Below are positions 1-64,000 of a stretch of DNA of 64,000 nt, piece by piece; the stretch's first letter is position 1; each line of letters starts with the position of its first letter. Origin of the DNA: an uncultured bacterium (GTDB taxonomy: Bacteria; Cyanobacteriota; Vampirovibrionia; Gastranaerophilales; Gastranaerophilaceae); the NCBI GenBank assembly GCA_949282215.1, contig CASDPF010000007.1, forward strand, positions 13,506-77,505, written 5' to 3'. The notes under the pieces were generated by a model. That model worked only from the letters and a program-made list of their open reading frames with translations, had not been told where the DNA came from and made no database searches. Made by a program: the position numbers and the translations under genes.

Positions 1-415
1 TATTAATAAATATATCAGAAATATTAAAAACAGGGAAATCAATAAATTTTAACTCAAAAAAGTCTCTTACATAACCTAATACAATTCGTTCATGCAAATT
101 TCCTGCAATACCTGCTGTAAGCAATGAAGTAAAAAATATAGACTTCATAGAAATTGACTTCAAATGCTTAATTACATACCCAAAAATAATCACAAGAGCA
201 ACAACTGAAATTATTATAAGGAATTCTCTTGAATCACGCAAAATACTAAACGCCGCACCTGTATTCTTCACATAATTTAATGCAATTATATTACTTGAAA
301 AAGCATACCCTCTAGTAATATTTTTTACCAATAAATCAGAAAGGTAAAGATCTGATATTAAGAAAAATACAAAACATACAATTAAATAAAGAAATTTACT
401 TATCTTGTTCGACAT
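1..415 (-). CDS. lspA: lipoprotein signal peptidase II, N-terminal ~138 codons (3' end lies beyond the window start)
   Basis: Own minus-strand translation from ATG 415..413: MSNKISKFLYLIVCFVFFLISD..VKNTGAAFSIL..TAGIAGNLHERIVLGYVRDFF..FPVFNISDIF. The NxGxAFS, GNxxxR and FPxFNxxD blocks are LspA hallmarks. Not in the ORF track because it is truncated by the window edge. Confidence 0.7.
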   Translation of the reverse strand, partial: MSNKISKFLYLIVCFVFFLISDLYLSDLLVKNITRGYAFSSNIIALNYVKNTGAAFSILRDSREFLIIISVVALVIIFGYVIKHLKSISMKSIFFTSLLTAGIAGNLHERIVLGYVRDFFELKFIDFPVFNISDIFIN

Positions 416-1310
416 CTAATTCCTCGATATTCACAAAATTATTTTTAGGCACAACATTAACTCTTGTAATTATAAAAGCAAGTCCGTTCATATAAACTTT
501 CACAGTTTCATCACTAACTTTTTCAGATTTCGTAATCCCGACAGACGCCACAGCATACTCATTTATATTATCTGTATTGGAAACAAAAACTCTCTCAAGA
601 ATTTGCTCCTCCGGCAACTGTTTAAAAACTTCCTCATCTTTCTTTACCGGCTGTACAATTCGTTCTTTATTTATAGATGCAATTACAATCTGATCTTTTG
701 GCAAATCTACTCTTAATTCAGCAGTATATTCTTCCCCTGCTCCGATTAAAGACGGGGCATTAAGTTCCATTTTCACAAATCTCGCATCACCATACTTTAA
801 GGTTGATTGCTCTTCCAATACATGCTCAGCTGAAATTAGCCATTTTTGATTTATTCTTTTTAGATAATATACGCAAGTGGCTGTTGAATTTAATTCACCA
901 TGTGCAGCAATAAGTTCCGAATCCTCATCATCAGTTGCTACAGCTGCCTCACTGGTTTCGACAACAGCATAATCTCCGTTTATTTTTATATTTTTAATTT
1001 CAGTTTTATAAGTTATATCAGGATATGAATCCCATGTATCTTGAATAAGTTTGAAATATACTTTCTTACTGTATCCGTCATTATCCATATAATTATCTGC
1101 ATATAAACTTGCAAGTTTTTTTAAATCATATTCATTTGTATATTTAGTTTGCAAATCAAATAAAGCTTTTATTTCCTTAATAGCATTCTTTTCAAGCTTA
1201 TTATTTTCTATTCTTAACTTAAAATCGGCAATAGGTCCTGCAAATGAGGGTTCTGCGTAACCAACAAGCAATGCCATAAATATAACTAAAGATAATACAA
1301 CTTTTTTCAT
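396..1310 (-). CDS. exported protein of unknown function (Sec signal peptide)
   Basis: ORF track 396..1325. Start moved to ATG 1310 (MKKVVLSLVIFMALLVGYAEPSFA|G) because the upstream ATG lies in a TATAAT box (1322..1317) 6 nt before ATG 1310. No catalytic motif recognised. Confidence 0.6.
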   Translation of the reverse strand: MKKVVLSLVIFMALLVGYAEPSFAGPIADFKLRIENNKLEKNAIKEIKALFDLQTKYTNEYDLKKLASLYADNYMDNDGYSKKVYFKLIQDTWDSYPDITYKTEIKNIKINGDYAVVETSEAAVATDDEDSELIAAHGELNSTATCVYYLKRINQKWLISAEHVLEEQSTLKYGDARFVKMELNAPSLIGAGEEYTAELRVDLPKDQIVIASINKERIVQPVKKDEEVFKQLPEEQILERVFVSNTDNINEYAVASVGITKSEKVSDETVKVYMNGLAFIITRVNVVPKNNFVNIEELDVEQDK

Positions 1311-1398
1311 AATAAGATTATACATAAAAATCTTGAAAAGACTAATAGTACAAATATAGGATATTAAAAAAGACAGCTAAAATAGCTGTCTTTTTTAA

Positions 1399-2142
1399 TT
1401 ATTTACATTTATTATTTCCATTCCAGGATAATTGTTCCGGACACTTCAAATAATCAAGATTTTCTTTATATATAACCCAAGCAGTGCAACCATAACCATC
1501 ACTACCCGAAGCCTTACAGTCTTCCTCAAATGTTCTTGAGCCAATATCTCCTCCCATAGGTACAATCTTATTCTGATATACAAAGAAATAAAAAACATCC
1601 TTTCCTACTGTATTAGGTTTCTTATCTACACCATTAATATCAACAGCGAAATCCCCGCAGGAAATAGTTTGGGTACAATCTATCCTACTAAACCAACCTC
1701 CAATAAATATCGTACCATCTGCAAGTTTAATCTGAGTAGTTGAATGTTTACCTTCCCGAAGAGCACCCGATAATTCATACTGTTCAGGAATTAAGCAATT
1801 ATTACCTCTGTCATGACAAACTGAAATAGTTTTCATATAAGGAATTAATTTTGACCAAAATAACTCACTGTTATCGTAGACGATATCATCATGAAAACCG
1901 TTTTCATCTCTGTCAGAATTATTGATATTCCCTTCAAACCCCCAATTGTTTATTTCTCCGTTTTCATTTCGAGCCATCAGATAGGCCTGACTAATCGTAC
2001 TGTAGGCTTTCTTTAACTTGTTCACCGTAATTTTATCCTGATGTTTTTGTACAAGAGCAGGCAGTGTCATTGCAGCAACTATTCCGATTATTCCTAAAGT
2101 AACAAGTACTTCAGCTAACGTAAAAGCTTTTTTCTTTCTCAT
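1399..2142 (-). CDS. prepilin-type N-terminal cleavage/methylation domain protein (type IV pilin/pseudopilin-like)
   Basis: N-terminus MRKKKA|FTLAEVLVTLGIIGIVAAMTLPAL matches the class III signal (FTLxE plus hydrophobic helix). An SD GGAGG lies just upstream. Confidence 0.85.
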   Translation of the reverse strand: MRKKKAFTLAEVLVTLGIIGIVAAMTLPALVQKHQDKITVNKLKKAYSTISQAYLMARNENGEINNWGFEGNINNSDRDENGFHDDIVYDNSELFWSKLIPYMKTISVCHDRGNNCLIPEQYELSGALREGKHSTTQIKLADGTIFIGGWFSRIDCTQTISCGDFAVDINGVDKKPNTVGKDVFYFFVYQNKIVPMGGDIGSRTFEEDCKASGSDGYGCTAWVIYKENLDYLKCPEQLSWNGNNKCK

Positions 2143-2278
2143 ATATCCTCCGATTAAATACCATCTTTTATTTTATAAATTTTTGTAACAGAAACCACCG
2201 TGTCAAATGGCACGGCTTGCATCTTAACTTCTTGAGACTTTAATCGGAGATTAGGGTCAAAAAAGCTTGATATACCTT

Positions 2279-2332
2279 TTAGTAGGTAGCCCCCCCCCCC
2301 GAAATCAAAGATATGCAAAGATTTTTCATCAT
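2279..2332 (-). CDS. leader uORF A, 17 codons (MMKNLCISLISGGGATY)
   Basis: GGAGG-N5-ATG. The frame runs through the G11 tract as GGG GGG GGG. The stop and the ISGGGAT[NY] end are shared with uORF B. Confidence 0.45.
   Translation of the reverse strand: MMKNLCISLISGGGATY
2290..2300. repeat. C11/G11 homopolymer inside uORF A
   Basis: Counted directly: 11 consecutive C on the plus strand. Confidence 0.95.
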
Positions 2333-2393
2333 TTTGACCTCCATTTTATATGATATATTTTATCATATTTCTTTCTTAATATCAACATCAAAA

Positions 2394-2422
2394 CAAAGAA
2401 AAACAGCCTACGGATAAGGCTG
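2394..2422 (-). terminator. intrinsic terminator after the GH13 operon
   Basis: Minus strand reads CAGCCU-uauccgu-AGGCUG followed by UUUUUCUUUG. Confidence 0.55.
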
Positions 2423-2455
2423 ACTTTCTTTGTTTATTTAATGTGTGCCAAATTT

Positions 2456-4216
2456 CTAATGCTGTTTATAAACGTTTCTTGTGTAATTTTCTATATATGG
2501 GGTATCTATTTCAAAAACATGAACTCTAGCTGGTCCCAAATCGACTCTTAATTCACCATCAACAGCTTGGAAAATACTTTCTTTACCATAAGATGGCAAC
2601 AAGTTATTGAGTTTTTGAGAAGCTTTTAATGTCGGAATTTTTACTTTACAGGCGATACCTCTATTAACATTTTTGTTCGCCAAAACGAGCAATGTGCGAC
2701 CATTATAATGTCTTGCATAGGCGATGATTTGGTCATTCTTATCGTCAACTTTTTCCAATTCAATAAACGTTCCCTCAGGCCCTACAATATCAGCATAATC
2801 TTTTCTCAGCTGGTTAGCATCCTGTAAGAATGTCCTTATGGATTCATCATCACCGCCAGGTTTTCTTGAAGCATTGAAAATATCCAAACGTCCTCTATGT
2901 ACAGTCATTTCATGACTGTCTGTCTGGGTTTCTGGGTTATACTTATCCCCATAAGGATACAAATAATAATCTCCGTTTTGGAATCCATCAACTTGATACA
3001 TATTCAACATAGGCATTGTAGCCTGCAAACCAGCTGTCATTTTACAATAATCAGCACCGCCATGAAACATTGGAGAAATATCGTCATGAGTTGCAAATGA
3101 ACCTATTAACGATTTACCTCTATCTAATCTGTAAGACATGTCAAGGTTTTCTTTTATATAATCCATAAATGTAGTCGCATTGGCCCATTCATGGAAAATA
3201 TGGTACTGCCCGTATATCGCATCAAATCCTGCTCTTAAAGAATCTTCAGGTCTGTCGTAAGGCATATTTGCCTGAGGAGAAGCATCCTCATAAGTGTAGG
3301 TTTCAGCAAGCCAAGCAAATTCAGGATCTCGCATTCTTGAATAAGGAATGATAATATCCCAAAATTCAACAGGTTTAGCTCTGGCTACATCGGCTCTTAT
3401 ACCGTCTACACCTAAATCAATACACATATCTACAAATTGTTTGTGTAATTCAAGCAGTTTTGGATTAAGAGTTCTTTTGCCCTCATCCTCCCAAGGCTGG
3501 AACATTCTGATATCATTCCAACCTTGCGGAGTCTTTGCTAATCCGTCAGGTTCCACCGCCATCCATTCAGGATGATTTAAAAACATTTCATAAGACGCAC
3601 AACTTGGTAAATCTAACATTACTTTGATGTTACGTTTATGACATTCATCTATAAATTTTTTAAATTGATCTTTAACAGTCCCCGGAGATGAAGGATCGTA
3701 CAATTTTGGATCTATTTCCAATAAATCTTTTGGTGAATACACAGAACCTGCTGTACCCATAGCTTTTACTTTACCCGGAGTACTAATCGGTAAAAGGTGA
3801 AGTGTATTAAAACCGTCTTCCTTTACTTCATCCAATCTGTCTATAGCATTTATAAATGTACCGCCCTGCTCATTTCCGTCAATATATGCATTTTTGTTGG
3901 TATCTTTTGCATTAAATGTTCTTGGAATAATTGCTAACATATTTACTTGATTATGTCTGAACATACTGCGTAAATCATTTCTGTAAATTATTTTTTTTGC
4001 AGGTTCGCTTGATTTAACAGCATTAACATTTTCTATATTCTGCTTTATAATTGGCTTGTTTTTCATCGCCATATTCTGCATATATAAAGACAGCAAATTT
4101 ACCTTTGAAACAGGAGCCTCTGAACTTGACTGCTCTTGAAACTTTGATGAATTAGCCTGAGGCATCATCACAGGTTTATTTATATATTGATTTAATAAAC
4201 TAGTAGACTGTATCAT
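2456..4216 (-). CDS. GH13 alpha-amylase-family enzyme, GlgE-like blocks, with ~90-aa N/Q-rich N-terminal extension
   Basis: Blocks MLDLPSCAS..HPEW, GVDGIRADVARAKPVEFW, AWLAETYTYE and SFATHDD resemble GH13 regions I-IV, and specifically the GlgE RVDNPHTKP..FW / LAEAFT pattern. Confidence 0.65.
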   Translation of the reverse strand: MIQSTSLLNQYINKPVMMPQANSSKFQEQSSSEAPVSKVNLLSLYMQNMAMKNKPIIKQNIENVNAVKSSEPAKKIIYRNDLRSMFRHNQVNMLAIIPRTFNAKDTNKNAYIDGNEQGGTFINAIDRLDEVKEDGFNTLHLLPISTPGKVKAMGTAGSVYSPKDLLEIDPKLYDPSSPGTVKDQFKKFIDECHKRNIKVMLDLPSCASYEMFLNHPEWMAVEPDGLAKTPQGWNDIRMFQPWEDEGKRTLNPKLLELHKQFVDMCIDLGVDGIRADVARAKPVEFWDIIIPYSRMRDPEFAWLAETYTYEDASPQANMPYDRPEDSLRAGFDAIYGQYHIFHEWANATTFMDYIKENLDMSYRLDRGKSLIGSFATHDDISPMFHGGADYCKMTAGLQATMPMLNMYQVDGFQNGDYYLYPYGDKYNPETQTDSHEMTVHRGRLDIFNASRKPGGDDESIRTFLQDANQLRKDYADIVGPEGTFIELEKVDDKNDQIIAYARHYNGRTLLVLANKNVNRGIACKVKIPTLKASQKLNNLLPSYGKESIFQAVDGELRVDLGPARVHVFEIDTPYIENYTRNVYKQH

Positions 4217-4219
4217 ATT

Positions 4220-6811
4220 TTAACCTCTTTGCCCATTTTCCGGCAGTTTCAATCTTCCAAAGAAGAACTGAGACAGGAGTGTAACACCTAATAATGCACC
4301 CCCAATAGTTCCAAAGACTTTCAACCATTTACTTGTATTAAACTTTCTTGCTCCGACTTTTGAGAATAACTCATCAGGGGACATACCTAAAAGAAGAAAT
4401 TTGCGTTCTGATGTAGCTGTTGACCCTTTATTTTCAACAAAATGTTGAAGCTTAGCAAAATAATCAGTATCTCCGATTTCTTTGAATACAGCTTGTCTAT
4501 ATTCTTCTACACCTTTCATATTTGTATCACTGAATACGTTTTTCGTATCGTTATGAAGAGGCTCTTTGTATAAAGTATTCATAACAAGTCTAAAGAAATC
4601 CCAATCACTAGGAATATCAACTTTACCGATTTCAGGATTACTACCCAGATATTTATTTATTACTTTACCTTCTTTAATTTCAACATCACTTAAATCATCC
4701 ATGTTTGGATAAGGATTTCTAAGCATATAGAATTTTGTTTCAAAATCTACCATATGACGATCTACAGCAAGTTGTTTAGCGAATTCAATAACTTCTTCTT
4801 TTATTTCTCTAGGTCGATCCTTTAGACTTTCTATAGATGACGTAGAAACTTTACGATAGAAATTCAAACTGTTAATTAGCCCTTCAAAAGTACTCTTAAT
4901 ACCTAAGAATCTGTCAGATACAAAGCTTTTTTGAACTAATTTCAGACAGCAATCATCAGAATGAACTAAATGTCCATCTCTATTTATTTCAGGGCCTGTT
5001 AAATGCTGTGCAACATTTTCAAAACTAAAAGATTTACCATTTTGCTTAATATTTCTAAGCTCTTTAGAGGCACCATCAAAAGCATTATCTGTTTCTCTTA
5101 TATAATCATTCGGAACATCAGTAGCTTTTACAGTATCATTTAAACTATTTACTTTTTCACAAATAGCTTTTAATACTCGTCTATATTCTTCGTCATTTGA
5201 TGAAATTTTTTCCATTTTATCTCTGAGCAGAGCAGTCATTAACTCTCTATCCATACGGGTATTTTTAATTTCATCCGGAGTAAACTTAAAGATTTCTAAC
5301 AAACTGTCAGCAACATCATTCCAATAGTTTGCAAGACCAGTTTCCGGTGCTGATGCATATTTGATATATGCATATTTATCAAGCACATCAGTTTTAGCCT
5401 TCAAATCAGTCATAACTTTCGCTACATTTCTTATAACGGCTTGAGCATTTGCATCAAGTCTGGCTGCAGGAGTAGATGCTATTACTTTTGAAATAGGAGC
5501 TTCTTCAAACTTCGCACCAACCAAGCTATTCAAAATTATAGGCTTTTCTATCTCATTACGAATTGGAATAGACGGATTTCCATTGTTATATTCTTCAATA
5601 TTACGTCTTACAATTAAAGATATATCATCGAGCAAGTCTTGAGTTTCCAATTTAGTAAAATTTTTACCGGCATAAGCATTGCTTTCAAACAATTGTGTCA
5701 ATTGATCCATACTTGGGACAACTGCATCTATTATTTTTTGATTAAGTTCGGCATTCTGCAATGCTTTGCGTGAATTTTCGATAATTGATTGGGCTGAGGT
5801 TGATGAAAGTGTATATTTTTCAACACCATCTATTTTTAGATTTTTATGCAAATCAGCTTCCATTGCTTCAGTAGCTAATGCATCAAATCCATCCGTTAAA
5901 TTTCTTGCAATATTCTTTATTAAATCGTCCTTAAGAGGCTGATCTTTATTTAATTCAATAATACTTTCTATATTATTAATAATCTTATCACTTCGCATTT
6001 TATTAACAGATTCAGGGATATGATTTAATAAATAATCAGCTTTTTTCATCTGTAAATTATTTAAATACTTATTAACATAAGGCTCTGATACACTACATAT
6101 AAGAGCACTCATAACAGGAGTTGCAAACCCTGCTGTTAACATCCACAAAGTATTATTTTGGACTGCAATTTTTCTCATTTTTTCTTGAATAAAATCACGA
6201 CGATTTTCAATATTTCTAGGAACATTTAATCTATCACCGATTTTATTAATTTCTTTATCTGAATATAAATCCCAAGGTATAAATTGCGGATCCTGATAGA
6301 AATTTTTCTTACGGCCAAAACTATCTTCATATTTCTGAGAAATATTCACGCCGTGAATTAACTGAGCTGGCCATTGAATAGCGACCTTTGGCCATATAGC
6401 CATAGAAGCAAGAAATGAACCTAACCCTATAAATTCCATGGCTTTAGTCTTAGGTGTCTGTTTTAACGTTGCCAAAAATGCTGCCAAACTCAACCCCCCA
6501 ACCGTTAATCCCATATCATTGAGCTTACCCAATTGGTGGTCATTTGCTTTACCCGTATACCCGTCTTTTAAAGCTTTAATATCATAAGCAAAATCTTTAA
6601 CTAATACTGCCGGCATATCTGTAATTCTATTTTTTACAAGATGTCCGCGTCCCGGTAATGGTTTTATAAATGTACGATTTGCCAATTCTCTGTTTATATC
6701 AAAATTTGGTTTAGCTCTTTTTACATTAACTATTTCAACATCCTGAGAATTCGCTTTTGGTTGCGGATTGCGGTTATAATTTTGTATGTATGAATTTATC
6801 ATATTTACCAT
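4220..6811 (-). CDS. large membrane protein of unknown function (863 aa, C-terminal tail anchor)
   Basis: Long ORF 3 nt upstream of the GH13 gene. Hydrophobic segments lie near aa 95-150 and 215-240, and there is a terminal GTIGGALLGVTLLSQFFFG. The N-terminal module is homologous to the adjacent 341-aa protein. Confidence 0.6.
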   Translation of the reverse strand: MVNMINSYIQNYNRNPQPKANSQDVEIVNVKRAKPNFDINRELANRTFIKPLPGRGHLVKNRITDMPAVLVKDFAYDIKALKDGYTGKANDHQLGKLNDMGLTVGGLSLAAFLATLKQTPKTKAMEFIGLGSFLASMAIWPKVAIQWPAQLIHGVNISQKYEDSFGRKKNFYQDPQFIPWDLYSDKEINKIGDRLNVPRNIENRRDFIQEKMRKIAVQNNTLWMLTAGFATPVMSALICSVSEPYVNKYLNNLQMKKADYLLNHIPESVNKMRSDKIINNIESIIELNKDQPLKDDLIKNIARNLTDGFDALATEAMEADLHKNLKIDGVEKYTLSSTSAQSIIENSRKALQNAELNQKIIDAVVPSMDQLTQLFESNAYAGKNFTKLETQDLLDDISLIVRRNIEEYNNGNPSIPIRNEIEKPIILNSLVGAKFEEAPISKVIASTPAARLDANAQAVIRNVAKVMTDLKAKTDVLDKYAYIKYASAPETGLANYWNDVADSLLEIFKFTPDEIKNTRMDRELMTALLRDKMEKISSNDEEYRRVLKAICEKVNSLNDTVKATDVPNDYIRETDNAFDGASKELRNIKQNGKSFSFENVAQHLTGPEINRDGHLVHSDDCCLKLVQKSFVSDRFLGIKSTFEGLINSLNFYRKVSTSSIESLKDRPREIKEEVIEFAKQLAVDRHMVDFETKFYMLRNPYPNMDDLSDVEIKEGKVINKYLGSNPEIGKVDIPSDWDFFRLVMNTLYKEPLHNDTKNVFSDTNMKGVEEYRQAVFKEIGDTDYFAKLQHFVENKGSTATSERKFLLLGMSPDELFSKVGARKFNTSKWLKVFGTIGGALLGVTLLSQFFFGRLKLPENGQRG

Positions 6812-6812
6812 A

Positions 6813-7838
6813 TTAGTTCACCACATACTTTCTTGACTTTTCAATTACATCCGCAGAATCTAATTTTGACGGTTTATTTGAACTTGTCATTACATTAGCT
6901 ACACCAACAATTGTACCTAATACAGCCGCACCTAAAAGTGCTTTCCCTGCATATTTATTCATACAGTTTTTGTCACCTTTATAAAAATCTTTTATACTTT
7001 CACCAAGAGTCTTAACAAACGTTACGGCAGACTTAGTAAACTTTTTACCTTGCCAGAATTTCAAAGTTGCTACATTAAAGAATTTATCCCAACATTCTTG
7101 CATAGCAATACCTACACCTGTTGCAGCCCATAAATAGGAAACTATATTTTTCGCAGTAGCGGATTTTATAATAATTTCTCTTATTCTAGGTTTAGCCTCC
7201 TGATCAGAATCATTCAAATTATTTCCAAGTCCAAGCTTTTTCGCAATTTTATCATAAGGCTCATTACGAGTTTTAGCATTATCATCAGGACCATACATCA
7301 AATCCCATCTAACAAACTCGGTACTTTCAGGAACTTTATGATACTCAATACTTGTAATATCGGTATCATTAACACTTTCAGGCAACTCATATTGGACTTT
7401 CGCATAAGGCTGTTCTGTATCTACACCAGTCATCCATTTTACAGGCTGGGTAATTAATAATTTAGACAGACTTTTGGCAACTGCGTAGAATACAACTCCT
7501 AAAGCCAAACGACGTCCAAGTGAAGATGCAGCTTTTTTATCAAAAGGACTAAATGGCTTATTATAATTGAATATTGCCATTAACATACCGCTACCTACTA
7601 AATATGGAACCATGCCCATTGTTAAAAATTCATAGAAATTGGCATTTTTACTTCCGCTCAAGCCTTTCGCAGGATAAACCGTCATTGCATTTGTAAGCTT
7701 ATCTATACCAATACGCATTCTGTTTGAAAAAGTATTTTTTAAAACAGTATCATGGGTATAAGGAAGCTTATTCTCCTCATTTTGCTCTTTAGCAGAAAAA
7801 TTTAAGCTACTATTTCGATTTGTAATCGGTAAAATCAT
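6813..7838 (-). CDS. membrane protein of unknown function, distant paralog of the N-terminal part of 4220..6811
   Basis: Shared blocks: EFVRWDLMYG vs QFIPWDLYSD, YDKIAKKLGLG vs INKIGDRLNVP, and IREIIIKSATAKNIVSYLWAATGVGIA vs IQEKMRKIAVQNNTLWMLTAGFATP. Confidence 0.55.
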   Translation of the reverse strand: MILPITNRNSSLNFSAKEQNEENKLPYTHDTVLKNTFSNRMRIGIDKLTNAMTVYPAKGLSGSKNANFYEFLTMGMVPYLVGSGMLMAIFNYNKPFSPFDKKAASSLGRRLALGVVFYAVAKSLSKLLITQPVKWMTGVDTEQPYAKVQYELPESVNDTDITSIEYHKVPESTEFVRWDLMYGPDDNAKTRNEPYDKIAKKLGLGNNLNDSDQEAKPRIREIIIKSATAKNIVSYLWAATGVGIAMQECWDKFFNVATLKFWQGKKFTKSAVTFVKTLGESIKDFYKGDKNCMNKYAGKALLGAAVLGTIVGVANVMTSSNKPSKLDSADVIEKSRKYVVN

Positions 7839-8021
7839 TGTTTCTCCACACGCAATAAGTCTGGTATTTTAAGACCCGTCAAAACTTTTTTTTGCCACTT
7901 AGGACTTTTTAGTTTACATTTATTTACATATATTAAAAACTAAATCCTAATAACTAAACTCTAAAAAGCAGATTATTGACATGACAATTCTACTTCAAAA
8001 AAAATTTTTTTCAAGCATTAT

Positions 8022-8867
8022 TTATCTGTATAACGCAAAGAAAACAGCAGTAGCAACACCCATAATTATGCAATAGTAACCGAAAAATGCCAACGAGAAT
8101 TTTGAAATAAATTTCATAAAATATTTTATGCAAAGATATCCTACCACACCTGAAACAGTAGTTCCGGAAAGAATCGCTGCCCAGTTATAACTCACTACCT
8201 CATGAAAATCTAATTTAACAAAAGGATAGACCATAGAAGCACCAAGAATAATCGGTATACTTAACAAAAAAGAATAACGTGCAGATGTAGTTCTATCAAG
8301 ACCTGAAAATAAACCTGTTGCAATAGTCCAACCAGAACGAGAGAACCCTGGTAATGCTGCAATTCCTTGAGCTAATCCTATTAAAACCGAAGTTTTAAAA
8401 TCTACCTGATTTTTACGGGCTTTAACATGCTTTGAAACATACTCACTATAAAGTAATGCAAATCCTGTTATAAAAAGGAGTCCACCAACAATAGAAGGAG
8501 AAAAAACTAACCTTTCAGCAAAATCATGTAAAGGTATTGCAACCAATATAGTAAGAAATGTACCTACAATTATATATAATCCGATTCTCGCATCATCATC
8601 AGTCCACACACGGCTTATCAAAGCATTATAAAATGCTTTGATAATTTTAATTATATCTTTTCTGAAAAAAATTAATACAGCAATCAAAGTACCCAAATGA
8701 ACCATGATATCAAAAAACACCTCTTGCCCTGATTGTTCATGTATCGGGATATTTGCAAATACTTTATAAAAATTTGAGGTAAAAACTAAATGTGCGGAAC
8801 TTGATATGGGCAAGAATTCACTCAAGCCCTGTACAATTCCCATTAAAATTGCCTGTATTAAATTCAT
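8022..8867 (-). CDS. uppP: undecaprenyl-diphosphate phosphatase
   Basis: MNLIQAILMGIVQGLSEFLPISSSAHL is the BacA/UppP signature. The protein is polytopic. Confidence 0.9.
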   Translation of the reverse strand: MNLIQAILMGIVQGLSEFLPISSSAHLVFTSNFYKVFANIPIHEQSGQEVFFDIMVHLGTLIAVLIFFRKDIIKIIKAFYNALISRVWTDDDARIGLYIIVGTFLTILVAIPLHDFAERLVFSPSIVGGLLFITGFALLYSEYVSKHVKARKNQVDFKTSVLIGLAQGIAALPGFSRSGWTIATGLFSGLDRTTSARYSFLLSIPIILGASMVYPFVKLDFHEVVSYNWAAILSGTTVSGVVGYLCIKYFMKFISKFSLAFFGYYCIIMGVATAVFFALYR

Positions 8868-8892
8868 ATTCTCTCTCTATTAACCTAATAAA

Positions 8893-9255
8893 CTAATCTT
8901 CTTCGTAATAACTACAGCAAGACGTCTGAGTTTCCCAGACAGAAATCTTACTTAGTTGTACGACTTTTTCTTTTAATTTGCCGTAAATAAATGCTGCAAT
9001 CATTTCACTTGAAGGACTTTCACCTTTAAATTCGGGTAACTCGTTTATATCTTTATGATCAAGCATATCAAGTACTGCATTTAGTTCACGCTTAAGGACT
9101 TTATAATCAATCAAAATATTACTTTTATCAAGAGTTTCTCCTTTTACGTAAGCCTCAACCATCCAATTATGACCATGCTGATTTTCGCAAGCTCCGTCAT
9201 AATTTAGTAGATGATGGGCTGCAGCAAAAAAAGCCTGTGTTTTTATTTCGTACAT
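8893..9255 (-). CDS. queD: 6-carboxy-5,6,7,8-tetrahydropterin synthase (PTPS family)
   Basis: 120 aa. FAAAHHL..CENQHGHNW is the QueD/PTPS zinc and catalytic motif pattern. Confidence 0.8.
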   Translation of the reverse strand: MYEIKTQAFFAAAHHLLNYDGACENQHGHNWMVEAYVKGETLDKSNILIDYKVLKRELNAVLDMLDHKDINELPEFKGESPSSEMIAAFIYGKLKEKVVQLSKISVWETQTSCCSYYEED

Positions 9256-9266
9256 AAAGTCTCCTT

Positions 9267-9737
9267 TTAATTACGGTTCAATTTCAAAATACAATCACAA
9301 AATTCACGGACAGCACCGCATCCGCCATTTTTATCAGCTTCAAAGTTTACAACATCTTTAACTTCTTGAACGGCATCTTTTGGACAACCTGCAAGCTCAA
9401 CTTTTTCCAAAATACAAATATCAGGAATATCATCTCCCATATAAGCAACTTCAGCTAATGTGAGATTATATTTTTGAAGTAATTCATCAAGTACAGCAGC
9501 CTTATCTTTAACACCTTGATATATTTCAGTAATATTAACGTCTTTGGCTCTTCTTTCAACGGCTGCGGATGTCCGACCTGTAATTATTGCAGTAATCACA
9601 CCTTCTTTGCTTAATTCCGCAAGTCCATGTCCGTCTTTGGAATTAAAAGTTTTATATTCCAAACCGTTTTCGTCATAAGTGATACTTCCATCAGTCATTA
9701 CACCATCAACATCGAAAGCTGCTAATTTTATACTCAT
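9267..9737 (-). CDS. kdsC: KDO 8-phosphate phosphatase (HAD-IIIA)
   Basis: KLAAFDVDGVMTDGSI..FNSKDGHGL..GDDIPD. It is adjacent to kdsD. Confidence 0.8.
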   Translation of the reverse strand: MSIKLAAFDVDGVMTDGSITYDENGLEYKTFNSKDGHGLAELSKEGVITAIITGRTSAAVERRAKDVNITEIYQGVKDKAAVLDELLQKYNLTLAEVAYMGDDIPDICILEKVELAGCPKDAVQEVKDVVNFEADKNGGCGAVREFCDCILKLNRN

Positions 9738-10708
9738 TATGCTACTCCTGCTTTTAATAAATCGTGAATATGTATAACCCCTACAGGTCTATTATTTTCA
9801 TCAACTACTGCCAAAGCTGTAATTGAATATTTTTCCATCAAATTCAAAGCACTTGCACCGTATGAATTAGCGGTAATTTTCTTTGGATTTGAAGTCATAA
9901 CATCTTTTATTACAAGATTAGATGTATTACCGAATTTTATAAGTGTTCTTCTGATATCACCATCAGTTAAAACTCCTGTCAATTCCTTATTGGAATTCAA
10001 AATCATAGCCATACCAAGCTTATGAGCCGTAATAATTTCGATAACTTTATTAAAGCTGTCATTTTCGGAAGCTACTGGCAAATCTTCAGTTTTCATCAAA
10101 TCAGAAACTCTATATAAGAATCCTTTTCCTAAAGCACCTGACGGATGGAAAATTAAGAAATCCTCTTCGGTAAATCCGCGTTTTTCAAGCAAACAAACTG
10201 CAAGAGCATCTCCCATTGCTAGCGTTGCAGTAGTAGAAGCAGTCGGAGCTTTATTCAAAGGACAAGCTTCTCTTTCAACTGAAATATCCAAAACGACATC
10301 AGATGCCTGAGCCAAAGTTGAACCCATTTTACCTGTCATACCAATCATTAATACACCAAATCTTTTAATAATCGGGAGTAAATTTAATAATTCCTGCGTC
10401 TCGCCGCTATTAGAAATCGCAATCACAACATCTTGCTTTGTGATAATTCCGCTATCACCGTGAGTACTTTCTGCAGGGTGAAGAAAATAAGAAGGAGTAC
10501 CTGTTGATGAAAGGGTTGCTGCAATTTTTTTACCGATTAATCCGGATTTACCCATGCCGGTTACAATAACACGACCTTTGCAATTATATAAAATTTCAAT
10601 TGCTTTATCAAAATTATCACCAATACTATCTTTCAAACGAAGAATTGATTTTGCTTCAATATCAAAAACTTCTTTTGCAAGTTCATTTATGCTAGACGCA
10701 GTCATCAT
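9737..10708 (-). CDS. kdsD: arabinose-5-phosphate isomerase (SIS + tandem CBS)
   Basis: RVIVTGMGKSG..ISNSGET SIS motifs plus a C-terminal CBS pair. 323 aa. Confidence 0.85.
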   Translation of the reverse strand: MMTASSINELAKEVFDIEAKSILRLKDSIGDNFDKAIEILYNCKGRVIVTGMGKSGLIGKKIAATLSSTGTPSYFLHPAESTHGDSGIITKQDVVIAISNSGETQELLNLLPIIKRFGVLMIGMTGKMGSTLAQASDVVLDISVEREACPLNKAPTASTTATLAMGDALAVCLLEKRGFTEEDFLIFHPSGALGKGFLYRVSDLMKTEDLPVASENDSFNKVIEIITAHKLGMAMILNSNKELTGVLTDGDIRRTLIKFGNTSNLVIKDVMTSNPKKITANSYGASALNLMEKYSITALAVVDENNRPVGVIHIHDLLKAGVA

Positions 10709-10838
10709 GATTTCACCTCTTATTTACTTTCCGGTACAATCGGCTCTCATATATTATGTACGTTTAACATTATACACCAAAAGTAGGAAATACTACCAAA
10801 ACATTAAATTTTCTTATCATTAAGACGAGTAAAAATTT

Positions 10839-11099
10839 ATGAAATTTATAAGTTTTGATAAAAAAAATTCAACAGAATTTCTCGAGCGAGTAGAAAAATA
10901 CATTGAAGAATCAGACTGCAGAGAAATGGGACTTGATGTATCAAGTCTAAATATTTTTGACGCATCGCGAATTCTCTTACTTACCTCAGCAATGCATTAT
11001 AATAAATATCCTGAAGGTAAATTAAAATGCAAAGTTCAAGCAAAAGAAATTACAAATCTGATAAGCGGATTTTCAACAAAAAATCTCGAAATAGTTTAG
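10839..11099 (+). CDS. hypothetical protein (86 aa)
   Basis: ORF only. No motif recognised. Confidence 0.35.
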   Translation: MKFISFDKKNSTEFLERVEKYIEESDCREMGLDVSSLNIFDASRILLLTSAMHYNKYPEGKLKCKVQAKEITNLISGFSTKNLEIV

Positions 11100-12412
11100 A
11101 ATAAATACGCAGCGAGAATTGCAAAAATAATTAAAGGGATATTAAAATGTAAAAAAGTAGGGATACAAGTATCTGCAATATGATTATGCTGTCCATCAGC
11201 ATTTAACCCAGCAGTCGGACCTAAAGTTGTATCAGAAGCAGGCGAACCGGCATCTCCAAGAGCTGCCGCTGATGCTAAAATAACAGTCGTCGCAGCGGGA
11301 GAAAAACCTAAATGCATACAAACAGGTATAAATAAAACAGCTAAAATCGGAATTGTACCAAAAGAAGTTCCAATTCCCATAGTAATAAACAAGCCCAGCA
11401 ACAGCATTAGACTTACAGCGAGCAACCTGCTATTCTGCATAAAAGGTAATATTGCATGAACAAGAGTATCAATACCGCCTGTAGCTTTCAAAACCATTGC
11501 AAACCCTGCAGCAACAAGCATTACAAAAGCTACATATCCCATTAGACCAATACCTTCATTGATAAGCTTATCCATTTTCCTGTGACTTACAGCCCCACCG
11601 CCAAAAACTATTCCTAAACCAACTAAAGCACCTAATGGTAAAGATTTTGTCAGTAATTGAACAATTAATGTAGCAAACGCTCCAATAAGAGTTATGTAAT
11701 GATTTTTATTCAATGCAAGGGCTTCTGCATCAATTTTTTCAAGCTCATTTTCTACCGGTGAAATTTCATTATATTCCCGAGGTTTTCTATAAGAAATAAA
11801 CACGGCAATCAAAAGCCCCACAAACATTCCAAGCCCTAATATCCAAGTTGATTTCCAAACATCATTTTTCAAAACGGTCATTCCGTTTATCGTCATATTC
11901 TCAGCAATCAAGCCTTGAAAAATAAGTCCAAAACCAGCAGGAATCATAATATATGGAGCTTTTAGACCAAATGCTAAACTACACGCTACTGCTCGTCTAT
12001 CAAGCTTTAATTTATTCATAACATGTAATAACGGCGGAATTAATATCGGAATAAAGGCAATATGCACAGGAATAAGGTTTTGCGAAAGCATTGCAATTCC
12101 TGTTAAAATTGAGAGTAACAGTATTTTTTTATCTTTAATTATAATTGCAATCTTTTTAGCAAGAATAGTAGCTAATCCTGTATGAGTCATAGCAGCGGCA
12201 AAAGTTCCAAGTAGAATATAGCTCAAAGCAGTTTCTGAATTACCACCCATGCCGGAAATAAAAGTATCCATAACCTTATCAACAGGCAACCCGCCGCATA
12301 ACCCTGCAACTATTGCTGAAATAATAATTGCAAGCAACACATTAATTCTGCACACGCAAAGTACGCATAATAAAATTACTGATATAACTACAGGATTAAA
12401 TAATAAAGTCAT
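11096..12412 (-). CDS. Na+/H+ antiporter-family (NhaC/YuiF-like) membrane transporter
   Basis: 438-aa polytopic protein. Its overall pattern resembles YuiF-type transporters. Family-level call only. Confidence 0.55.
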   Translation of the reverse strand: MTLLFNPVVISVILLCVLCVCRINVLLAIIISAIVAGLCGGLPVDKVMDTFISGMGGNSETALSYILLGTFAAAMTHTGLATILAKKIAIIIKDKKILLLSILTGIAMLSQNLIPVHIAFIPILIPPLLHVMNKLKLDRRAVACSLAFGLKAPYIMIPAGFGLIFQGLIAENMTINGMTVLKNDVWKSTWILGLGMFVGLLIAVFISYRKPREYNEISPVENELEKIDAEALALNKNHYITLIGAFATLIVQLLTKSLPLGALVGLGIVFGGGAVSHRKMDKLINEGIGLMGYVAFVMLVAAGFAMVLKATGGIDTLVHAILPFMQNSRLLAVSLMLLLGLFITMGIGTSFGTIPILAVLFIPVCMHLGFSPAATTVILASAAALGDAGSPASDTTLGPTAGLNADGQHNHIADTCIPTFLHFNIPLIIFAILAAYLF

Positions 12413-12438
12413 AATCCGATTTTATCACAAACAAAAGA

Positions 12439-13206
12439 TTACCAAGGATAATCCTCTTTCATTTGCCAACCGTCATAAATAAGTAATGCGGCGCAATAAC
12501 CTCCAGCATAAGCTGCATTGGAGCCCTTCTTACATTTATAGTTTGGCATATCAACAGTTTCCCCGCCTTCAATTAAATCATTGCGTTCTGGTAAAACTTT
12601 ACAATCAAGTCCTTTCGGATAAAAGCCTAACCTTCTTAAACAATCATCAGGTGAAATTTGTACTTTTGGGGCATTTCCCCAGCTCATAACAAATGGGAAA
12701 ATATCGTTTCCAAGCATATTTGGCTTTTTCATCGGGCCATTAACATCTATCCAAAACCAAGCTCCTGTACCACTAGCATGAGGCCAATAAAGAACAGAAT
12801 AACCTGATGCAGTCACAAATGCTCCATGACCGCTAATACCTGATGAATCAGGCACAAACACTTTATTGTCAAGTGTAAAAGTGTTTTCTGCCCAACATTC
12901 TGAACTTACCGGAATACATTTTTTTATAACTTTTATATATGGAAACAGAAAATTTTCACTAATATATAAAAGTCTATCCTCGCTAGACTCAAAATCAGAC
13001 AAATCCCAGCTGTCTAAAGTTCCATTATCTTTTTGAGCCAATAAAACAGCTTGATTAATTTCAGAATACGCTTTTTTTAATTGGTTAATAGTTTGTACTT
13101 TTTTGTATTTTCCAACAATGACGGGCATTGTCATTGCAGCTACTACACCGATGATACCAAGCGTTATAAGCACCTCTGCCAAAGTAAAAGCTTTTTTCTT
13201 TTTCAT
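12439..13206 (-). CDS. prepilin-type N-terminal cleavage/methylation domain protein
   Basis: Start moved to ATG 13206 (GGAGG upstream): MKKKKA|FTLAEVLITLGIIGVVAAMTMPV. The C-terminal DGWQMKEDYPW is shared with 55322..55990. Confidence 0.85.
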   Translation of the reverse strand: MKKKKAFTLAEVLITLGIIGVVAAMTMPVIVGKYKKVQTINQLKKAYSEINQAVLLAQKDNGTLDSWDLSDFESSEDRLLYISENFLFPYIKVIKKCIPVSSECWAENTFTLDNKVFVPDSSGISGHGAFVTASGYSVLYWPHASGTGAWFWIDVNGPMKKPNMLGNDIFPFVMSWGNAPKVQISPDDCLRRLGFYPKGLDCKVLPERNDLIEGGETVDMPNYKCKKGSNAAYAGGYCAALLIYDGWQMKEDYPW

Positions 13207-13340
13207 AAAACCTCCATTTGTTTTTATTACCTGTTTCTCAAAAATTTTGCAACACAAATTACCGTGTCACTTGGCACGGTTTATATCTCAGCTCTTTTCT
13301 TTACATCGGAGGTCTAAGTCGGAAATGCTTGATTTAACTG

Positions 13341-13391
13341 TTAGTTGGTAGCCCCCCCCCCCGAAATTCTATCTATCAGTGTTTTTTGCAT
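13341..13391 (-). CDS. leader uORF B, 16 codons (MQKTLIDRISGGGATN)
   Basis: AAGGAGG-N5-ATG. The G11 tract is read as GGG GGG GGG. It has the same C-terminal ISGGGAT[NY]-stop as uORF A. Confidence 0.45.
   Translation of the reverse strand: MQKTLIDRISGGGATN
13352..13362. repeat. C11/G11 homopolymer inside uORF B
   Basis: Counted directly: 11 consecutive C on the plus strand. Confidence 0.95.
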
Positions 13392-13467
13392 ATGGTCCTC
13401 CTTGTTTTTGTATATTAATATTATAAAGTATTTTTTTTATTATTTCAATACGTGCTATAATAATTTT

Positions 13468-13926
13468 ATGAATACATATTCACAAAAAGCAATGAAAAAT
13501 TTTAGAGACGGCTATAATTGTGCACAATCAGTATTCTATGCATTTTCCGATGAACTAGGTCTTGATAAAGAAACTGCGTTAATGTTATCCTCATCCTTTG
13601 GCGGCGGAATGGGCAGATTAAGAGAAGTATGCGGAGCAGTTAGTGCAATGTTTATGATTGCAGGATTAAAATACGGATACACGTCTCCTACTGATAAAGA
13701 TGCAAAAGCTGAACATTACATCAGAATACAAGAGCTTGCAAAAAAATTCAAAGAAAAACATGGAACCATTATTTGCCGTGAGCTGTTAGGAATTGACGCC
13801 GATGACAACCCGATTCCATCAGACAGAACTCCCGAATATTACGCAACTCGACCTTGCGAAAGATTAATCGGAGATGCGGCTCAAATAATTTCTGAATACA
13901 TTCAGGATTTTGAAAAAAATCATTAA
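13468..13926 (+). CDS. C_GCAxxG_C_C family protein
   Basis: YNCAQSVFYAF..CGAVSAMFM..TIICREL..RPCERL fits the C-GCAxxG-C-C pattern. Start set at ATG 13468, which lies 6 nt after TGcTATAAT. Confidence 0.7.
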   Translation: MNTYSQKAMKNFRDGYNCAQSVFYAFSDELGLDKETALMLSSSFGGGMGRLREVCGAVSAMFMIAGLKYGYTSPTDKDAKAEHYIRIQELAKKFKEKHGTIICRELLGIDADDNPIPSDRTPEYYATRPCERLIGDAAQIISEYIQDFEKNH

Positions 13927-13939
13927 ATAAGATATCTCT

Positions 13940-16039
13940 TTAGAAGCTCAAATTAATCTGATATTTATTTAAGAATGTACGCATAGACTCTTCATCAAAT
14001 TTCAAAACAGTATGTTCTACGCCGTTGAAATTACGAGTCCCATCTTCTATCATTCCGAGATTTTTATAGAACTTCAGATTTTCAGGTTTATTGGTTGCAA
14101 GCTTTAAGACTTTATTGCCGATTTCAAGACAAAAACTTACCATTCTTGCCATAATAGCTCTGCCGCAACCTCTTATTTCAGCATTTTTACCCTGATTCCA
14201 AGGTGCTGTATTCAGACTTCTTGCCCAAATTTCTCTATTATTTTGGATTTCTACATTTGCAACAGCCTGCAATCTGCCATCATCAGTTTTTAAGGTGAAA
14301 TAATTTGCATCAGGATAAAGAGTTAAGGATTTATATGGAGGTAATATATCGGCTTCAGGATAAGATTTTTTAAGCCACTGTCTCCTGATATCAGCCATAA
14401 GTCTTTGATATTCAACTTTATCACTAAATGGAGTAATATCTTTAATATCTCCAAATAGAGGTTTTCCCTCCTGAACGTTTTGAAGATATACGCTTTGTCC
14501 GTCTTTCAGGATATTCCAAGGCAATTTCGGCTCAGCTATCGGAATAAATTTAGCAAATTTAGCATCTTTATTTTTGAATTTTTCAGATAAAATATTACGT
14601 TTATTGTTCAACTTCTGCATATACTCTGCAAAGTCTCTATCCTCTTTTGGAGTAATAGAATAAGAACCGTCAGCCATTTTAGCAATTTCAGCCTGTACCT
14701 CTTTCGGTAATTTGTCTTTTGGTATATCAAATCTTATTCCGGCTTTTTCAATACGCTCAAAACATTTATTTATGACACTTTCATCAGCAGACATAACTAT
14801 TCTTACATACCCTTCACCATTCGTCCCGAATACCGTCCCAGGGGTGAAGGCAACTTGAGCTTTATGCAGGACATATTTAAAAAATTCATCAGAAGTAAAT
14901 TTTGGAGGAACTTTAGCCCAAAGATAATAAGTCCCGTCTGTCGGTTTTGCATCACTGCCGAGTTTATTTAACCAACTTATAGCAGTATTTTTACGTCCTC
15001 TATAAATTTTATTAACTTTATTGATATATCCTTCTTCATCCTTCAAAGCAGCAATAGCGGCATGTTGGACAGGGACATATACACTTCCTCCTGATAAATA
15101 TTTGGCATTTAAAAGATTATCGATATTTTCTTTATCACTTACAGTAAACGCTACTCTAAATCCTGGCATACTCTGAGCTTTACTCATCGTATGAATTTGG
15201 AATGCGACCTCTTTTGCTCCGTCAATTTGCATAATTCCTATAGGTTTGCGTCCGGTATGCGTAACTTCGCTGTTATCCATATCATGAATAATTAGGACTT
15301 TATTTTTTCTTGCCCATTCAACGGCTTCTTCAAAAAACTTTTTCGGAGCGAATGAACCTGTCGGATTATGGGGATAATTAACAATTAAAATTTTTGCATC
15401 CTTAGGCATTTTAGAAAAATCAGGTAAATAACCTTTTTCGGGATTAAGGTCAAATTGAACTTTTTGCAAATCATGACGGGTAATCAAGTCATCATATAAA
15501 GAATACCCCGGATTTGGGACTAAAACTTTATCTCCATAGTTTGCATAAGCAGTAAAAATATGATCCACGGCATCAGAAGAGCCTGACGTTGCCATTACCT
15601 CAGTTTTAGGATTAATTTTCACGCCAAATCGCTTCATCATCCATTCTTCTATTGCATAGAAAAATGCCCCTTCACCTTTAGGATTATTATATCTGTGTGA
15701 CCAAAGATCATTAACTTTTTCTTTCAATGCAAGTTTAGCTTTCTCCGGCGGGGTCAAGTCAGGGTTTCCCATAGATAAATCAACAACAGCTCTATCACCG
15801 TGCAAATACCGAGCTTTCCCGATTTCTTTTATATAAGCTGATATAAGATAGTCAGACTTAGTCAATCTTTGAGCAGGTTTTATAAGACTTCCAAAATATA
15901 TTAATGAAAGCCTTGGAGATATTTTGCATTTATCATAATTTTCGGTTGAAATTTGTTCTTTTGAACTTTGATTTGCTTTAGAATTATTATTGTATATTGG
16001 ATTTATACTCTTCCACGTATTTATTGATGTAATTTTCAT
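13940..16039 (-). CDS. fusion protein: N/Q-rich extension + class I/II PLP aminotransferase + C-terminal GNAT acetyltransferase
   Basis: LSMGNPDLTPP, YPHNPTG and SKAQSMPGFRVAF (PLP lysine) mark the aminotransferase. The C-terminal RGCGRAIMARMV..FYKNLGM is a GNAT acetyl-CoA motif. Confidence 0.75.
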   Translation of the reverse strand: MKITSINTWKSINPIYNNNSKANQSSKEQISTENYDKCKISPRLSLIYFGSLIKPAQRLTKSDYLISAYIKEIGKARYLHGDRAVVDLSMGNPDLTPPEKAKLALKEKVNDLWSHRYNNPKGEGAFFYAIEEWMMKRFGVKINPKTEVMATSGSSDAVDHIFTAYANYGDKVLVPNPGYSLYDDLITRHDLQKVQFDLNPEKGYLPDFSKMPKDAKILIVNYPHNPTGSFAPKKFFEEAVEWARKNKVLIIHDMDNSEVTHTGRKPIGIMQIDGAKEVAFQIHTMSKAQSMPGFRVAFTVSDKENIDNLLNAKYLSGGSVYVPVQHAAIAALKDEEGYINKVNKIYRGRKNTAISWLNKLGSDAKPTDGTYYLWAKVPPKFTSDEFFKYVLHKAQVAFTPGTVFGTNGEGYVRIVMSADESVINKCFERIEKAGIRFDIPKDKLPKEVQAEIAKMADGSYSITPKEDRDFAEYMQKLNNKRNILSEKFKNKDAKFAKFIPIAEPKLPWNILKDGQSVYLQNVQEGKPLFGDIKDITPFSDKVEYQRLMADIRRQWLKKSYPEADILPPYKSLTLYPDANYFTLKTDDGRLQAVANVEIQNNREIWARSLNTAPWNQGKNAEIRGCGRAIMARMVSFCLEIGNKVLKLATNKPENLKFYKNLGMIEDGTRNFNGVEHTVLKFDEESMRTFLNKYQINLSF

Positions 16040-16072
16040 AATATATATGAAAACCCCTCAAAAAATTTTTTG

Positions 16073-17044
16073 CTATCTGCGAAATTTATTTGACAAAATA
16101 TTACAAATCAAAGAAAACGTATCATTCACTAATTCAGTTGATTGCAAGACATTTAGCATAAGAAAATCATGTATTGTCATATTAACTCTCACACTATAGA
16201 CTTCTACACCCGCTTCTTCAAGCTTACGGGCGTAAGCATCACCCTCATCCCGTAAAACATCATTTTCTCCGGTAATAATAAGTGCTGAAGGCATACCTGA
16301 TAAATCACTTAAACTTGCCTTCAGTGGTGATACATAAATTTCATCTTTTAATGATTTATCATCAATATACGCATTCCAAAACCATTCCATAGCTTTTTGC
16401 GAAAGCCAAGGCCCATCTTTGAACAATTTATATGAAGCTGAATTCATATCGGCATCTGTGACAGGATATAACAGCAATTGATATAAAATTTTTGGCCCGC
16501 CCTTTTTTAAAGATTTTAAAGCAATCGCCGTTGCAATATTTCCGCCTGCACTATCACCTGCAATTATAATTCTATCCGAATCAATACCGAATTCTTCAGG
16601 ATTTTGATAAATATATTCCAAAACTCCGTATCCTTGATTAATTTGCGTAGGATATACGGCCTCAGGAGCTCGTGTATAGTTAACAAACACAACAACCGAA
16701 TTAGTTCCGACAGAAAGTCGTCTTATCAACATATCATGAGTTTCTTTGTCACCTAAAATCCACCCGCCGCCATGAAAATATAAAATAACAGGCAAAGTTT
16801 CATTGGAATTTTCAGGTCGAATTAGTCGTACGCTAACACTGCCAGTTAAATCCGTAAATACATCTATATCTCTGACTTCTGCAGGGATATTACGATGAGT
16901 TTCTTTTTGCAGCTCTAATAAAAATTGTCTTGCCTCCTCAGGTTTCATTTCATAAATTGGTTTACTGGTTTTTGCACTAAGACTTTCTACAAATTCCTTT
17001 GATTTTTTATCTAAATTTGGACTTTTTGAAAATGCATCAAACAT
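16073..17044 (-). CDS. alpha/beta hydrolase (HSL-family esterase/lipase)
   Basis: HGGGW oxyanion motif and GDSAGGN nucleophile elbow. Start set at ATG 17044, after AAGGAG. Confidence 0.8.
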   Translation of the reverse strand: MFDAFSKSPNLDKKSKEFVESLSAKTSKPIYEMKPEEARQFLLELQKETHRNIPAEVRDIDVFTDLTGSVSVRLIRPENSNETLPVILYFHGGGWILGDKETHDMLIRRLSVGTNSVVVFVNYTRAPEAVYPTQINQGYGVLEYIYQNPEEFGIDSDRIIIAGDSAGGNIATAIALKSLKKGGPKILYQLLLYPVTDADMNSASYKLFKDGPWLSQKAMEWFWNAYIDDKSLKDEIYVSPLKASLSDLSGMPSALIITGENDVLRDEGDAYARKLEEAGVEVYSVRVNMTIHDFLMLNVLQSTELVNDTFSLICNILSNKFRR

Positions 17045-17187
17045 ATTAAACTCCTTTTTCAAACATTTTGGATTTAAACAAAAAATTTTTGTACTATCTG
17101 ACTGGGTAGCTTATGGAAACTTTATATAAATTTTCATTAGCAAATATTATTTTGTCTAGACTTTATATATTTCAAAAGGATAAAATT

Positions 17188-17496
17188 ATGAACGTAGGAA
17201 ACAGAACACAATTTATACAATTTAACGGACTTGTTCCAATTAAAAATTATAAAGGTCCAATTCTAAAATTAACAGAAACTGACAATATAAAAATTAGAAA
17301 TTGTCAAGAACATATAGCACAACTTGAAATTGAAATATATAAATTAAAAAACCTTTCTACAGGAAAACATTTACAAATAAGAGAATTATCTTACTATTTA
17401 GACAAAGAAAATATGTATAAATATAAAATTGAAGAATATAAAAATATCATTAGAGATATAAAAATAAATTGCCTAAATAAACAGAAAAAACTTTAA
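17188..17496 (+). CDS. hypothetical coiled-coil protein
   Basis: ORF track 17113..17496. AAAGGA-N7-ATG at 17188. K/E/I-rich heptad-like sequence. Confidence 0.4.
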   Translation: MNVGNRTQFIQFNGLVPIKNYKGPILKLTETDNIKIRNCQEHIAQLEIEIYKLKNLSTGKHLQIRELSYYLDKENMYKYKIEEYKNIIRDIKINCLNKQKKL

Positions 17497-17500
17497 AAAA

Positions 17501-17587
17501 CGGAGAGGGTGGGATTCGAACCCACGGAAAGTGTTACCCTTCACAGACTTTCGAGATCCGCACCTTAAACCACTCGGACACCTCTCC
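17501..17587 (-). tRNA. tRNA-Ser (anticodon CGA)
   Basis: Minus strand reads GGAGAGGTGTCCGAGTGG..CGGAT-CTCGAAA-GTCTG, then a long variable arm, then GGGTTCGAATCCCACCCTCTCCG. The cloverleaf was folded by hand. Confidence 0.85.
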
Positions 17588-17610
17588 ATCTAAAATAATA
17601 ATAGCATAAA

Positions 17611-17647
17611 AAAAGAAACTTCATTTTTTATAAACGAAGTTTCTTTT
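17611..17647. terminator. bidirectional intrinsic terminator
   Basis: AAAAGAAACTTC-N13-GAAGTTTCTTTT, a 12-bp stem flanked by A/T runs, between the tRNA and the pilin-like gene. Confidence 0.6.
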
Positions 17648-17657
17648 AAAAAGTATC

Positions 17658-18254
17658 TTATTGCATTGATTTATTTGAACTCAAATATTCTTTTTCTTTC
17701 ACACCGGTAACATACATTTTACCATCAGGCTGTATAAAAATTTCAAACCTGTCAGGACTGTGGCAATCCGTTGCAGAATAGCTGCAATTAGGCTTTCTGT
17801 CCCCATTTACATCAACAATTATACTTTTATCCGAATCAAAATCAGTATATGGCATATACCAACTAATACCATCAGTGGTAACAAAAGATGGTACATTTGA
17901 ATCTGTAGGGACTCTTGAACCTGCTACGCAGCTTATATTATTATTTATAGTGTTTACCTTTGCTGCAAATAATTTACAAAATTTATCACTGCCACTATAT
18001 AACTCATCATTGTATTCAACCTCACTGACATTATCTAATCCAACTGATGTTCCTTCTCCAATAGGATACAGCGTTTCATCGTTAACAAGCTCACTTACCA
18101 TCCTTTCTGCAACATAATATGCTTTTTTAAACAAAGCCTTATTTTCATTAGGACGTACTTTTGATACTGCAGGAAGTAATATTGAAGCCAATATACCAAG
18201 AATAGCCATCGTAATCATTACTTCTGCCAAAGTAAATGCTTTATTATTCCTCAT
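17658..18254 (-). CDS. prepilin-type N-terminal cleavage/methylation domain protein
   Basis: MRNNKA|FTLAEVMITMAILGILASILLPAV. Confidence 0.85.
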   Translation of the reverse strand: MRNNKAFTLAEVMITMAILGILASILLPAVSKVRPNENKALFKKAYYVAERMVSELVNDETLYPIGEGTSVGLDNVSEVEYNDELYSGSDKFCKLFAAKVNTINNNISCVAGSRVPTDSNVPSFVTTDGISWYMPYTDFDSDKSIIVDVNGDRKPNCSYSATDCHSPDRFEIFIQPDGKMYVTGVKEKEYLSSNKSMQ

Positions 18255-18302
18255 TTCAAATCCTCTTAAATACTTTAATATGAAATATATACTTTATAAA
18301 TT

Positions 18303-18331
18303 ATTATAACATATTGACCTCAGTTTTGCAA
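18303..18331 (-). promoter_or_regulatory. sigma70-type promoter TTGCAA-N17-TATAAT for 17658..18254
   Basis: Read on the minus strand: TTGCAA aactgaggtcaatatgt TATAAT. Confidence 0.55.
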
Positions 18332-18354
18332 CATGCACTAAAAGTCTCCGACAC

Positions 18355-18383
18355 TTGACACTGAGCCAGTTATCACTTATAAT
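18355..18383 (+). promoter_or_regulatory. consensus sigma70 promoter TTGACA-N17-TATAAT for 18408..19295
   Basis: TTGACA ctgagccagttatcact TATAAT. GAGGAG follows at 18391 and ATG at 18408. Confidence 0.65.
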
Positions 18384-18407
18384 AGAGTATGAGGAGTTTG
18401 GTTTTGT

Positions 18408-19295
18408 ATGAATAAAAAAGGAATGACTTTAGCTGAAGTTTTATTTGTTTTCATAATCATAGGTATTATTGCCGCAATAGCTATTATTACGGTAAAGCCT
18501 TGGGATAAAGCTTGTAAATATGCATATTCAAGAATTTATCATTCACTTAGACTTGCCTTTTACAACGCAATGTTAACGCAACCGGAATTTCCGACAACAT
18601 CAACGCAATTTTGCAATCTTTTAGTTGAATATATTAACACTTCTACAGACGGTGCAAATTGTACCCAATCAAGAGATTTAACAAATAATCCGAGAATTTT
18701 TCCTGATGAAAAAATTCAAATACAAGCATCAAATTCTTCAAAAATTTGGATTGGTGCAAATAGCGGACAACCGTTTGTGCATACAGAAACAGAATCCAGT
18801 GGAGCAATTTCCAAAACAAAATATTACCTTGTATATGTTGACTTAAATGGTAACAGGGGGCCTAATTCACCAAAGTGGGAAGAAAACAGATTATCTGATA
18901 TTGTAGCTTTTGCTGTAACAGATGGACTGACAGTTCTTCCATTAGGTCATCCCGAAGTTGACAACAGATATTTAAATGCCCATGTCGTATATCCTCAGAT
19001 AAATGAAGACAATCCTGACGGAAATATCTCTGATGACATGACTTATTATGAAGCTAAAAAGAAAGCTTGGGGTAACAATGTTGACAGTTCAGACTCAATG
19101 TCTTTAAATTTTCAAAATGATCTGCCTAATGATAGCTACTTTAAACTAACAACAACGGGCAGTGTAAATAGCCCGTATTATCCTGATGCAGACAGCTATA
19201 GTGACTTTTTCCCTGTTCCTATAGGAGCTGACACTGCAAATGGTTGTAAAGAAGTAAGCTCACCTTGTTATGTAGATATTTTCGAATACCACTAG
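18408..19295 (+). CDS. prepilin-type N-terminal cleavage/methylation domain protein
   Basis: MNKKG|MTLAEVLFVFIIIGIIAAIAIITV. Confidence 0.8.
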   Translation: MNKKGMTLAEVLFVFIIIGIIAAIAIITVKPWDKACKYAYSRIYHSLRLAFYNAMLTQPEFPTTSTQFCNLLVEYINTSTDGANCTQSRDLTNNPRIFPDEKIQIQASNSSKIWIGANSGQPFVHTETESSGAISKTKYYLVYVDLNGNRGPNSPKWEENRLSDIVAFAVTDGLTVLPLGHPEVDNRYLNAHVVYPQINEDNPDGNISDDMTYYEAKKKAWGNNVDSSDSMSLNFQNDLPNDSYFKLTTTGSVNSPYYPDADSYSDFFPVPIGADTANGCKEVSSPCYVDIFEYH

Positions 19296-19345
19296 AAAAA
19301 TTTTCTATCTTCTTATACAATTAATAAAAAAAGGAGATGGTATCA

Positions 19346-19975
19346 ATGAAAGTTCTTTTAGTTAACGGAAGTTGCAATAAAAACGGATGTACGTTTACAG
19401 CTCTATCAGAAATTGAAAAAATCCTCAACACAGAAGGAATTGAAACAGAAATTATCCAAATTGGAAATACACCTATCAGAGATTGCATAGGCTGTCAGGT
19501 TTGTCGCAACAGTAACAGCCTAAAATGTGTATTCAATGATGACATTGTCAATGAAATTATTGAAAAAGCCAAAACTTCTGACGGATTCATTTTCGGCTCT
19601 CCTGTATATTACGCACATCCTAGTGGCAGATTAATTTCACTTATGGATAGAGTTTTTTACGCAGGAGGCGGAGCTTTTGCTTTTAAACCGGCAGCGGCAA
19701 TAGTATCAGCAAGAAGAGCAGGGACAACAGCCTCTTTAGATGTTATTAACAAGCACTTTTTATTAAACAAAATGCCTGTTGTTCCATCCAATTACTGGAA
19801 TATGGTACACGGAAATACTCCTGACGAAGTTAAACAGGACTTAGAAGGTTTGCAAATAATGCGAAATTTAGGACATAATATGGCTTGGCTGCTAAAGTGT
19901 ATTGAGGCAGGTCAAAAAGCAGGTATTAACTACCCTGAAATAGAAGCTAAAGTAAGAACAAACTTTATTCGCTAA
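19346..19975 (+). CDS. NAD(P)H-dependent FMN reductase / iron-sulfur flavoprotein-like
   Basis: MKVLLVNGS..GCTF, a CIGCQVC cysteine cluster, and FGSPVYY flavodoxin-like motifs. Confidence 0.7.
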   Translation: MKVLLVNGSCNKNGCTFTALSEIEKILNTEGIETEIIQIGNTPIRDCIGCQVCRNSNSLKCVFNDDIVNEIIEKAKTSDGFIFGSPVYYAHPSGRLISLMDRVFYAGGGAFAFKPAAAIVSARRAGTTASLDVINKHFLLNKMPVVPSNYWNMVHGNTPDEVKQDLEGLQIMRNLGHNMAWLLKCIEAGQKAGINYPEIEAKVRTNFIR

Positions 19976-19976
19976 T

Positions 19977-20249
19977 TTACTTTACCGCATATATAGGAAC
20001 ATTATTCCTGTATCGGAACCACAATCCCATATCCAGAAGTAAGAAAAATACATTCAAAAGATACAACGCTAATACTATATCAAAACTATAGAGTATCTTA
20101 TGTATAATTCCACATATATATCCGAGCAAAATCAGCATAGAAAAGTGAATACTCTTACCGCTGACGCATTTTGCTTTATAAGTTTTATATGCGGCAATAG
20201 GCCAACTAGCACCAAAACAAATTAACATCCCTGCTTCAAAAACACTCAT
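19977..20249 (-). CDS. small 3-TM membrane protein, PQ-loop/SemiSWEET-like
   Basis: 90 aa. SWPIAAYKTYKAKCVSGKS resembles the PQ-loop motif context. This is a weak family call. Confidence 0.4.
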   Translation of the reverse strand: MSVFEAGMLICFGASWPIAAYKTYKAKCVSGKSIHFSMLILLGYICGIIHKILYSFDIVLALYLLNVFFLLLDMGLWFRYRNNVPIYAVK

Positions 20250-20251
20250 TA

Positions 20252-20860
20252 TTAAACTCCTCCTTTTTTATTTTTTTCAAAACCCATAGTCCTCATAATA
20301 GGATGAAGGACTTTATTGCTTATTTCTGAGGCAATCCAAGCAAGACCAATTACTGAGCCTGCAAGGTAACTTAATTCTATAGCACCTTTGCCAGCCTCAT
20401 ATAATTTAGGATTTTCTTTAGCTAATAAATCTTCTTTCAATGTCGTTTTTGAAAACTTGTCTTCTTTCAATGTATCAGGAATTTTTGATAACAAATTATT
20501 TGATTTTCTATCTTTTAAAGGCATACGAGCTAATTTTAAATAATTTTCATATTCATCAGCATTTTTAAATGCAGGCAGAGCCTTTTCATTTTTTATAAGC
20601 TTTTGTGCAAGTTTAAATCCTGCATTCTTAAAAAAGACAGATACAAGAGTCATGTAAATTCCAAGACAAAGCAGCTGATACAATCCTTCTTTGACTGCAG
20701 CATAACGTCTTGTATCTTTATCAACTTTTTTATCCATCATGATAAAAGCAGGGCGGCCTACAGCCTTAAACATTGACTCAGTTGCAACCGTAGCTTTTGT
20801 ATTCTGAGCGAAATTAACGAATGCGGGGTTTGTTAAAACTGCAGTAATTTTATCTATCAT
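20252..20860 (-). CDS. membrane protein of unknown function (RP-x5-DKK family)
   Basis: GRPAFIMMDKKVDKDTRRYAAVKEG is paralogous to LRPTYTMMDKKQDRKSRVYTAFREG in the next gene. Confidence 0.55.
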   Translation of the reverse strand: MIDKITAVLTNPAFVNFAQNTKATVATESMFKAVGRPAFIMMDKKVDKDTRRYAAVKEGLYQLLCLGIYMTLVSVFFKNAGFKLAQKLIKNEKALPAFKNADEYENYLKLARMPLKDRKSNNLLSKIPDTLKEDKFSKTTLKEDLLAKENPKLYEAGKGAIELSYLAGSVIGLAWIASEISNKVLHPIMRTMGFEKNKKGGV

Positions 20861-21372
20861 AAACCAACCCTCATTCCGTAATTAAAAGGCTTTACATTAT
20901 TATAACTAATCGGTTGATATAAATTATAAGCCTTTCTATCTGGCTTAACGGGTTCAATATTAACAGGAGCATTATTTTTCTTCCTAGTACACAAATCCAT
21001 AAGCGGTTTTGTAACAAGATTACAAATCATAGGTATAACAAAAAGAGCAGTTAAACTTACACTGATTAATGACAATGTAGATTTTACCTGACTTAATTTT
21101 TCAGGAATTTTAGCTCTTTCACAAATCGGTTTTGCCATTTTTTCTACAAAATGATTGGTTAATAAGTAAGACCCGAAAGCTACCGCACCTGTCGTACCTT
21201 CACGAAACGCTGTATATACTCTTGATTTTCTATCCTGCTTTTTATCCATCATTGTATAGGTAGGACGCAAAATCCCCTTAGAAAGAGCAATAGTTAATGC
21301 ACCATATAGGGCATTATTATTCTTTCCGAGGTAAGTGCATATATTTTCACAGCTTTTTGAAAGGGTCGTCAT
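20857..21372 (-). CDS. membrane protein of unknown function (RP-x5-DKK family)
   Basis: ORF track 20857..21405. Start set at ATG 21372, after AGGAAG. Overlaps the downstream paralog by 4 nt. Confidence 0.55.
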   Translation of the reverse strand: MTTLSKSCENICTYLGKNNNALYGALTIALSKGILRPTYTMMDKKQDRKSRVYTAFREGTTGAVAFGSYLLTNHFVEKMAKPICERAKIPEKLSQVKSTLSLISVSLTALFVIPMICNLVTKPLMDLCTRKKNNAPVNIEPVKPDRKAYNLYQPISYNNVKPFNYGMRVGL

Positions 21373-21499
21373 AATTTTTCTTCCTGTATTTATATTATGA
21401 CTCAAATATTTAGTGTGTAAAATACAATTATTCTATAGTTATTATAACTTTTAGCTATAATATTATTGATTTTTTATTCTAATATTATATAATCTTAAT

Positions 21500-22372
21500 A
21501 TGAATTTAAATCAATTAAAATACATAACAGTTACAGCAGAAGAATTAAATATTTCAAAAGCAGCGGAAAAACTCTATATATCACAACCATCATTGAGTAA
21601 AAGTATAAAAATGCTTGAGGAAGAACTGGGTACTGAAATTTTTACAAGAAAACCCTTTCAACTGACTTACGCAGGTGAAATATTTGTAAAATGGGCAAAT
21701 CAGGTTTTAACTTCTCACAAACATTTGAGTCAGAGGATTTCAGATATAGTAAATGAAAAAGAGATAAAACTTACAATCGGAATGTCCCCTTTCAGAAGTA
21801 CATCTTTACTCCCTCAAATAATTTCTAAATTCAAAGAAGAATATCCCGATTGCAATCTCGCACTTGAGGAGCATCCGACAGATATTTTACATAAAATGCT
21901 CGAAGAAGAAAAAATTGACATTATGATAGATATCCCATACGGAGACCCCTCAAATTATGAAAGTATAATTATTGCAAAAGAAAAAATATTACTTGGACTC
22001 CCTGCTGATTGGATTTATACAAAGCAGAAAGCTGAAATAAAAGACTTTAGTGATAAGCCGTTTATAATGCTGACCGAAAGGCAATACCTCGGGAAACTCG
22101 GACGAAGAATTTGTTTAAAAAGCGGTTTTAGCCCTAAAATATTTATGGAATGCCATAATCTTGAAACAGCGTATTCAATGATAAAACAGGGATTTGGGTT
22201 ATCATTTATACCTGAAATGTTTGCCAAAAATCTTGCTGACAATGACAAAATGAAATGTCTGGAGATAGATAACTACAATCCTGAAAGAGAGATTGCTGTT
22301 GTATATAATAAAAACAATTATCTTCCAAAGCCTGCAAAAAGACTTATAGAAATATTAAAAGAAACATTCTAA
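21500..22372 (+). CDS. LysR-family transcriptional regulator
   Basis: The N-terminal wHTH MNLNQLKYITVTAEELNISKAAEKLYISQPSLSKSIKMLEEELG is typical of LTTRs. 290 aa. Confidence 0.85.
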   Translation: MNLNQLKYITVTAEELNISKAAEKLYISQPSLSKSIKMLEEELGTEIFTRKPFQLTYAGEIFVKWANQVLTSHKHLSQRISDIVNEKEIKLTIGMSPFRSTSLLPQIISKFKEEYPDCNLALEEHPTDILHKMLEEEKIDIMIDIPYGDPSNYESIIIAKEKILLGLPADWIYTKQKAEIKDFSDKPFIMLTERQYLGKLGRRICLKSGFSPKIFMECHNLETAYSMIKQGFGLSFIPEMFAKNLADNDKMKCLEIDNYNPEREIAVVYNKNNYLPKPAKRLIEILKETF

Positions 22373-23856
22373 AGTGAGGAAATAAATTTTCTAAATGCAT
22401 TTTTGCCTTGCTCGTTTCTTTTAAAAACACCTGCATCTTCAAGCACTTTAGCAAATACAAGACCTGTTTCTGTTTCAAGAATATTACGAATATTACCAGA
22501 ATTCACTTCAGGATATTTTGGTAAGAATTTCTGAACCCAATCAGCATGTTTAGCCGTCAATTCATTTTCTGTTAAGTCTTTATTGTAAAGTATTGCATCT
22601 TCAAGAGCATTGAATTCTTTTTCTAACCTTGAAGGGAGGACTGCAAGTCCCATAACTTCAATTAACCCTATATTTTCTTTTTTAATATGATGTAAATTAG
22701 AATGCGGATGATAAACTCCTAAAGGATGTTCATCAGTTGTAATATTATTTCTCAAAACTAAATCCAATTCATACAAATCATTGCGTTTTCTTGCTATAGG
22801 AGTAATGGTATTATGCGGCTCGCCATTTGTATATGCAAAAATAAATGAGCTTTCATCAGTATAATTTCGCCAACAATTAAGAATATAATCAGCTAAATCA
22901 ACAAGTCTGTCAGAATCTTTATGTCTAATTCTTATTACTGACATAGGCCATTTTACAATTCCGACCTCAACATCTTCAAAATGTCTTATAATAAATTCTT
23001 CGTCAATAGTAGCCCGCTCCATCGCAAACTCATATCTGCCGCCTTGAAAATGGTCATGAGAAAGTATTGACCCTCCAACTATAGGCAAATCAGCATTTGA
23101 ACCAACAAAATAATGAGGAAACATCTCAATAAAATCAAAGAGTTTTTCAAACGTAGACTTATCAATCACCATAGGAATATGTTTTTTATTAAACACGATA
23201 CAATGCTCGTTATAATAAACATAAGGAGAATACTGAAAATACCAAGGCTCGTTTGCAATTTGTATTGGAATAATTCTATGATTTTGTCTTGCAGGGTGAT
23301 TTACTCTGCCTGAGTAACCTTCATTTTCAGGACAGAGCATACATTTAGGATAACCTGATTGTTTTGCGGATTTTGCAGCAGCAATAGCTTTTGGATCTTT
23401 TTCAGGCTTTGAAAGATTTATAGATAAATCAAGTCTGCCATATTCAGTCTCTGCCCCCCAGCGTAAATCTTTTTCTATACGGTAACGTCTGATATAATCA
23501 GTATCCTGCGAAAATTTATAATACCAATCCGTAGCTTCCTGAGGAGAGCTTGCATAATGAGCGTTAAAAGTTTCAATAACTTCATGAGGCGGAGGCGTTA
23601 GACAACCCATTAATTTCGTATCAAACAAATCCCGATATACAATACTATCTTCTATCAAGCCTTTTTCTACGGCATAATCATTTAACTTTTTAAGGATATC
23701 TTCAAGGGAAAGATTAGAAACATTTTCTGGTTCTATATACTCATCAATTTGAAGCACTTCAAGAATACGGTTAATTGCATAATTATAATCAACCTCTTTA
23801 ATAAGACCTGATTTAATACCATATTCAACGAGTTGTTTTATCGCGTCATTAATCAT
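22369..23856 (-). CDS. galT: UDP-glucose--hexose-1-phosphate uridylyltransferase (type 2 GalT)
   Basis: ~495-aa long-form GalT. Sits in an operon with galE and galK. Confidence 0.8.
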
Positions 23857-24842
23857 TTTTGAAAACCTTTCGGATGATTTTTATGCCATTTCCAAGCTGT
23901 TTCAATAATTTCTTCTAATGAATCGTGCTGAGGTTTCCAGCCCAAAATCTTTTTAGCTTTTTCACTTGATGCAATTAAAACTGCAGGATCACCGGCTCTG
24001 CGAGGTGAAATAACAGCAGGAATTTTATGTCCTGTAACTTTTCTTGCACATTCAATAACCTCTTTTACCGTAAAACCGACACCGTTACCGAGATTAAAGA
24101 TATTGCTTTCATTTCCCTCTCTCAAATATTTAACCGCAAGAATATGAGCCTGAGCCAAATCTGTTACATGAATATAATCCCTAACACAAGTTCCATCCTT
24201 TGTATTATAATCATCACCGAAAATTCCGACCTCTTCACGTTGTCCATTAGGAACCTGTAAAATTATCGGGATAAGGTGAGATTCTGGATTGTGAGCTTCT
24301 CCGATTTCTCCTGAAATATGAGCCCCGCAAGCATTAAAATACCTCAATGAAACATATTTTAGACCATGAGCTTTTGATACCCACTTAAACATCTTTTCCA
24401 TTGATAATTTCGTCTCTCCATAAGTATTAGTCGGTTCAGTTCTATCAGTTTCAAGAATAGGAATACTTTCAGGCTCACCGTAAGTCGCTGCAGTAGATGA
24501 AAAAACTATTTTATCTATACCGCTCTCAACCATAGATTTTAAAAGCACCATAGTACCATATAAATTGTTATCGTAATATTTTAAAGGATCCACCATACTT
24601 TCTCCGACAAGAGAATTTGCAGCAAAATGTATTACGGAATCAATTTTTTCTTCTTTAAACAATTTATCCAAAAACTCTTTATCTCTTATGTCACCTTTAT
24701 AAAATTTTGCTTTCGGATGAACAGCTTCCTGATAACCGGTTTGAAGATTATCTGCAATAACAACCTCTTCCCCGCTATCAATCAGTTCATACACTGTGTG
24801 TGAACCGATATATCCTGCTCCGCCTAAAACTAATACAGCCAT
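23853..24842 (-). CDS. galE: UDP-glucose 4-epimerase
   Basis: [11 protein letters not shown] Rossmann motif, YGETK catalytic motif, 329 aa. Confidence 0.9.
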
Positions 24843-24865
24843 CTTTATTCTTATCCTCCAATTAT

Positions 24866-26134
24866 TTATTTAATAACAGTACCACCAATCGGTCTTATTG
24901 AAAGAACATGACAATTACCACTGCCAACTATTTTTTCAATATTTTCTCTAAAATCATCTAACATATCAAGCGGAACAAATGCTTGTACAGTTCCTGCAAA
25001 ACCTCCGCCATGAACTCGATAGGCACCTTTGCCATCTAAAAATTCTTCACACAATGAAAGAACAACCCCAACGGCCTGTTCAGCTATAGATCCCGTAACA
25101 TTTACATTTTGTAAATACATATAAGATGAATACCCTGAATGTTTTACTAATTCCAAAAACTCTTCAAAATTATTTTTTTCAAGAGCCTCCGCTTCTTTTT
25201 GAGCCCTTTCATTTTCATTTAAAAAGTGATAAGCCCTTAATAATGCTCTGTCACCATATAATTTTCGTAACTTAGGGATTTCTGCTAAGAATTCATTTTT
25301 TTGTACATCTCGTAAAACATCTTTTTTAAAATACTCCGCAACCGCTTTCATTTCTTTCGGGATTGAGGCATATTCATCCGTCAAATCTGCATGGTCAGCC
25401 CCTGTATCTATTATACAAAGAGCATACCCCTCTTTTTCCAAATCGAAATCAATCTTTTTAATTAACGGTTCATCAGGATTTTTAAAATCAATAAACACCG
25501 CACCACCAACAGAAGATGCCATCTGATCCATCAAGCCGCATGGTTTACCAAAATAAACATTTTCCGCATATTGACCTATTTTTGCAATTTCAACAGGGGA
25601 TACCTGTTCTTTTGCAAACAATCCGTTTAGAATATTCCCGACCAAAACTTCAAAAGCTGCAGAAGACGACAAACCTGAGCCTTTTAGAACATTTGAAGAT
25701 GTATAAGCATTAAAACCTTTTATATCATAACCTAACTGTCTAAATCTAGCAGCTATTCCACGAATAATTGCACTTGAGCAACCGTATTCTTTTTCATCAG
25801 GTTCCAAATCCTCCAGATTTATCTCATCCATTGGATAGCCTTCTGATTTAATCCTTATAACATTTTCATTATTTATCGCAGCAACTGCTATAACATCTAA
25901 ATTAACACTTCCGGCAAGAACACAACCATGCTGATGATCAGTATGGTTACCTCCAATTTCGGTTCTTCCGGGAGCTGATACTAAAATTACATCTCCATTT
26001 GCAGAAAAAATTTCCTTATACTTTTTAATCAAATCCAAAAACCTGTCACGAATATTAGAGTGGAATGAAGAATTGAAATATCCATCGTACTTTCCATTAG
26101 TCAACTCTGCTTCAAAACATTCTAAACTTTGCAT
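24866..26134 (-). CDS. galK: galactokinase
   Basis: GHMP kinase motifs [13 protein letters not shown] and GSGLSSSAA. Start set at ATG 26134, after GAGAGG. Confidence 0.85.
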
Positions 26135-26274
26135 AAACACCTCTCGCTAATATATAATTTATACCCTAATATATAAAATCAAAACATTCAAATACATGAA
26201 AAATCAAATAAAAACATGATAAATCTTAAAAAAAAATGGGTATAATGTTAACATACTGTTTAGAGGAGATTTAT

Positions 26275-27684
26275 ATGGAAGAAAGCTTAGACCTTAACGA
26301 AAAAAGGGTTGCAAAGGCTAAAAAAATGAAACTTTTTATTACCTTTGCAGCAGGCATGGCAGGATTACTTTTCGGGCTTGATATCGGAGTAATTTCAGGT
26401 GCTTTGCCTTTTATTACAACACAATTTGAACTTTCAAGCAGACTACAAGAATGGGTAGTAAGTACAATGATGCTTGGAGCTGCACTTGGTGCTATTTCCA
26501 CAGGCTGGATATCTTTTAAACTTGGAAGAAAAAAGAGTTTAATGACTGGAGCCGCACTTTTTGTAATCGGCTCAATAGGTTCATCGCTAGCACCTAATGT
26601 CATAATCCTACTAATATCAAGAGTTCTTTTAGGATTTGCAGTAGGTATAGCATCATACGTAGCACCATTATACCTTTCTGAAATGGCTGAAAAAGAAGAT
26701 CGAGGAAAACTGATTTCAATGTATCAAATGATGGTTACAATCGGGATTTTAGTTGCATTTATTTCCGACACCATTTTCAGTTACGGTGGACACTGGCGTT
26801 TAATGCTTGGGGTAATCAGTTTACCCGCATTACTTTTAATGTTTTCAGTATTCGGCTTACCTGACAGCCCAAGATGGCTGGCGTCAAAGGGTAAGTTTGA
26901 TAAAGCTAAAGAAATCCTAAGAATGCTTTCTACAACTGATGCAAAAGCTGATGCCGAATTAAATGAAATCCATGAAAGCCTTAAAGTAAAACAAGAGGGC
27001 TGGAGTTTATTTAAAGAAAATAAAAACGTAAGACGTGCTGTATATCTTGGAATGTTATTACAGGCTATGCAACAGTTTACAGGTATGAATGTAATTTTAT
27101 ATTATGCTCCGCAAATATTTAAACATGCCGGATTTGCAAATACGGAACAACAAATGCTTGCTACCGTAATTTGCGGATTGACAAACGTACTTGCAACGTT
27201 AATTGCTATGAGAACTGTTGATAAATCAGGCAGAAAACCAATATTAAAAATAGGTTTTGCAGGGATTGCAACAGGTACATTCTTATTAGGTGTATGTTTG
27301 TTTATGATAAACGCAGGATTCAGTGCATTATGGATCTCAATACTTGCAATCATAATGACATTATTTACAATCACAAGTTTTGCAATGAGTGCAGGTCCGG
27401 TTGTATGGATTTTATGTTCCGAAATTCAACCGCTAAAAAGCAGAGATTTTGGAGTAGCTTGTTCTACAACGACAAACTGGATTGTAAATATGATAATCGG
27501 GGCAACATTCCTAACTCTTATCAATCAATTCGGAATTGCTGTTACTTTCTGGATTTATACAGCATTGAACATATCGTTCGTAATATTTACTATATTATTG
27601 ATTCCGGAAACAAAGGGAATTTCGTTAGAAAACATAGAAAAGAACCTAATGGAAGGAAAACGACTCCGAGATATCGGGGTATAA
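26275..27684 (+). CDS. MFS sugar porter (GalP/XylE-type sugar:H+ symporter)
   Basis: [24 protein letters not shown] and PETKG are sugar-porter signatures. Start at ATG 26275, after AGAGGAG. Confidence 0.85.
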
Positions 27685-27685
27685 G

Positions 27686-27720
27686 AAAAAGACCCGCTTA
27701 TTTTATAAGCGGGTCTTTTT
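27686..27720. terminator. bidirectional intrinsic terminator
   Basis: AAAAAGACCCGCTTA-tttta-TAAGCGGGTCTTTTT. Confidence 0.8.
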
Positions 27721-27735
27721 TGTTTATATATTAAT

Positions 27736-29694
27736 TTATGCAGAAACTTTCTTAGCATTTTCTTGAGGAGTTTTAGCTTCCTCTTGTTTTGCCGGTTTCG
27801 GATGTCTGTTTTTTACAAGTGCATAAATACCTCCAGCGACTACCACTGCACCTGCGGCATACCATAAAGGTTTATATGATTTAGATGCTTTTGCAGCTTG
27901 TTTACCAACAGTTTCTACAGCATTCTCAGCTGCTTCTGCCCCGCCTTTTGCATTATCTACAACTGCATCAGCTGCATCTTCTACTGCTTTTGCAGCCTGT
28001 TCTGCGAGCTTAGCATTTTCTTCTTCTCTGTCTGCTAAAATATTACTGAACTTAACTATTCTGTTATATAAGTCAGAATTTGACTCGTCCAAACCTTTAG
28101 CTTTAAATGCCTTTGCAAGAGCATCCATAATGTTAAAACCAAACCCTTCTTTCAAAGAATTCAAATAATTATCCATATAGTTTACAGAAACTTTTCTTCT
28201 GAAAGATGTTGCAGACTGATTATTATGTTCATTAAATCTATCAGCCATACCGAATACATCACCGAAGAAGAAATGATTATTTTTACCTGTCATAATTTCT
28301 GCCCATTTAGCTTTAGCAAATTCTGCAGGGTTTTGTAAAGTTTCGCCGTCAATTTTTAGAATTCTTGAGAGTGGATTAATTGAAGCATTTTTATGAATTT
28401 GGTTTCCATTCACAGTATCTTCTACGCCATTAGCGATTTGTCTTAGAGGTTGAGTATCATGATTTCCTACACCTACAGAAAGTTCGTCAGCACTCCAGCC
28501 TCTTGCTTGAAACGCTTCATTTGAACCCCAACCGTCATTCATATATGTTGTTTGGTAAAGATTTACTCTGTCTTTTACTCCCGGGATTAATTTACCATCC
28601 CAGAATGCACTGAATTCATCTGCACCGGCTTCAAATTCATAGAAAATGTTCTTTTTAACATCAAAGTCCTCACCTTTTACTTCTTTTACCCATTTTTCTA
28701 TTTGGTCGACAAGACCTGTTTGTAAAGCTTTTCTGTTACCATCAAGAATTTTAGTTTCATCTTTTGGAGTTACGACAGGTGTCACATAATTCCATGCAGC
28801 ATCCAATCGAATCATATCTGCATTTTTTGCAGCATATTGGATTTTCATTTTTAATAATTTATTTGCATCACTTGATTCATCAAGGATTGTATCAAAGTTC
28901 AAAGAAGGAATTTTCCAACCTGGAGCACCCATGTAATGATCTTGTTTAAAAGCATTAGGAAATGCTCTTACTTCATCATCATCAAAATTAAAAGCAATAT
29001 CATGGCAATATTTCAGACCATTATCATGAAGTTTTTGAACACCCTTAGCGTGATGTTCTTCAGCTAAAAATTGTTTAAATTTGAAGAAATCAGCATCAGG
29101 TTCTGATTCACGTTTAATATTTAATCTTTCTGCGTTATCATTAACAAATTTATTATATCTTTGTTTTAATTCGGATTTTTCATCTAATGCACTAAATCTT
29201 TCATAAGCTTTTTTTAGTGCCTTACCTTGAGCACTTTCATTACCGATTACATTATCAAAATTAGCAAGAGTCTCTTTTGTCTCTGCATTATTCGCTTTTA
29301 CGATTTCGTCAACTTCTTCTTTTGTAAGAATAGAACCATATTCATCAGTTGTTAACAATTCAGGATTAATATTTTGATCACCCAATGACAATGCTGAACC
29401 GTTATAATGATTACCTTTAAACTGGTTGATAGGCAAATCTTCCACTACATCATATCCAAGATATGTTCTCATATCTGTCAAATATTTTATAGACTCATCA
29501 GAAACTAAATTAGCAACACCCGTATTTTTAGCTGCTGATTGAGGCATGGATGTAGAAGGCATTATAAATGTAGAATTTCCTGTCTGCCCAACTAAATTTT
29601 TACCTTCACTAAGCGTCTTTTTATACTCTTCTATTTCATTGGCATGCAATGCACGTCCGAAACTTAAACCCGGATTAATCCTTGATACTAACAT
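27736..29694 (-). CDS. divergent GH77-like (4-alpha-glucanotransferase-like) protein with A/K-rich linker and C-terminal TM anchor
   Basis: GVANLVSDES..YL, NGSALSLGDQNINPELL, MIRLDAAWNY and VGVGNHDTQP loosely parallel MalQ blocks. C-terminal WYAAGAVVVAGGIYALV. Confidence 0.45.
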   Translation of the reverse strand: MLVSRINPGLSFGRALHANEIEEYKKTLSEGKNLVGQTGNSTFIMPSTSMPQSAAKNTGVANLVSDESIKYLTDMRTYLGYDVVEDLPINQFKGNHYNGSALSLGDQNINPELLTTDEYGSILTKEEVDEIVKANNAETKETLANFDNVIGNESAQGKALKKAYERFSALDEKSELKQRYNKFVNDNAERLNIKRESEPDADFFKFKQFLAEEHHAKGVQKLHDNGLKYCHDIAFNFDDDEVRAFPNAFKQDHYMGAPGWKIPSLNFDTILDESSDANKLLKMKIQYAAKNADMIRLDAAWNYVTPVVTPKDETKILDGNRKALQTGLVDQIEKWVKEVKGEDFDVKKNIFYEFEAGADEFSAFWDGKLIPGVKDRVNLYQTTYMNDGWGSNEAFQARGWSADELSVGVGNHDTQPLRQIANGVEDTVNGNQIHKNASINPLSRILKIDGETLQNPAEFAKAKWAEIMTGKNNHFFFGDVFGMADRFNEHNNQSATSFRRKVSVNYMDNYLNSLKEGFGFNIMDALAKAFKAKGLDESNSDLYNRIVKFSNILADREEENAKLAEQAAKAVEDAADAVVDNAKGGAEAAENAVETVGKQAAKASKSYKPLWYAAGAVVVAGGIYALVKNRHPKPAKQEEAKTPQENAKKVSA

Positions 29695-29759
29695 ACTACT
29701 TTTTACTCCTTTACTTTATTTTATTTTGTAATTACAAAAAACGTGAATTTATTTTTTTG

Positions 29760-30788
29760 CTAGTTATTTTCAAATTTGTAAATAATATTTTTATAATATT
29801 TTTCTCCTTTTTTTAATATTGGTTGAACAAAATTTTTATGATTTATTGCATCAGGGAAATATTGACATTCAAGACAAAATGCAGAGCGATTTTTTACAGG
29901 AATTTGATTTTTACCGCAAGATGAACCATCAAGATAATTTCCGCTATAAAATTGAATTCCGGGATAATCGCTGCTAACGGTTAATTTTATACCTGAAGTT
30001 TCATCAATAACTTCTGCCACATTTCTGATAGTACCGTCATAATTTTTCACAACCCAATTATTATCAAACCCTTTTGCTAATTTTATTTGATAATAGTCAC
30101 TATCGATATCGTCCCCGATTTGTTTAAAACGTCTAAAATCCATCGGAGTATCCTCAACAGGCAAAATTTTACCTGTAGGGACGGAAAACTCATCATTTTC
30201 CGTAAAATAATCCGCATTTATTTTAATTTTATTATTCAATATATCACTACCGAGATTAAAATAAGAATGATTTGTCAAATTACACAAAGTATCGCCATCC
30301 GACTCAGCCTCATAACTTATAAGCAAAGATTTATTTTGAACTATATAAGAAGCTGACACTTTAAGATTTCCGGGATATCCTTCTTCACCATCTTTGCTAA
30401 AATATGAAAACTTTATCCCATCTTGAATTTCTTCCGCGTTCCACACTTTTGAACTAAAACCGAATTTTCCGCCATGCAAATGATTACTTCCATCATTAGC
30501 AGTTAAGTTATAGTCCATACAATTCAAGCTGAATTTACCTTTATCAATCCTATTACAGCATCTGCCAACTGTGGCACCCAGATATTTACAATTGGTCTCA
30601 TAATCATTTAAACTATCATAACCTAATACAACATCCCTAAGAACACCTTTACGGTCAGGCACATATAAAGATACAATCATTGCACCATAAGAAGATACAA
30701 CAACTTCAATATCTCCTTTTATGAAATAATTGTATACTTCATCCCCATTTAAAGTTTTACCAAAAGAATGCTTTAAAAGTTTTACCAT
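29760..30788 (-). CDS. galM: aldose 1-epimerase (galactose mutarotase)
   Basis: NHLHGGKFGFSSKVW and the overall mutarotase pattern. 342 aa. Confidence 0.8.
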   Translation of the reverse strand: MVKLLKHSFGKTLNGDEVYNYFIKGDIEVVVSSYGAMIVSLYVPDRKGVLRDVVLGYDSLNDYETNCKYLGATVGRCCNRIDKGKFSLNCMDYNLTANDGSNHLHGGKFGFSSKVWNAEEIQDGIKFSYFSKDGEEGYPGNLKVSASYIVQNKSLLISYEAESDGDTLCNLTNHSYFNLGSDILNNKIKINADYFTENDEFSVPTGKILPVEDTPMDFRRFKQIGDDIDSDYYQIKLAKGFDNNWVVKNYDGTIRNVAEVIDETSGIKLTVSSDYPGIQFYSGNYLDGSSCGKNQIPVKNRSAFCLECQYFPDAINHKNFVQPILKKGEKYYKNIIYKFENN

Positions 30789-30849
30789 AAATTCATATTA
30801 ACACAAAATTTTATGCATGCTATAATTTTAACACAAGGTAATATTGTAA

Positions 30850-32157
30850 ATGAAAAAGATTTTTATAACATTTTTAATATTAAGCTTGGGGCAGATTACA
30901 TTTGCAGCAAATACCCCGCAAAAAATAACACTACAAAACGCAATTGAACTTGCCATAAAAAATAATATAGACTACACGGCTAATAAACTAAATATAGAAA
31001 TTGCCAAAAACAATGTTAAATCTGCAAATCGCCTTCAAAACCCTGATATCAACGTATTTTATAACTTTGGAAAAGCAGGTTCTGGGAACCCTCAACAAAT
31101 AGGGCTATCAGAGACAATAGAAATTGCCAAACGAGGAGCAAGAAAAAAACTTGCAAAATCTAATCTTGAACTGACAAAAGAAAACGTAAACTATTTTGAA
31201 TTTGACTTAAAAATGGATGTAAGAGAAGCTTATGTCAATCTGGTTGCGGCAAAATCAATACTTAACAGCTTGGAACAACAGCAAAAACTATTAGAAGAGC
31301 TTGTTGCAATAGCAAAAAAAAGAGTCTCAGCAGGTGCAGCACCTGAAATGGATGTAATACAAGCTGAGATTGCACTTAACCAAATGATTACTCAAGTTAA
31401 TACAGCAAAAGTAAATGTAAAAAGTGCAGCTTTTGATTTTAATAAAGTAATCAACCCAAAAGACCAAACTAATATTGATTTTGATTCTGCGGATGATTTA
31501 TTTAACGATAAAGAAAACTTCACAGGACTGCTTACACCAAAGCCGAAAAGTGAACTGCCTGCATTTGAATCAATTTCAGAAAATACACTAAAAAATCGTT
31601 TTGATATAAAAATTGCAAAACAACAAATTGATGTTGCTAAAAAGAACTTAACGGTTGTTTCAAGACAAAGAATTCCTGACCTTGCAGTTCTTGGCGGATA
31701 CGGCTATCAATCTAAAAGCATGAGTGATGACGGAACTTTCCAAAACGGAGCTTATGCAGGTGCAAGTCTTGTAAATATTCCGCTGTTTTACAGCTATCGT
31801 CCGGAAATTAAAAACGCAAAACTTGAAGTTGAAAAAGCTCAGTTAAACTATAATTCTACACAAAATAAAGCTTTAAAAGATTTAAATAATGCCTATGAAA
31901 AATTTGTCACAGCAAAACTTAACCTAAATTATTATAATGACAAACTTTTAAAAAGCTCAGAAGAAATGATTAGAATTTCCAAACGAAGCTATGAAGTCGG
32001 AAAATCAAATCTTACGACATTAATAGTTATGGAACAGTCTTATAAATCAATTATAGTCGGTTATACATACGCACTTGCAGAATATTACAACTGCTGGATT
32101 GATTTTTTGCGTGAAGTGAACAGCGAGGAGTTTAATTTAAACGATGAAGCTGTTTAA
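30850..32157 (+). CDS. TolC-like outer membrane efflux protein (CzcC-type)
   Basis: Signal peptide, two OEP repeats, and position ahead of the RND pump. Confidence 0.75.
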   Translation: MKKIFITFLILSLGQITFAANTPQKITLQNAIELAIKNNIDYTANKLNIEIAKNNVKSANRLQNPDINVFYNFGKAGSGNPQQIGLSETIEIAKRGARKKLAKSNLELTKENVNYFEFDLKMDVREAYVNLVAAKSILNSLEQQQKLLEELVAIAKKRVSAGAAPEMDVIQAEIALNQMITQVNTAKVNVKSAAFDFNKVINPKDQTNIDFDSADDLFNDKENFTGLLTPKPKSELPAFESISENTLKNRFDIKIAKQQIDVAKKNLTVVSRQRIPDLAVLGGYGYQSKSMSDDGTFQNGAYAGASLVNIPLFYSYRPEIKNAKLEVEKAQLNYNSTQNKALKDLNNAYEKFVTAKLNLNYYNDKLLKSSEEMIRISKRSYEVGKSNLTTLIVMEQSYKSIIVGYTYALAEYYNCWIDFLREVNSEEFNLNDEAV

Positions 32158-35100
32158 TGATTTAATAAAACTTTCAATAAAAAAGAAATTTATATCCGCA
32201 ACCATTGCACTGCTTGTGATTTTAATCGGCGGGTATTGTCTTAAAAATCTGGACATAGAAGCATACCCTGATTTTACAAGTCCGATGGTTCAGGTAATCA
32301 CTCAAATGCCAGGTAAATCCGCAGAAGAAGTCGAAAGACTGGCAACAATACCGCTTGAAAAAAACTTAAATGGTATTCCTAATGAAAAGAAACTATATTC
32401 AAGCTCTTTATTCGGCTTATCCGTTATAAAAATAGTTTTTTCAGACGGACTACCATCCTCACTAATTCGTCAACAAGTTTTGGAAAGAATTTACCAAACA
32501 GAACTTCCTGACGGGGTAAAACCGGTATTAGGGCCTGATGCCTCTGCAATAGGTGAAATTTACAGATACACCTTGGAATCAGATTATTATAATTCAATGA
32601 CCCTTAAAGCTATTGAAGATTGGCAGATGGAAAAAGCCTTTAAACAAGTAGACGGAATTATTGAAGTAAACAGCTTTGGCGGACCTATAAAAACTTATAA
32701 AGTAATACTCAATCATGAAAAAATTCGTTTCTATAATCTTGATGTAGGCGAGATATTTGATGCGATAAAAGCCTCTAACTCAACAGGCGGAGGTCATTAT
32801 ATCTCTAATAATGACCAAGCCTATATTGTCAGAGGACTCGGCTTATATTCTGGAGTTTCAAGCATTGAAAATACAGTTATCACGACTATTAACGGTATTC
32901 CAATCAGAGTAAAAGATGTCGGAATTGTAACTATTGACCCTGCTGTAAGAATCGGACAAGTCGGCAAAAATCTCAATAATGATGCAGTAGAGGGAATTGT
33001 ATTAATGAGAAAGGGTGAAAACCCTACAAAAACAATTAAAAATTTAGAAAAAAAGCTTCCTGAAATAAAAGCCCAATTACCAAAAGGCGTACATCTTGTC
33101 CCATTTTACCAAAGAAGTGAACTTATAAATAATACAATGCATACTATCGCACATAACGTAATTTGCGGTATTGTATTTGTTATAATTGTATTATTTGCAT
33201 TTATACTTGACCTGAGAATAACTCTTATTGCATCTCTTGTTATACCATTAGCATTAGGATTTGCATTTATGCTATTTCGCCTGTTCGATATCCCTGCAAA
33301 CCTCTTGAGTATGGGTGCTGTCGACTTCGGAATTCTTGTAGACGGGGCTGTAATTTTAATGGAAAATATTTTCCGCTGTCTTTCTAACTATAAAGGAAAA
33401 CTAACCCAGAGTAAAAAAGAAGCTCTAATTTATAAAGCTGTAAAAGAAGTCGGCAATGTCATTGTATTTTCCACAATAATAATTCTTTGTTGTTTTTTAC
33501 CGATTTTTGCATTTGACGGAGTCGCAGGAAAGCTTTTCCATCCTTTAGCATTTACGATGGGATTTTCATTAATAGGTGCAGTACTGTCATCATTGTTCTT
33601 ACTTCCGGCAATTTCCGCAATTTATATGCCCAATAAACAAATTATAGAAAAAGAAAATAAAACCCTCAATAAAATCACAGATTACTATAAATCGTTACTA
33701 AATAAAGTTTTTGATTATCCGAAAAAATTTCTCACAATAGTATCTGCAATATTTATAATCGCACTTGGAATGTTTTGCTTCATTGGTTCAGAATTTTTAC
33801 CAAACCTTGATGAAGGAAACATTTGGCTGAGAGTCACAGTATTGCCTAGAAGTACTACTATTGCACACTCTGTAGAAGTTGCAAGAGAAATTAGAGAAAT
33901 ACTTCTAAAATACCCTGAAGTTAAAAATGTAATTTCCCACATAGGCTCAGCCGATGACGGCACAGATCCGAATCTTTTAAGCAATATAGAAAATATGGTA
34001 GACTTGAAGCTTGCTAAAGATTGGAGATGGAAATGGCATAAAAATAAACAAAAACTTATTGAGGATATGTCACAAAAATTATCAGAAATCCCTGGGATTA
34101 CGACATATTTTACTCAATACATTCAAGACAATGTAGAAGAAGCAGTTTCAGGTTCAAAAGGTCAAGTAGTTTTAAAAATTTACGGTTCAGACCTTTATGA
34201 ATTACAAAAACTTCAAGATAGAGCCATTGCACTTTTATCAAACGTAAAAGGTGTAGTAGACCTTTCTTATGACCAAATAATAGGTCAGCCGCAATATCAA
34301 ATCAAAATTGACAGAGTAAAAGCTGCACGATACGGACTTCGCAGTGACGATATTCAAAAAGTTGTAGAAATTGCAATCGGCGGTAAAAATGCGACCCAAG
34401 TCCTTGAAAACGAAAAAAGATTTAATGTATTCCTAAGGCTTGAGGAACAAGATCGAAACGCATATAGAAAAGTACAAAACATAATTGTAAAAACTCCTGA
34501 AGGGATATCAGTACCATTAAGCAACGTAACGGATATTACAACTGATAACGGGGCTATGATTATTACAAGAAGTGAAAACTCTCGCGTAGCAATCGTAAGA
34601 TTTAATATTCGAGGTCGAGATCTCGGCTCTACCGTAAAAGAGGCACAAAAACTGTTAGATAAAAAACTTGAGTTGCCTGATGAGTATTATACAAAATGGG
34701 CAGGACAATCTGAAAGTCAAAAAAATGCAAATACAAGACTTGCAATAATCTTACCGATTACTATTATATTAATTGCCATAATATTACACCTTAATTATAA
34801 AAACAGAAAAGATGTCTTGATTGCAATGTCAACGATTATTGTAACACTTTCCGGATGCATTTTTGCATTATTTATAACAAAAACATACTTTTCCATATCT
34901 GCAGGAGTGGGCCTCATAGCTGCGATAGGAGTATCAATACAAAACGGGGTAATATTGCTTTCTTCAATAATAAGACAGCAAAAAATATGTGAAGATAAAA
35001 CAAAAGCCATTATAAAGGGAGCAGTACAAAAGTTAAGACCTGTTCTGACCGCCTCACTCGTTGCAATACTAGGACTTTTACCTGCGGCATTATCAAACGG

Positions 35101-35233
35101 AATAGGTGCACAAAGTCAAAAACCTTTTGCTATTGCAATTATCGGAGGACTTTCTTGCGGAACAGCCTTTACAATATTCCTTATTCCGCTATTATATAAA
35201 ATTACAGGGGAAAAACAAAATGAAAATAATTAA
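32144..35233 (+). CDS. CusA/CzcA-family heavy-metal efflux RND permease
   Basis: 1029 aa. 12-TM RND architecture with an HME-like N-terminus (IEAYPDFTSPMVQVIT). Confidence 0.85.
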   Translation: MKLFNDLIKLSIKKKFISATIALLVILIGGYCLKNLDIEAYPDFTSPMVQVITQMPGKSAEEVERLATIPLEKNLNGIPNEKKLYSSSLFGLSVIKIVFSDGLPSSLIRQQVLERIYQTELPDGVKPVLGPDASAIGEIYRYTLESDYYNSMTLKAIEDWQMEKAFKQVDGIIEVNSFGGPIKTYKVILNHEKIRFYNLDVGEIFDAIKASNSTGGGHYISNNDQAYIVRGLGLYSGVSSIENTVITTINGIPIRVKDVGIVTIDPAVRIGQVGKNLNNDAVEGIVLMRKGENPTKTIKNLEKKLPEIKAQLPKGVHLVPFYQRSELINNTMHTIAHNVICGIVFVIIVLFAFILDLRITLIASLVIPLALGFAFMLFRLFDIPANLLSMGAVDFGILVDGAVILMENIFRCLSNYKGKLTQSKKEALIYKAVKEVGNVIVFSTIIILCCFLPIFAFDGVAGKLFHPLAFTMGFSLIGAVLSSLFLLPAISAIYMPNKQIIEKENKTLNKITDYYKSLLNKVFDYPKKFLTIVSAIFIIALGMFCFIGSEFLPNLDEGNIWLRVTVLPRSTTIAHSVEVAREIREILLKYPEVKNVISHIGSADDGTDPNLLSNIENMVDLKLAKDWRWKWHKNKQKLIEDMSQKLSEIPGITTYFTQYIQDNVEEAVSGSKGQVVLKIYGSDLYELQKLQDRAIALLSNVKGVVDLSYDQIIGQPQYQIKIDRVKAARYGLRSDDIQKVVEIAIGGKNATQVLENEKRFNVFLRLEEQDRNAYRKVQNIIVKTPEGISVPLSNVTDITTDNGAMIITRSENSRVAIVRFNIRGRDLGSTVKEAQKLLDKKLELPDEYYTKWAGQSESQKNANTRLAIILPITIILIAIILHLNYKNRKDVLIAMSTIIVTLSGCIFALFITKTYFSISAGVGLIAAIGVSIQNGVILLSSIIRQQKICEDKTKAIIKGAVQKLRPVLTASLVAILGLLPAALSNGIGAQSQKPFAIAIIGGLSCGTAFTIFLIPLLYKITGEKQNENN

Positions 35234-36407
35234 AACTCTTTTAATAATTCTACTTTCAGCAACTATAACAGGTTGTGCGTCTAAAAATTCAACACAACCG
35301 CAAAATAAATTACTAACACTTACAGAAGCTCAAGAAAAAAATGCAAAAATTGAAACTGCACCCCTTAGTGAAATGGATATAGAGCTTCAAATAACCATTC
35401 CCGCACAATTCAAAGCAAGAAACCAATCAATAGAAAGAGTGTATTCCCCAATCGACGGCAAAATTACTGAAGTATATGTAGAACCGGGGTCTATTTTAAA
35501 AATCGGACAACCGATTGTTCAAATAAAATCCGATGAAATCAGCCAAATTCAATTAGAGTTTTTAGAAAAAATTCTTGAAATCGACGCTAACGTAAATGAA
35601 TTAAAAGCTCAATATGAATTATCCAGACAAAACTACAACAGAGAAAAAACTCTCTATAACGAAAAAATATCTTCAAGAGCTGAATATGAAACTGCAAACG
35701 CTCAGTTAAAAAAAGATAAAGCAAACCTTGACGCACTGTATTTGAAACGTTCAGCCTTAATAAACGTATATAAACAACGACTTGCTGTATATGGAGGGAA
35801 CATTGAGGGAGTTTTAAGAACCAAACAAATCTCTCCGTATGTAACACTTAAAGCAAGCAAAAACGGAATATTATTGGAAAGAAAAGTAAATCCCGGTGAA
35901 ATTGTTGAAAAAAACAGAGAATTATTTAATTTAGCAGACCTTTCAACCATCTGGCTTGTAGGATACGCATTTGAAAAAGATTCTTCAGCCCTCAAAATAG
36001 GAGAAGCTGTCACAGGAACACTCGAAGAAGCATCAGGTACAATCAACGGAGTACTTTCCTACGTATCCCCGATACTTGACAGCACTACAAAAACACTTGA
36101 AGTAAGAGCAGATATTCCAAATAAAGATTTTAAAATAAAACCTAATATGTATGCAGAAATGTTCGTTAATACAGGAATAGCACACGTACTCGCAATTCCT
36201 AATGATGCTGTCGAAAAATACGGAGATTATGATTTTGCTTATGTAAAAACCGCTCCGCATACTTACGAAGAACGTAAAGTTAAAACAGGCAGAAAAAATG
36301 ACCAATATACCGAAATTATTTCAGGAGTAAATGCCGGAGAAGAAGTCGTCACAAAAGGTTCTTTCGAATTGTTGGGTGAAAGCATAAAAAAACAAGAAGC
36401 CGAATAA
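35220..36407 (+). CDS. efflux RND periplasmic adaptor (lipoprotein)
   Basis: Start set at ATG 35220: MKIIKTLLIILLSATITGC (lipobox). Contains lipoyl and beta-barrel MFP blocks. Overlaps the RND stop by 14 nt. Confidence 0.8.
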   Translation: MKIIKTLLIILLSATITGCASKNSTQPQNKLLTLTEAQEKNAKIETAPLSEMDIELQITIPAQFKARNQSIERVYSPIDGKITEVYVEPGSILKIGQPIVQIKSDEISQIQLEFLEKILEIDANVNELKAQYELSRQNYNREKTLYNEKISSRAEYETANAQLKKDKANLDALYLKRSALINVYKQRLAVYGGNIEGVLRTKQISPYVTLKASKNGILLERKVNPGEIVEKNRELFNLADLSTIWLVGYAFEKDSSALKIGEAVTGTLEEASGTINGVLSYVSPILDSTTKTLEVRADIPNKDFKIKPNMYAEMFVNTGIAHVLAIPNDAVEKYGDYDFAYVKTAPHTYEERKVKTGRKNDQYTEIISGVNAGEEVVTKGSFELLGESIKKQEAE

Positions 36408-36810
36408 TTATCCAAAATTATTAAGAATTGTAAAAATTTACTAAAAGTGTAGTTTTTACAATTTTTAATTTAAATAATTGTAATTTTAGCAAAATTGGTT
36501 AAAGATTTCTATTTTTACAAAATAAACAAACACAAAACAAGTACAAAAGTACTACATTTGTAGTAAATTGTACATGTTGATACATTTTGGCACCCGATTG
36601 TAGGCATTGACGTTTTTTAAAACATAATGTAGTCTATAAACATTAAAAGAAAAAAGGTTATTAAATGTCTTTGATAAAAAACGATAAACGAGTCAAATTA
36701 AATTCAGTGGTGAGAATGCATAAATCCTTAAAATTAATGCACTCCGTTTTTTATCGCAGACTGTGTTTATAGCTATTACTTAATTTACTAAACCTAATAA
36801 CATACTAGCA

Positions 36811-36851
36811 GCCTGCAAATCTAGGGGTAAATTTGCAGGCTTATTTTTTTT
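36811..36851 (+). terminator. strong orphan intrinsic terminator ~400 nt after the nearest upstream CDS
   Basis: GCCTGCAAAT-ctaggggta-ATTTGCAGGC followed by TTATTTTTTTT. Confidence 0.7.
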
Positions 36852-36873
36852 GCAAGAAAGGAGAAGACTACAG

Positions 36874-38403
36874 ATGAAAATTGCACAAATTCAAAACTAC
36901 AACATTACCTATCAAAGAAATCTACAATCAAATAAGATAAAGAATAATATACCTGTGGTCAACCATTCCTACACTCAAAATCCACAAATGAGTTTATTAG
37001 ACACAAATTATAATCGGTTAATGATAAAAAAGAATACACCGACTTTTACAGGAGAAATAGAAAGAGCAGTATCTATACTTTCTAAACAAATTCCACTTGA
37101 AGAAAGAATTGCCGATGCTTTTAATTTTTTAAAACACGGAGACCTGATTATTACAGGGAAGTCAATAAAAGAAGCACAAGGCGGACTGCTTAACTCAATA
37201 GATAAACTTAAAAAAAACGTAATAAAAAGAATATTTTTTATAGAAGATGATAATATTAAAGGTACTCTAGCATTTCGAAAAGATGCACTAGGTGATACAG
37301 AAGTTATCAATCCGAACAACAAATCAATATTCATAACAACTGATGGTAAAGAATATGAAATTCCGAAAAACGGCTATAATTACATAATTCCCGGCGATAC
37401 TATCAGAATTGACGATTTTATTTTACCAATAAAAGATAAGCCAAAATGCGACCTTAGTATGCATAGATTTGCTTATGCAAAAGCTTTCAATTATGAAAAA
37501 GAAGCTGAAGCTGTAATTGGTAAAGAAAATAAAAAAATCCTAAGTACACTTTATTCAGAGAAAAAGCCGGTTAAGAAAACTATGTTTAGTGATGTTATAG
37601 GCCAGGATGATGTAATCAGAGAACTTAAAGAAAATATTCTCTACCCGTTAAGAAAACCAAGAGCCTATGAAAACCTTGATTTGCACCGCGGATTTATTTT
37701 AAAAGGAGGTCCGGGTCTTGGAAAAACTCATACAGCTCAAGCATTGATTAATGAAGCAGGTTTAAATTACAAATTCCTTAACGGACTTGAATTAGAGAAC
37801 AAATACATCGGAGAATCAGAAGCTGCTTGGAGAGCATTGTTTGATGAAGCAATAGAAAACCAGCCTTATTTATTATTTATTGATGAATTTGATGCTGTAG
37901 GCAGAGCTCGTGGCGGAATTGATGAATATGGCGATAAAGTTGTTGATCAAATTTTGACCTGTATGACAGATATTGATGCAAATAAACACGATGTATTTGT
38001 AATGGCTGCAACAAACTTCTTTGACAGACTGGATAAAGCACTGATTAGATCTGGAAGATTTGGAAAAATTCTTGATTTCAAGCAGCCGGATTTAGATGCG
38101 ACAAAAAAATTACTTGATAATTATACGAAAGGTAAACCGATAAGTGAAAATTTATCAAAAGATCAAATTGCTAAGAAAATGCATCAACTTCAATGTACAG
38201 GAGCTGATGTAAGAAGACTTGTAACAGATGCCTACCTGAGCGGTTACAAAAGAGCAGGAATTACAGAAAAACTCGATAAAGATATTCTTACAGATGCGGA
38301 TTTAGATGAATTTAAAATTCTTGATATAGATTTTGAAAATGCCATAAATAAATTTGCGGAAGGTAAAAAATCTGACAGAAAAGCCGTCGGATTTAACAAA
38401 TAA
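36874..38403 (+). CDS. AAA+ ATPase (classic FtsH/Cdc48-type AAA module) with ~260-aa unknown N-terminal region
   Basis: Walker A GGPGLGKT, Walker B LLFIDEFD, SRH ATNFFDRLDKALIRSGRF. Start at ATG 36874, after AAAGGAG. Confidence 0.8.
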   Translation: MKIAQIQNYNITYQRNLQSNKIKNNIPVVNHSYTQNPQMSLLDTNYNRLMIKKNTPTFTGEIERAVSILSKQIPLEERIADAFNFLKHGDLIITGKSIKEAQGGLLNSIDKLKKNVIKRIFFIEDDNIKGTLAFRKDALGDTEVINPNNKSIFITTDGKEYEIPKNGYNYIIPGDTIRIDDFILPIKDKPKCDLSMHRFAYAKAFNYEKEAEAVIGKENKKILSTLYSEKKPVKKTMFSDVIGQDDVIRELKENILYPLRKPRAYENLDLHRGFILKGGPGLGKTHTAQALINEAGLNYKFLNGLELENKYIGESEAAWRALFDEAIENQPYLLFIDEFDAVGRARGGIDEYGDKVVDQILTCMTDIDANKHDVFVMAATNFFDRLDKALIRSGRFGKILDFKQPDLDATKKLLDNYTKGKPISENLSKDQIAKKMHQLQCTGADVRRLVTDAYLSGYKRAGITEKLDKDILTDADLDEFKILDIDFENAINKFAEGKKSDRKAVGFNK

Positions 38404-38441
38404 ATAAAGAGAACTCCCTTTTCTTATTCTTATACTAACAA

Positions 38442-38474
38442 AAAACTCTCGGATTATTTTTATTCGAGAGTTTT
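38442..38474 (+). terminator. intrinsic terminator
   Basis: AAAACTCTCG-N13-CGAGAGTTTT. Confidence 0.65.
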
Positions 38475-38523
38475 ACTATGAAAAAAACTTGTGTAAAATA
38501 TAATTAAGGAAAGTAATAAAGAA

Positions 38524-39486
38524 ATGGGAAAAGAATACAGACTGGAACATTTATACTCTAACTTGGCACTAGTTCTCACTGCATTTATACTGGGATTATC
38601 CTTTGTTGCTCAAAAAGCTGGAATGGATTTTGTAGGGCCTTTTACATTTAATACGATAAGAAATTTTTTAGGTGCAATAAGTCTTTTACCAATTATCTTT
38701 ATTGCAAAAATTTATTCCTCAAAGAAATATACAAGGTCAAAAGAAGAAATAAAAATTCAGCGGAAACTGCTTACAAAAGGCGGAATTATCTGCGGACTAT
38801 TATTTTTTATTGCACTTTCAATAAATCAATACTGTATGATGTATGCACCAGCAGGGAAAGCAGGATTTATTACAGCTTTATATATTATATTTGTACCGCT
38901 TATTTCTGTTGTTTTTCTAAAAAGAAAACTTAAAAATAACGTAAAAATAAGTATAATACTTGCGGTAATAGGACTTTACCTGCTTTGCGTAAAAGAAAAT
39001 TCAGCTTTCCATCCAAGTGAAATCGGCTTATTAATAAGCTCCGTCTTTTTTGCATTACATCTGCTTGCAGTTGCACATTATTCTCATAAAATAAGTTCTA
39101 TTAAACTTGCTTGCGTTCAATTTTTAACAACAGGAATTCTCTCTGCGATTATAATGTTTATATTTGAACCTGTAGCAATTAGCGGTATAATTCTTGGCAT
39201 TAAACCGATTTTATTTTCCGGAGTAATCGTTACAGGAGTTGCTTATACTCTGCAAATTTTCGGACAAAAAAACACCCCGCCGGTTATTGCATCTTTAATA
39301 TTAAGCTTGGAATCAGTTTTCGCAGTATTAGGCGGTATGCTTATACTTGGAGAAACTTTAACTATTCAAGAAACACTCGGATGCATAATTATGATAAGCG
39401 GTATTCTTCTCTCACAATTGAGATTTAATCCAAGAGCGATGAAAAGATTAAAAAGAATTCATAAAAATTTTTCAATTAACTCTTGA
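38524..39486 (+). CDS. EamA/DMT-family transporter
   Basis: 10-TM protein with two EamA-like halves. 320 aa. Confidence 0.7.
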   Translation: MGKEYRLEHLYSNLALVLTAFILGLSFVAQKAGMDFVGPFTFNTIRNFLGAISLLPIIFIAKIYSSKKYTRSKEEIKIQRKLLTKGGIICGLLFFIALSINQYCMMYAPAGKAGFITALYIIFVPLISVVFLKRKLKNNVKISIILAVIGLYLLCVKENSAFHPSEIGLLISSVFFALHLLAVAHYSHKISSIKLACVQFLTTGILSAIIMFIFEPVAISGIILGIKPILFSGVIVTGVAYTLQIFGQKNTPPVIASLILSLESVFAVLGGMLILGETLTIQETLGCIIMISGILLSQLRFNPRAMKRLKRIHKNFSINS

Positions 39487-39544
39487 CTGATAGCAGCTCT
39501 CAAGTTTTACAATATATTTATAGTATGAAAGGAGATATTAAGTC

Positions 39545-41296
39545 ATGATATTAGACAAAGTTGATACCCCAACAGATTTAAAAAAACTGACAATTCCTGA
39601 AATGGAAACTCTTGCTAATGAAATGAGAGAGCTTATTATAAAAAAAGTAAACACAACAGGCGGACATATGGGGCCAAATCTTGGTATAGTTGAAGCAACA
39701 ATTGCTCTTCACTATGTTTTTAATTCACCTGAAGATAAAATCGTATTTGACGTATCACATCAATGCTATCCGCATAAAATACTGACAGGTAGAAAAGAAG
39801 GTTTTACAAACCCTGAATTATACAATAAATACACAGGTTACACAGCCCCTGAAGAAAGTGCCCACGATATTTTCAAAGTAGGACATACATCAACCTCAGT
39901 AAGCTTGGCAGTAGGACTTGCAAAAGCAAGAGATCTTAAAGGCGGAAAAGAAAATATTATAGCTCTAATCGGAGATGGCTCCCTAAGCGGCGGAGAAGCT
40001 CTTGAAGGCATAGATAATGCTGCAGTTCTTGGAAGTAACATTATCATAATTGTAAACGACAACGATATGTCTATAGCTGAAAACCATGGCGGATTATACA
40101 AAAATCTTCAAGACTTAAAAGAATCTGACGGGAAATGTGAATGCAATTTCTTTAAAACATTGGGGTTCAATTACTATTATGTTGGAGAAGGAAATAATAT
40201 TGAAAAACTAATTGAAACATTTAAAAAAGTAAAAGATACAAATCATCCGGTTGTAATACATATTCACACATTAAAGGGTAAAGGGCTTGCCATAGCGGAA
40301 GAAAATAAAGAAGCTTTCCACTGGATTTTACCTGGGACACTTGATAAAAATGATAAAACAACACAATCTGTAACAGAAGATTACTGCTCTATAACTACAG
40401 ATTATATTCTTAAAAAAGCAGAAAAAGATCCGAGTATAATCGCAATATCCCCGGCGACCCCTGGAGCTTACGGATTCACACAGGAATTCAGAAAAAAGCT
40501 AGGCAGACAATATCTTGATGTAGGGATTGCAGAAGAACATGCAATTGCTGCAGCTTCTGCAATGTCAAAATACGGTGCAAAACCGATACTCGCAATTTTA
40601 AGTTCATTCGTGCAACGAACATACGATCAATTATCACAGGATTTATGTTTAAACAATTCTCCTGCAACAATACTTGTTCACTGGGGGACAATATCGAATG
40701 CCGATGCAACCCATTTAGGCTCATTTGATATTCCGCTAATATCAAATATTCCAAACATGATTTATCTTGCACCAACCTGCAAAGAAGAATACTTAAAAAT
40801 GCTCGACTGGTCTGTAGAACAAAAAGATTATCCTGTCGCTATAAGAGTACCGTTTGGAAATTTAATCTCCTCCGGCGAAGAAGATTTAACTGATTACTCT
40901 AAGATTAATAAATTCAAAATTGAAGAAAAAGGTTCTGAAGTTGCAATCTTAGGGCTTGGAAACTTCTTCCGTCTGGGAAAACAAGTTAAAGAAGAATTGA
41001 AAAAAGAACTAAATATTAATGCGACATTAATTAATCCGAAATTCATTACAGGCATTGATGAACAATTACTTGATGAATTAAAAGCAAACCATAAAGTAGT
41101 GATAACTCTTGAAGACGGTATTTTAAACGGCGGATTTGGCGAAAAAATTTCAAGATTTTACGGAAATTCTGATATGAAAGTTCTAAACTTTGGCGGATGT
41201 AAAGAGTTTACGGACAGAACTCCATTAGAAGTCTTATACCAAAGATATCACTTGACAAAAGAACTGATTGTTCAAGACATCAAAAACATACTATAA
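39545..41296 (+). CDS. dxs: 1-deoxy-D-xylulose-5-phosphate synthase-like transketolase-family enzyme
   Basis: GGHMGPNLGIVE..DVSHQCYPHKILTGR..GDGSLSGGEA..GIAEEHA follow Dxs blocks. At 583 aa it is somewhat short for Dxs. Confidence 0.7.
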   Translation: MILDKVDTPTDLKKLTIPEMETLANEMRELIIKKVNTTGGHMGPNLGIVEATIALHYVFNSPEDKIVFDVSHQCYPHKILTGRKEGFTNPELYNKYTGYTAPEESAHDIFKVGHTSTSVSLAVGLAKARDLKGGKENIIALIGDGSLSGGEALEGIDNAAVLGSNIIIIVNDNDMSIAENHGGLYKNLQDLKESDGKCECNFFKTLGFNYYYVGEGNNIEKLIETFKKVKDTNHPVVIHIHTLKGKGLAIAEENKEAFHWILPGTLDKNDKTTQSVTEDYCSITTDYILKKAEKDPSIIAISPATPGAYGFTQEFRKKLGRQYLDVGIAEEHAIAAASAMSKYGAKPILAILSSFVQRTYDQLSQDLCLNNSPATILVHWGTISNADATHLGSFDIPLISNIPNMIYLAPTCKEEYLKMLDWSVEQKDYPVAIRVPFGNLISSGEEDLTDYSKINKFKIEEKGSEVAILGLGNFFRLGKQVKEELKKELNINATLINPKFITGIDEQLLDELKANHKVVITLEDGILNGGFGEKISRFYGNSDMKVLNFGGCKEFTDRTPLEVLYQRYHLTKELIVQDIKNIL

Positions 41297-41307
41297 AACG
41301 ACTAAAC

Positions 41308-41340
41308 AAAAGCCCGATAATATAAATTATCGGGCTTTTT
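41308..41340. terminator. bidirectional intrinsic terminator
   Basis: AAAAGCCCGATAAT-ataa-ATTATCGGGCTTTT. Confidence 0.8.
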
Positions 41341-41343
41341 AAA

Positions 41344-41757
41344 TTATGCAATACTTTCTTTTTCAATTTTATTCATCGGATTCCATTCATCAGCTAGATT
41401 ATTTTTTATCAGATTTTTATAATAATTCTCTTTATAATCCAGCAATTCCATCTGACGTTTCAAATCCTCCATCTGCTGATGTGCTTTAGCTTTTGTATCC
41501 TGAATAATCTTATAACGCTCTGTAATGGTCGAATCCCCGATTAAACATAAATCAATATATCTTTTAATAGCTTTATTTTCAGTACCTGTCAATCTGAGAC
41601 ACTTTACTATTTTTACCCAATCCAAATCACTTTCTGAAAACAATCTGACATTATTTTCATTTCTTTTTATAAAAGGAAACAGTCCGCTTTTAGCCCAAAA
41701 ACGGAGAGTATGTTCAGATACATTCATTTTTTCTGCAACTTCTTTAATCGTATACAT
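41344..41757 (-). CDS. MerR-family transcriptional regulator
   Basis: MYTIKEVAEKMNVSEHTLRFWAKSGL is a MerR HTH. A coiled-coil dimerisation helix follows. Confidence 0.8.
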   Translation of the reverse strand: MYTIKEVAEKMNVSEHTLRFWAKSGLFPFIKRNENNVRLFSESDLDWVKIVKCLRLTGTENKAIKRYIDLCLIGDSTITERYKIIQDTKAKAHQQMEDLKRQMELLDYKENYYKNLIKNNLADEWNPMNKIEKESIA

Positions 41758-41807
41758 TCAAAAACCTCCTGTCATAATCTTATCATAACTCAGAAAACAA
41801 AAGATAT

Positions 41808-42833
41808 CTATGCATTTTGAGATTTAGAATTTTTCTCGACATATTTATCAATTTTTTCAGCAATATAAGTTGAAAACATAGGCAAAATTCCATAGTAAAT
41901 ACCAGCAAAAATAAGTGCAGGACGAATTATATTAATACCTTCGATATATTTATGTAATTTAGGATCATGCCTGTTCAATTCTGAAAATGTTTCAATAAAT
42001 TTCCCTGATTTATTTTTAACAAAGCTGTTAATACCATAACCAAACCCGAGAGTAATCGCAGTAGATACAAGATTATTATATATTAAAGCTTTTTTACGAT
42101 TTTCTTTAATTTTAGAGCTTTTATGAGTTTGATAGGCAGATGTTGCCGTCAAAAGGATATCTGTAGCAGCTGTCATATTGATAGCAATATCTTTCTCCTG
42201 TTTTGCATGTTGCACCATAAATTTTTGGAAGTTTTCGTTATCAAACAATTTTCCTATACCTTTTGATAAACTTTCAGTTAAACCTCCTGTAAAAGGTATT
42301 TTTTTACTATTAATAATTTGTATATTATCAGGATTACTCTTTACACTCACAGTTTCCGTATGCTTTTTGACATTAAAAAGTTTATCCATAATTACAGGAA
42401 TTAAAGCAATAGTAAGTACAGACTTCGGTATAGCCGTAATCAAACCTGTACCGAGTTTTATCATTTGGGTTGCGAGCTTATAACTTTTTGATTTGAGCAG
42501 TTCTTCTGAAGCTGCCTTCAAAGTCACAATCGTTTTAGGTTTCAGAAATTTATCAGGATTTTTATCAATGTTTTTTACGGCATTTTCTACAGGTAAAGCA
42601 ACAGCCTCTACCATTCCATACTTTATAAGTCCTGAGCAGATAGAATTTGCACAAGCATATTGTTTATTTTCTTTTTCAACATCAGGTGTCGAAAAAATGG
42701 CAAGCGGACGTAACGACAAAGACATTAAAAGCGATGTCCCCGCACAAAATGAAGTTCCGTGCTCTGATACCTTTTCAAGGCTTTTTAATAGCATTTTATT
42801 CGTTAAAATTCGGCTTATTTTTTGTACTTGCAT
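41808..42833 (-). CDS. membrane protein of unknown function, related to the RP-x5-DKK family
   Basis: SLRPLAIFSTPDVEKENKQYACANSICSG parallels the motif of 20252/20857. A second similar block lies near aa 230-260. Confidence 0.5.
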   Translation of the reverse strand: MQVQKISRILTNKMLLKSLEKVSEHGTSFCAGTSLLMSLSLRPLAIFSTPDVEKENKQYACANSICSGLIKYGMVEAVALPVENAVKNIDKNPDKFLKPKTIVTLKAASEELLKSKSYKLATQMIKLGTGLITAIPKSVLTIALIPVIMDKLFNVKKHTETVSVKSNPDNIQIINSKKIPFTGGLTESLSKGIGKLFDNENFQKFMVQHAKQEKDIAINMTAATDILLTATSAYQTHKSSKIKENRKKALIYNNLVSTAITLGFGYGINSFVKNKSGKFIETFSELNRHDPKLHKYIEGINIIRPALIFAGIYYGILPMFSTYIAEKIDKYVEKNSKSQNA

Positions 42834-42889
42834 TTATTTCCACCTGTTAATAGTAGACAACACACATAGAAAAAAGTAAAATAATTTTA

Positions 42890-43594
42890 ATGAATATATT
42901 AGAGTTTATTAAAAAAGAATTTCAAGGATTTGGAAAGTATGAAAGGATACTTTTTCCATTAGGGATTATACTTATAATATTATTGTCATTTCTTATCGGA
43001 GATAGCAAAATCGCACTTATCTCGGCAATATGCGGAATAAGTTATACAATACTTGCAGGAAAGGGTAAAATATCCTGCTACATTTTAGGTTTATGCGGGA
43101 CAATGTGCTATGCTTATTTAGCCTACAAAAACCATTTATACGGAAACTTATTTTTATATATGCTATATTATTTTCCAATGCAAATCGTCGGAATATTCAA
43201 ATGGAGACAACATTTAAAAAAAGAGGTACAAGAAATTATAAAAACGAAGCTTTCCCCAAAAGAAAAGCTCGCATTTTTCACGATATTACTTATAGGCTCA
43301 TTGGTTATTTCTTTAATACTGAAAAATCTTGGAGATGCAAGCCCTTTTATTGATGGAATAACAACATTTTTCTCAATCGGGGGGCTGCTGCTGACAATAA
43401 AAAGATGCATAGAACAATGGTATATCTGGACTATCGTAAACGGACTGTCTGTTATAATGTGGATTAGCGCATACATAAACGGCTCCAATTGTCTTGCTAC
43501 AGTAATTATGTGGAGCATATATTTTATACTCGGATTTTATTTTTTAAATAATTGGAAAAAAGAATTGGATTATAAAAAAGACTTTGGTATATAA
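42890..43594 (+). CDS. pnuC: nicotinamide riboside transporter PnuC
   Basis: 234 aa, 7-TM. The AGKGKISCYILGL..YAYLAYKNHLYG..WYIWTIVN pattern is typical of PnuC. Confidence 0.7.
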   Translation: MNILEFIKKEFQGFGKYERILFPLGIILIILLSFLIGDSKIALISAICGISYTILAGKGKISCYILGLCGTMCYAYLAYKNHLYGNLFLYMLYYFPMQIVGIFKWRQHLKKEVQEIIKTKLSPKEKLAFFTILLIGSLVISLILKNLGDASPFIDGITTFFSIGGLLLTIKRCIEQWYIWTIVNGLSVIMWISAYINGSNCLATVIMWSIYFILGFYFLNNWKKELDYKKDFGI

Positions 43595-43605
43595 TATTAA
43601 AAGTT

Positions 43606-44451
43606 ATGGCAAAAATTGATTTACACATACACAGCAACTATTCAGACGGAAGCGATACAATTCAAGAGCTTGCAGAAAATATAAAAACTTCAGGCCTTGA
43701 AGTTTTTGCACTGACAGATCATGATACTATTGACGGATGCAAAGAACTAGCAAAGCTAATCCCTGATAACATTAAATTTATTCATGGCGTAGAACTTACC
43801 TGCAAAGCTAGAGAATGCAAGTGCCATATTTTAGGATACAATTACAATGATAATTCATCAGAATTAAAAAAACTATTAGCTAAAGGGAAAAAACTTCGTT
43901 TGCACAAGCTTGAGACAAGAATTAATTATCTCAAAGAGAAATTTGGAATTATACTTTCTGAAAAAGAATTAAATTGGCTATATTCAAGAAAAAGCGTTGT
44001 AAAAATGCATATAGCAAATATACTTGTCGAAAGAGGACTTGCTGAAAATAATCTTGATGCAATGAGGAAATATCTTGACGGATGCAAAACAGGAAATTCA
44101 AGATTTGATGGAGATGAAGCAATAAATACCATAATAGCCTCAGGGGGAATTCCAATATGGGCACACCCTCTTGGCGGAGAAGGCGAAATACACCTAAAAG
44201 AAGATGGATTTATTCCTAAGTTAAAAACACTTATAGACTGTGGAATTCAAGGACTTGAGTGCTATTATTCAAGATATTCTGAAAATGAAATTAATTTTCT
44301 TGTAAATTGTGCTGACAAATATAACTTGTTTATTACAGGCGGAAGCGATTATCACGGAAATAATAAAAATATTCCACTCGGAACATTAAATTGTCAAAAT
44401 ATATATATTGATTCTTCAAAATTAAATTTAGGCACCAAATGTAAATTATAA
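43606..44451 (+). CDS. PHP-domain phosphoesterase (TrpH/YciV-like)
   Basis: IDLHIHSNYSDGS, LTDHDT and GGSDYHG are PHP metal-binding motifs. Confidence 0.8.
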   Translation: MAKIDLHIHSNYSDGSDTIQELAENIKTSGLEVFALTDHDTIDGCKELAKLIPDNIKFIHGVELTCKARECKCHILGYNYNDNSSELKKLLAKGKKLRLHKLETRINYLKEKFGIILSEKELNWLYSRKSVVKMHIANILVERGLAENNLDAMRKYLDGCKTGNSRFDGDEAINTIIASGGIPIWAHPLGGEGEIHLKEDGFIPKLKTLIDCGIQGLECYYSRYSENEINFLVNCADKYNLFITGGSDYHGNNKNIPLGTLNCQNIYIDSSKLNLGTKCKL

Positions 44452-44454
44452 AAA

Positions 44455-44970
44455 ATGCAAAATAAAATGGCTGAATGTAAAAGTTTTGATCCGATTATTA
44501 ATAAAAATTCAAAAACACTTATTCTGGGCTCAATGCCGGGAATAAAATCCTTGAATGCTCAAGAGTATTACGCTCATCCGCAAAATCGTTTTTGGAAAGT
44601 TATCGGAATAATTTTTAACGCAAAAGATTTAGATAAACAAAACTACAAAAACAAAACAGAAATTTTACTAAAAAATAATATAGCACTTTGGGACACTATA
44701 AAATTTTGCACAAGAGAAGGCAGTCTTGATTCTGCAATAGAAAATGAATATCCAAACGAAATTGATATACTACTAAATAATTATCCTAATATAAAAACAA
44801 TATGCTTAAACGGTAATAAAGCTTATAATTCACTAAAAAAATATTTTCCAAAACTTTTTACTACAGAAAAATATACAATAATAAAACTACCATCCACCAG
44901 CCCTGCTAACGCAAAATGGAGAATTGAAGATTTAGCTGCGGAATGGAAATTATACATTAATAAAAAATAA
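44455..44970 (+). CDS. DNA-deoxyinosine glycosylase (UDG family 6-like)
   Basis: LILGSMPGIKSLNAQEYYAHPQNRFW and LPSTSPAN match the hypoxanthine-DNA glycosylase family pattern. Confidence 0.65.
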   Translation: MQNKMAECKSFDPIINKNSKTLILGSMPGIKSLNAQEYYAHPQNRFWKVIGIIFNAKDLDKQNYKNKTEILLKNNIALWDTIKFCTREGSLDSAIENEYPNEIDILLNNYPNIKTICLNGNKAYNSLKKYFPKLFTTEKYTIIKLPSTSPANAKWRIEDLAAEWKLYINKK

Positions 44971-45026
44971 CTTATATTCAGACTTCTTATTCGGCTATTA
45001 TAAAATACTATAAATTATAAAATAAC

Positions 45027-45650
45027 TTAATTTATATATTTTAAACATACACTCAAATCTTTTTCATCAATTATAATATTTGCATGTTGTTTCAAAATAG
45101 GTTTAGCACAAAAAGCAATTCTTTTTTCTGCATATTTAAACATACTTAAATCATTAGCCCCATCACCCACCACAAGAGTATCAGCAGGCGAAACATCAAG
45201 TAAGTTTTGCAAACGGTACAACATTTGTCCTTTACTGTCATTAAACATCATTTCACCGCCGACAAGACCGGTCAAAATCCCGTCTTTTGAATGAAGTATA
45301 TTAGAAAATTCACAATCTAATCCGAGTTTTTCTTTAAAAGGTACAGTTGCATTTTTAAACCCGCCGGAAAAACATATTACTTTATATCCTAGACGCTTTA
45401 GTCCATTAACAGCCTCAATAGCACCATTCATAAGCGGAAGATTTTCACAAATTTTATTTACGGTATCGACCTTTAATCCCATTAGCAGTTGAACTCGTTT
45501 TTGAAGACTTTCAAAAAAATCTATCTCTCCGTACATAGCACTATCTGTAATCTTTTTAACTTCTTTTTCTATACCGATTTCTTTTGCGAGGAACTCTAGA
45601 GTTTCTCCGTCCATCAAAGTCGAATCAAAATCAAAAACAGCTAATTTCAC
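45027..45650 (-). CDS. serB: phosphoserine phosphatase (HAD)
   Basis: FDFDSTL..GDGANDL. Operon with serA and a serC-like gene. Confidence 0.8.
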   Translation of the reverse strand: MKLAVFDFDSTLMDGETLEFLAKEIGIEKEVKKITDSAMYGEIDFFESLQKRVQLLMGLKVDTVNKICENLPLMNGAIEAVNGLKRLGYKVICFSGGFKNATVPFKEKLGLDCEFSNILHSKDGILTGLVGGEMMFNDSKGQMLYRLQNLLDVSPADTLVVGDGANDLSMFKYAEKRIAFCAKPILKQHANIIIDEKDLSVCLKYIN

Positions 45651-45663
45651 TTAACATTCCTTC

Positions 45664-47259
45664 CTATTGAGCACTTAAATTAATATATTTAGGATTATGG
45701 ACCCCGTTTATTTTTTCAATATCAGAAAGAACATTTTCTCCTACCCCTGAATCAATATTAATAACCATGATTGATTCCGTTTCATGTTTGTCATTTTTTT
45801 GGACTACATTCATAGAACCAATGTTAATATTATTATCCCCGATAACCTGAGCAACTTTAGCAATCATTGCAGGCTGATTAATGTGAGGCACAATAAGCAT
45901 ATGTTTTTGAGGTCTTATACTTGTTTCATAATCGTTAATTTTAACAATTCTTGGAATATCTTTAGCAATAAGAGCTCCAGCTACAATATTTATTCCTTTA
46001 TCAGTTATTAATTTAATTGTAAGAAGTCCCGCAAAATTACATTTAACTTTTGAACGTGATGATATAATATCAATGCCTCTTTTCTTCGCAAGAACAGGAG
46101 CATTAACATAGTTAACTCCTTCAAGCATTGATGAAAGAGCCCCTTTTAATACTGCGACTTCAAGCGGTTGAATATCTAATTCAGCCAAATCACCTTGTGC
46201 AGTGATTTCAATAGATTTAATCATTCCTTCAGAAATCTGCATAGCAAGCTCACCTGAATTTTCAGCAATATTCATGTAATCTTTGACAGGCTCAAGCTTA
46301 TCAGGTCTTAGGGATGGAATATTCACAGCAGAAGATGCAGAACCTCCTGTTAAAACTTCCTTAATTTGTTCTGCGACATCAACTGCAACATTAAATTGAG
46401 CCTCCTGAGTACTAGCTCCTAAATGAGGAGTTAAGACAATATTTCCCTGACAATTAATTAGAGGGCATTCTTTTATATTCGGTTCATTTTCATAAACATC
46501 AATTGCAGCACTTGCAACGTAACCGGAATCTAATGCTTCTTTTAAATCCTGTTCATTAATAATTCCGCCTCTTGCACAATTAACAAGTCTTACACCCTTT
46601 TTCATTTTTGCAATAGTTGATTTATTAATGAGATTTATAGTTTCTTTTGTTTTAGGAACATGAACAGTTATAAAGTCACATTTGCTCCAAAAATCATCTA
46701 AAGTTTGTGCATATTCACCGCCCATTTTTTTAACAACATCTTTAGACGTATATGGATCATAGACAACGAGCTTCATTCCTAATGCTAAAGCTACTTCAGC
46801 AACATGAGAACCGATTTTACCGAGTCCTATGATACCGAGAGTTTTATTATATAACTCACAGCCGGTAAATTTGGCTCTATCCCAATTGCCTTCTTTCGTA
46901 GAAGTCGCAGCAGGAGCGATATTTCTAGCCATTGCAAGCATAAGAGCTATTGTATGCTCAGCAGCAGCCATAGTATTTCCGTCAGGAGAATTGACAACAA
47001 TAATCCCTTTTTGAGTTGCAGCATCGACATCAATATTATCAACTCCAACACCTGCTCTGCCGATTATTTTTAAACTTTTACCTGCTTCAATAATTTTCGC
47101 AGTTACCTTAGTTTGACTACGTATCATTAATGCATCATATTGCGGTATTACTTTTATTAATTCTTCTTCACTCATTGTAGGAAGAAAATCAACATCCGCA
47201 GCAGTTTCAATTATTTTACCTGCTGATTCGTTTATTTTATCTGTTACTAAAACTTTCAT
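45664..47259 (-). CDS. serA: D-3-phosphoglycerate dehydrogenase (long form with ASB/ACT domains)
   Basis: GLGKIGSHVA Rossmann motif, 2-hydroxyacid dehydrogenase motifs, 531 aa. Confidence 0.9.
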   Translation of the reverse strand: MKVLVTDKINESAGKIIETAADVDFLPTMSEEELIKVIPQYDALMIRSQTKVTAKIIEAGKSLKIIGRAGVGVDNIDVDAATQKGIIVVNSPDGNTMAAAEHTIALMLAMARNIAPAATSTKEGNWDRAKFTGCELYNKTLGIIGLGKIGSHVAEVALALGMKLVVYDPYTSKDVVKKMGGEYAQTLDDFWSKCDFITVHVPKTKETINLINKSTIAKMKKGVRLVNCARGGIINEQDLKEALDSGYVASAAIDVYENEPNIKECPLINCQGNIVLTPHLGASTQEAQFNVAVDVAEQIKEVLTGGSASSAVNIPSLRPDKLEPVKDYMNIAENSGELAMQISEGMIKSIEITAQGDLAELDIQPLEVAVLKGALSSMLEGVNYVNAPVLAKKRGIDIISSRSKVKCNFAGLLTIKLITDKGINIVAGALIAKDIPRIVKINDYETSIRPQKHMLIVPHINQPAMIAKVAQVIGDNNINIGSMNVVQKNDKHETESIMVINIDSGVGENVLSDIEKINGVHNPKYINLSAQ

Positions 47260-47281
47260 TAACTAAATATTCCTTTACTTT

Positions 47282-48436
47282 TTATTTACAACTTAATTCT
47301 GTAATAATAGTTTTTACGCCGTCCCCGATATTGAATTTATGACCGAGTTTATATAAAGAAGCCTCTAAAGCTCCTACAGAAGCAATTAAATCTCTATCGC
47401 AGACAAACCCAAGTGTTCCCATTCTGAAAATTTTATCTTTCAGTTGATTTTGTCCATTTGCAACAACAATGTCATAATCTTCTTTTAGAGTTTTTCTTAT
47501 ATCAGGCACCGAAATCCCATCAGGCGGGAGAATAGAAGTAATAGCATAGCTTGCATTTGCATCATTTTCTACAAGAAGTTTAAGATTAATTGCACGAAGA
47601 GCTTTTCTTAAAGCCACAGAATGTCTTCTATGACGCTCATTTACATTGTCAATTCCTTCATCTTTAATCATTTTTAGTGCTGTATTAAGCCCTACAATTA
47701 AATTAACAGCAGGCGTAAATGGAGTGGAATTTGATTGAACAGATTTTCTATGAGAAGCCCAATCAAAGTAAAAACTAGGATGCTTACACTGTTCATAAAG
47801 TTTCCAAGCTTTCTCATTAGCAGTGAGAAAAGCCAGACCGGGAGGAATCATAAAACCTTTTTGAGAACCTGAAATAAGTACATCAATCCCCCATTCATCA
47901 GGTTTACAAGGCATAGCACAAACACTTGTCACACCATCTACTACAGATACAGCACCATGTTCTTTTATAATTGAGCATAAAGTCTTAATATCATTTGCAG
48001 CACCGGTCGATGTTTCACTATGAGTGAGAGTAACTATTTTTATCTTTTTTTCTTTATCTTCATCAAGTCTTTGTTTTAGAATTTCCGGATTAATTACTTC
48101 ACCTGCAGGAACTTCAATTTTTTCAACAACAGCACCTCTTGATTCAGCTATTTTAGCCCAACGGTTTCCAAAATTTCCTATGACAAGGCAAAGAACTTTA
48201 TCGCCAACATTTATAAGGTTTTCCAAAGCGGCACACATAGCACCGGTTCCGCTTGATGTAAACATAAATACATCATTTTGAGTTTGAAAAACATATTTGA
48301 GATTAGCATAAACTTCTTCTAAAATAGAGGAGAATTCCGAACTTCTATGTCCTATCGGGTGTTTGGCAATTTCTAACATAACAGATTCCGGAACCGGTGT
48401 AGGACCAGGAATCATTAAAAAAGTTTTATCTTTCAT
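47282..48436 (-). CDS. class V aminotransferase (AGXT/SerC-type; likely the phosphoserine aminotransferase of the operon)
   Basis: MIPGPTP..SGSQKG (PLP lysine). Operon context with serA and serB. Confidence 0.75.
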   Translation of the reverse strand: MKDKTFLMIPGPTPVPESVMLEIAKHPIGHRSSEFSSILEEVYANLKYVFQTQNDVFMFTSSGTGAMCAALENLINVGDKVLCLVIGNFGNRWAKIAESRGAVVEKIEVPAGEVINPEILKQRLDEDKEKKIKIVTLTHSETSTGAANDIKTLCSIIKEHGAVSVVDGVTSVCAMPCKPDEWGIDVLISGSQKGFMIPPGLAFLTANEKAWKLYEQCKHPSFYFDWASHRKSVQSNSTPFTPAVNLIVGLNTALKMIKDEGIDNVNERHRRHSVALRKALRAINLKLLVENDANASYAITSILPPDGISVPDIRKTLKEDYDIVVANGQNQLKDKIFRMGTLGFVCDRDLIASVGALEASLYKLGHKFNIGDGVKTIITELSCK

Positions 48437-48594
48437 AAATATCTCCTCCTATATTAATTATATTGTTATATACATGTACCAATAAGGGATAATTTTTAAT
48501 AAAAGTATATATATTTTTGTAATAAAATATTAAAAGAATTTTTTTTTAAAGATTTATAATTTCATTTTAAGGGAGTTTATAATTAGTTAATAAA

Positions 48595-48655
48595 TATTTT
48601 AATAAATCAAGAATTTATTTAGTTATTAACAAAATTTTTATGTATAATAACCGTA
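48595..48655 (+). promoter_or_regulatory. promoter copy 1 of the PLD genes (TATAAT 48643..48648, 7 nt before ATG; inverted repeat AATAAAT-N5-ATTTATT at 48601..48619)
   Basis: About 62 nt, identical at all but 1 position (by eye) to 51086..51146. No SD between the -10 box and the ATG. Confidence 0.6.
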
Positions 48656-50011
48656 ATGAAAAAGCTGTTTTTATTGATAATATTAATTATATTTTTGGGG
48701 GAATTATCTGTTTCGGCATCTGATAAAAATAATATTGTATCAAAAAATATTAATTCAAATATTCATATATTCTTTGTTAATCCCGTAAATAAGTCAAAAC
48801 CTGCCCGAAGTGGAGATGGTGAGGCTATAAAAGCATTATTAAAATTGATAAATAATGCACAAGAAAGTATTGATTTTGCTATTTATGGAATAAGTAATGA
48901 AGATGAAATTTTTCAAGCATTAATAAACGCACAAAACAAAGGAGTAAACGTTAGGGGTATTGTTGATATGGATAATGAAAAGAAAAATCCATACAAAGAT
49001 ACTTATGATTTACAGAAACAATTAAAAAATATAAAAACAGATTATAAGCAATTAACAGACTTTAAATCTTCTAAGTCTGATTACGTGCAACATGTAACTT
49101 ATAATATAGGTGGGAAAATTATTGAGGCTTCGTTTGTAAATGAAGGTATTAAAGATTACAACGATAAAATAATGCATAATAAATATTTTATTATTGATAA
49201 AAAGATTGTCTGGACTGGATCAATGAATATCAGTAATACTTGTGCAAGTTATAATTCAAATTCAAGTGTTGCTATAAAATCTGAAGAACTTGCTAAAATT
49301 TATACAGAAGATTTTGAGCAAATGTTTTTAAAAAATAAACATCATAGCGAAAAACAAAATAATATAAATACAAAATATATAAATGTTGATAACAATACAA
49401 GAATTATTGCTTTTCTTTTACCGGAAGATAAAGAAACTTATAATATAATTAGCGGTTATATTAATAGAGCTCAAAAATATATTTATGTCCCGATGTTCTT
49501 TTTTACACACACAAAATATTCTCAAGACTTAATTAATGCACGTAACAGAGGCGTAAAAGTAAAAATTATATTAGACGCTACTTCCGCTAGAACTGGCTAC
49601 TCTAAACATGAAATTATGAGAATGGCTGGTATTCCTGTGAAAATTGAAAATTGGGGCGGAAAAATGCATGAAAAATCTCTAATCATTGATGATAAATATT
49701 TATTAATTGGCTCAATGAATTTTACAAGTGGTGCTCATTACCAAAATGATGAAAACAGTCTATTAATTGAAAATAAAGAAATAGCAATAAAATCAAGAAA
49801 AAGGTTTGAAAAATTATGGAAATCAATACCTAATAAGTGGCTATATTCTATTCCAAAACCCGAAGGAATAGATTCAAAATATTCTTGTTTTGATAATATT
49901 GACAATGATCATGATGGTCTTATTGATGCAGATGATCCAGATTGTGCATGTTTTTATAAGGAAAAACAAAATAAATATATTTATAATCAAACAGGCCCTA
50001 TAATTGATTAA
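48656..50011 (+). CDS. exported phospholipase D-superfamily (HKD) nuclease-like protein with C-terminal EF-hand-like loop
   Basis: Signal peptide MKKLFLLIILIIFLGELSVSA|S. Two HxK(x4)D..GSxN motifs (MHNKYFIIDKKIVWTGSMN, MHEKSLIIDDKYLLIGSMN). DNDHDGLIDADD loop. Confidence 0.85.
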   Translation: MKKLFLLIILIIFLGELSVSASDKNNIVSKNINSNIHIFFVNPVNKSKPARSGDGEAIKALLKLINNAQESIDFAIYGISNEDEIFQALINAQNKGVNVRGIVDMDNEKKNPYKDTYDLQKQLKNIKTDYKQLTDFKSSKSDYVQHVTYNIGGKIIEASFVNEGIKDYNDKIMHNKYFIIDKKIVWTGSMNISNTCASYNSNSSVAIKSEELAKIYTEDFEQMFLKNKHHSEKQNNINTKYINVDNNTRIIAFLLPEDKETYNIISGYINRAQKYIYVPMFFFTHTKYSQDLINARNRGVKVKIILDATSARTGYSKHEIMRMAGIPVKIENWGGKMHEKSLIIDDKYLLIGSMNFTSGAHYQNDENSLLIENKEIAIKSRKRFEKLWKSIPNKWLYSIPKPEGIDSKYSCFDNIDNDHDGLIDADDPDCACFYKEKQNKYIYNQTGPIID

Positions 50012-50777
50012 TTAATGAAAGACTTTTATGACTTTTAGTTTCTTTTTTGTTTTTTACATAATTTGCTCGAATTTTTTTTATATTTTCAGGTAATATCATA
50101 TCTTTTAGACACATATTAATATTCCACCCGTATATTTTAGCTTTTTTATCGTTAAATTTTTCATACTCCATAGCTTTAAAAAATAAATTTGGATGATTTT
50201 CATATAAATTCAGCCAATCATTTTGTGATTGATAAAAGCAAAAGTAACAGCCAGAACGCTTACGCCATTTATAATATTCTGGAAGATTTATTCCAACATT
50301 ATACAAAATTTTAAATACATCATCTCGATTTATACAAAATTCTTGAAACGGATATTTTACAATAACCTGCTTATTGCTATTACTTATTCCTCGGCCTAAT
50401 TCATCAGATCTTATGCCAACATAAGTATAAATAATTGTATTTTTATTTTTTCCTAAATATTTTGATTTAATATATTTCTCATAGACTCGAATTTTTAAAT
50501 CTACAGTACACCAACGATTTACAATAGAAGGTAAAAATTTCCTAACATCGTATAAATGCTCAAAAGATTTTTCCGGTTTAAGGACAGTAATTTTTTTGTT
50601 TAAAAATATTTCTATTTTGTTTAAATAATCATAAGTTTCAGGTATCTCTTGCTCTGTATCACAAAAAACGAGTTCTAAATTTTCAAAAATCTCAGGCATA
50701 TTTTCTTTCATAAAGAATGCAAGTGCAGTGGAATCCTTTCCACCAGAGAGTGATAAAATATGATATTCTTTTTCCAT
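49998..50777 (-). CDS. PAPS-reductase-family PP-loop ATPase
   Basis: LSLSGGKDS PP-loop, NRWCT, GIRSDE and RSGCYFCF motifs. Convergent with, and overlapping by 14 nt, the PLD gene. Confidence 0.8.
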   Translation of the reverse strand: MEKEYHILSLSGGKDSTALAFFMKENMPEIFENLELVFCDTEQEIPETYDYLNKIEIFLNKKITVLKPEKSFEHLYDVRKFLPSIVNRWCTVDLKIRVYEKYIKSKYLGKNKNTIIYTYVGIRSDELGRGISNSNKQVIVKYPFQEFCINRDDVFKILYNVGINLPEYYKWRKRSGCYFCFYQSQNDWLNLYENHPNLFFKAMEYEKFNDKKAKIYGWNINMCLKDMILPENIKKIRANYVKNKKETKSHKSLSLINQL

Positions 50778-50809
50778 TAGTTCTCCTTATAATACTTATA
50801 TCAAAAGCA

Positions 50810-50917
50810 GCCCTTCGCTACTTACGCCCCGCCTACGCGTGCCGTGCGTAGCTACGCTGTCTAACAGGCCACTCAAAAATTCCGAGTTTTTGTCAACGCG
50901 GAATTTTCTCGGGAAAC
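50810..50917. other. GC-rich ~108-nt insertion in leader copy 1, flanked by direct repeat AAAAGCA
   Basis: Absent from leader copy 2. AAAAGCA occurs at 50803..50809 and 50918..50924. Contains the palindrome GCGTAGCTACGC and a 9-bp stem AAAATTCCG/CGGAATTTT. Confidence 0.7.
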
Positions 50918-51075
50918 AAAAGCACAGCAAAGCATCTGCTTCACTGTGCTTAAAAACTTTCAGTTACTCCTTGCAAACACATAAATCATCTTTGGATTTC
51001 GCTCAACAAGAGGTGTATCACCATTTACATTATTACTGTAAAATGACAAATACGATTATTACTTAATTTTTTTTT
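50915..51075 (-). promoter_or_regulatory. conserved leader RNA copy 1 upstream of the PP-loop gene (terminator-like hairpin 50950..50921)
   Basis: About 90% identical by eye to 53720..53880. Minus strand reads AGCACAGUGAAGCAGAUGCUUUGCUGUGCU followed by UUUUGU. Confidence 0.6.
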
Positions 51076-51085
51076 AAGATTTTAC

Positions 51086-51146
51086 TATTTTAATAAATCA
51101 AGAATTTATTTAGTTATTAACATAATTTTTATGTATAATAACCGTA
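51086..51146 (+). promoter_or_regulatory. promoter copy 2 of the PLD genes (TATAAT 51134..51139, 7 nt before ATG)
   Basis: Near-identical to 48595..48655, including the AATAAAT-N5-ATTTATT inverted repeat. Confidence 0.6.
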
Positions 51147-51881
51147 ATGAAAAAGATTTTAGCAATTGCATTTATACTAACGACTTTGTCAATTTTACCT
51201 GTATCAGCTTCTGGCGAACATAAGGTAATTAAAATTATTGATGGGGATACTATATATGTTGACTTTAACGATAATGGAATTGCGGAACAAGATGAAAAAG
51301 TTCGAGTCAATGGAATTGATACGTTTGAAACTAAACTCAATGACGGACTAAATTGGCAAATGAAACTATATAACCTTACTCAAGATGAAGCTTTAGGACT
51401 TGGGTATTACGGAAAAGAGTTTGCTAAAAAAGAGCTGCTAAATAAACCAGTAAGAGCTGAATACACCGCAGAAGAAAAGTTTGATAAAAATAATCGACAT
51501 TTGATGTCTTTATACTATGATTGCGATAGACAAGGCAAATGCAAAAGTTACGAACAAGAAGTTTTGAAAGCAGGACTTGCAACAATTTATACAAAATCAA
51601 ACCTTGCAGATAAATTAAAGCCTTATGAGAATACAGATAAAATAAAACAAAATGCTAAAAGAACACATAAATTGAATCTTGTTGTATTAAATTATAAAAA
51701 CGGTAAATATCACAAAACTACTTGTGAATACGCTTTTTTAGCTAGTCAACAAGAGTTAATTAAAAAGACTTCAAAATATATTCCTTCATCTTGTTGTTTT
51801 AATATTCCAGAAAGAAAACAACATAATTATCCACATAAAGACATTAAATTAAATAGAGATATCTCTCTGTATTTTTGTTGA
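51147..51881 (+). CDS. exported staphylococcal-nuclease (SNase)-like domain protein; upstream part of a frameshifted SNase-PLD gene
   Basis: Signal peptide MKKILAIAFILTTLSILPVSA|S. IIDGDTIYVDF..KVRVNGIDTFE is the SNase motif. The ORF ends inside the frame-overlap window 51853..51881. Confidence 0.75.
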   Translation: MKKILAIAFILTTLSILPVSASGEHKVIKIIDGDTIYVDFNDNGIAEQDEKVRVNGIDTFETKLNDGLNWQMKLYNLTQDEALGLGYYGKEFAKKELLNKPVRAEYTAEEKFDKNNRHLMSLYYDCDRQGKCKSYEQEVLKAGLATIYTKSNLADKLKPYENTDKIKQNAKRTHKLNLVVLNYKNGKYHKTTCEYAFLASQQELIKKTSKYIPSSCCFNIPERKQHNYPHKDIKLNRDISLYFC

Positions 51882-51939
51882 CCCTACAAAAAATGAATTT
51901 CCTAAAAATGAATGCTCTTCTCCTAACTGTAAAGCATTA

Positions 51940-52914
51940 TTGAATATTATTCAAAGTGCAAATGATACAATAGATTTTGCTTTATATGGATTTAACGAGC
52001 AAGATGATATTTTAGATGCACTAATCCAAGCACAATACAGAGGAGTTAAAATCAGAGGAGTTGTTGATAAAGATGAAGCTGAGTCCTATTACGACACAAA
52101 AAAATTGTATGAATACTTTGAAAATATAAAAACAGATACAGAAACCTCAATAGCTAAAAAACAACAAGATGAAAAATTTACAAGAGCAAGACACGCTTTA
52201 ATGCATAATAAATTCTTTATTGTAGATGATAAGTACGTCTGGACTGGTTCTACAAACGTTTCATCAAGTTGTATGACACTAAATGCAAATTCCTCTGTAC
52301 TTATAAACTCATCAAAAATTGCAGAACTATATAAAAAAGAATTTGAACAAATGTATATTGGAGAGAGATTTCACGGTAATAAAGAACTAATTAAGAATAA
52401 TGAACATATTAAACTTAATAATGGTGAGACTGATGTATCTGTTTATTTTTCTCCAAAAGCAGAAGCTATCACAAACTATGTGAGACCAATAATACAAAGT
52501 GCAAAAACTTCCATTCATATATCGATGTTTTATTTAACGCATCGAAAAATAGTACAAGATTTAATAGATGCTAAAAATAGAGGAGTAGATGTAAAAATAA
52601 TATTAGATGGCGATTTTGTTGCTGATGGATATTCTCCACATGAAAAATTGCGTGCTGCTAATGTCCCAGTAAAAATAGAAAATTGGAAAGGTCGTATGCA
52701 TATGAAAAATGCAGTTATAGATGGTAAAATTTCTATTTTAGGTTCAACAAATTGGACTTCAACAGCAGAACTTGTGAATGACGAAAATATGCTAATCATA
52801 ATTGATGAAAAAATAGCTAAAGATGTTGAAAATAATTTCCAGAAATTATGGAAAACAATACCGGATAATTGGTTATTTTTAACACCTGAATTCAGAGTAA
52901 AACCTAAAAAATAA
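51940..52914 (+). CDS. phospholipase D-superfamily (HKD) nuclease-like domain; downstream part of the frameshifted SNase-PLD gene
   Basis: MHNKFFIVDDKYVWTGSTN and MHMKNAVIDGKISILGSTN HKD motifs. The frame is open from 51853 and there encodes CIFVDPTKNEF, which aligns with HIFFVNPVNKS of PLD1. Confidence 0.75.
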   Translation: MNIIQSANDTIDFALYGFNEQDDILDALIQAQYRGVKIRGVVDKDEAESYYDTKKLYEYFENIKTDTETSIAKKQQDEKFTRARHALMHNKFFIVDDKYVWTGSTNVSSSCMTLNANSSVLINSSKIAELYKKEFEQMYIGERFHGNKELIKNNEHIKLNNGETDVSVYFSPKAEAITNYVRPIIQSAKTSIHISMFYLTHRKIVQDLIDAKNRGVDVKIILDGDFVADGYSPHEKLRAANVPVKIENWKGRMHMKNAVIDGKISILGSTNWTSTAELVNDENMLIIIDEKIAKDVENNFQKLWKTIPDNWLFLTPEFRVKPKK

Positions 52915-53700
52915 CTAATATATTTCAAGTAAATTCTTAAAATGTGCTTCCTTATCTAGTTTTTTATCGGAATATTTTTTTCTAATAGCCTTTATATTTT
53001 CGGGTTTAATCATATCTTCAAGAGTTATATCTGAACGCCATCCAAAATGTCCCTTTTTGATATTTTTACAATTTTTATATTCATATTCCATTGCTTTTTT
53101 GTATAGTTCCGGGTGATGTTCATATAAATTTAACCATTCTAATTTTGATTGATAAAAACAGAAAAAACAACCTGAACGAGATTTCCATCTCATGTATTCA
53201 GGAAAACCAATTCCTGAGTTATTTAAAATATCATATATATCTTTCTTGATTAAACCATCCTCAACAAATAAAAACTTTTCTTTTATGTATGGTTTATTGC
53301 TTGTTGCCGTTTTAACTCTTTGAGGTTCATCTGCTCTAATACCTATATATAAGTTAATATACTTACAATTTTCATTATTTATAATACTTTTAAACATATT
53401 TTGAATAGTTTTTGTTTTTAATTCTACGGTACACCAACGATTTTGAGGTGTTGGTAAAATATTACGTGTTTCATAAATATGCTGAAAACTAACTGGAGGT
53501 TTTAATCTTGTAATTTTTTTGCCCAAAAATATTTCTAATTTATTCAAGTAATCATATAATTCTGGTAATTCAAGTTCTGTATCACAAAAATAGTATTGAA
53601 TTTCTTTATGAATATTAGGATAGTTCTCTTTTATATATAAAGCCAATGCTGCTGAATCTTTACCACCAGAGAGAGATAAAATATGATATTCTTTTTCCAT
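52915..53700 (-). CDS. PAPS-reductase-family PP-loop ATPase (paralog of 49998..50777)
   Basis: LSLSGGKDS, NRWCT, GIRADE and RSGCFFCF motifs. Its stop codon abuts the PLD2 stop codon. Confidence 0.8.
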   Translation of the reverse strand: MEKEYHILSLSGGKDSAALALYIKENYPNIHKEIQYYFCDTELELPELYDYLNKLEIFLGKKITRLKPPVSFQHIYETRNILPTPQNRWCTVELKTKTIQNMFKSIINNENCKYINLYIGIRADEPQRVKTATSNKPYIKEKFLFVEDGLIKKDIYDILNNSGIGFPEYMRWKSRSGCFFCFYQSKLEWLNLYEHHPELYKKAMEYEYKNCKNIKKGHFGWRSDITLEDMIKPENIKAIRKKYSDKKLDKEAHFKNLLEIY

Positions 53701-53880
53701 TCGTTCTCCTTATAATAAGCTACACAAAAGCACAGCAAAGCATCTGCTTCACTGTGCTAAAAACTTTCAGTTACTCCTTGCAAACACGAAAATCATCTAT
53801 GGATTAAAGCTTAACAAGAGGTGTATTACCTTTTACATTATTACTGCAAAATGACAAATATGACTATTACTTAATTTTTT
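53701..53880 (-). promoter_or_regulatory. conserved leader RNA copy 2 upstream of the PP-loop gene (terminator-like hairpin 53758..53729, U-run 53728..53723)
   Basis: Minus strand reads ..CACCUCUUGUU..UUGCAAGGAGUAACUGAAAG..AGCACAGUGAAGCA-GA-UGCUUUGCUGUGCU-UUUUGU, then 20 nt later AAGGAG-N6-ATG. Confidence 0.6.
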
Positions 53881-54031
53881 TTTAAGGTTTTACAATTTTC
53901 TCTTTTTACTAATTAAAAAAAAGAATTCCAATCTGCACCTTTAAAATTCCAAAAAGAGAATTTAGGAGATATTTTAATAAAAATTGGTAAAAATTAAGTT
54001 TAAAAATTTCTCTAAATAAAATTACATATCG

Positions 54032-54057
54032 AAAACCGCCCACACTGGGCGGTTTTT
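54032..54057. terminator. bidirectional intrinsic terminator downstream of tRNA-Ser
   Basis: AAAACCGCCC-acact-GGGCGGTTTTT. Confidence 0.75.
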
Positions 54058-54100
54058 CAAAATTATATCTTCACCAACTCCTAATCTTTATACTAAAAAA

Positions 54101-54189
54101 CGGAGTAATAGGGATTTGAACCCTAGATGCAGGATAACCCACATAACACCTTAGCAGGGTGCCGCCTTCAGCCACTCGGCCATTACTCC
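54101..54189 (-). tRNA. tRNA-Ser (anticodon GCU)
   Basis: Minus strand reads GGAGTAATGGCCGAGTGGCTGAAGGC..GCACC-CTGCTAA-GGTGT, then a long variable arm, then AGGGTTCAAATCCCTATTACTCCG. Confidence 0.85.
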
Positions 54190-54197
54190 ATTTCTGT

Positions 54198-54226
54198 TAT
54201 TTATTTGTCATGCTGAAACAGTTCAA
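54198..54226 (-). promoter_or_regulatory. candidate promoter TTGAAC-N17-TAAATA for tRNA-Ser
   Basis: Read on the minus strand. The -10 box ends about 8 nt before the tRNA 5' end. Confidence 0.4.
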
Positions 54227-54342
54227 CATCAACCATATTTCTAATATAACATAAATATTTTTTTTCGTAAACGGTTTTATTTTATTTTTTTCAAGCTATA
54301 ATATTATTATTAATATAAATGCGTTTTATGAAAGGTTTTTTT

Positions 54343-54858
54343 ATGATTGAAATGAAAGTTATGGGTATTGCACTTGATACAAGAACTGGCTCTCCTATCG
54401 TTGTTTTACACGATAAAGAAAACAGAAAAGCTCTGCCGATTTGGATTGGTTCTGCTGAAGCGAGTGCTATTATTAGAAAAATCGAAAATCTTGCCGTTGC
54501 AAGACCTATGACACACGATTTGATAATCAATATTATTGAAAAAACCGGTTATAATCTTGACAAAGTCGAAATTAATGATGTTGAAAAAGACACTTATTAC
54601 GCAACACTTTTCTTAAAAAATGATAAAGATGAAGTCCTTGAAATTGATTCAAGACCTTCTGATGCTATAGCTATTGCAATTCGTGTAGATGCTCCTATAT
54701 TTGTGACAGCTAACGTCATTTCTAACGGCTCTGTATCTACAGACTCTGCCAGAGACGAAGAAGAAGCTCAAGAATTCAAAAAATTTGTACAAAGCATTAA
54801 ACCGTCTGATTTTGCTAAATTAATGAAAGATAACGACCACCACGAAAGTGATCAATAA
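54343..54858 (+). CDS. bifunctional nuclease (BFN/DUF151) domain protein
   Basis: VMGIALDTRTGSPIVVLHD..ALPIWIGSAEASAI..RPMTHDL..RPSDAIAIA is the BFN pattern. Start at ATG 54343 preferred. Confidence 0.75.
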   Translation: MIEMKVMGIALDTRTGSPIVVLHDKENRKALPIWIGSAEASAIIRKIENLAVARPMTHDLIINIIEKTGYNLDKVEINDVEKDTYYATLFLKNDKDEVLEIDSRPSDAIAIAIRVDAPIFVTANVISNGSVSTDSARDEEEAQEFKKFVQSIKPSDFAKLMKDNDHHESDQ

Positions 54859-54864
54859 GCTATA

Positions 54865-55179
54865 CTAAATTTCATTTACCATCTTAAATATGAAAGTTAA
54901 CTTTTCAGCATTTATTTTGGATAATTTTGTATTGATTTTTTTTATCATATCTTCTTTTTTGATGAAATGTTCTTGATTGAATATGTCCTCATAAGAAACA
55001 TTTAAACTGTCTATAATCTTTTCTAATGTTTCAAACGACGGATAATTTCGCCCATTTTCAATTCTGCTTAAATGTTTTGGGTCAATTCCCACCATTTCAG
55101 CAAGCTTATCCTGCGTATACTTTCTATTTTCTCGGAATTCTCTTATCCTCATCCCGAGTAACTCTTTTTTTGTTGTCAT
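54865..55179 (-). CDS. XRE-family HTH transcriptional regulator
   Basis: LGMRIREFRENRKYTQDKLAEMVGIDPKHLSRIENG is a Cro/C1 HTH. Confidence 0.8.
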   Translation of the reverse strand: MTTKKELLGMRIREFRENRKYTQDKLAEMVGIDPKHLSRIENGRNYPSFETLEKIIDSLNVSYEDIFNQEHFIKKEDMIKKINTKLSKINAEKLTFIFKMVNEI

Positions 55180-55321
55180 AATATCTCTACCAAACTGTTT
55201 TTATATTATTTTATAAATCACTCAAGATAACCATACTTATGTAGACTATATTGACAAAAGGTGATATATAATACATAATAGTAATATAGAATGCGGATAT
55301 TTAATCAGAAAGGTGATATTT

Positions 55322-55990
55322 ATGAGAACAAAAGGATTTACCTTAGCGGAAGTGTTAATCACTCTTAGTATTATTGGTATAATTGCAGCAATTACACTAT
55401 CTTCACTTGTAAATAGTTACAAAAAACAACAAACTATTGCTAAATTAAAAAAAGTATATACAAACCTTAATCAAGCATTAAAACTCGCAGAATCAGAATA
55501 TGGACCTTATGAGTACTGGGAGATTCCTGCTATAAATTCTAATGTAAAAAGTTATTACAATAAATACTGGTACCCATATTTTAAGATACTTAAATCGTGT
55601 GAGAACTATTCTCAATGCAATTATACGTCAAATCAGCCTTGGTATTACCCAAATGGATCAAAATCAACTCTAACTTTTAATAGTCAAATTCTCAGAATTC
55701 CATTTTTATTAACTGATGGTACTCTTATTTCAATTTCTATCGCTGGAGGAGATATCTTAACTAAAGAATCTCAAATTTATATAGACTTAAATGGAAGTAA
55801 ATTGCCTAATAAATACGGTATTGACGTATTCGTATTGAATAGGGTAAAAGGTAAAGGAATATTGGCTTATGGTCAAGAACTCTCTATAGATGAGATAAAA
55901 GAAGAATGCTCCTATTCTGGCAAAGGAGAAACATGTGCTGCTAGAATTATTTATGACGGATGGCAAATAAAAAACGATTATCCCTGGTAA
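55322..55990 (+). CDS. prepilin-type N-terminal cleavage/methylation domain protein
   Basis: MRTKG|FTLAEVLITLSIIGIIAAITL. The C-terminal IIYDGWQIKNDYPW is shared with 12439..13206. Confidence 0.85.
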   Translation: MRTKGFTLAEVLITLSIIGIIAAITLSSLVNSYKKQQTIAKLKKVYTNLNQALKLAESEYGPYEYWEIPAINSNVKSYYNKYWYPYFKILKSCENYSQCNYTSNQPWYYPNGSKSTLTFNSQILRIPFLLTDGTLISISIAGGDILTKESQIYIDLNGSKLPNKYGIDVFVLNRVKGKGILAYGQELSIDEIKEECSYSGKGETCAARIIYDGWQIKNDYPW

Positions 55991-56097
55991 AAATTAATTT
56001 TTAAACATTGTGAAAAATGTAACAAAATGTTTTATTATTGAAATTATACATTTTTTTTAATTTTTATATATTTGAGAGAGTATAAAAAGAGGTCAAA

Positions 56098-56295
56098 ATG
56101 CTTGATTCAGTAAAAGCTGTCCAAGCCCAACAGTTGTATCGGGTTCAACCTGTAGCATACAACGACGGCTCAAACGGCAGACAACCACAAAAAAATTCTG
56201 AAGTTAACTTCTTTGCTAACGGCGTACATAACCTAAATTACCCGTCAGTAAAAGGCAGTGAAACTTTAGGAAAATCATTAGATTTTCTTGCTTAA
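56098..56295 (+). CDS. small protein of unknown function (65 aa), paralog of 56387..56593
   Basis: AGAGG SD. Shares NLN[YH]P..G[ES]..LD[FL]LA-stop with its neighbour. Confidence 0.45.
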   Translation: MLDSVKAVQAQQLYRVQPVAYNDGSNGRQPQKNSEVNFFANGVHNLNYPSVKGSETLGKSLDFLA

Positions 56296-56386
56296 TTTTT
56301 CTTCACAATTTAGTAAATTTAGGCAATTTTTTTGATATCCTATACTTTATAATAATATAGGGATAAATTAATATGGGGAATAAGTT

Positions 56387-56593
56387 ATGACATTATCTGT
56401 CGGAAAGATTTTAGGAATAAATACAGGTTATAGAACCGGAGCAATCAGTAAACCTGAGTTTGCACTTGCAGACAATTTTATTCAACAATCTGTATCATCA
56501 AATCAGACATATAATTTAAATCACCCAGCTCAAGCAAATTCTACACCTTATGGTGAGTCTCCTAGAGCTAATCATTTAGATTTATTAGCGTAA
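56387..56593 (+). CDS. small protein of unknown function (68 aa), paralog of 56098..56295
   Basis: Shared C-terminal block YNLNHPAQ..GESPRANHLDLLA. Confidence 0.45.
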   Translation: MTLSVGKILGINTGYRTGAISKPEFALADNFIQQSVSSNQTYNLNHPAQANSTPYGESPRANHLDLLA

Positions 56594-56621
56594 ATAATGC
56601 AATCTCGAATATAAAAAAAAC

Positions 56622-56650
56622 AAAGCAGCAGACAAAAGTCTACTGCTTTT
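56622..56650. terminator. bidirectional intrinsic terminator
   Basis: AAAGCAGCAGAC-aaaa-GTCTACTGCTTT (one mismatch), flanked by A and T runs. Confidence 0.6.
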
Positions 56651-56654
56651 GTAT

Positions 56655-56900
56655 TTATTCAATAATTTCATATAAAGTAGAAGCTTCTTGAATACTTACA
56701 TTATTAGATGGAATACGTAATATTTTTGCTTTTACTTTTCTATTTGCATATTCAATCTCAATAATATCCCCTTCTTTTAGCTGTTTACCTGCTTTTGCGA
56801 GATTACCGTTTACAGAAATTCTACCCATATCTGAAACTTCATTAGCAACCGTTCGACGCTTTATTAATCTTGAAACTTTTAAAAATTTATCTAATCTCAT
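56655..56900 (-). CDS. S4-domain RNA-binding protein
   Basis: MRLDKFLKVSRLIKRRTVANE..V.VNG is an S4 motif. 81 aa. Confidence 0.75.
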   Translation of the reverse strand: MRLDKFLKVSRLIKRRTVANEVSDMGRISVNGNLAKAGKQLKEGDIIEIEYANRKVKAKILRIPSNNVSIQEASTLYEIIE

Positions 56901-56966
56901 ATTTACATTCTATCATGCAAAAAACGTTTATGATATAATCTCTATGGATATTAACGGAGTTTTTAC

Positions 56967-57776
56967 ATGAAAAATATTTTTATCTATCTTTTATTTATCT
57001 TTTCATTTGTCACACAATCTGTATTTGCATCTGATATAAAATTCGTACAGGTAACAGATTCTCATTACTCAAGAAATAATGAGTATTCTGAAAAAATATT
57101 AAAAGCTGCAGTTAAAGATATTAATAAAATTGATGGATTATCTTTTGTAGTATTCACAGGTGATAACCTAAACAGACCTAACGAGGAAGATTTAATAAAA
57201 TTCACAAATATCGTTAATAAGTTAAATGTTCCATATTATATCGTCATCGGAAATCACGACGTTTTTAAATCAAACGGACTGTCAAAAGAAAGATATCTTG
57301 AAATAATCAGAGAAAACAATATTTTATTCAGACAAAAAACTCCTGATTATTATTTTAGAAAAGGCGAATTTGGCTTTATTATTGCAGACGGAGCAAAAGA
57401 AATTATTCCTGGAGCAAACGGATATTTTAAAGAATCAACCTTAAATTATATAGACAAGCAATTATCTAAACATAAAAAACAAAAAATAGTCATATTTCAA
57501 CATTTTCCGCTTGTAGAACCTTATGAGTCAAAATCACATAATACATACAAAGCCGAAGAATACATAAATTTATTAAACAAGCATTCAAACGTAATTGCTA
57601 TAATATCAGGACATTACCACGCAAATGGAGAAAAAATGCAAGATGGTGTATATCATATAAGCTCACCTTCATTACTGCAATTACCACATCAATATAAACT
57701 TATTGATATTAATATCACAAAAGGATTTTCCCCAATGATATATACACAATTAAGGGAAGTCACTGTAGAACAATAA
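56967..57776 (+). CDS. exported calcineurin-like metallophosphoesterase
   Basis: Signal peptide plus the motifs VTDSHY, GDN, GNHD and GHYH. Confidence 0.8.
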   Translation: MKNIFIYLLFIFSFVTQSVFASDIKFVQVTDSHYSRNNEYSEKILKAAVKDINKIDGLSFVVFTGDNLNRPNEEDLIKFTNIVNKLNVPYYIVIGNHDVFKSNGLSKERYLEIIRENNILFRQKTPDYYFRKGEFGFIIADGAKEIIPGANGYFKESTLNYIDKQLSKHKKQKIVIFQHFPLVEPYESKSHNTYKAEEYINLLNKHSNVIAIISGHYHANGEKMQDGVYHISSPSLLQLPHQYKLIDINITKGFSPMIYTQLREVTVEQ

Positions 57777-57851
57777 GCTTCCTTGCATTTTTTTGCTGAT
57801 AATATTATAATTGCATTAATAAGTAAGATTAAAAAAGGAAACATAATAATA

Positions 57852-59207
57852 ATGGATGAGACGGGCAATTTGACATTTAATTTATTTTTAATAGTTTTTT
57901 TACTATTTTCGAACGGTTTTTTTGTAGCATCAGAGTTTGCTATGGTAAAAGTTAGAAAAACCAGAATAGAACAGTTAGTAAAAGAAGGAAACTTCAATGC
58001 AAAACTTGCACTGGAAGCCTTAAAAGATTTAGATAAATTTATAGCGGCAGTACAGCTTGGAGTCACAATATCAAGTATCGGCTTAGGATGGGTTGGTGAA
58101 GGAACTTTAGCAAGAATTATAGAACCAATTTTTGCATTTTTACCAGGAATAAGCCAAAATATAGCAACACACACAGTTTCAGTATCAATCTCATTTGCAT
58201 TGATTACATTTTTACATGTAGTTATAGGTGAATTAATTCCAAAATCAATAGCACTTGAATATACTGAAAAAACTGCCCTTATCGTAGCCAGACCAATGCA
58301 ATGGATTACAACTATATTTAATCCGTTTATATGGTTATTAAACGGATTTGGGAACTGGGTATTGCAGATGTGTCATATTCCACATTCCCACAAGGGTTCA
58401 TTGGTACATTCCACAGAAGAACTTGATATGCTTGTGAATGCAAGTTATGACGGCGGGGTGTTAAATGAAACTGAAAAAGATATGTTGCATAATGTATTTA
58501 AATTCTCAGATTTAACGGCAAAACAAGTAATGATACCACGTACTGATATGGTGTGTATTCCTGAAGATATGAGCTTTGAGGATTTAAATAACCTCGCAGC
58601 AGAAAGTCAATATACAAGATATCCTGTCTATAGCGAAGATATTGATCACATTACCGGTTTGATTCATGTTAAAGATTTGTATTCACTTTCAATAAAAAAT
58701 CAAGAACAACCTATAAAAAATCTTTTAAGAGAAGTCCTACTTGTACCTGAGACAATAACCATGGATAATCTCGTTTTGGAATTCAAAAAAAGAAAAGGTC
58801 AAATGGCAATTGTAGTCGATGAATTCGGAGGAACTTCGGGATTAATAACATTAGAAGATGTATTAGAAGAAATTTTTGGGGAAGTGCAAGACGAATTCGA
58901 TGAAGAAGAAGAATGCGATATCAAAGAAATTGAACCAAATAAATATATAGCAAATGCGATGATGCGATTAGATGAGTTGGCTGAATTTTTTGAAATTCCA
59001 AAAGAAGCTGTAGATGACGAAGATATCGATACCATCGGCGGTTTGGTAGTAAAATTGCTAGGACGTATTGCAACAGTAGGAGATACAGCACAATTTGAAA
59101 ATCTTACATTTATAGTAAAAGAAATTGATGGTGCAAGAATCACTAAGCTTGAAATAGTTAAAACACCTATAGAGTTAGAATCAAATGAGGATGAACAGTC
59201 AAAATGA
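57852..59207 (+). CDS. CNNM/hemolysin-family protein (DUF21 + CBS pair + CorC_HlyC)
   Basis: Start at ATG 57852, after AAGGAA. FFVASEFAMVKVRKTRIEQL, a CBS pair, and C-terminal GGLVVKLLGRI. Confidence 0.8.
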   Translation: MDETGNLTFNLFLIVFLLFSNGFFVASEFAMVKVRKTRIEQLVKEGNFNAKLALEALKDLDKFIAAVQLGVTISSIGLGWVGEGTLARIIEPIFAFLPGISQNIATHTVSVSISFALITFLHVVIGELIPKSIALEYTEKTALIVARPMQWITTIFNPFIWLLNGFGNWVLQMCHIPHSHKGSLVHSTEELDMLVNASYDGGVLNETEKDMLHNVFKFSDLTAKQVMIPRTDMVCIPEDMSFEDLNNLAAESQYTRYPVYSEDIDHITGLIHVKDLYSLSIKNQEQPIKNLLREVLLVPETITMDNLVLEFKKRKGQMAIVVDEFGGTSGLITLEDVLEEIFGEVQDEFDEEEECDIKEIEPNKYIANAMMRLDELAEFFEIPKEAVDDEDIDTIGGLVVKLLGRIATVGDTAQFENLTFIVKEIDGARITKLEIVKTPIELESNEDEQSK

Positions 59208-60196
59208 TGAATATTGCATTGGGTTTTGACAGTAACTTCGCTCCTTATGCTGCCGTCACAATTAAATCTATATTATTACATAATAAAAATATCCATTTTT
59301 ATATTCTGTATGATAATTTAAATCAAACAGATATAAATAAAATAGATAAATTAATAAATACCGGAAATAATTGTTATGTCGACTGGATTGATATGACAGG
59401 AAAGTTTGATAATTTAGATGCAGGGGAATGGCCTTCAAAGACAGTCTACTTTCCGGTTGCACTACCTTCTATATGCAAAGATGACCGAATATTATTTTTG
59501 GACGCAGATGTAATAGTTAATGGAAATCTTGAGAACTTCTATAACCAAGATATGTCAGATTTTTATATAGGCGGAGCTCAAGATTTAGGAATAATTACGA
59601 CGTTCAATAAAAATGAACTGCTTTCATCAAAAACTGAAGGTAAGATGCATGCAAAAGAATATTATAAAAAACTTTTTAATTACAATAATGTAGAAGATTT
59701 TAATTCATACATAAACGGTGGAGTTCTATTACTTAATCTTGAATTAATGAGAAATAACAACATTGAAAATAAAATGTATGAAATATTTAAAAAAATAGAT
59801 TTTGTATTCAATGAACAAGATTGTTATAATTATGTTTGCAGAAATAAAATTAAAGCTTTTTCTCAATCAGAAGTGTTTATAATTTTTAAAACACATACAC
59901 TTCAAAACATTCCACCTGCAATTAGAGCTGAATATCTAAAAAACTATACAGAAGATAATAAGCACCTAATTGTGCATTTTATAAAAAAACCTTGGATAGA
60001 ACCTGAAGAAAATATCCCTTATAAGAAAATTTTTTATAAAATAAAAGCAAAAACGCCTTACAAATTTCACAAGACATCTAAAGAGATTTTTAGGTTTAAA
60101 TACAGCAAAAAAACAAAATACTTATCAATTTTAGGACACACATTTTTTAATAAAAAAGATGATAACAAAATATTTGAGGATAAAGAAAGTTTATGA
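59204..60196 (+). CDS. glycosyltransferase family 8 (LPS-type)
   Basis: NIALGFDSNFAPYAAVTIKSIL, LFLDADVIV (DxD) and NGGVLLLNL. Confidence 0.75.
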   Translation: MMNIALGFDSNFAPYAAVTIKSILLHNKNIHFYILYDNLNQTDINKIDKLINTGNNCYVDWIDMTGKFDNLDAGEWPSKTVYFPVALPSICKDDRILFLDADVIVNGNLENFYNQDMSDFYIGGAQDLGIITTFNKNELLSSKTEGKMHAKEYYKKLFNYNNVEDFNSYINGGVLLLNLELMRNNNIENKMYEIFKKIDFVFNEQDCYNYVCRNKIKAFSQSEVFIIFKTHTLQNIPPAIRAEYLKNYTEDNKHLIVHFIKKPWIEPEENIPYKKIFYKIKAKTPYKFHKTSKEIFRFKYSKKTKYLSILGHTFFNKKDDNKIFEDKESL

Positions 60197-61137
60197 TAAA
60201 TATAGCACTTGGTTTTGATAAAAATTTTGCAGCATACGCAGCAACAACAATTAAATCAATATTATTACACAATAAAAATTTAAAATTTTATTTAATGCAT
60301 GATAATCTGCCAAAATCCGATATCAAAAAAATCAGCAAAATGATTGAGGAATATAAAGAAGATTATCAATGGATTGATATGTCAAATGAATTTGATAACT
60401 TATTTACAGGAAGTTGGAAATCAAAAACCCTTTATTTTCCATTAAAACTCTCATCCATTTGTGATGATGAAAGAATTCTATTTTTAGATGCAGATACATT
60501 TGTTTTGAATGATTTATCCGCATTTTACAACCAAAATCTTGACGGATACTATTTAGCTGCCGTAAATGATTATGGAATGTTAAGTGACTTAAAAACCGAT
60601 AATAAACTAAAACTCGGTAATGAAACTGTTGAAATCAAAGATTATTTCAAAAAAATAAGAAAATGGAATAATACTGATATGCAAAGATATTTCAACAGCG
60701 GAATGTTATTAATGAATTTAGACGAAATGCGAAAAAATAATGTCCAAGAACAAATGATTGATAGTCTTAAATACAATATTTTTGCATTTCCTGATCAGGA
60801 TTGTATAAACTATGTATGTCATGATCATGTCAAAATAATTGAACCAAAATATAATTTTATGGTCTTATTTAAATCTACTTGGAACAGGCTGGATGATGAA
60901 CAAAAAGAAAAATTACTTCCTTACAAAGAAGAAAAAGAACAACCTCTTATTATTCATTATCTTCTAAAACCGTGGAGAAGACCTCAAGATAACTTGCCGT
61001 TTTCAAAAGAATATAACAAAGTAAAATCATCCACACCATACAAAAATGTTTTATCAAGACAAGAAATTTTTCAGTTCAGAATAAGTAAAAAAGGCACATA
61101 CTTAAGATTATTCAATAAAACCATTTTTGAATTTTAA
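60193..61137 (+). CDS. glycosyltransferase family 8 (tandem paralog)
   Basis: NIALGFDKNFAAYAATTIKSIL, LFLDADTFV and NSGMLLMNL. Overlaps the upstream paralog by 4 nt. Confidence 0.75.
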   Translation: MINIALGFDKNFAAYAATTIKSILLHNKNLKFYLMHDNLPKSDIKKISKMIEEYKEDYQWIDMSNEFDNLFTGSWKSKTLYFPLKLSSICDDERILFLDADTFVLNDLSAFYNQNLDGYYLAAVNDYGMLSDLKTDNKLKLGNETVEIKDYFKKIRKWNNTDMQRYFNSGMLLMNLDEMRKNNVQEQMIDSLKYNIFAFPDQDCINYVCHDHVKIIEPKYNFMVLFKSTWNRLDDEQKEKLLPYKEEKEQPLIIHYLLKPWRRPQDNLPFSKEYNKVKSSTPYKNVLSRQEIFQFRISKKGTYLRLFNKTIFEF

Positions 61138-61261
61138 AAGCATGGTAACATCCACTACAAACTTTAGTAATTTAAAAACTTTTCCTCTTTTTAAATGATG
61201 TGGCAAAACCCAGATGTTATAGAATAGAATTGTAAAGAAATTTTAACAATTGGGTAACTTA

Positions 61262-62089
61262 ATGAGTCAGACTTTTGATTTCACATCATATAACAATATA
61301 AAACGACTTTCAGAAGAAGAACTGATTGCACTATGGGGAGAATACTTCAAAGACAAAAATAATAAAGAAGCTCGAGACACCCTTATCGTGCAATATATAT
61401 ATCTGATTCGTTATGTAGTGGGCCGAGTTAAAGTTACCCTGCCAGCGACAGTATCAATTGAAGATATTGCAGGATACGGAGTAGAAGGACTTATAAATGC
61501 AATAGAAAGATACTCCCCGCAAAAAAATACCAGATTTGAAACTTACGCCCTTATAAGAATAAGAGGTGCGATTTTAGATAAAATCCGCTCAGAAGATTTT
61601 CTACCAAGAAGCGTAAGAAAGAAATTAAAAGAAATAAAAAATGCACAAGAGGAATTAAAACAAACATTAGGCAGAATGCCTACCACAGCAGAAGTAGCAC
61701 AGTTCTTGGACATGGATGCGGAAAAAGTCACTCAAATTCTCTCAGAAGATGCCACTATGACATCAATTTATGACAAAAAAGGGAATACTGATGACAGTGT
61801 AGAAATTATAGACACCATACAAGATACACATAAACTTAATCCACAAGAACAAATGGAAGAAAAGAATGTAAAACAGGAATTAGAAAGAGCACTAAAAAGA
61901 CTTCCTGAAAGAGAACGTATTATAATGGTGTTATACTATCAAGAGAACATGACATTAAAAGAAATCGGAGCAACAATAAACATGTCAGAATCAAGAGTAT
62001 GCCAGCTCCATGCACAAGCGATTATGAAATTGAAAAATATCTTGAGTGAAAACCGTACATCCCGTATGCGTCAAAGTATTATCGCGTAA
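61262..62089 (+). CDS. fliA: RNA polymerase sigma factor, FliA/WhiG (sigma-28) family
   Basis: Regions 2-4 are recognisable (RDTLIVQYIYLIRYVV, YALIRIRGAILD, LKEIGATINMSESRVCQLH). Size and pattern fit FliA. Confidence 0.7.
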   Translation: MSQTFDFTSYNNIKRLSEEELIALWGEYFKDKNNKEARDTLIVQYIYLIRYVVGRVKVTLPATVSIEDIAGYGVEGLINAIERYSPQKNTRFETYALIRIRGAILDKIRSEDFLPRSVRKKLKEIKNAQEELKQTLGRMPTTAEVAQFLDMDAEKVTQILSEDATMTSIYDKKGNTDDSVEIIDTIQDTHKLNPQEQMEEKNVKQELERALKRLPERERIIMVLYYQENMTLKEIGATINMSESRVCQLHAQAIMKLKNILSENRTSRMRQSIIA

Positions 62090-62675
62090 CATCATAGTCA
62101 AATATAACAAAATCAACTCGTTTATCGCTGAATCCTTTTCTTGATACATTTTCTTTAAATGGCATAAATTCCCCAAAACCTAAAGGAAAAACTCTCCCCG
62201 AACTTATTTTTCCGACTTTAACAAGATAATTTGCAATAGCATTAGCTCGAGCGATTGAAAGCTCCCAGTCATAAGAATAAATACTATCCAGAGGCAAAAC
62301 TTCATCTGTATGACTTTCTATCACACAATCATTATCATACTGTCGCAAAACATAAATAATACGATTCAAAATTTCAGAACCAGAAGACTTAATTGAATAA
62401 TTATGCGGTAAAAAGAACTCATCTTCGGAAATACTTAAAATCAACCCCCGAGGGACTTTTGTATACACAATAGTATTTTTCTGCGGCAAAACTGCTATAA
62501 ATGAATTCTGAATTTGATTAATTTTTGAATCTAAACTTGTACTCAAATAAAGGCTTTCAATTGCATTCGCATAATTACTACCCGAAAGCAAAACTATAAA
62601 AGTAATAAGAAAAACAACGAAGCCTTTCAAAATCCACGACCTTTCAGGAAATATTATGTCCTGAAAAGTCATCAT
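62079..62675 (-). CDS. OmpA/MotB-like domain protein with N-terminal TM anchor
   Basis: ESHTD..WELSIARANAIANYLV..GFGEFMP is an OmpA-like peptidoglycan-binding motif. Convergent 11-nt overlap with fliA. Confidence 0.7.
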   Translation of the reverse strand: MMTFQDIIFPERSWILKGFVVFLITFIVLLSGSNYANAIESLYLSTSLDSKINQIQNSFIAVLPQKNTIVYTKVPRGLILSISEDEFFLPHNYSIKSSGSEILNRIIYVLRQYDNDCVIESHTDEVLPLDSIYSYDWELSIARANAIANYLVKVGKISSGRVFPLGFGEFMPFKENVSRKGFSDKRVDFVIFDYDVTR

Positions 62676-62694
62676 AAACTATTACCTGATAAGG

Positions 62695-63909
62695 TTAAGG
62701 CTTAAGAACCGATAATACGTAATTATCGTTAAAATATTTTTTGGCACAATCCTGAATTTGCTCAGCAGTTACTTTTAATATTTTATCTTTTAATTTTTCA
62801 TTAAAATCAAATCCAAGTCCCTGAATCCCGTGATGAGCAGCTAAACAAGCCTGCTGACTATTAGTTTCCTGCATAAATGCCCATTTACCGATAATATTAT
62901 TTTTAGCATTATGTAATTCTTCATCACTAACAAGAACATTTTTGATTTTTTCAATTTCTTCCTTGAACCCGTCAAGAGAAACCTCAATATTTTTAGGTTC
63001 AGTTGCAATATAAATTGAAAAACTTCCACACAAATCAAAAGGTTCAAACGAACTTCTTACAACATAAGCAAGCCCCTTCTTATCTCTTAATTCCAAGAAA
63101 AGTCTTGAAGAAAGCCCTGAGGCACCAAGAATTATATTCAAAAGTACAAGAGCTGGATAATCCTCAGATAAATAAGTCGGGACGATCCACCCTTGAAGTA
63201 TATGAGCCTGATTAGCATCAGGTTTTATAATTTCAGTATATTTTCTTTCATTCAAAATCGGAATATCTTTTTCGGTTTCAATCTGAATTGACTCCGGTAG
63301 GTTTCCTAAATTTGCATCGAGTTTCTGACATATTTCATCAAAATCCAAATCCCCTACAAATGTTAAAACTTTTCTGCTTTCACTTATAATTTTATTGTAT
63401 GCATCAATAACATCTTCTTTTTTAATATTTTCAGCACTTTCTAAAATTTTTGTATAAGTGTTTCCGTAAGGATGATTTTCAAAAATAGTTCTATAATAAG
63501 CATCTGATACTTTGCCACGAGGAGAATCAAGCTCAGCAACAATTTCACCTGTCATTTTAGCCAGCTCTTTTTCAAACTCTTCAAAGGTAGAATTTTTAAT
63601 TATATCTGTCATAATTTCAAGAGCTTTTGAAAAATCTTCATTCAAGCAGATAAACCTAAATCTTAAATAATCTTGTTTTAATTCAGAAGAGAACTCAATA
63701 GCAAAAGCATCCAATTCTTCAGCAATCTGTTGTGCAGAACGAGTTTTCGTTCCTTGCATAAACAATCTCGACATAAGTGCATAAATACCTGCAACTTTTT
63801 CAGACTCCTCAATTGTGAAATTCAAACACAATGCAACTCTTGGAGTATTCTTGTTTCTCTTATAAAAAAAATCCGTATTATTTTTAAGTTTAGTAATTTT
63901 GCTTTCCAT
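62695..63909 (-). CDS. M16-family peptidase-like protein (no HxxEH seen; probably the non-catalytic type)
   Basis: Overall insulinase-fold pattern (FMQGTKTRSAQQIAEELD). 404 aa. Confidence 0.6.
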   Translation of the reverse strand: MESKITKLKNNTDFFYKRNKNTPRVALCLNFTIEESEKVAGIYALMSRLFMQGTKTRSAQQIAEELDAFAIEFSSELKQDYLRFRFICLNEDFSKALEIMTDIIKNSTFEEFEKELAKMTGEIVAELDSPRGKVSDAYYRTIFENHPYGNTYTKILESAENIKKEDVIDAYNKIISESRKVLTFVGDLDFDEICQKLDANLGNLPESIQIETEKDIPILNERKYTEIIKPDANQAHILQGWIVPTYLSEDYPALVLLNIILGASGLSSRLFLELRDKKGLAYVVRSSFEPFDLCGSFSIYIATEPKNIEVSLDGFKEEIEKIKNVLVSDEELHNAKNNIIGKWAFMQETNSQQACLAAHHGIQGLGFDFNEKLKDKILKVTAEQIQDCAKKYFNDNYVLSVLKP

Positions 63910-64000
63910 AAAAACTCTCTCCTATAGATGAATTTTAGCACAGTAGGGCTAAAAATACAATCATATATGCTTGCACTTGGAAATTCTTACTGCTATAATA

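Follow-up and report, generated by a model that had tools for sequence, protein, structure and literature searches.

Each of the two SspD-like PP-loop genes in the window (the entire 64-kb stretch of DNA analysed here) is preceded by an untranslated leader of about 110 nt with a strong terminator hairpin, which we regard as a genuine, lineage-restricted and uncatalogued candidate attenuator leader. Its most likely role is to set the frequency with which transcription reads through into the fast-evolving SspD-like gene.

An earlier note on this DNA had described a conserved leader with a terminator-like hairpin upstream of both PP-loop genes, and we found both copies on the minus strand, copy 2 at about 53722-53887 and copy 1 at about 50918-51075. 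From CTTAAAAAAAAATTAAG to GCTTTTGT the two are identical at 151 of 164 positions (92%), and the proteins encoded downstream are 54% identical, close to the roughly 90% and 55% given in the note; the near-identity runs on into the first ~47 nt of the coding sequence, as against the ~50 nt proposed. Pieces of the element of 24 and 28 nt occur exactly twice each in the window, where none would be expected by chance. The conserved unit of ~160 nt put forward in the note holds for this pair, but not elsewhere: the conservation that all copies share has a sharp start at AATAATRTAAAWGG (the AATAAT box, 53842), and the 45 nt upstream of the box, to 53887, are common only to a subset of copies that have the same class of upstream flank. 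Just upstream of AATAATRTAAAWGG the copies carry several unrelated classes of sequence, in some of which a related AATTAAAAAATNATTAAAA is present in place of CCTTAAAAAAAAATTAAG, and the -35 region differs among loci, unlike the conserved AATAAT box. From its 5' end, the leader is ordered as promoter, domain 1 (a P1 helix around a small hairpin, followed by an invariant tail), 13-bp terminator and Shine-Dalgarno (SD) sequence. Coordinates are given in Table 1.

Table 1. Positions in the window of the two leaders, their parts and the cassette genes around them
Feature	Position	Strand	Basis or remark
A-rich dyad CCTTAAAAAAAAATTAAG of copy 2, possible UP element or operator	53870..53887	-	sequence reading
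Predicted sigma-70-type promoter of copy 2 (TAGTCA, 18 nt, AATAAT)	53837..53866	-	consensus scan
-10 box of the copy 2 promoter	53837-53842	-	inferred transcription start near 53830
Domain 1 of copy 2	53766..53830	-	RNAalifold consensus, single-sequence fold, P2 listing
P0 of copy 2 (GGU/ACC)	53828-53830 with 53820-53822	-	
P1 of copy 2, 10 bp (UCUUGU-U-AAGC with GUUUGCAAGG)	53809-53819 with 53776-53785	-	
P2 of copy 2 (AAUC with GAUU)	53802-53805 with 53791-53794	-	
Intrinsic-terminator-like hairpin and UUUGUGU tail of copy 2	53722..53758 (stem 53729-53758, loop AGAU)	-	
Spacer, SD AAGGAG (53706-53711) and ATG (53698-53700) of SspD-like gene 2	53698..53721	-	
SspD-like PP-loop/PAPS-reductase gene, copy 2 (261 aa)	52915..53700	-	PADLOC SspD, E = 1.8e-85; Pfam PAPS_reduct
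Promoter region and A-rich dyad of copy 1 (AATAAT box 51029-51034)	51029..51075	-	flank class as in copy 2
Leader copy 1: domain 1 and terminator hairpin (stem 50920-50951)	50918..51027	-	covariance-model match, 139.6 bits, E = 9e-26; terminator scan
Optional GC-rich insert of ~115-120 nt in the terminator-to-SD gap of copy 1	50795..50917	-	
SD (50783-50788) and SspD-like gene of copy 1 (259 aa, 49998-50777)	49998..50794	-	PADLOC SspD, E = 9.7e-84
PLD/HKD-family nuclease-like gene, convergent partner of copy 1	48656..50011	+	Pfam PLDc_2; NucT and DrmC models
SNase-domain gene (51147-51881), then PLD-family gene (51940-52914), convergent partner of copy 2	51147..52914	+	

The leader recurs well beyond this contig. 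When the exact 19-mer TGCAAGGAGTAACTGAAAG was scanned against a collection with one genome per species, it matched at 30 loci in 17 assemblies (up to five loci per assembly), ten of which are titled Candidatus Gastranaerophilales and seven uncultured bacterium, uncultured Clostridium sp. or Clostridium sp. CAG:768. A looser two-anchor pattern added 17 loci in metagenome contigs, for which the named sources are human gut, and a covariance model (R1) trained on the copies recovered others that do not have the exact 19-mer; together, the pattern scans and the model gave 51 leader copies, 46 of them distinct. Four JGI contigs (loci L042, L043, L046 and L051) were set aside as unrelated chance 20-mer matches to which the covariance model gave no match. 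The 19-mer scan of viral contigs gave 0 matches, and blastn against phage and plasmid collections returned none. Wherever the downstream gene could be read, the leader precedes either an SspD-like gene or an SspC-like/SspD operon. The SspD-like genes behind the leader start MEKEYHILSLSGGKDS, with the ATG lying 63-64 nt past the 19-mer (179-183 nt in the long form described below), and they comprise at least 14 body types that are <80% identical to one another.

In keeping with the suggestion that this is an uncatalogued cis element of PP-loop genes outside the known riboswitch classes, a scan of the whole window against Rfam 15 at gathering thresholds returned two tRNAs only, and permissive scans of 50600-54200 and of 50770-51040 (271 nt) gave chance-level matches far below threshold. 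Our literature search, which included the accessible parts of a human-microbiome structured-RNA catalogue, turned up no description of the motif or of the cassette family, and nothing on riboswitches or similar motifs in the Gastranaerophilales lineage. Searches of more distant homologues were equally empty: blastn with the leader found nothing at loci L001-L007, nor did the covariance model at L001, L002, L006 and L007 (97% and 67% identity with window copy 2), and with filters off the model gave only noise at these four and at L059-L062 (55-57% identical). SspD homologues of other lineages that are 55-67% identical to copy 2 (L002-L007, L059-L062) are thus without domain 1. The note had made its claim depend on finding the element with homologous genes elsewhere; it does recur, in 51 copies ahead of at least 14 gene types, but is missing from the distant homologues and from the 97%-identical orthologue at L001. 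The leader is therefore clade-specific rather than a general feature of the gene family, and these searches supplied no diverged leader for covariation analysis. At L006 and L007 we observed a different terminator hairpin, 8 nt ahead of the SD.

We distinguish three forms of the leader (short, long and SspC-type), all of which run from a constant domain 1 through one to three hairpin-plus-U-run elements to the ribosome-binding site. The long form comprises seven copies, copy 1 and six other leaders, and is defined by an insert, absent from the earlier description, that separates hairpin and SD in copy 1. This insert consists of a 9-10-bp hairpin with U5 and then an almost invariant GC-rich core of ~60 nt ending in CUGCUUUU; over 83-121 aligned nt the copies are 89-97% identical, with a mean column identity of 92% in the seven-copy alignment. 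It has no Rfam match, and an origin as a MITE or dispersed repeat was rejected, as the insert was found at this one leader position only in the ~0.5 Mb of loci compared. The SspC-type leaders, five sequences from about four independent loci, keep domain 1, but their terminator is replaced by a weaker, covarying hairpin of 7-8 bp (GAGAUUU/AAAUCUC vs GAGAAUU/AAUUCUC), followed by ~100 nt more and then, 20 nt ahead of the SD, by a terminator of canonical form (CAGACUC..GAGUCUG-U6).

In copy 2, the terminator hairpin AGCACAGUGAAGC-AGAU-GCUUUGCUGUGCU has a 13-14-bp stem with six G-C pairs and a folding energy of -19.8 kcal/mol (z = -4.1 vs shuffles). It thus combines the two hallmarks of an intrinsic terminator, a stable G+C stem-loop and an immediate U-run, the latter being short (3-4 U, in UUUGUGU). 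The note's hairpin and U-run are borne out by this, whereas its 7+5 bp stem turns out to be one continuous 13-bp helix that includes G.U pairs. Upstream of the hairpin, at a distance of 72 nt, is the conserved AATAAT box, and a promoter scan found no promoter-like site between hairpin and SD in copy 2; with just 17 nt in this gap, there is no room for a promoter ahead of the SD. The terminator therefore stands between the only plausible (predicted) promoter and the SD, as had been proposed. The SD itself is separated from the ATG by 5 nt, not by the 6 nt that the note had counted.

Domain 1 is of a different character. Its inner hairpin, P2, has 4-6 bp (AAUC/GAUU) and a loop ending in AGAU, and its tail begins AGUAACUGA, with the consensus GGAGUARCUGA. 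Copies were found by exact patterns taken from the element, so that conservation at the pattern positions is circular; these fixed only part of GTTTGCAAGGAGTA (namely TGCAAGGAGTA and TTTGCAAGGAGTA), which is invariant in all 46 distinct copies. At -8.3 kcal/mol (z = +0.6) the domain 1 fold is no stabler than shuffled sequence, and what is conserved is mostly sequence, not stability. Variation is greatest in the two hairpin loops and at the P1/P2 junction, which changes freely between UUU, AA and C, while changes in the stems preserve pairing. Standard pairs occupy 99.7% of pair cells in the model-fitted alignment, vs about 50% when the partners are slid. Single-sided changes in P1 mostly keep the pair (U.G to C-G, G.U to A-U, A-U to G.U), as do those in the terminator. 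By hand, two compensatory exchanges could be seen in P2, C-G to A-U (CAAAUC/GAUUUG vs AAAAUC/GAUUUU) and, at locus L013, A-U to U-A; the terminator stem of L013 also contains one double change that keeps pairing. The covariation check called for by the note was nonetheless not significant: double-sided change is seen in one of 26 pairs, and values as high as those observed came up in 23 of 500 column shuffles. The copies are too alike, and covariation is consequently too sparse to prove the domain 1 fold.

Several mechanisms by which such a leader might act were considered. Inspection of sequences and folds revealed no conserved antiterminator, only alternatives of 4-6 bp. Pairing of the 5' strand of P1 with the true SD region, which the note had suggested for a CCUCUUG motif, is at chance level (a mean z of -0.45 in 35 distinct copies), disappears in many variants and was rejected as a conserved feature. 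A leader peptide, ATG-ATT-TTC-GTG-TTT-GCA-AGG-AGT-AAC-TGA, is open in many copies, but meets a TGA at codon 3 in one group, has lost its ATG in L016 and is without an SD, and was rejected; another, starting ATGGTG in copy 1, is missing from copy 2. A T-box or tRNA-Ser link was likewise dropped, because the junction AGC is not conserved (AAAC in L022, L038 and L040) and there is no Rfam T-box match.

To separate selection from recombination, we compared 354 pairs of copies whose SspD bodies are <80% identical, that is, pairs of the paralogue type. Mean identity was 0.40-0.52 in the upstream flank, in which the ~30-nt stretch holding the A-rich dyad stands out as an island (0.65-0.88), rose to 0.86-1.00 across the stretch that runs from the -10 box through the terminator, and was 0.7-0.8 in the spacer and SD. 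At third codon positions it was 0.85 over codons 1-10, 0.50 over codons 11-20 and 0.47-0.64 in later codons. The leader is thus more conserved than the neighbouring synonymous sites, which speaks against the refuting case named in the note, a recent gene-conversion tract and nothing else. Such a tract would be expected to raise identity over adjacent neutral sites and to have variable borders, a pattern that we did not see. Because diverged sequence lies on both sides, and conversion tracts are not expected to have the same borders everywhere, purifying selection is the simpler reading, and gene conversion alone accounts poorly for the conservation.

The genes behind the leader belong to an unusual cassette. 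Both SspD-like proteins carry SLSGGKDS (the PP-loop motif SGGxDS), which together with the full-length profile match (PADLOC SspD positions 2-244 of 277; E values in Table 1) identifies them as SspD-like, and both match Pfam PAPS_reduct. Each of their genes is convergent with, and abuts or overlaps, a gene of the PLD/HKD family (NucT/DrmC-like). The PLD protein of the copy 1 cassette, whose relatives in the PDB are NucT, Nuc and Zucchini-type, has an N-terminus (MKKLFLLIILIIFLGELSVSAS) that looks by eye like a signal peptide, as does that of the SNase protein next to copy 2. An SNase-domain gene often lies before the PLD gene, and in some genomes the two are fused (a 589-aa ORF in L001). No SspA, SspB or SspC gene adjoins either window cassette, and SspE or SspFGH partners were not found there; elsewhere, only a 456-aa protein that corresponds to the C-terminal third of SspC is encoded (L001, L008, L013, L035), and in the SspC-type operons its gene is followed by the SspD-like gene. 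The convergent SspD/PLD pair is not confined to taxa with the leader, and in one instance outside them it lies beside type I-C CRISPR-Cas genes.

Taken together, we consider it somewhat better than an even bet (a probability of about 0.55) that the leader is a cis-acting, promoter-proximal transcription attenuator whose domain 1 is recognised by some factor. Transcription would start ~7 nt past the conserved AATAAT box, and the first ~65 nt of the RNA, domain 1, would form the modest P1/P2 hairpin followed by the invariant single-stranded tail. RNA polymerase would then reach the strong intrinsic terminator 17 nt short of the SD, where most transcripts would stop, yielding an RNA of ~108 nt, so that the gene would be expressed by read-through only. 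A trans-acting factor at domain 1, for which a protein or the transcription complex is a likelier candidate than a metabolite, would set the rate of read-through. Domain 1 is the likely site for such a factor, as it is conserved in sequence rather than stability and stays constant while the terminators behind it differ, and since every cassette begins with this leader, the paralogous cassettes of one genome would all be regulated together. The attenuator reading is favoured by the recurrence of the leader, its selection and breadth, the terminator, the modular layout, the preserved pairing and its behaviour as a unit of inheritance; the empty covariation test, the unremarkable stability of domain 1 and the chance-level anti-SD pairing count against it, as does the failure of our inspection to find a mutually exclusive antiterminator or a defined effector site.

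Part of this evidence could be read at the level of DNA, with the leader serving mainly as a constant region, a shared promoter/operator and a homology 'handle' that recombination or gene conversion keeps uniform and that allows variable SspD/nuclease cassettes to be exchanged between loci; the hairpin would do no more than insulate or dampen as a plain terminator, and nothing would be sensed by domain 1. One and the same SspD body type can follow different flanks, and can follow a short or a long leader. Copy 2 is chimeric relative to L001, to which it is 95% identical in DNA through the gene body (97% in protein): the L001 gene lies directly behind an SspC-like gene, is without a leader and uses other synonymous codons at residues ~8-12, and the first ~10 codons of copy 2 follow the codon choice of other leader-linked paralogues, unlike L001. 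As the leaderless orthologue diverges exactly at these codons, with a breakpoint near codon 10, the leader and the first ~10 codons behave as one transferable unit. The interval from tRNA-Ser to serC contains one cassette of another type in L016 and two cassettes in the window, which marks it as a variable hotspot. Conservation along the cassette is also uneven: the SNase is ~80% identical and the first 60 residues of SspD are conserved, vs ~50% for the rest of SspD and 40-50% for the PLD (40-55% for the middle of the cassette as a whole). The promoter region of the exported-nuclease genes at the opposite end is conserved too, so that the conserved cassette ends could partly reflect recombination. 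The lack of significant covariation also favours such a role. Conversion would, however, need the same two borders in every copy, with identity falling, right upstream of the -10 box and at synonymous sites from codon 11, to that of the most diverged sequence nearby, the variable sites cluster in loops and junctions while stem changes keep pairing, and domain 1 is retained where the rest of the leader differs; we judge a mainly DNA-level role unlikely.

Distinctly unlikely, in our view, is that the ~108-nt RNA is the product of a stand-alone sRNA gene and a functional component of the cassette (antitoxin-like, guide-like, a substrate of the enzyme or nuclease, or a trans regulator), downstream read-through being incidental. 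A promoter-like box directly before it and a strong terminator at its end would suit such a gene, as would conservation of sequence rather than stability, and the 21-nt invariant single-stranded tail would suit base pairing or recognition by a protein. Up to five nearly identical copies per genome would mean a high dose of RNA, and leaders stay intact in front of frameshifted SspD copies (L008:6265, L024). Yet an SspD-like or SspC-like start accompanied every copy whose downstream sequence could be read, the 17 nt before the SD are too few for another promoter of the gene, the window holds no complementary target at up to 3 mismatches, and SspC-type leaders, with their weaker hairpin and ~100 nt more, fit a leader better than a discrete sRNA. 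That domain 1 is a metabolite-binding aptamer, with the terminator as its expression platform, is very improbable, even though a promoter, structured domain, terminator and SD in this order, with a constant domain and varying platforms, make a classical riboswitch layout. The fold is small and weak, the P1/P2 junction is free to vary, no mutually exclusive antiterminator was seen on inspection and no Rfam family matched. The genes behind the leader are all SspD-like or SspC-like and paired with nucleases, hypervariable cassettes that resemble DNA-modification/nuclease systems and not a metabolic or transport pathway that would hint at a ligand.

If the leader is indeed a controlled attenuator, it would represent a new cis-regulatory RNA family from the Melainabacteria/Gastranaerophilales, and a rare case of RNA-level control over genes that resemble a defence or DNA-modification system. 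The interest would be greater if the RNA were a switch for, or a component of, the cassette family. That domain 1 acts as a new read-through (antitermination) switch for at least 14 hypervariable SspD-like/exported-nuclease cassettes, or that the ~108-nt RNA is a cassette component, is possible, although we would not count on it; were it so, these non-photosynthetic cyanobacteria of the human gut would harbour a previously undescribed RNA-controlled DNA-modification/nuclease system. The leader also marks an unusual, multi-copy and hypervariable cassette family, in which an SspD-like enzyme is convergent with apparently exported PLD/SNase nucleases, and its constancy makes it a simple handle with which to find, count and study these cassettes in gut metagenomes and metatranscriptomes.

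Compared with SspABCD-SspE/SspFGH phosphorothioation defence, the cassettes are alike in a downstream protein that matches the full length of the SspD profile (E = 1e-84 to 1e-85), in some cases in a second protein similar to the C-terminal third of SspC, and in a nuclease gene that is always adjacent. Unlike that system, they are without SspA, SspB or the ATPase part of SspC, their partner is a PLD/HKD protein (with or without SNase) with a signal-peptide-like N-terminus in place of SspE or SspFGH, and they are multi-copy and hypervariable. The leader shares with riboswitches a constant 5' domain and interchangeable terminator platforms, and departs from them in its weak fold, variable junction, missing ligand hint and non-significant covariation. 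Processive antitermination is directed by leaders such as EAR RNA, phage put RNA, boxA/Nus and the targets of NusG paralogues (UpxY/LoaP leaders). As in these, a conserved element lies at the predicted start of the transcript, followed by one to three terminators in series, and, as with Bacteroides capsule loci, one leader is repeated before several paralogous loci per genome. The regulated units here are single genes, however, not long operons, and permissive scans gave no Rfam match to EAR or other antitermination RNAs. ACCUCUUGUUAAGC loosely resembles boxA (GCUCUUUAACAA), but the likeness is weak. PyrR, TRAP and LicT/SacY (at RAT sites) are RNA-binding proteins that control intrinsic-terminator attenuators in 5' leaders. 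Unlike in their targets, we found no antiterminator or repeat of a binding site here, and no Rfam leader matched; like them, the leader places a promoter-proximal conserved RNA before a strong hairpin and U-run ahead of the SD, with expression presumably by read-through. By analogy, it would functionally most resemble either these factor-dependent terminator attenuators or the processive-antitermination leaders.

The two window cassettes belong to a multi-copy, hypervariable family in which an SspD-like gene and a PLD/HKD nuclease-like gene converge; some cassettes also contain an SNase gene. SspD is constant at its N-terminus and variable in its C-terminal part, SNase is constant and the PLD variable, and the cassettes comprise at least 14 SspD body types. 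No description of such an SspD-like/PLD cassette system was found in the literature searched. The window cassettes are flanked on one side by tRNA-Ser(GCU) and on the other by serC/serA-like genes; the tRNA gene is followed by a terminator of its own at about 54040-54065. Because the same interval in comparison locus L016 carries one cassette, of another type, this tRNA-adjacent position marks a variable hotspot.

Features of the cassettes and their surroundings (window numbering unless a locus is named)
Feature	Position	Strand	Remark
Cassette region	48656-53700		counterparts in L008-L062
Cassette interval	tRNA-Ser(GCU) side 54100-54190 (-) to serC-like side 47282
Shared nuclease-gene upstream region	48592-48658 and 51083-51149	+
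Signal-peptide-like N-termini	48656-48730 (PLD1), 51147-51215 (SNase)	+	judged by eye
Gap between SNase and PLD2 ORFs	51882-51939	+	compared with L001:2029-3798
Optional GC-rich module, ~115 nt	50795-50917	-	between leader terminator and SD

SNase and PLD2 are encoded separately in the window, as they are in L020, but by a single 589-aa ORF in L001, the locus that carries the copy 2 orthologue; their separation in the window is either a frameshift or pseudogene, or else a true split. The ~65 nt upstream of the two exported-nuclease genes are nearly identical and end in TGTATAATAACCGTA-ATG. Since the start codon follows a consensus -10 box at a distance of 7 nt and the nuclease genes in the window have no SD, this arrangement suggests that their mRNAs are leaderless. 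Similar starts, TATAAT-AGCCGTA-ATG, were seen in L008, L013 and L035.

The GC-rich module stands out against a host genome of ~30% GC, and comprises a 9-10-bp hairpin followed by U5, together with a near-invariant 60-nt core, GACAGCGUAGCUACGCACGGCACGCGUAGGCGGGGCGUAAGUAGCGAAGG. It is also present in six comparison loci (L012, L015, L017, L026, L027 and L034), and in the loci compared it was seen nowhere but at this site between leader terminator and SD. A search of Rfam returned no family matching the module.

Intact leaders also precede frameshifted SspD-like genes (L008:6265-7147, MEKEYHILSLSGGKIPPL*; L024:3126-3300, MEKKSYFISIKQ*), which are apparent recent pseudogenes. In another taxon, a different terminator hairpin (AAAAAGTTCTGTAGAATTTCTACAGAACTTTTTT) lies 8 nt before the SD of an SspD homologue (L007:2150-2240; L006:5100-5150), and in L007 this hairpin is present as a tandem duplication. 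The 20-mer TTTTTGCAAGGAGTAACTGA also occurs in an intergenic region of L042, L043, L046 and L051, four metagenome contigs from JGI that derive from an unrelated organism of higher GC content. The leader covariance model found no match in these four contigs, and the sharing is therefore probably a coincidence.

By sequence, the sole solved-structure relative of the SspD-like protein encoded at 52915-53700 (-) was a chain named PptA (21fy_C, E = 3.5e-6); what PptA is was not found in the searchable literature. Judged by eye, the N-termini of PLD1 and of the SNase protein resemble signal peptides (MKKLFLLIILIIFLGELSVSAS; MKKILAIAFILTTLSILPVSAS). The nuclease partners therefore appear to be exported, a property that would not be expected of a restriction-type partner.
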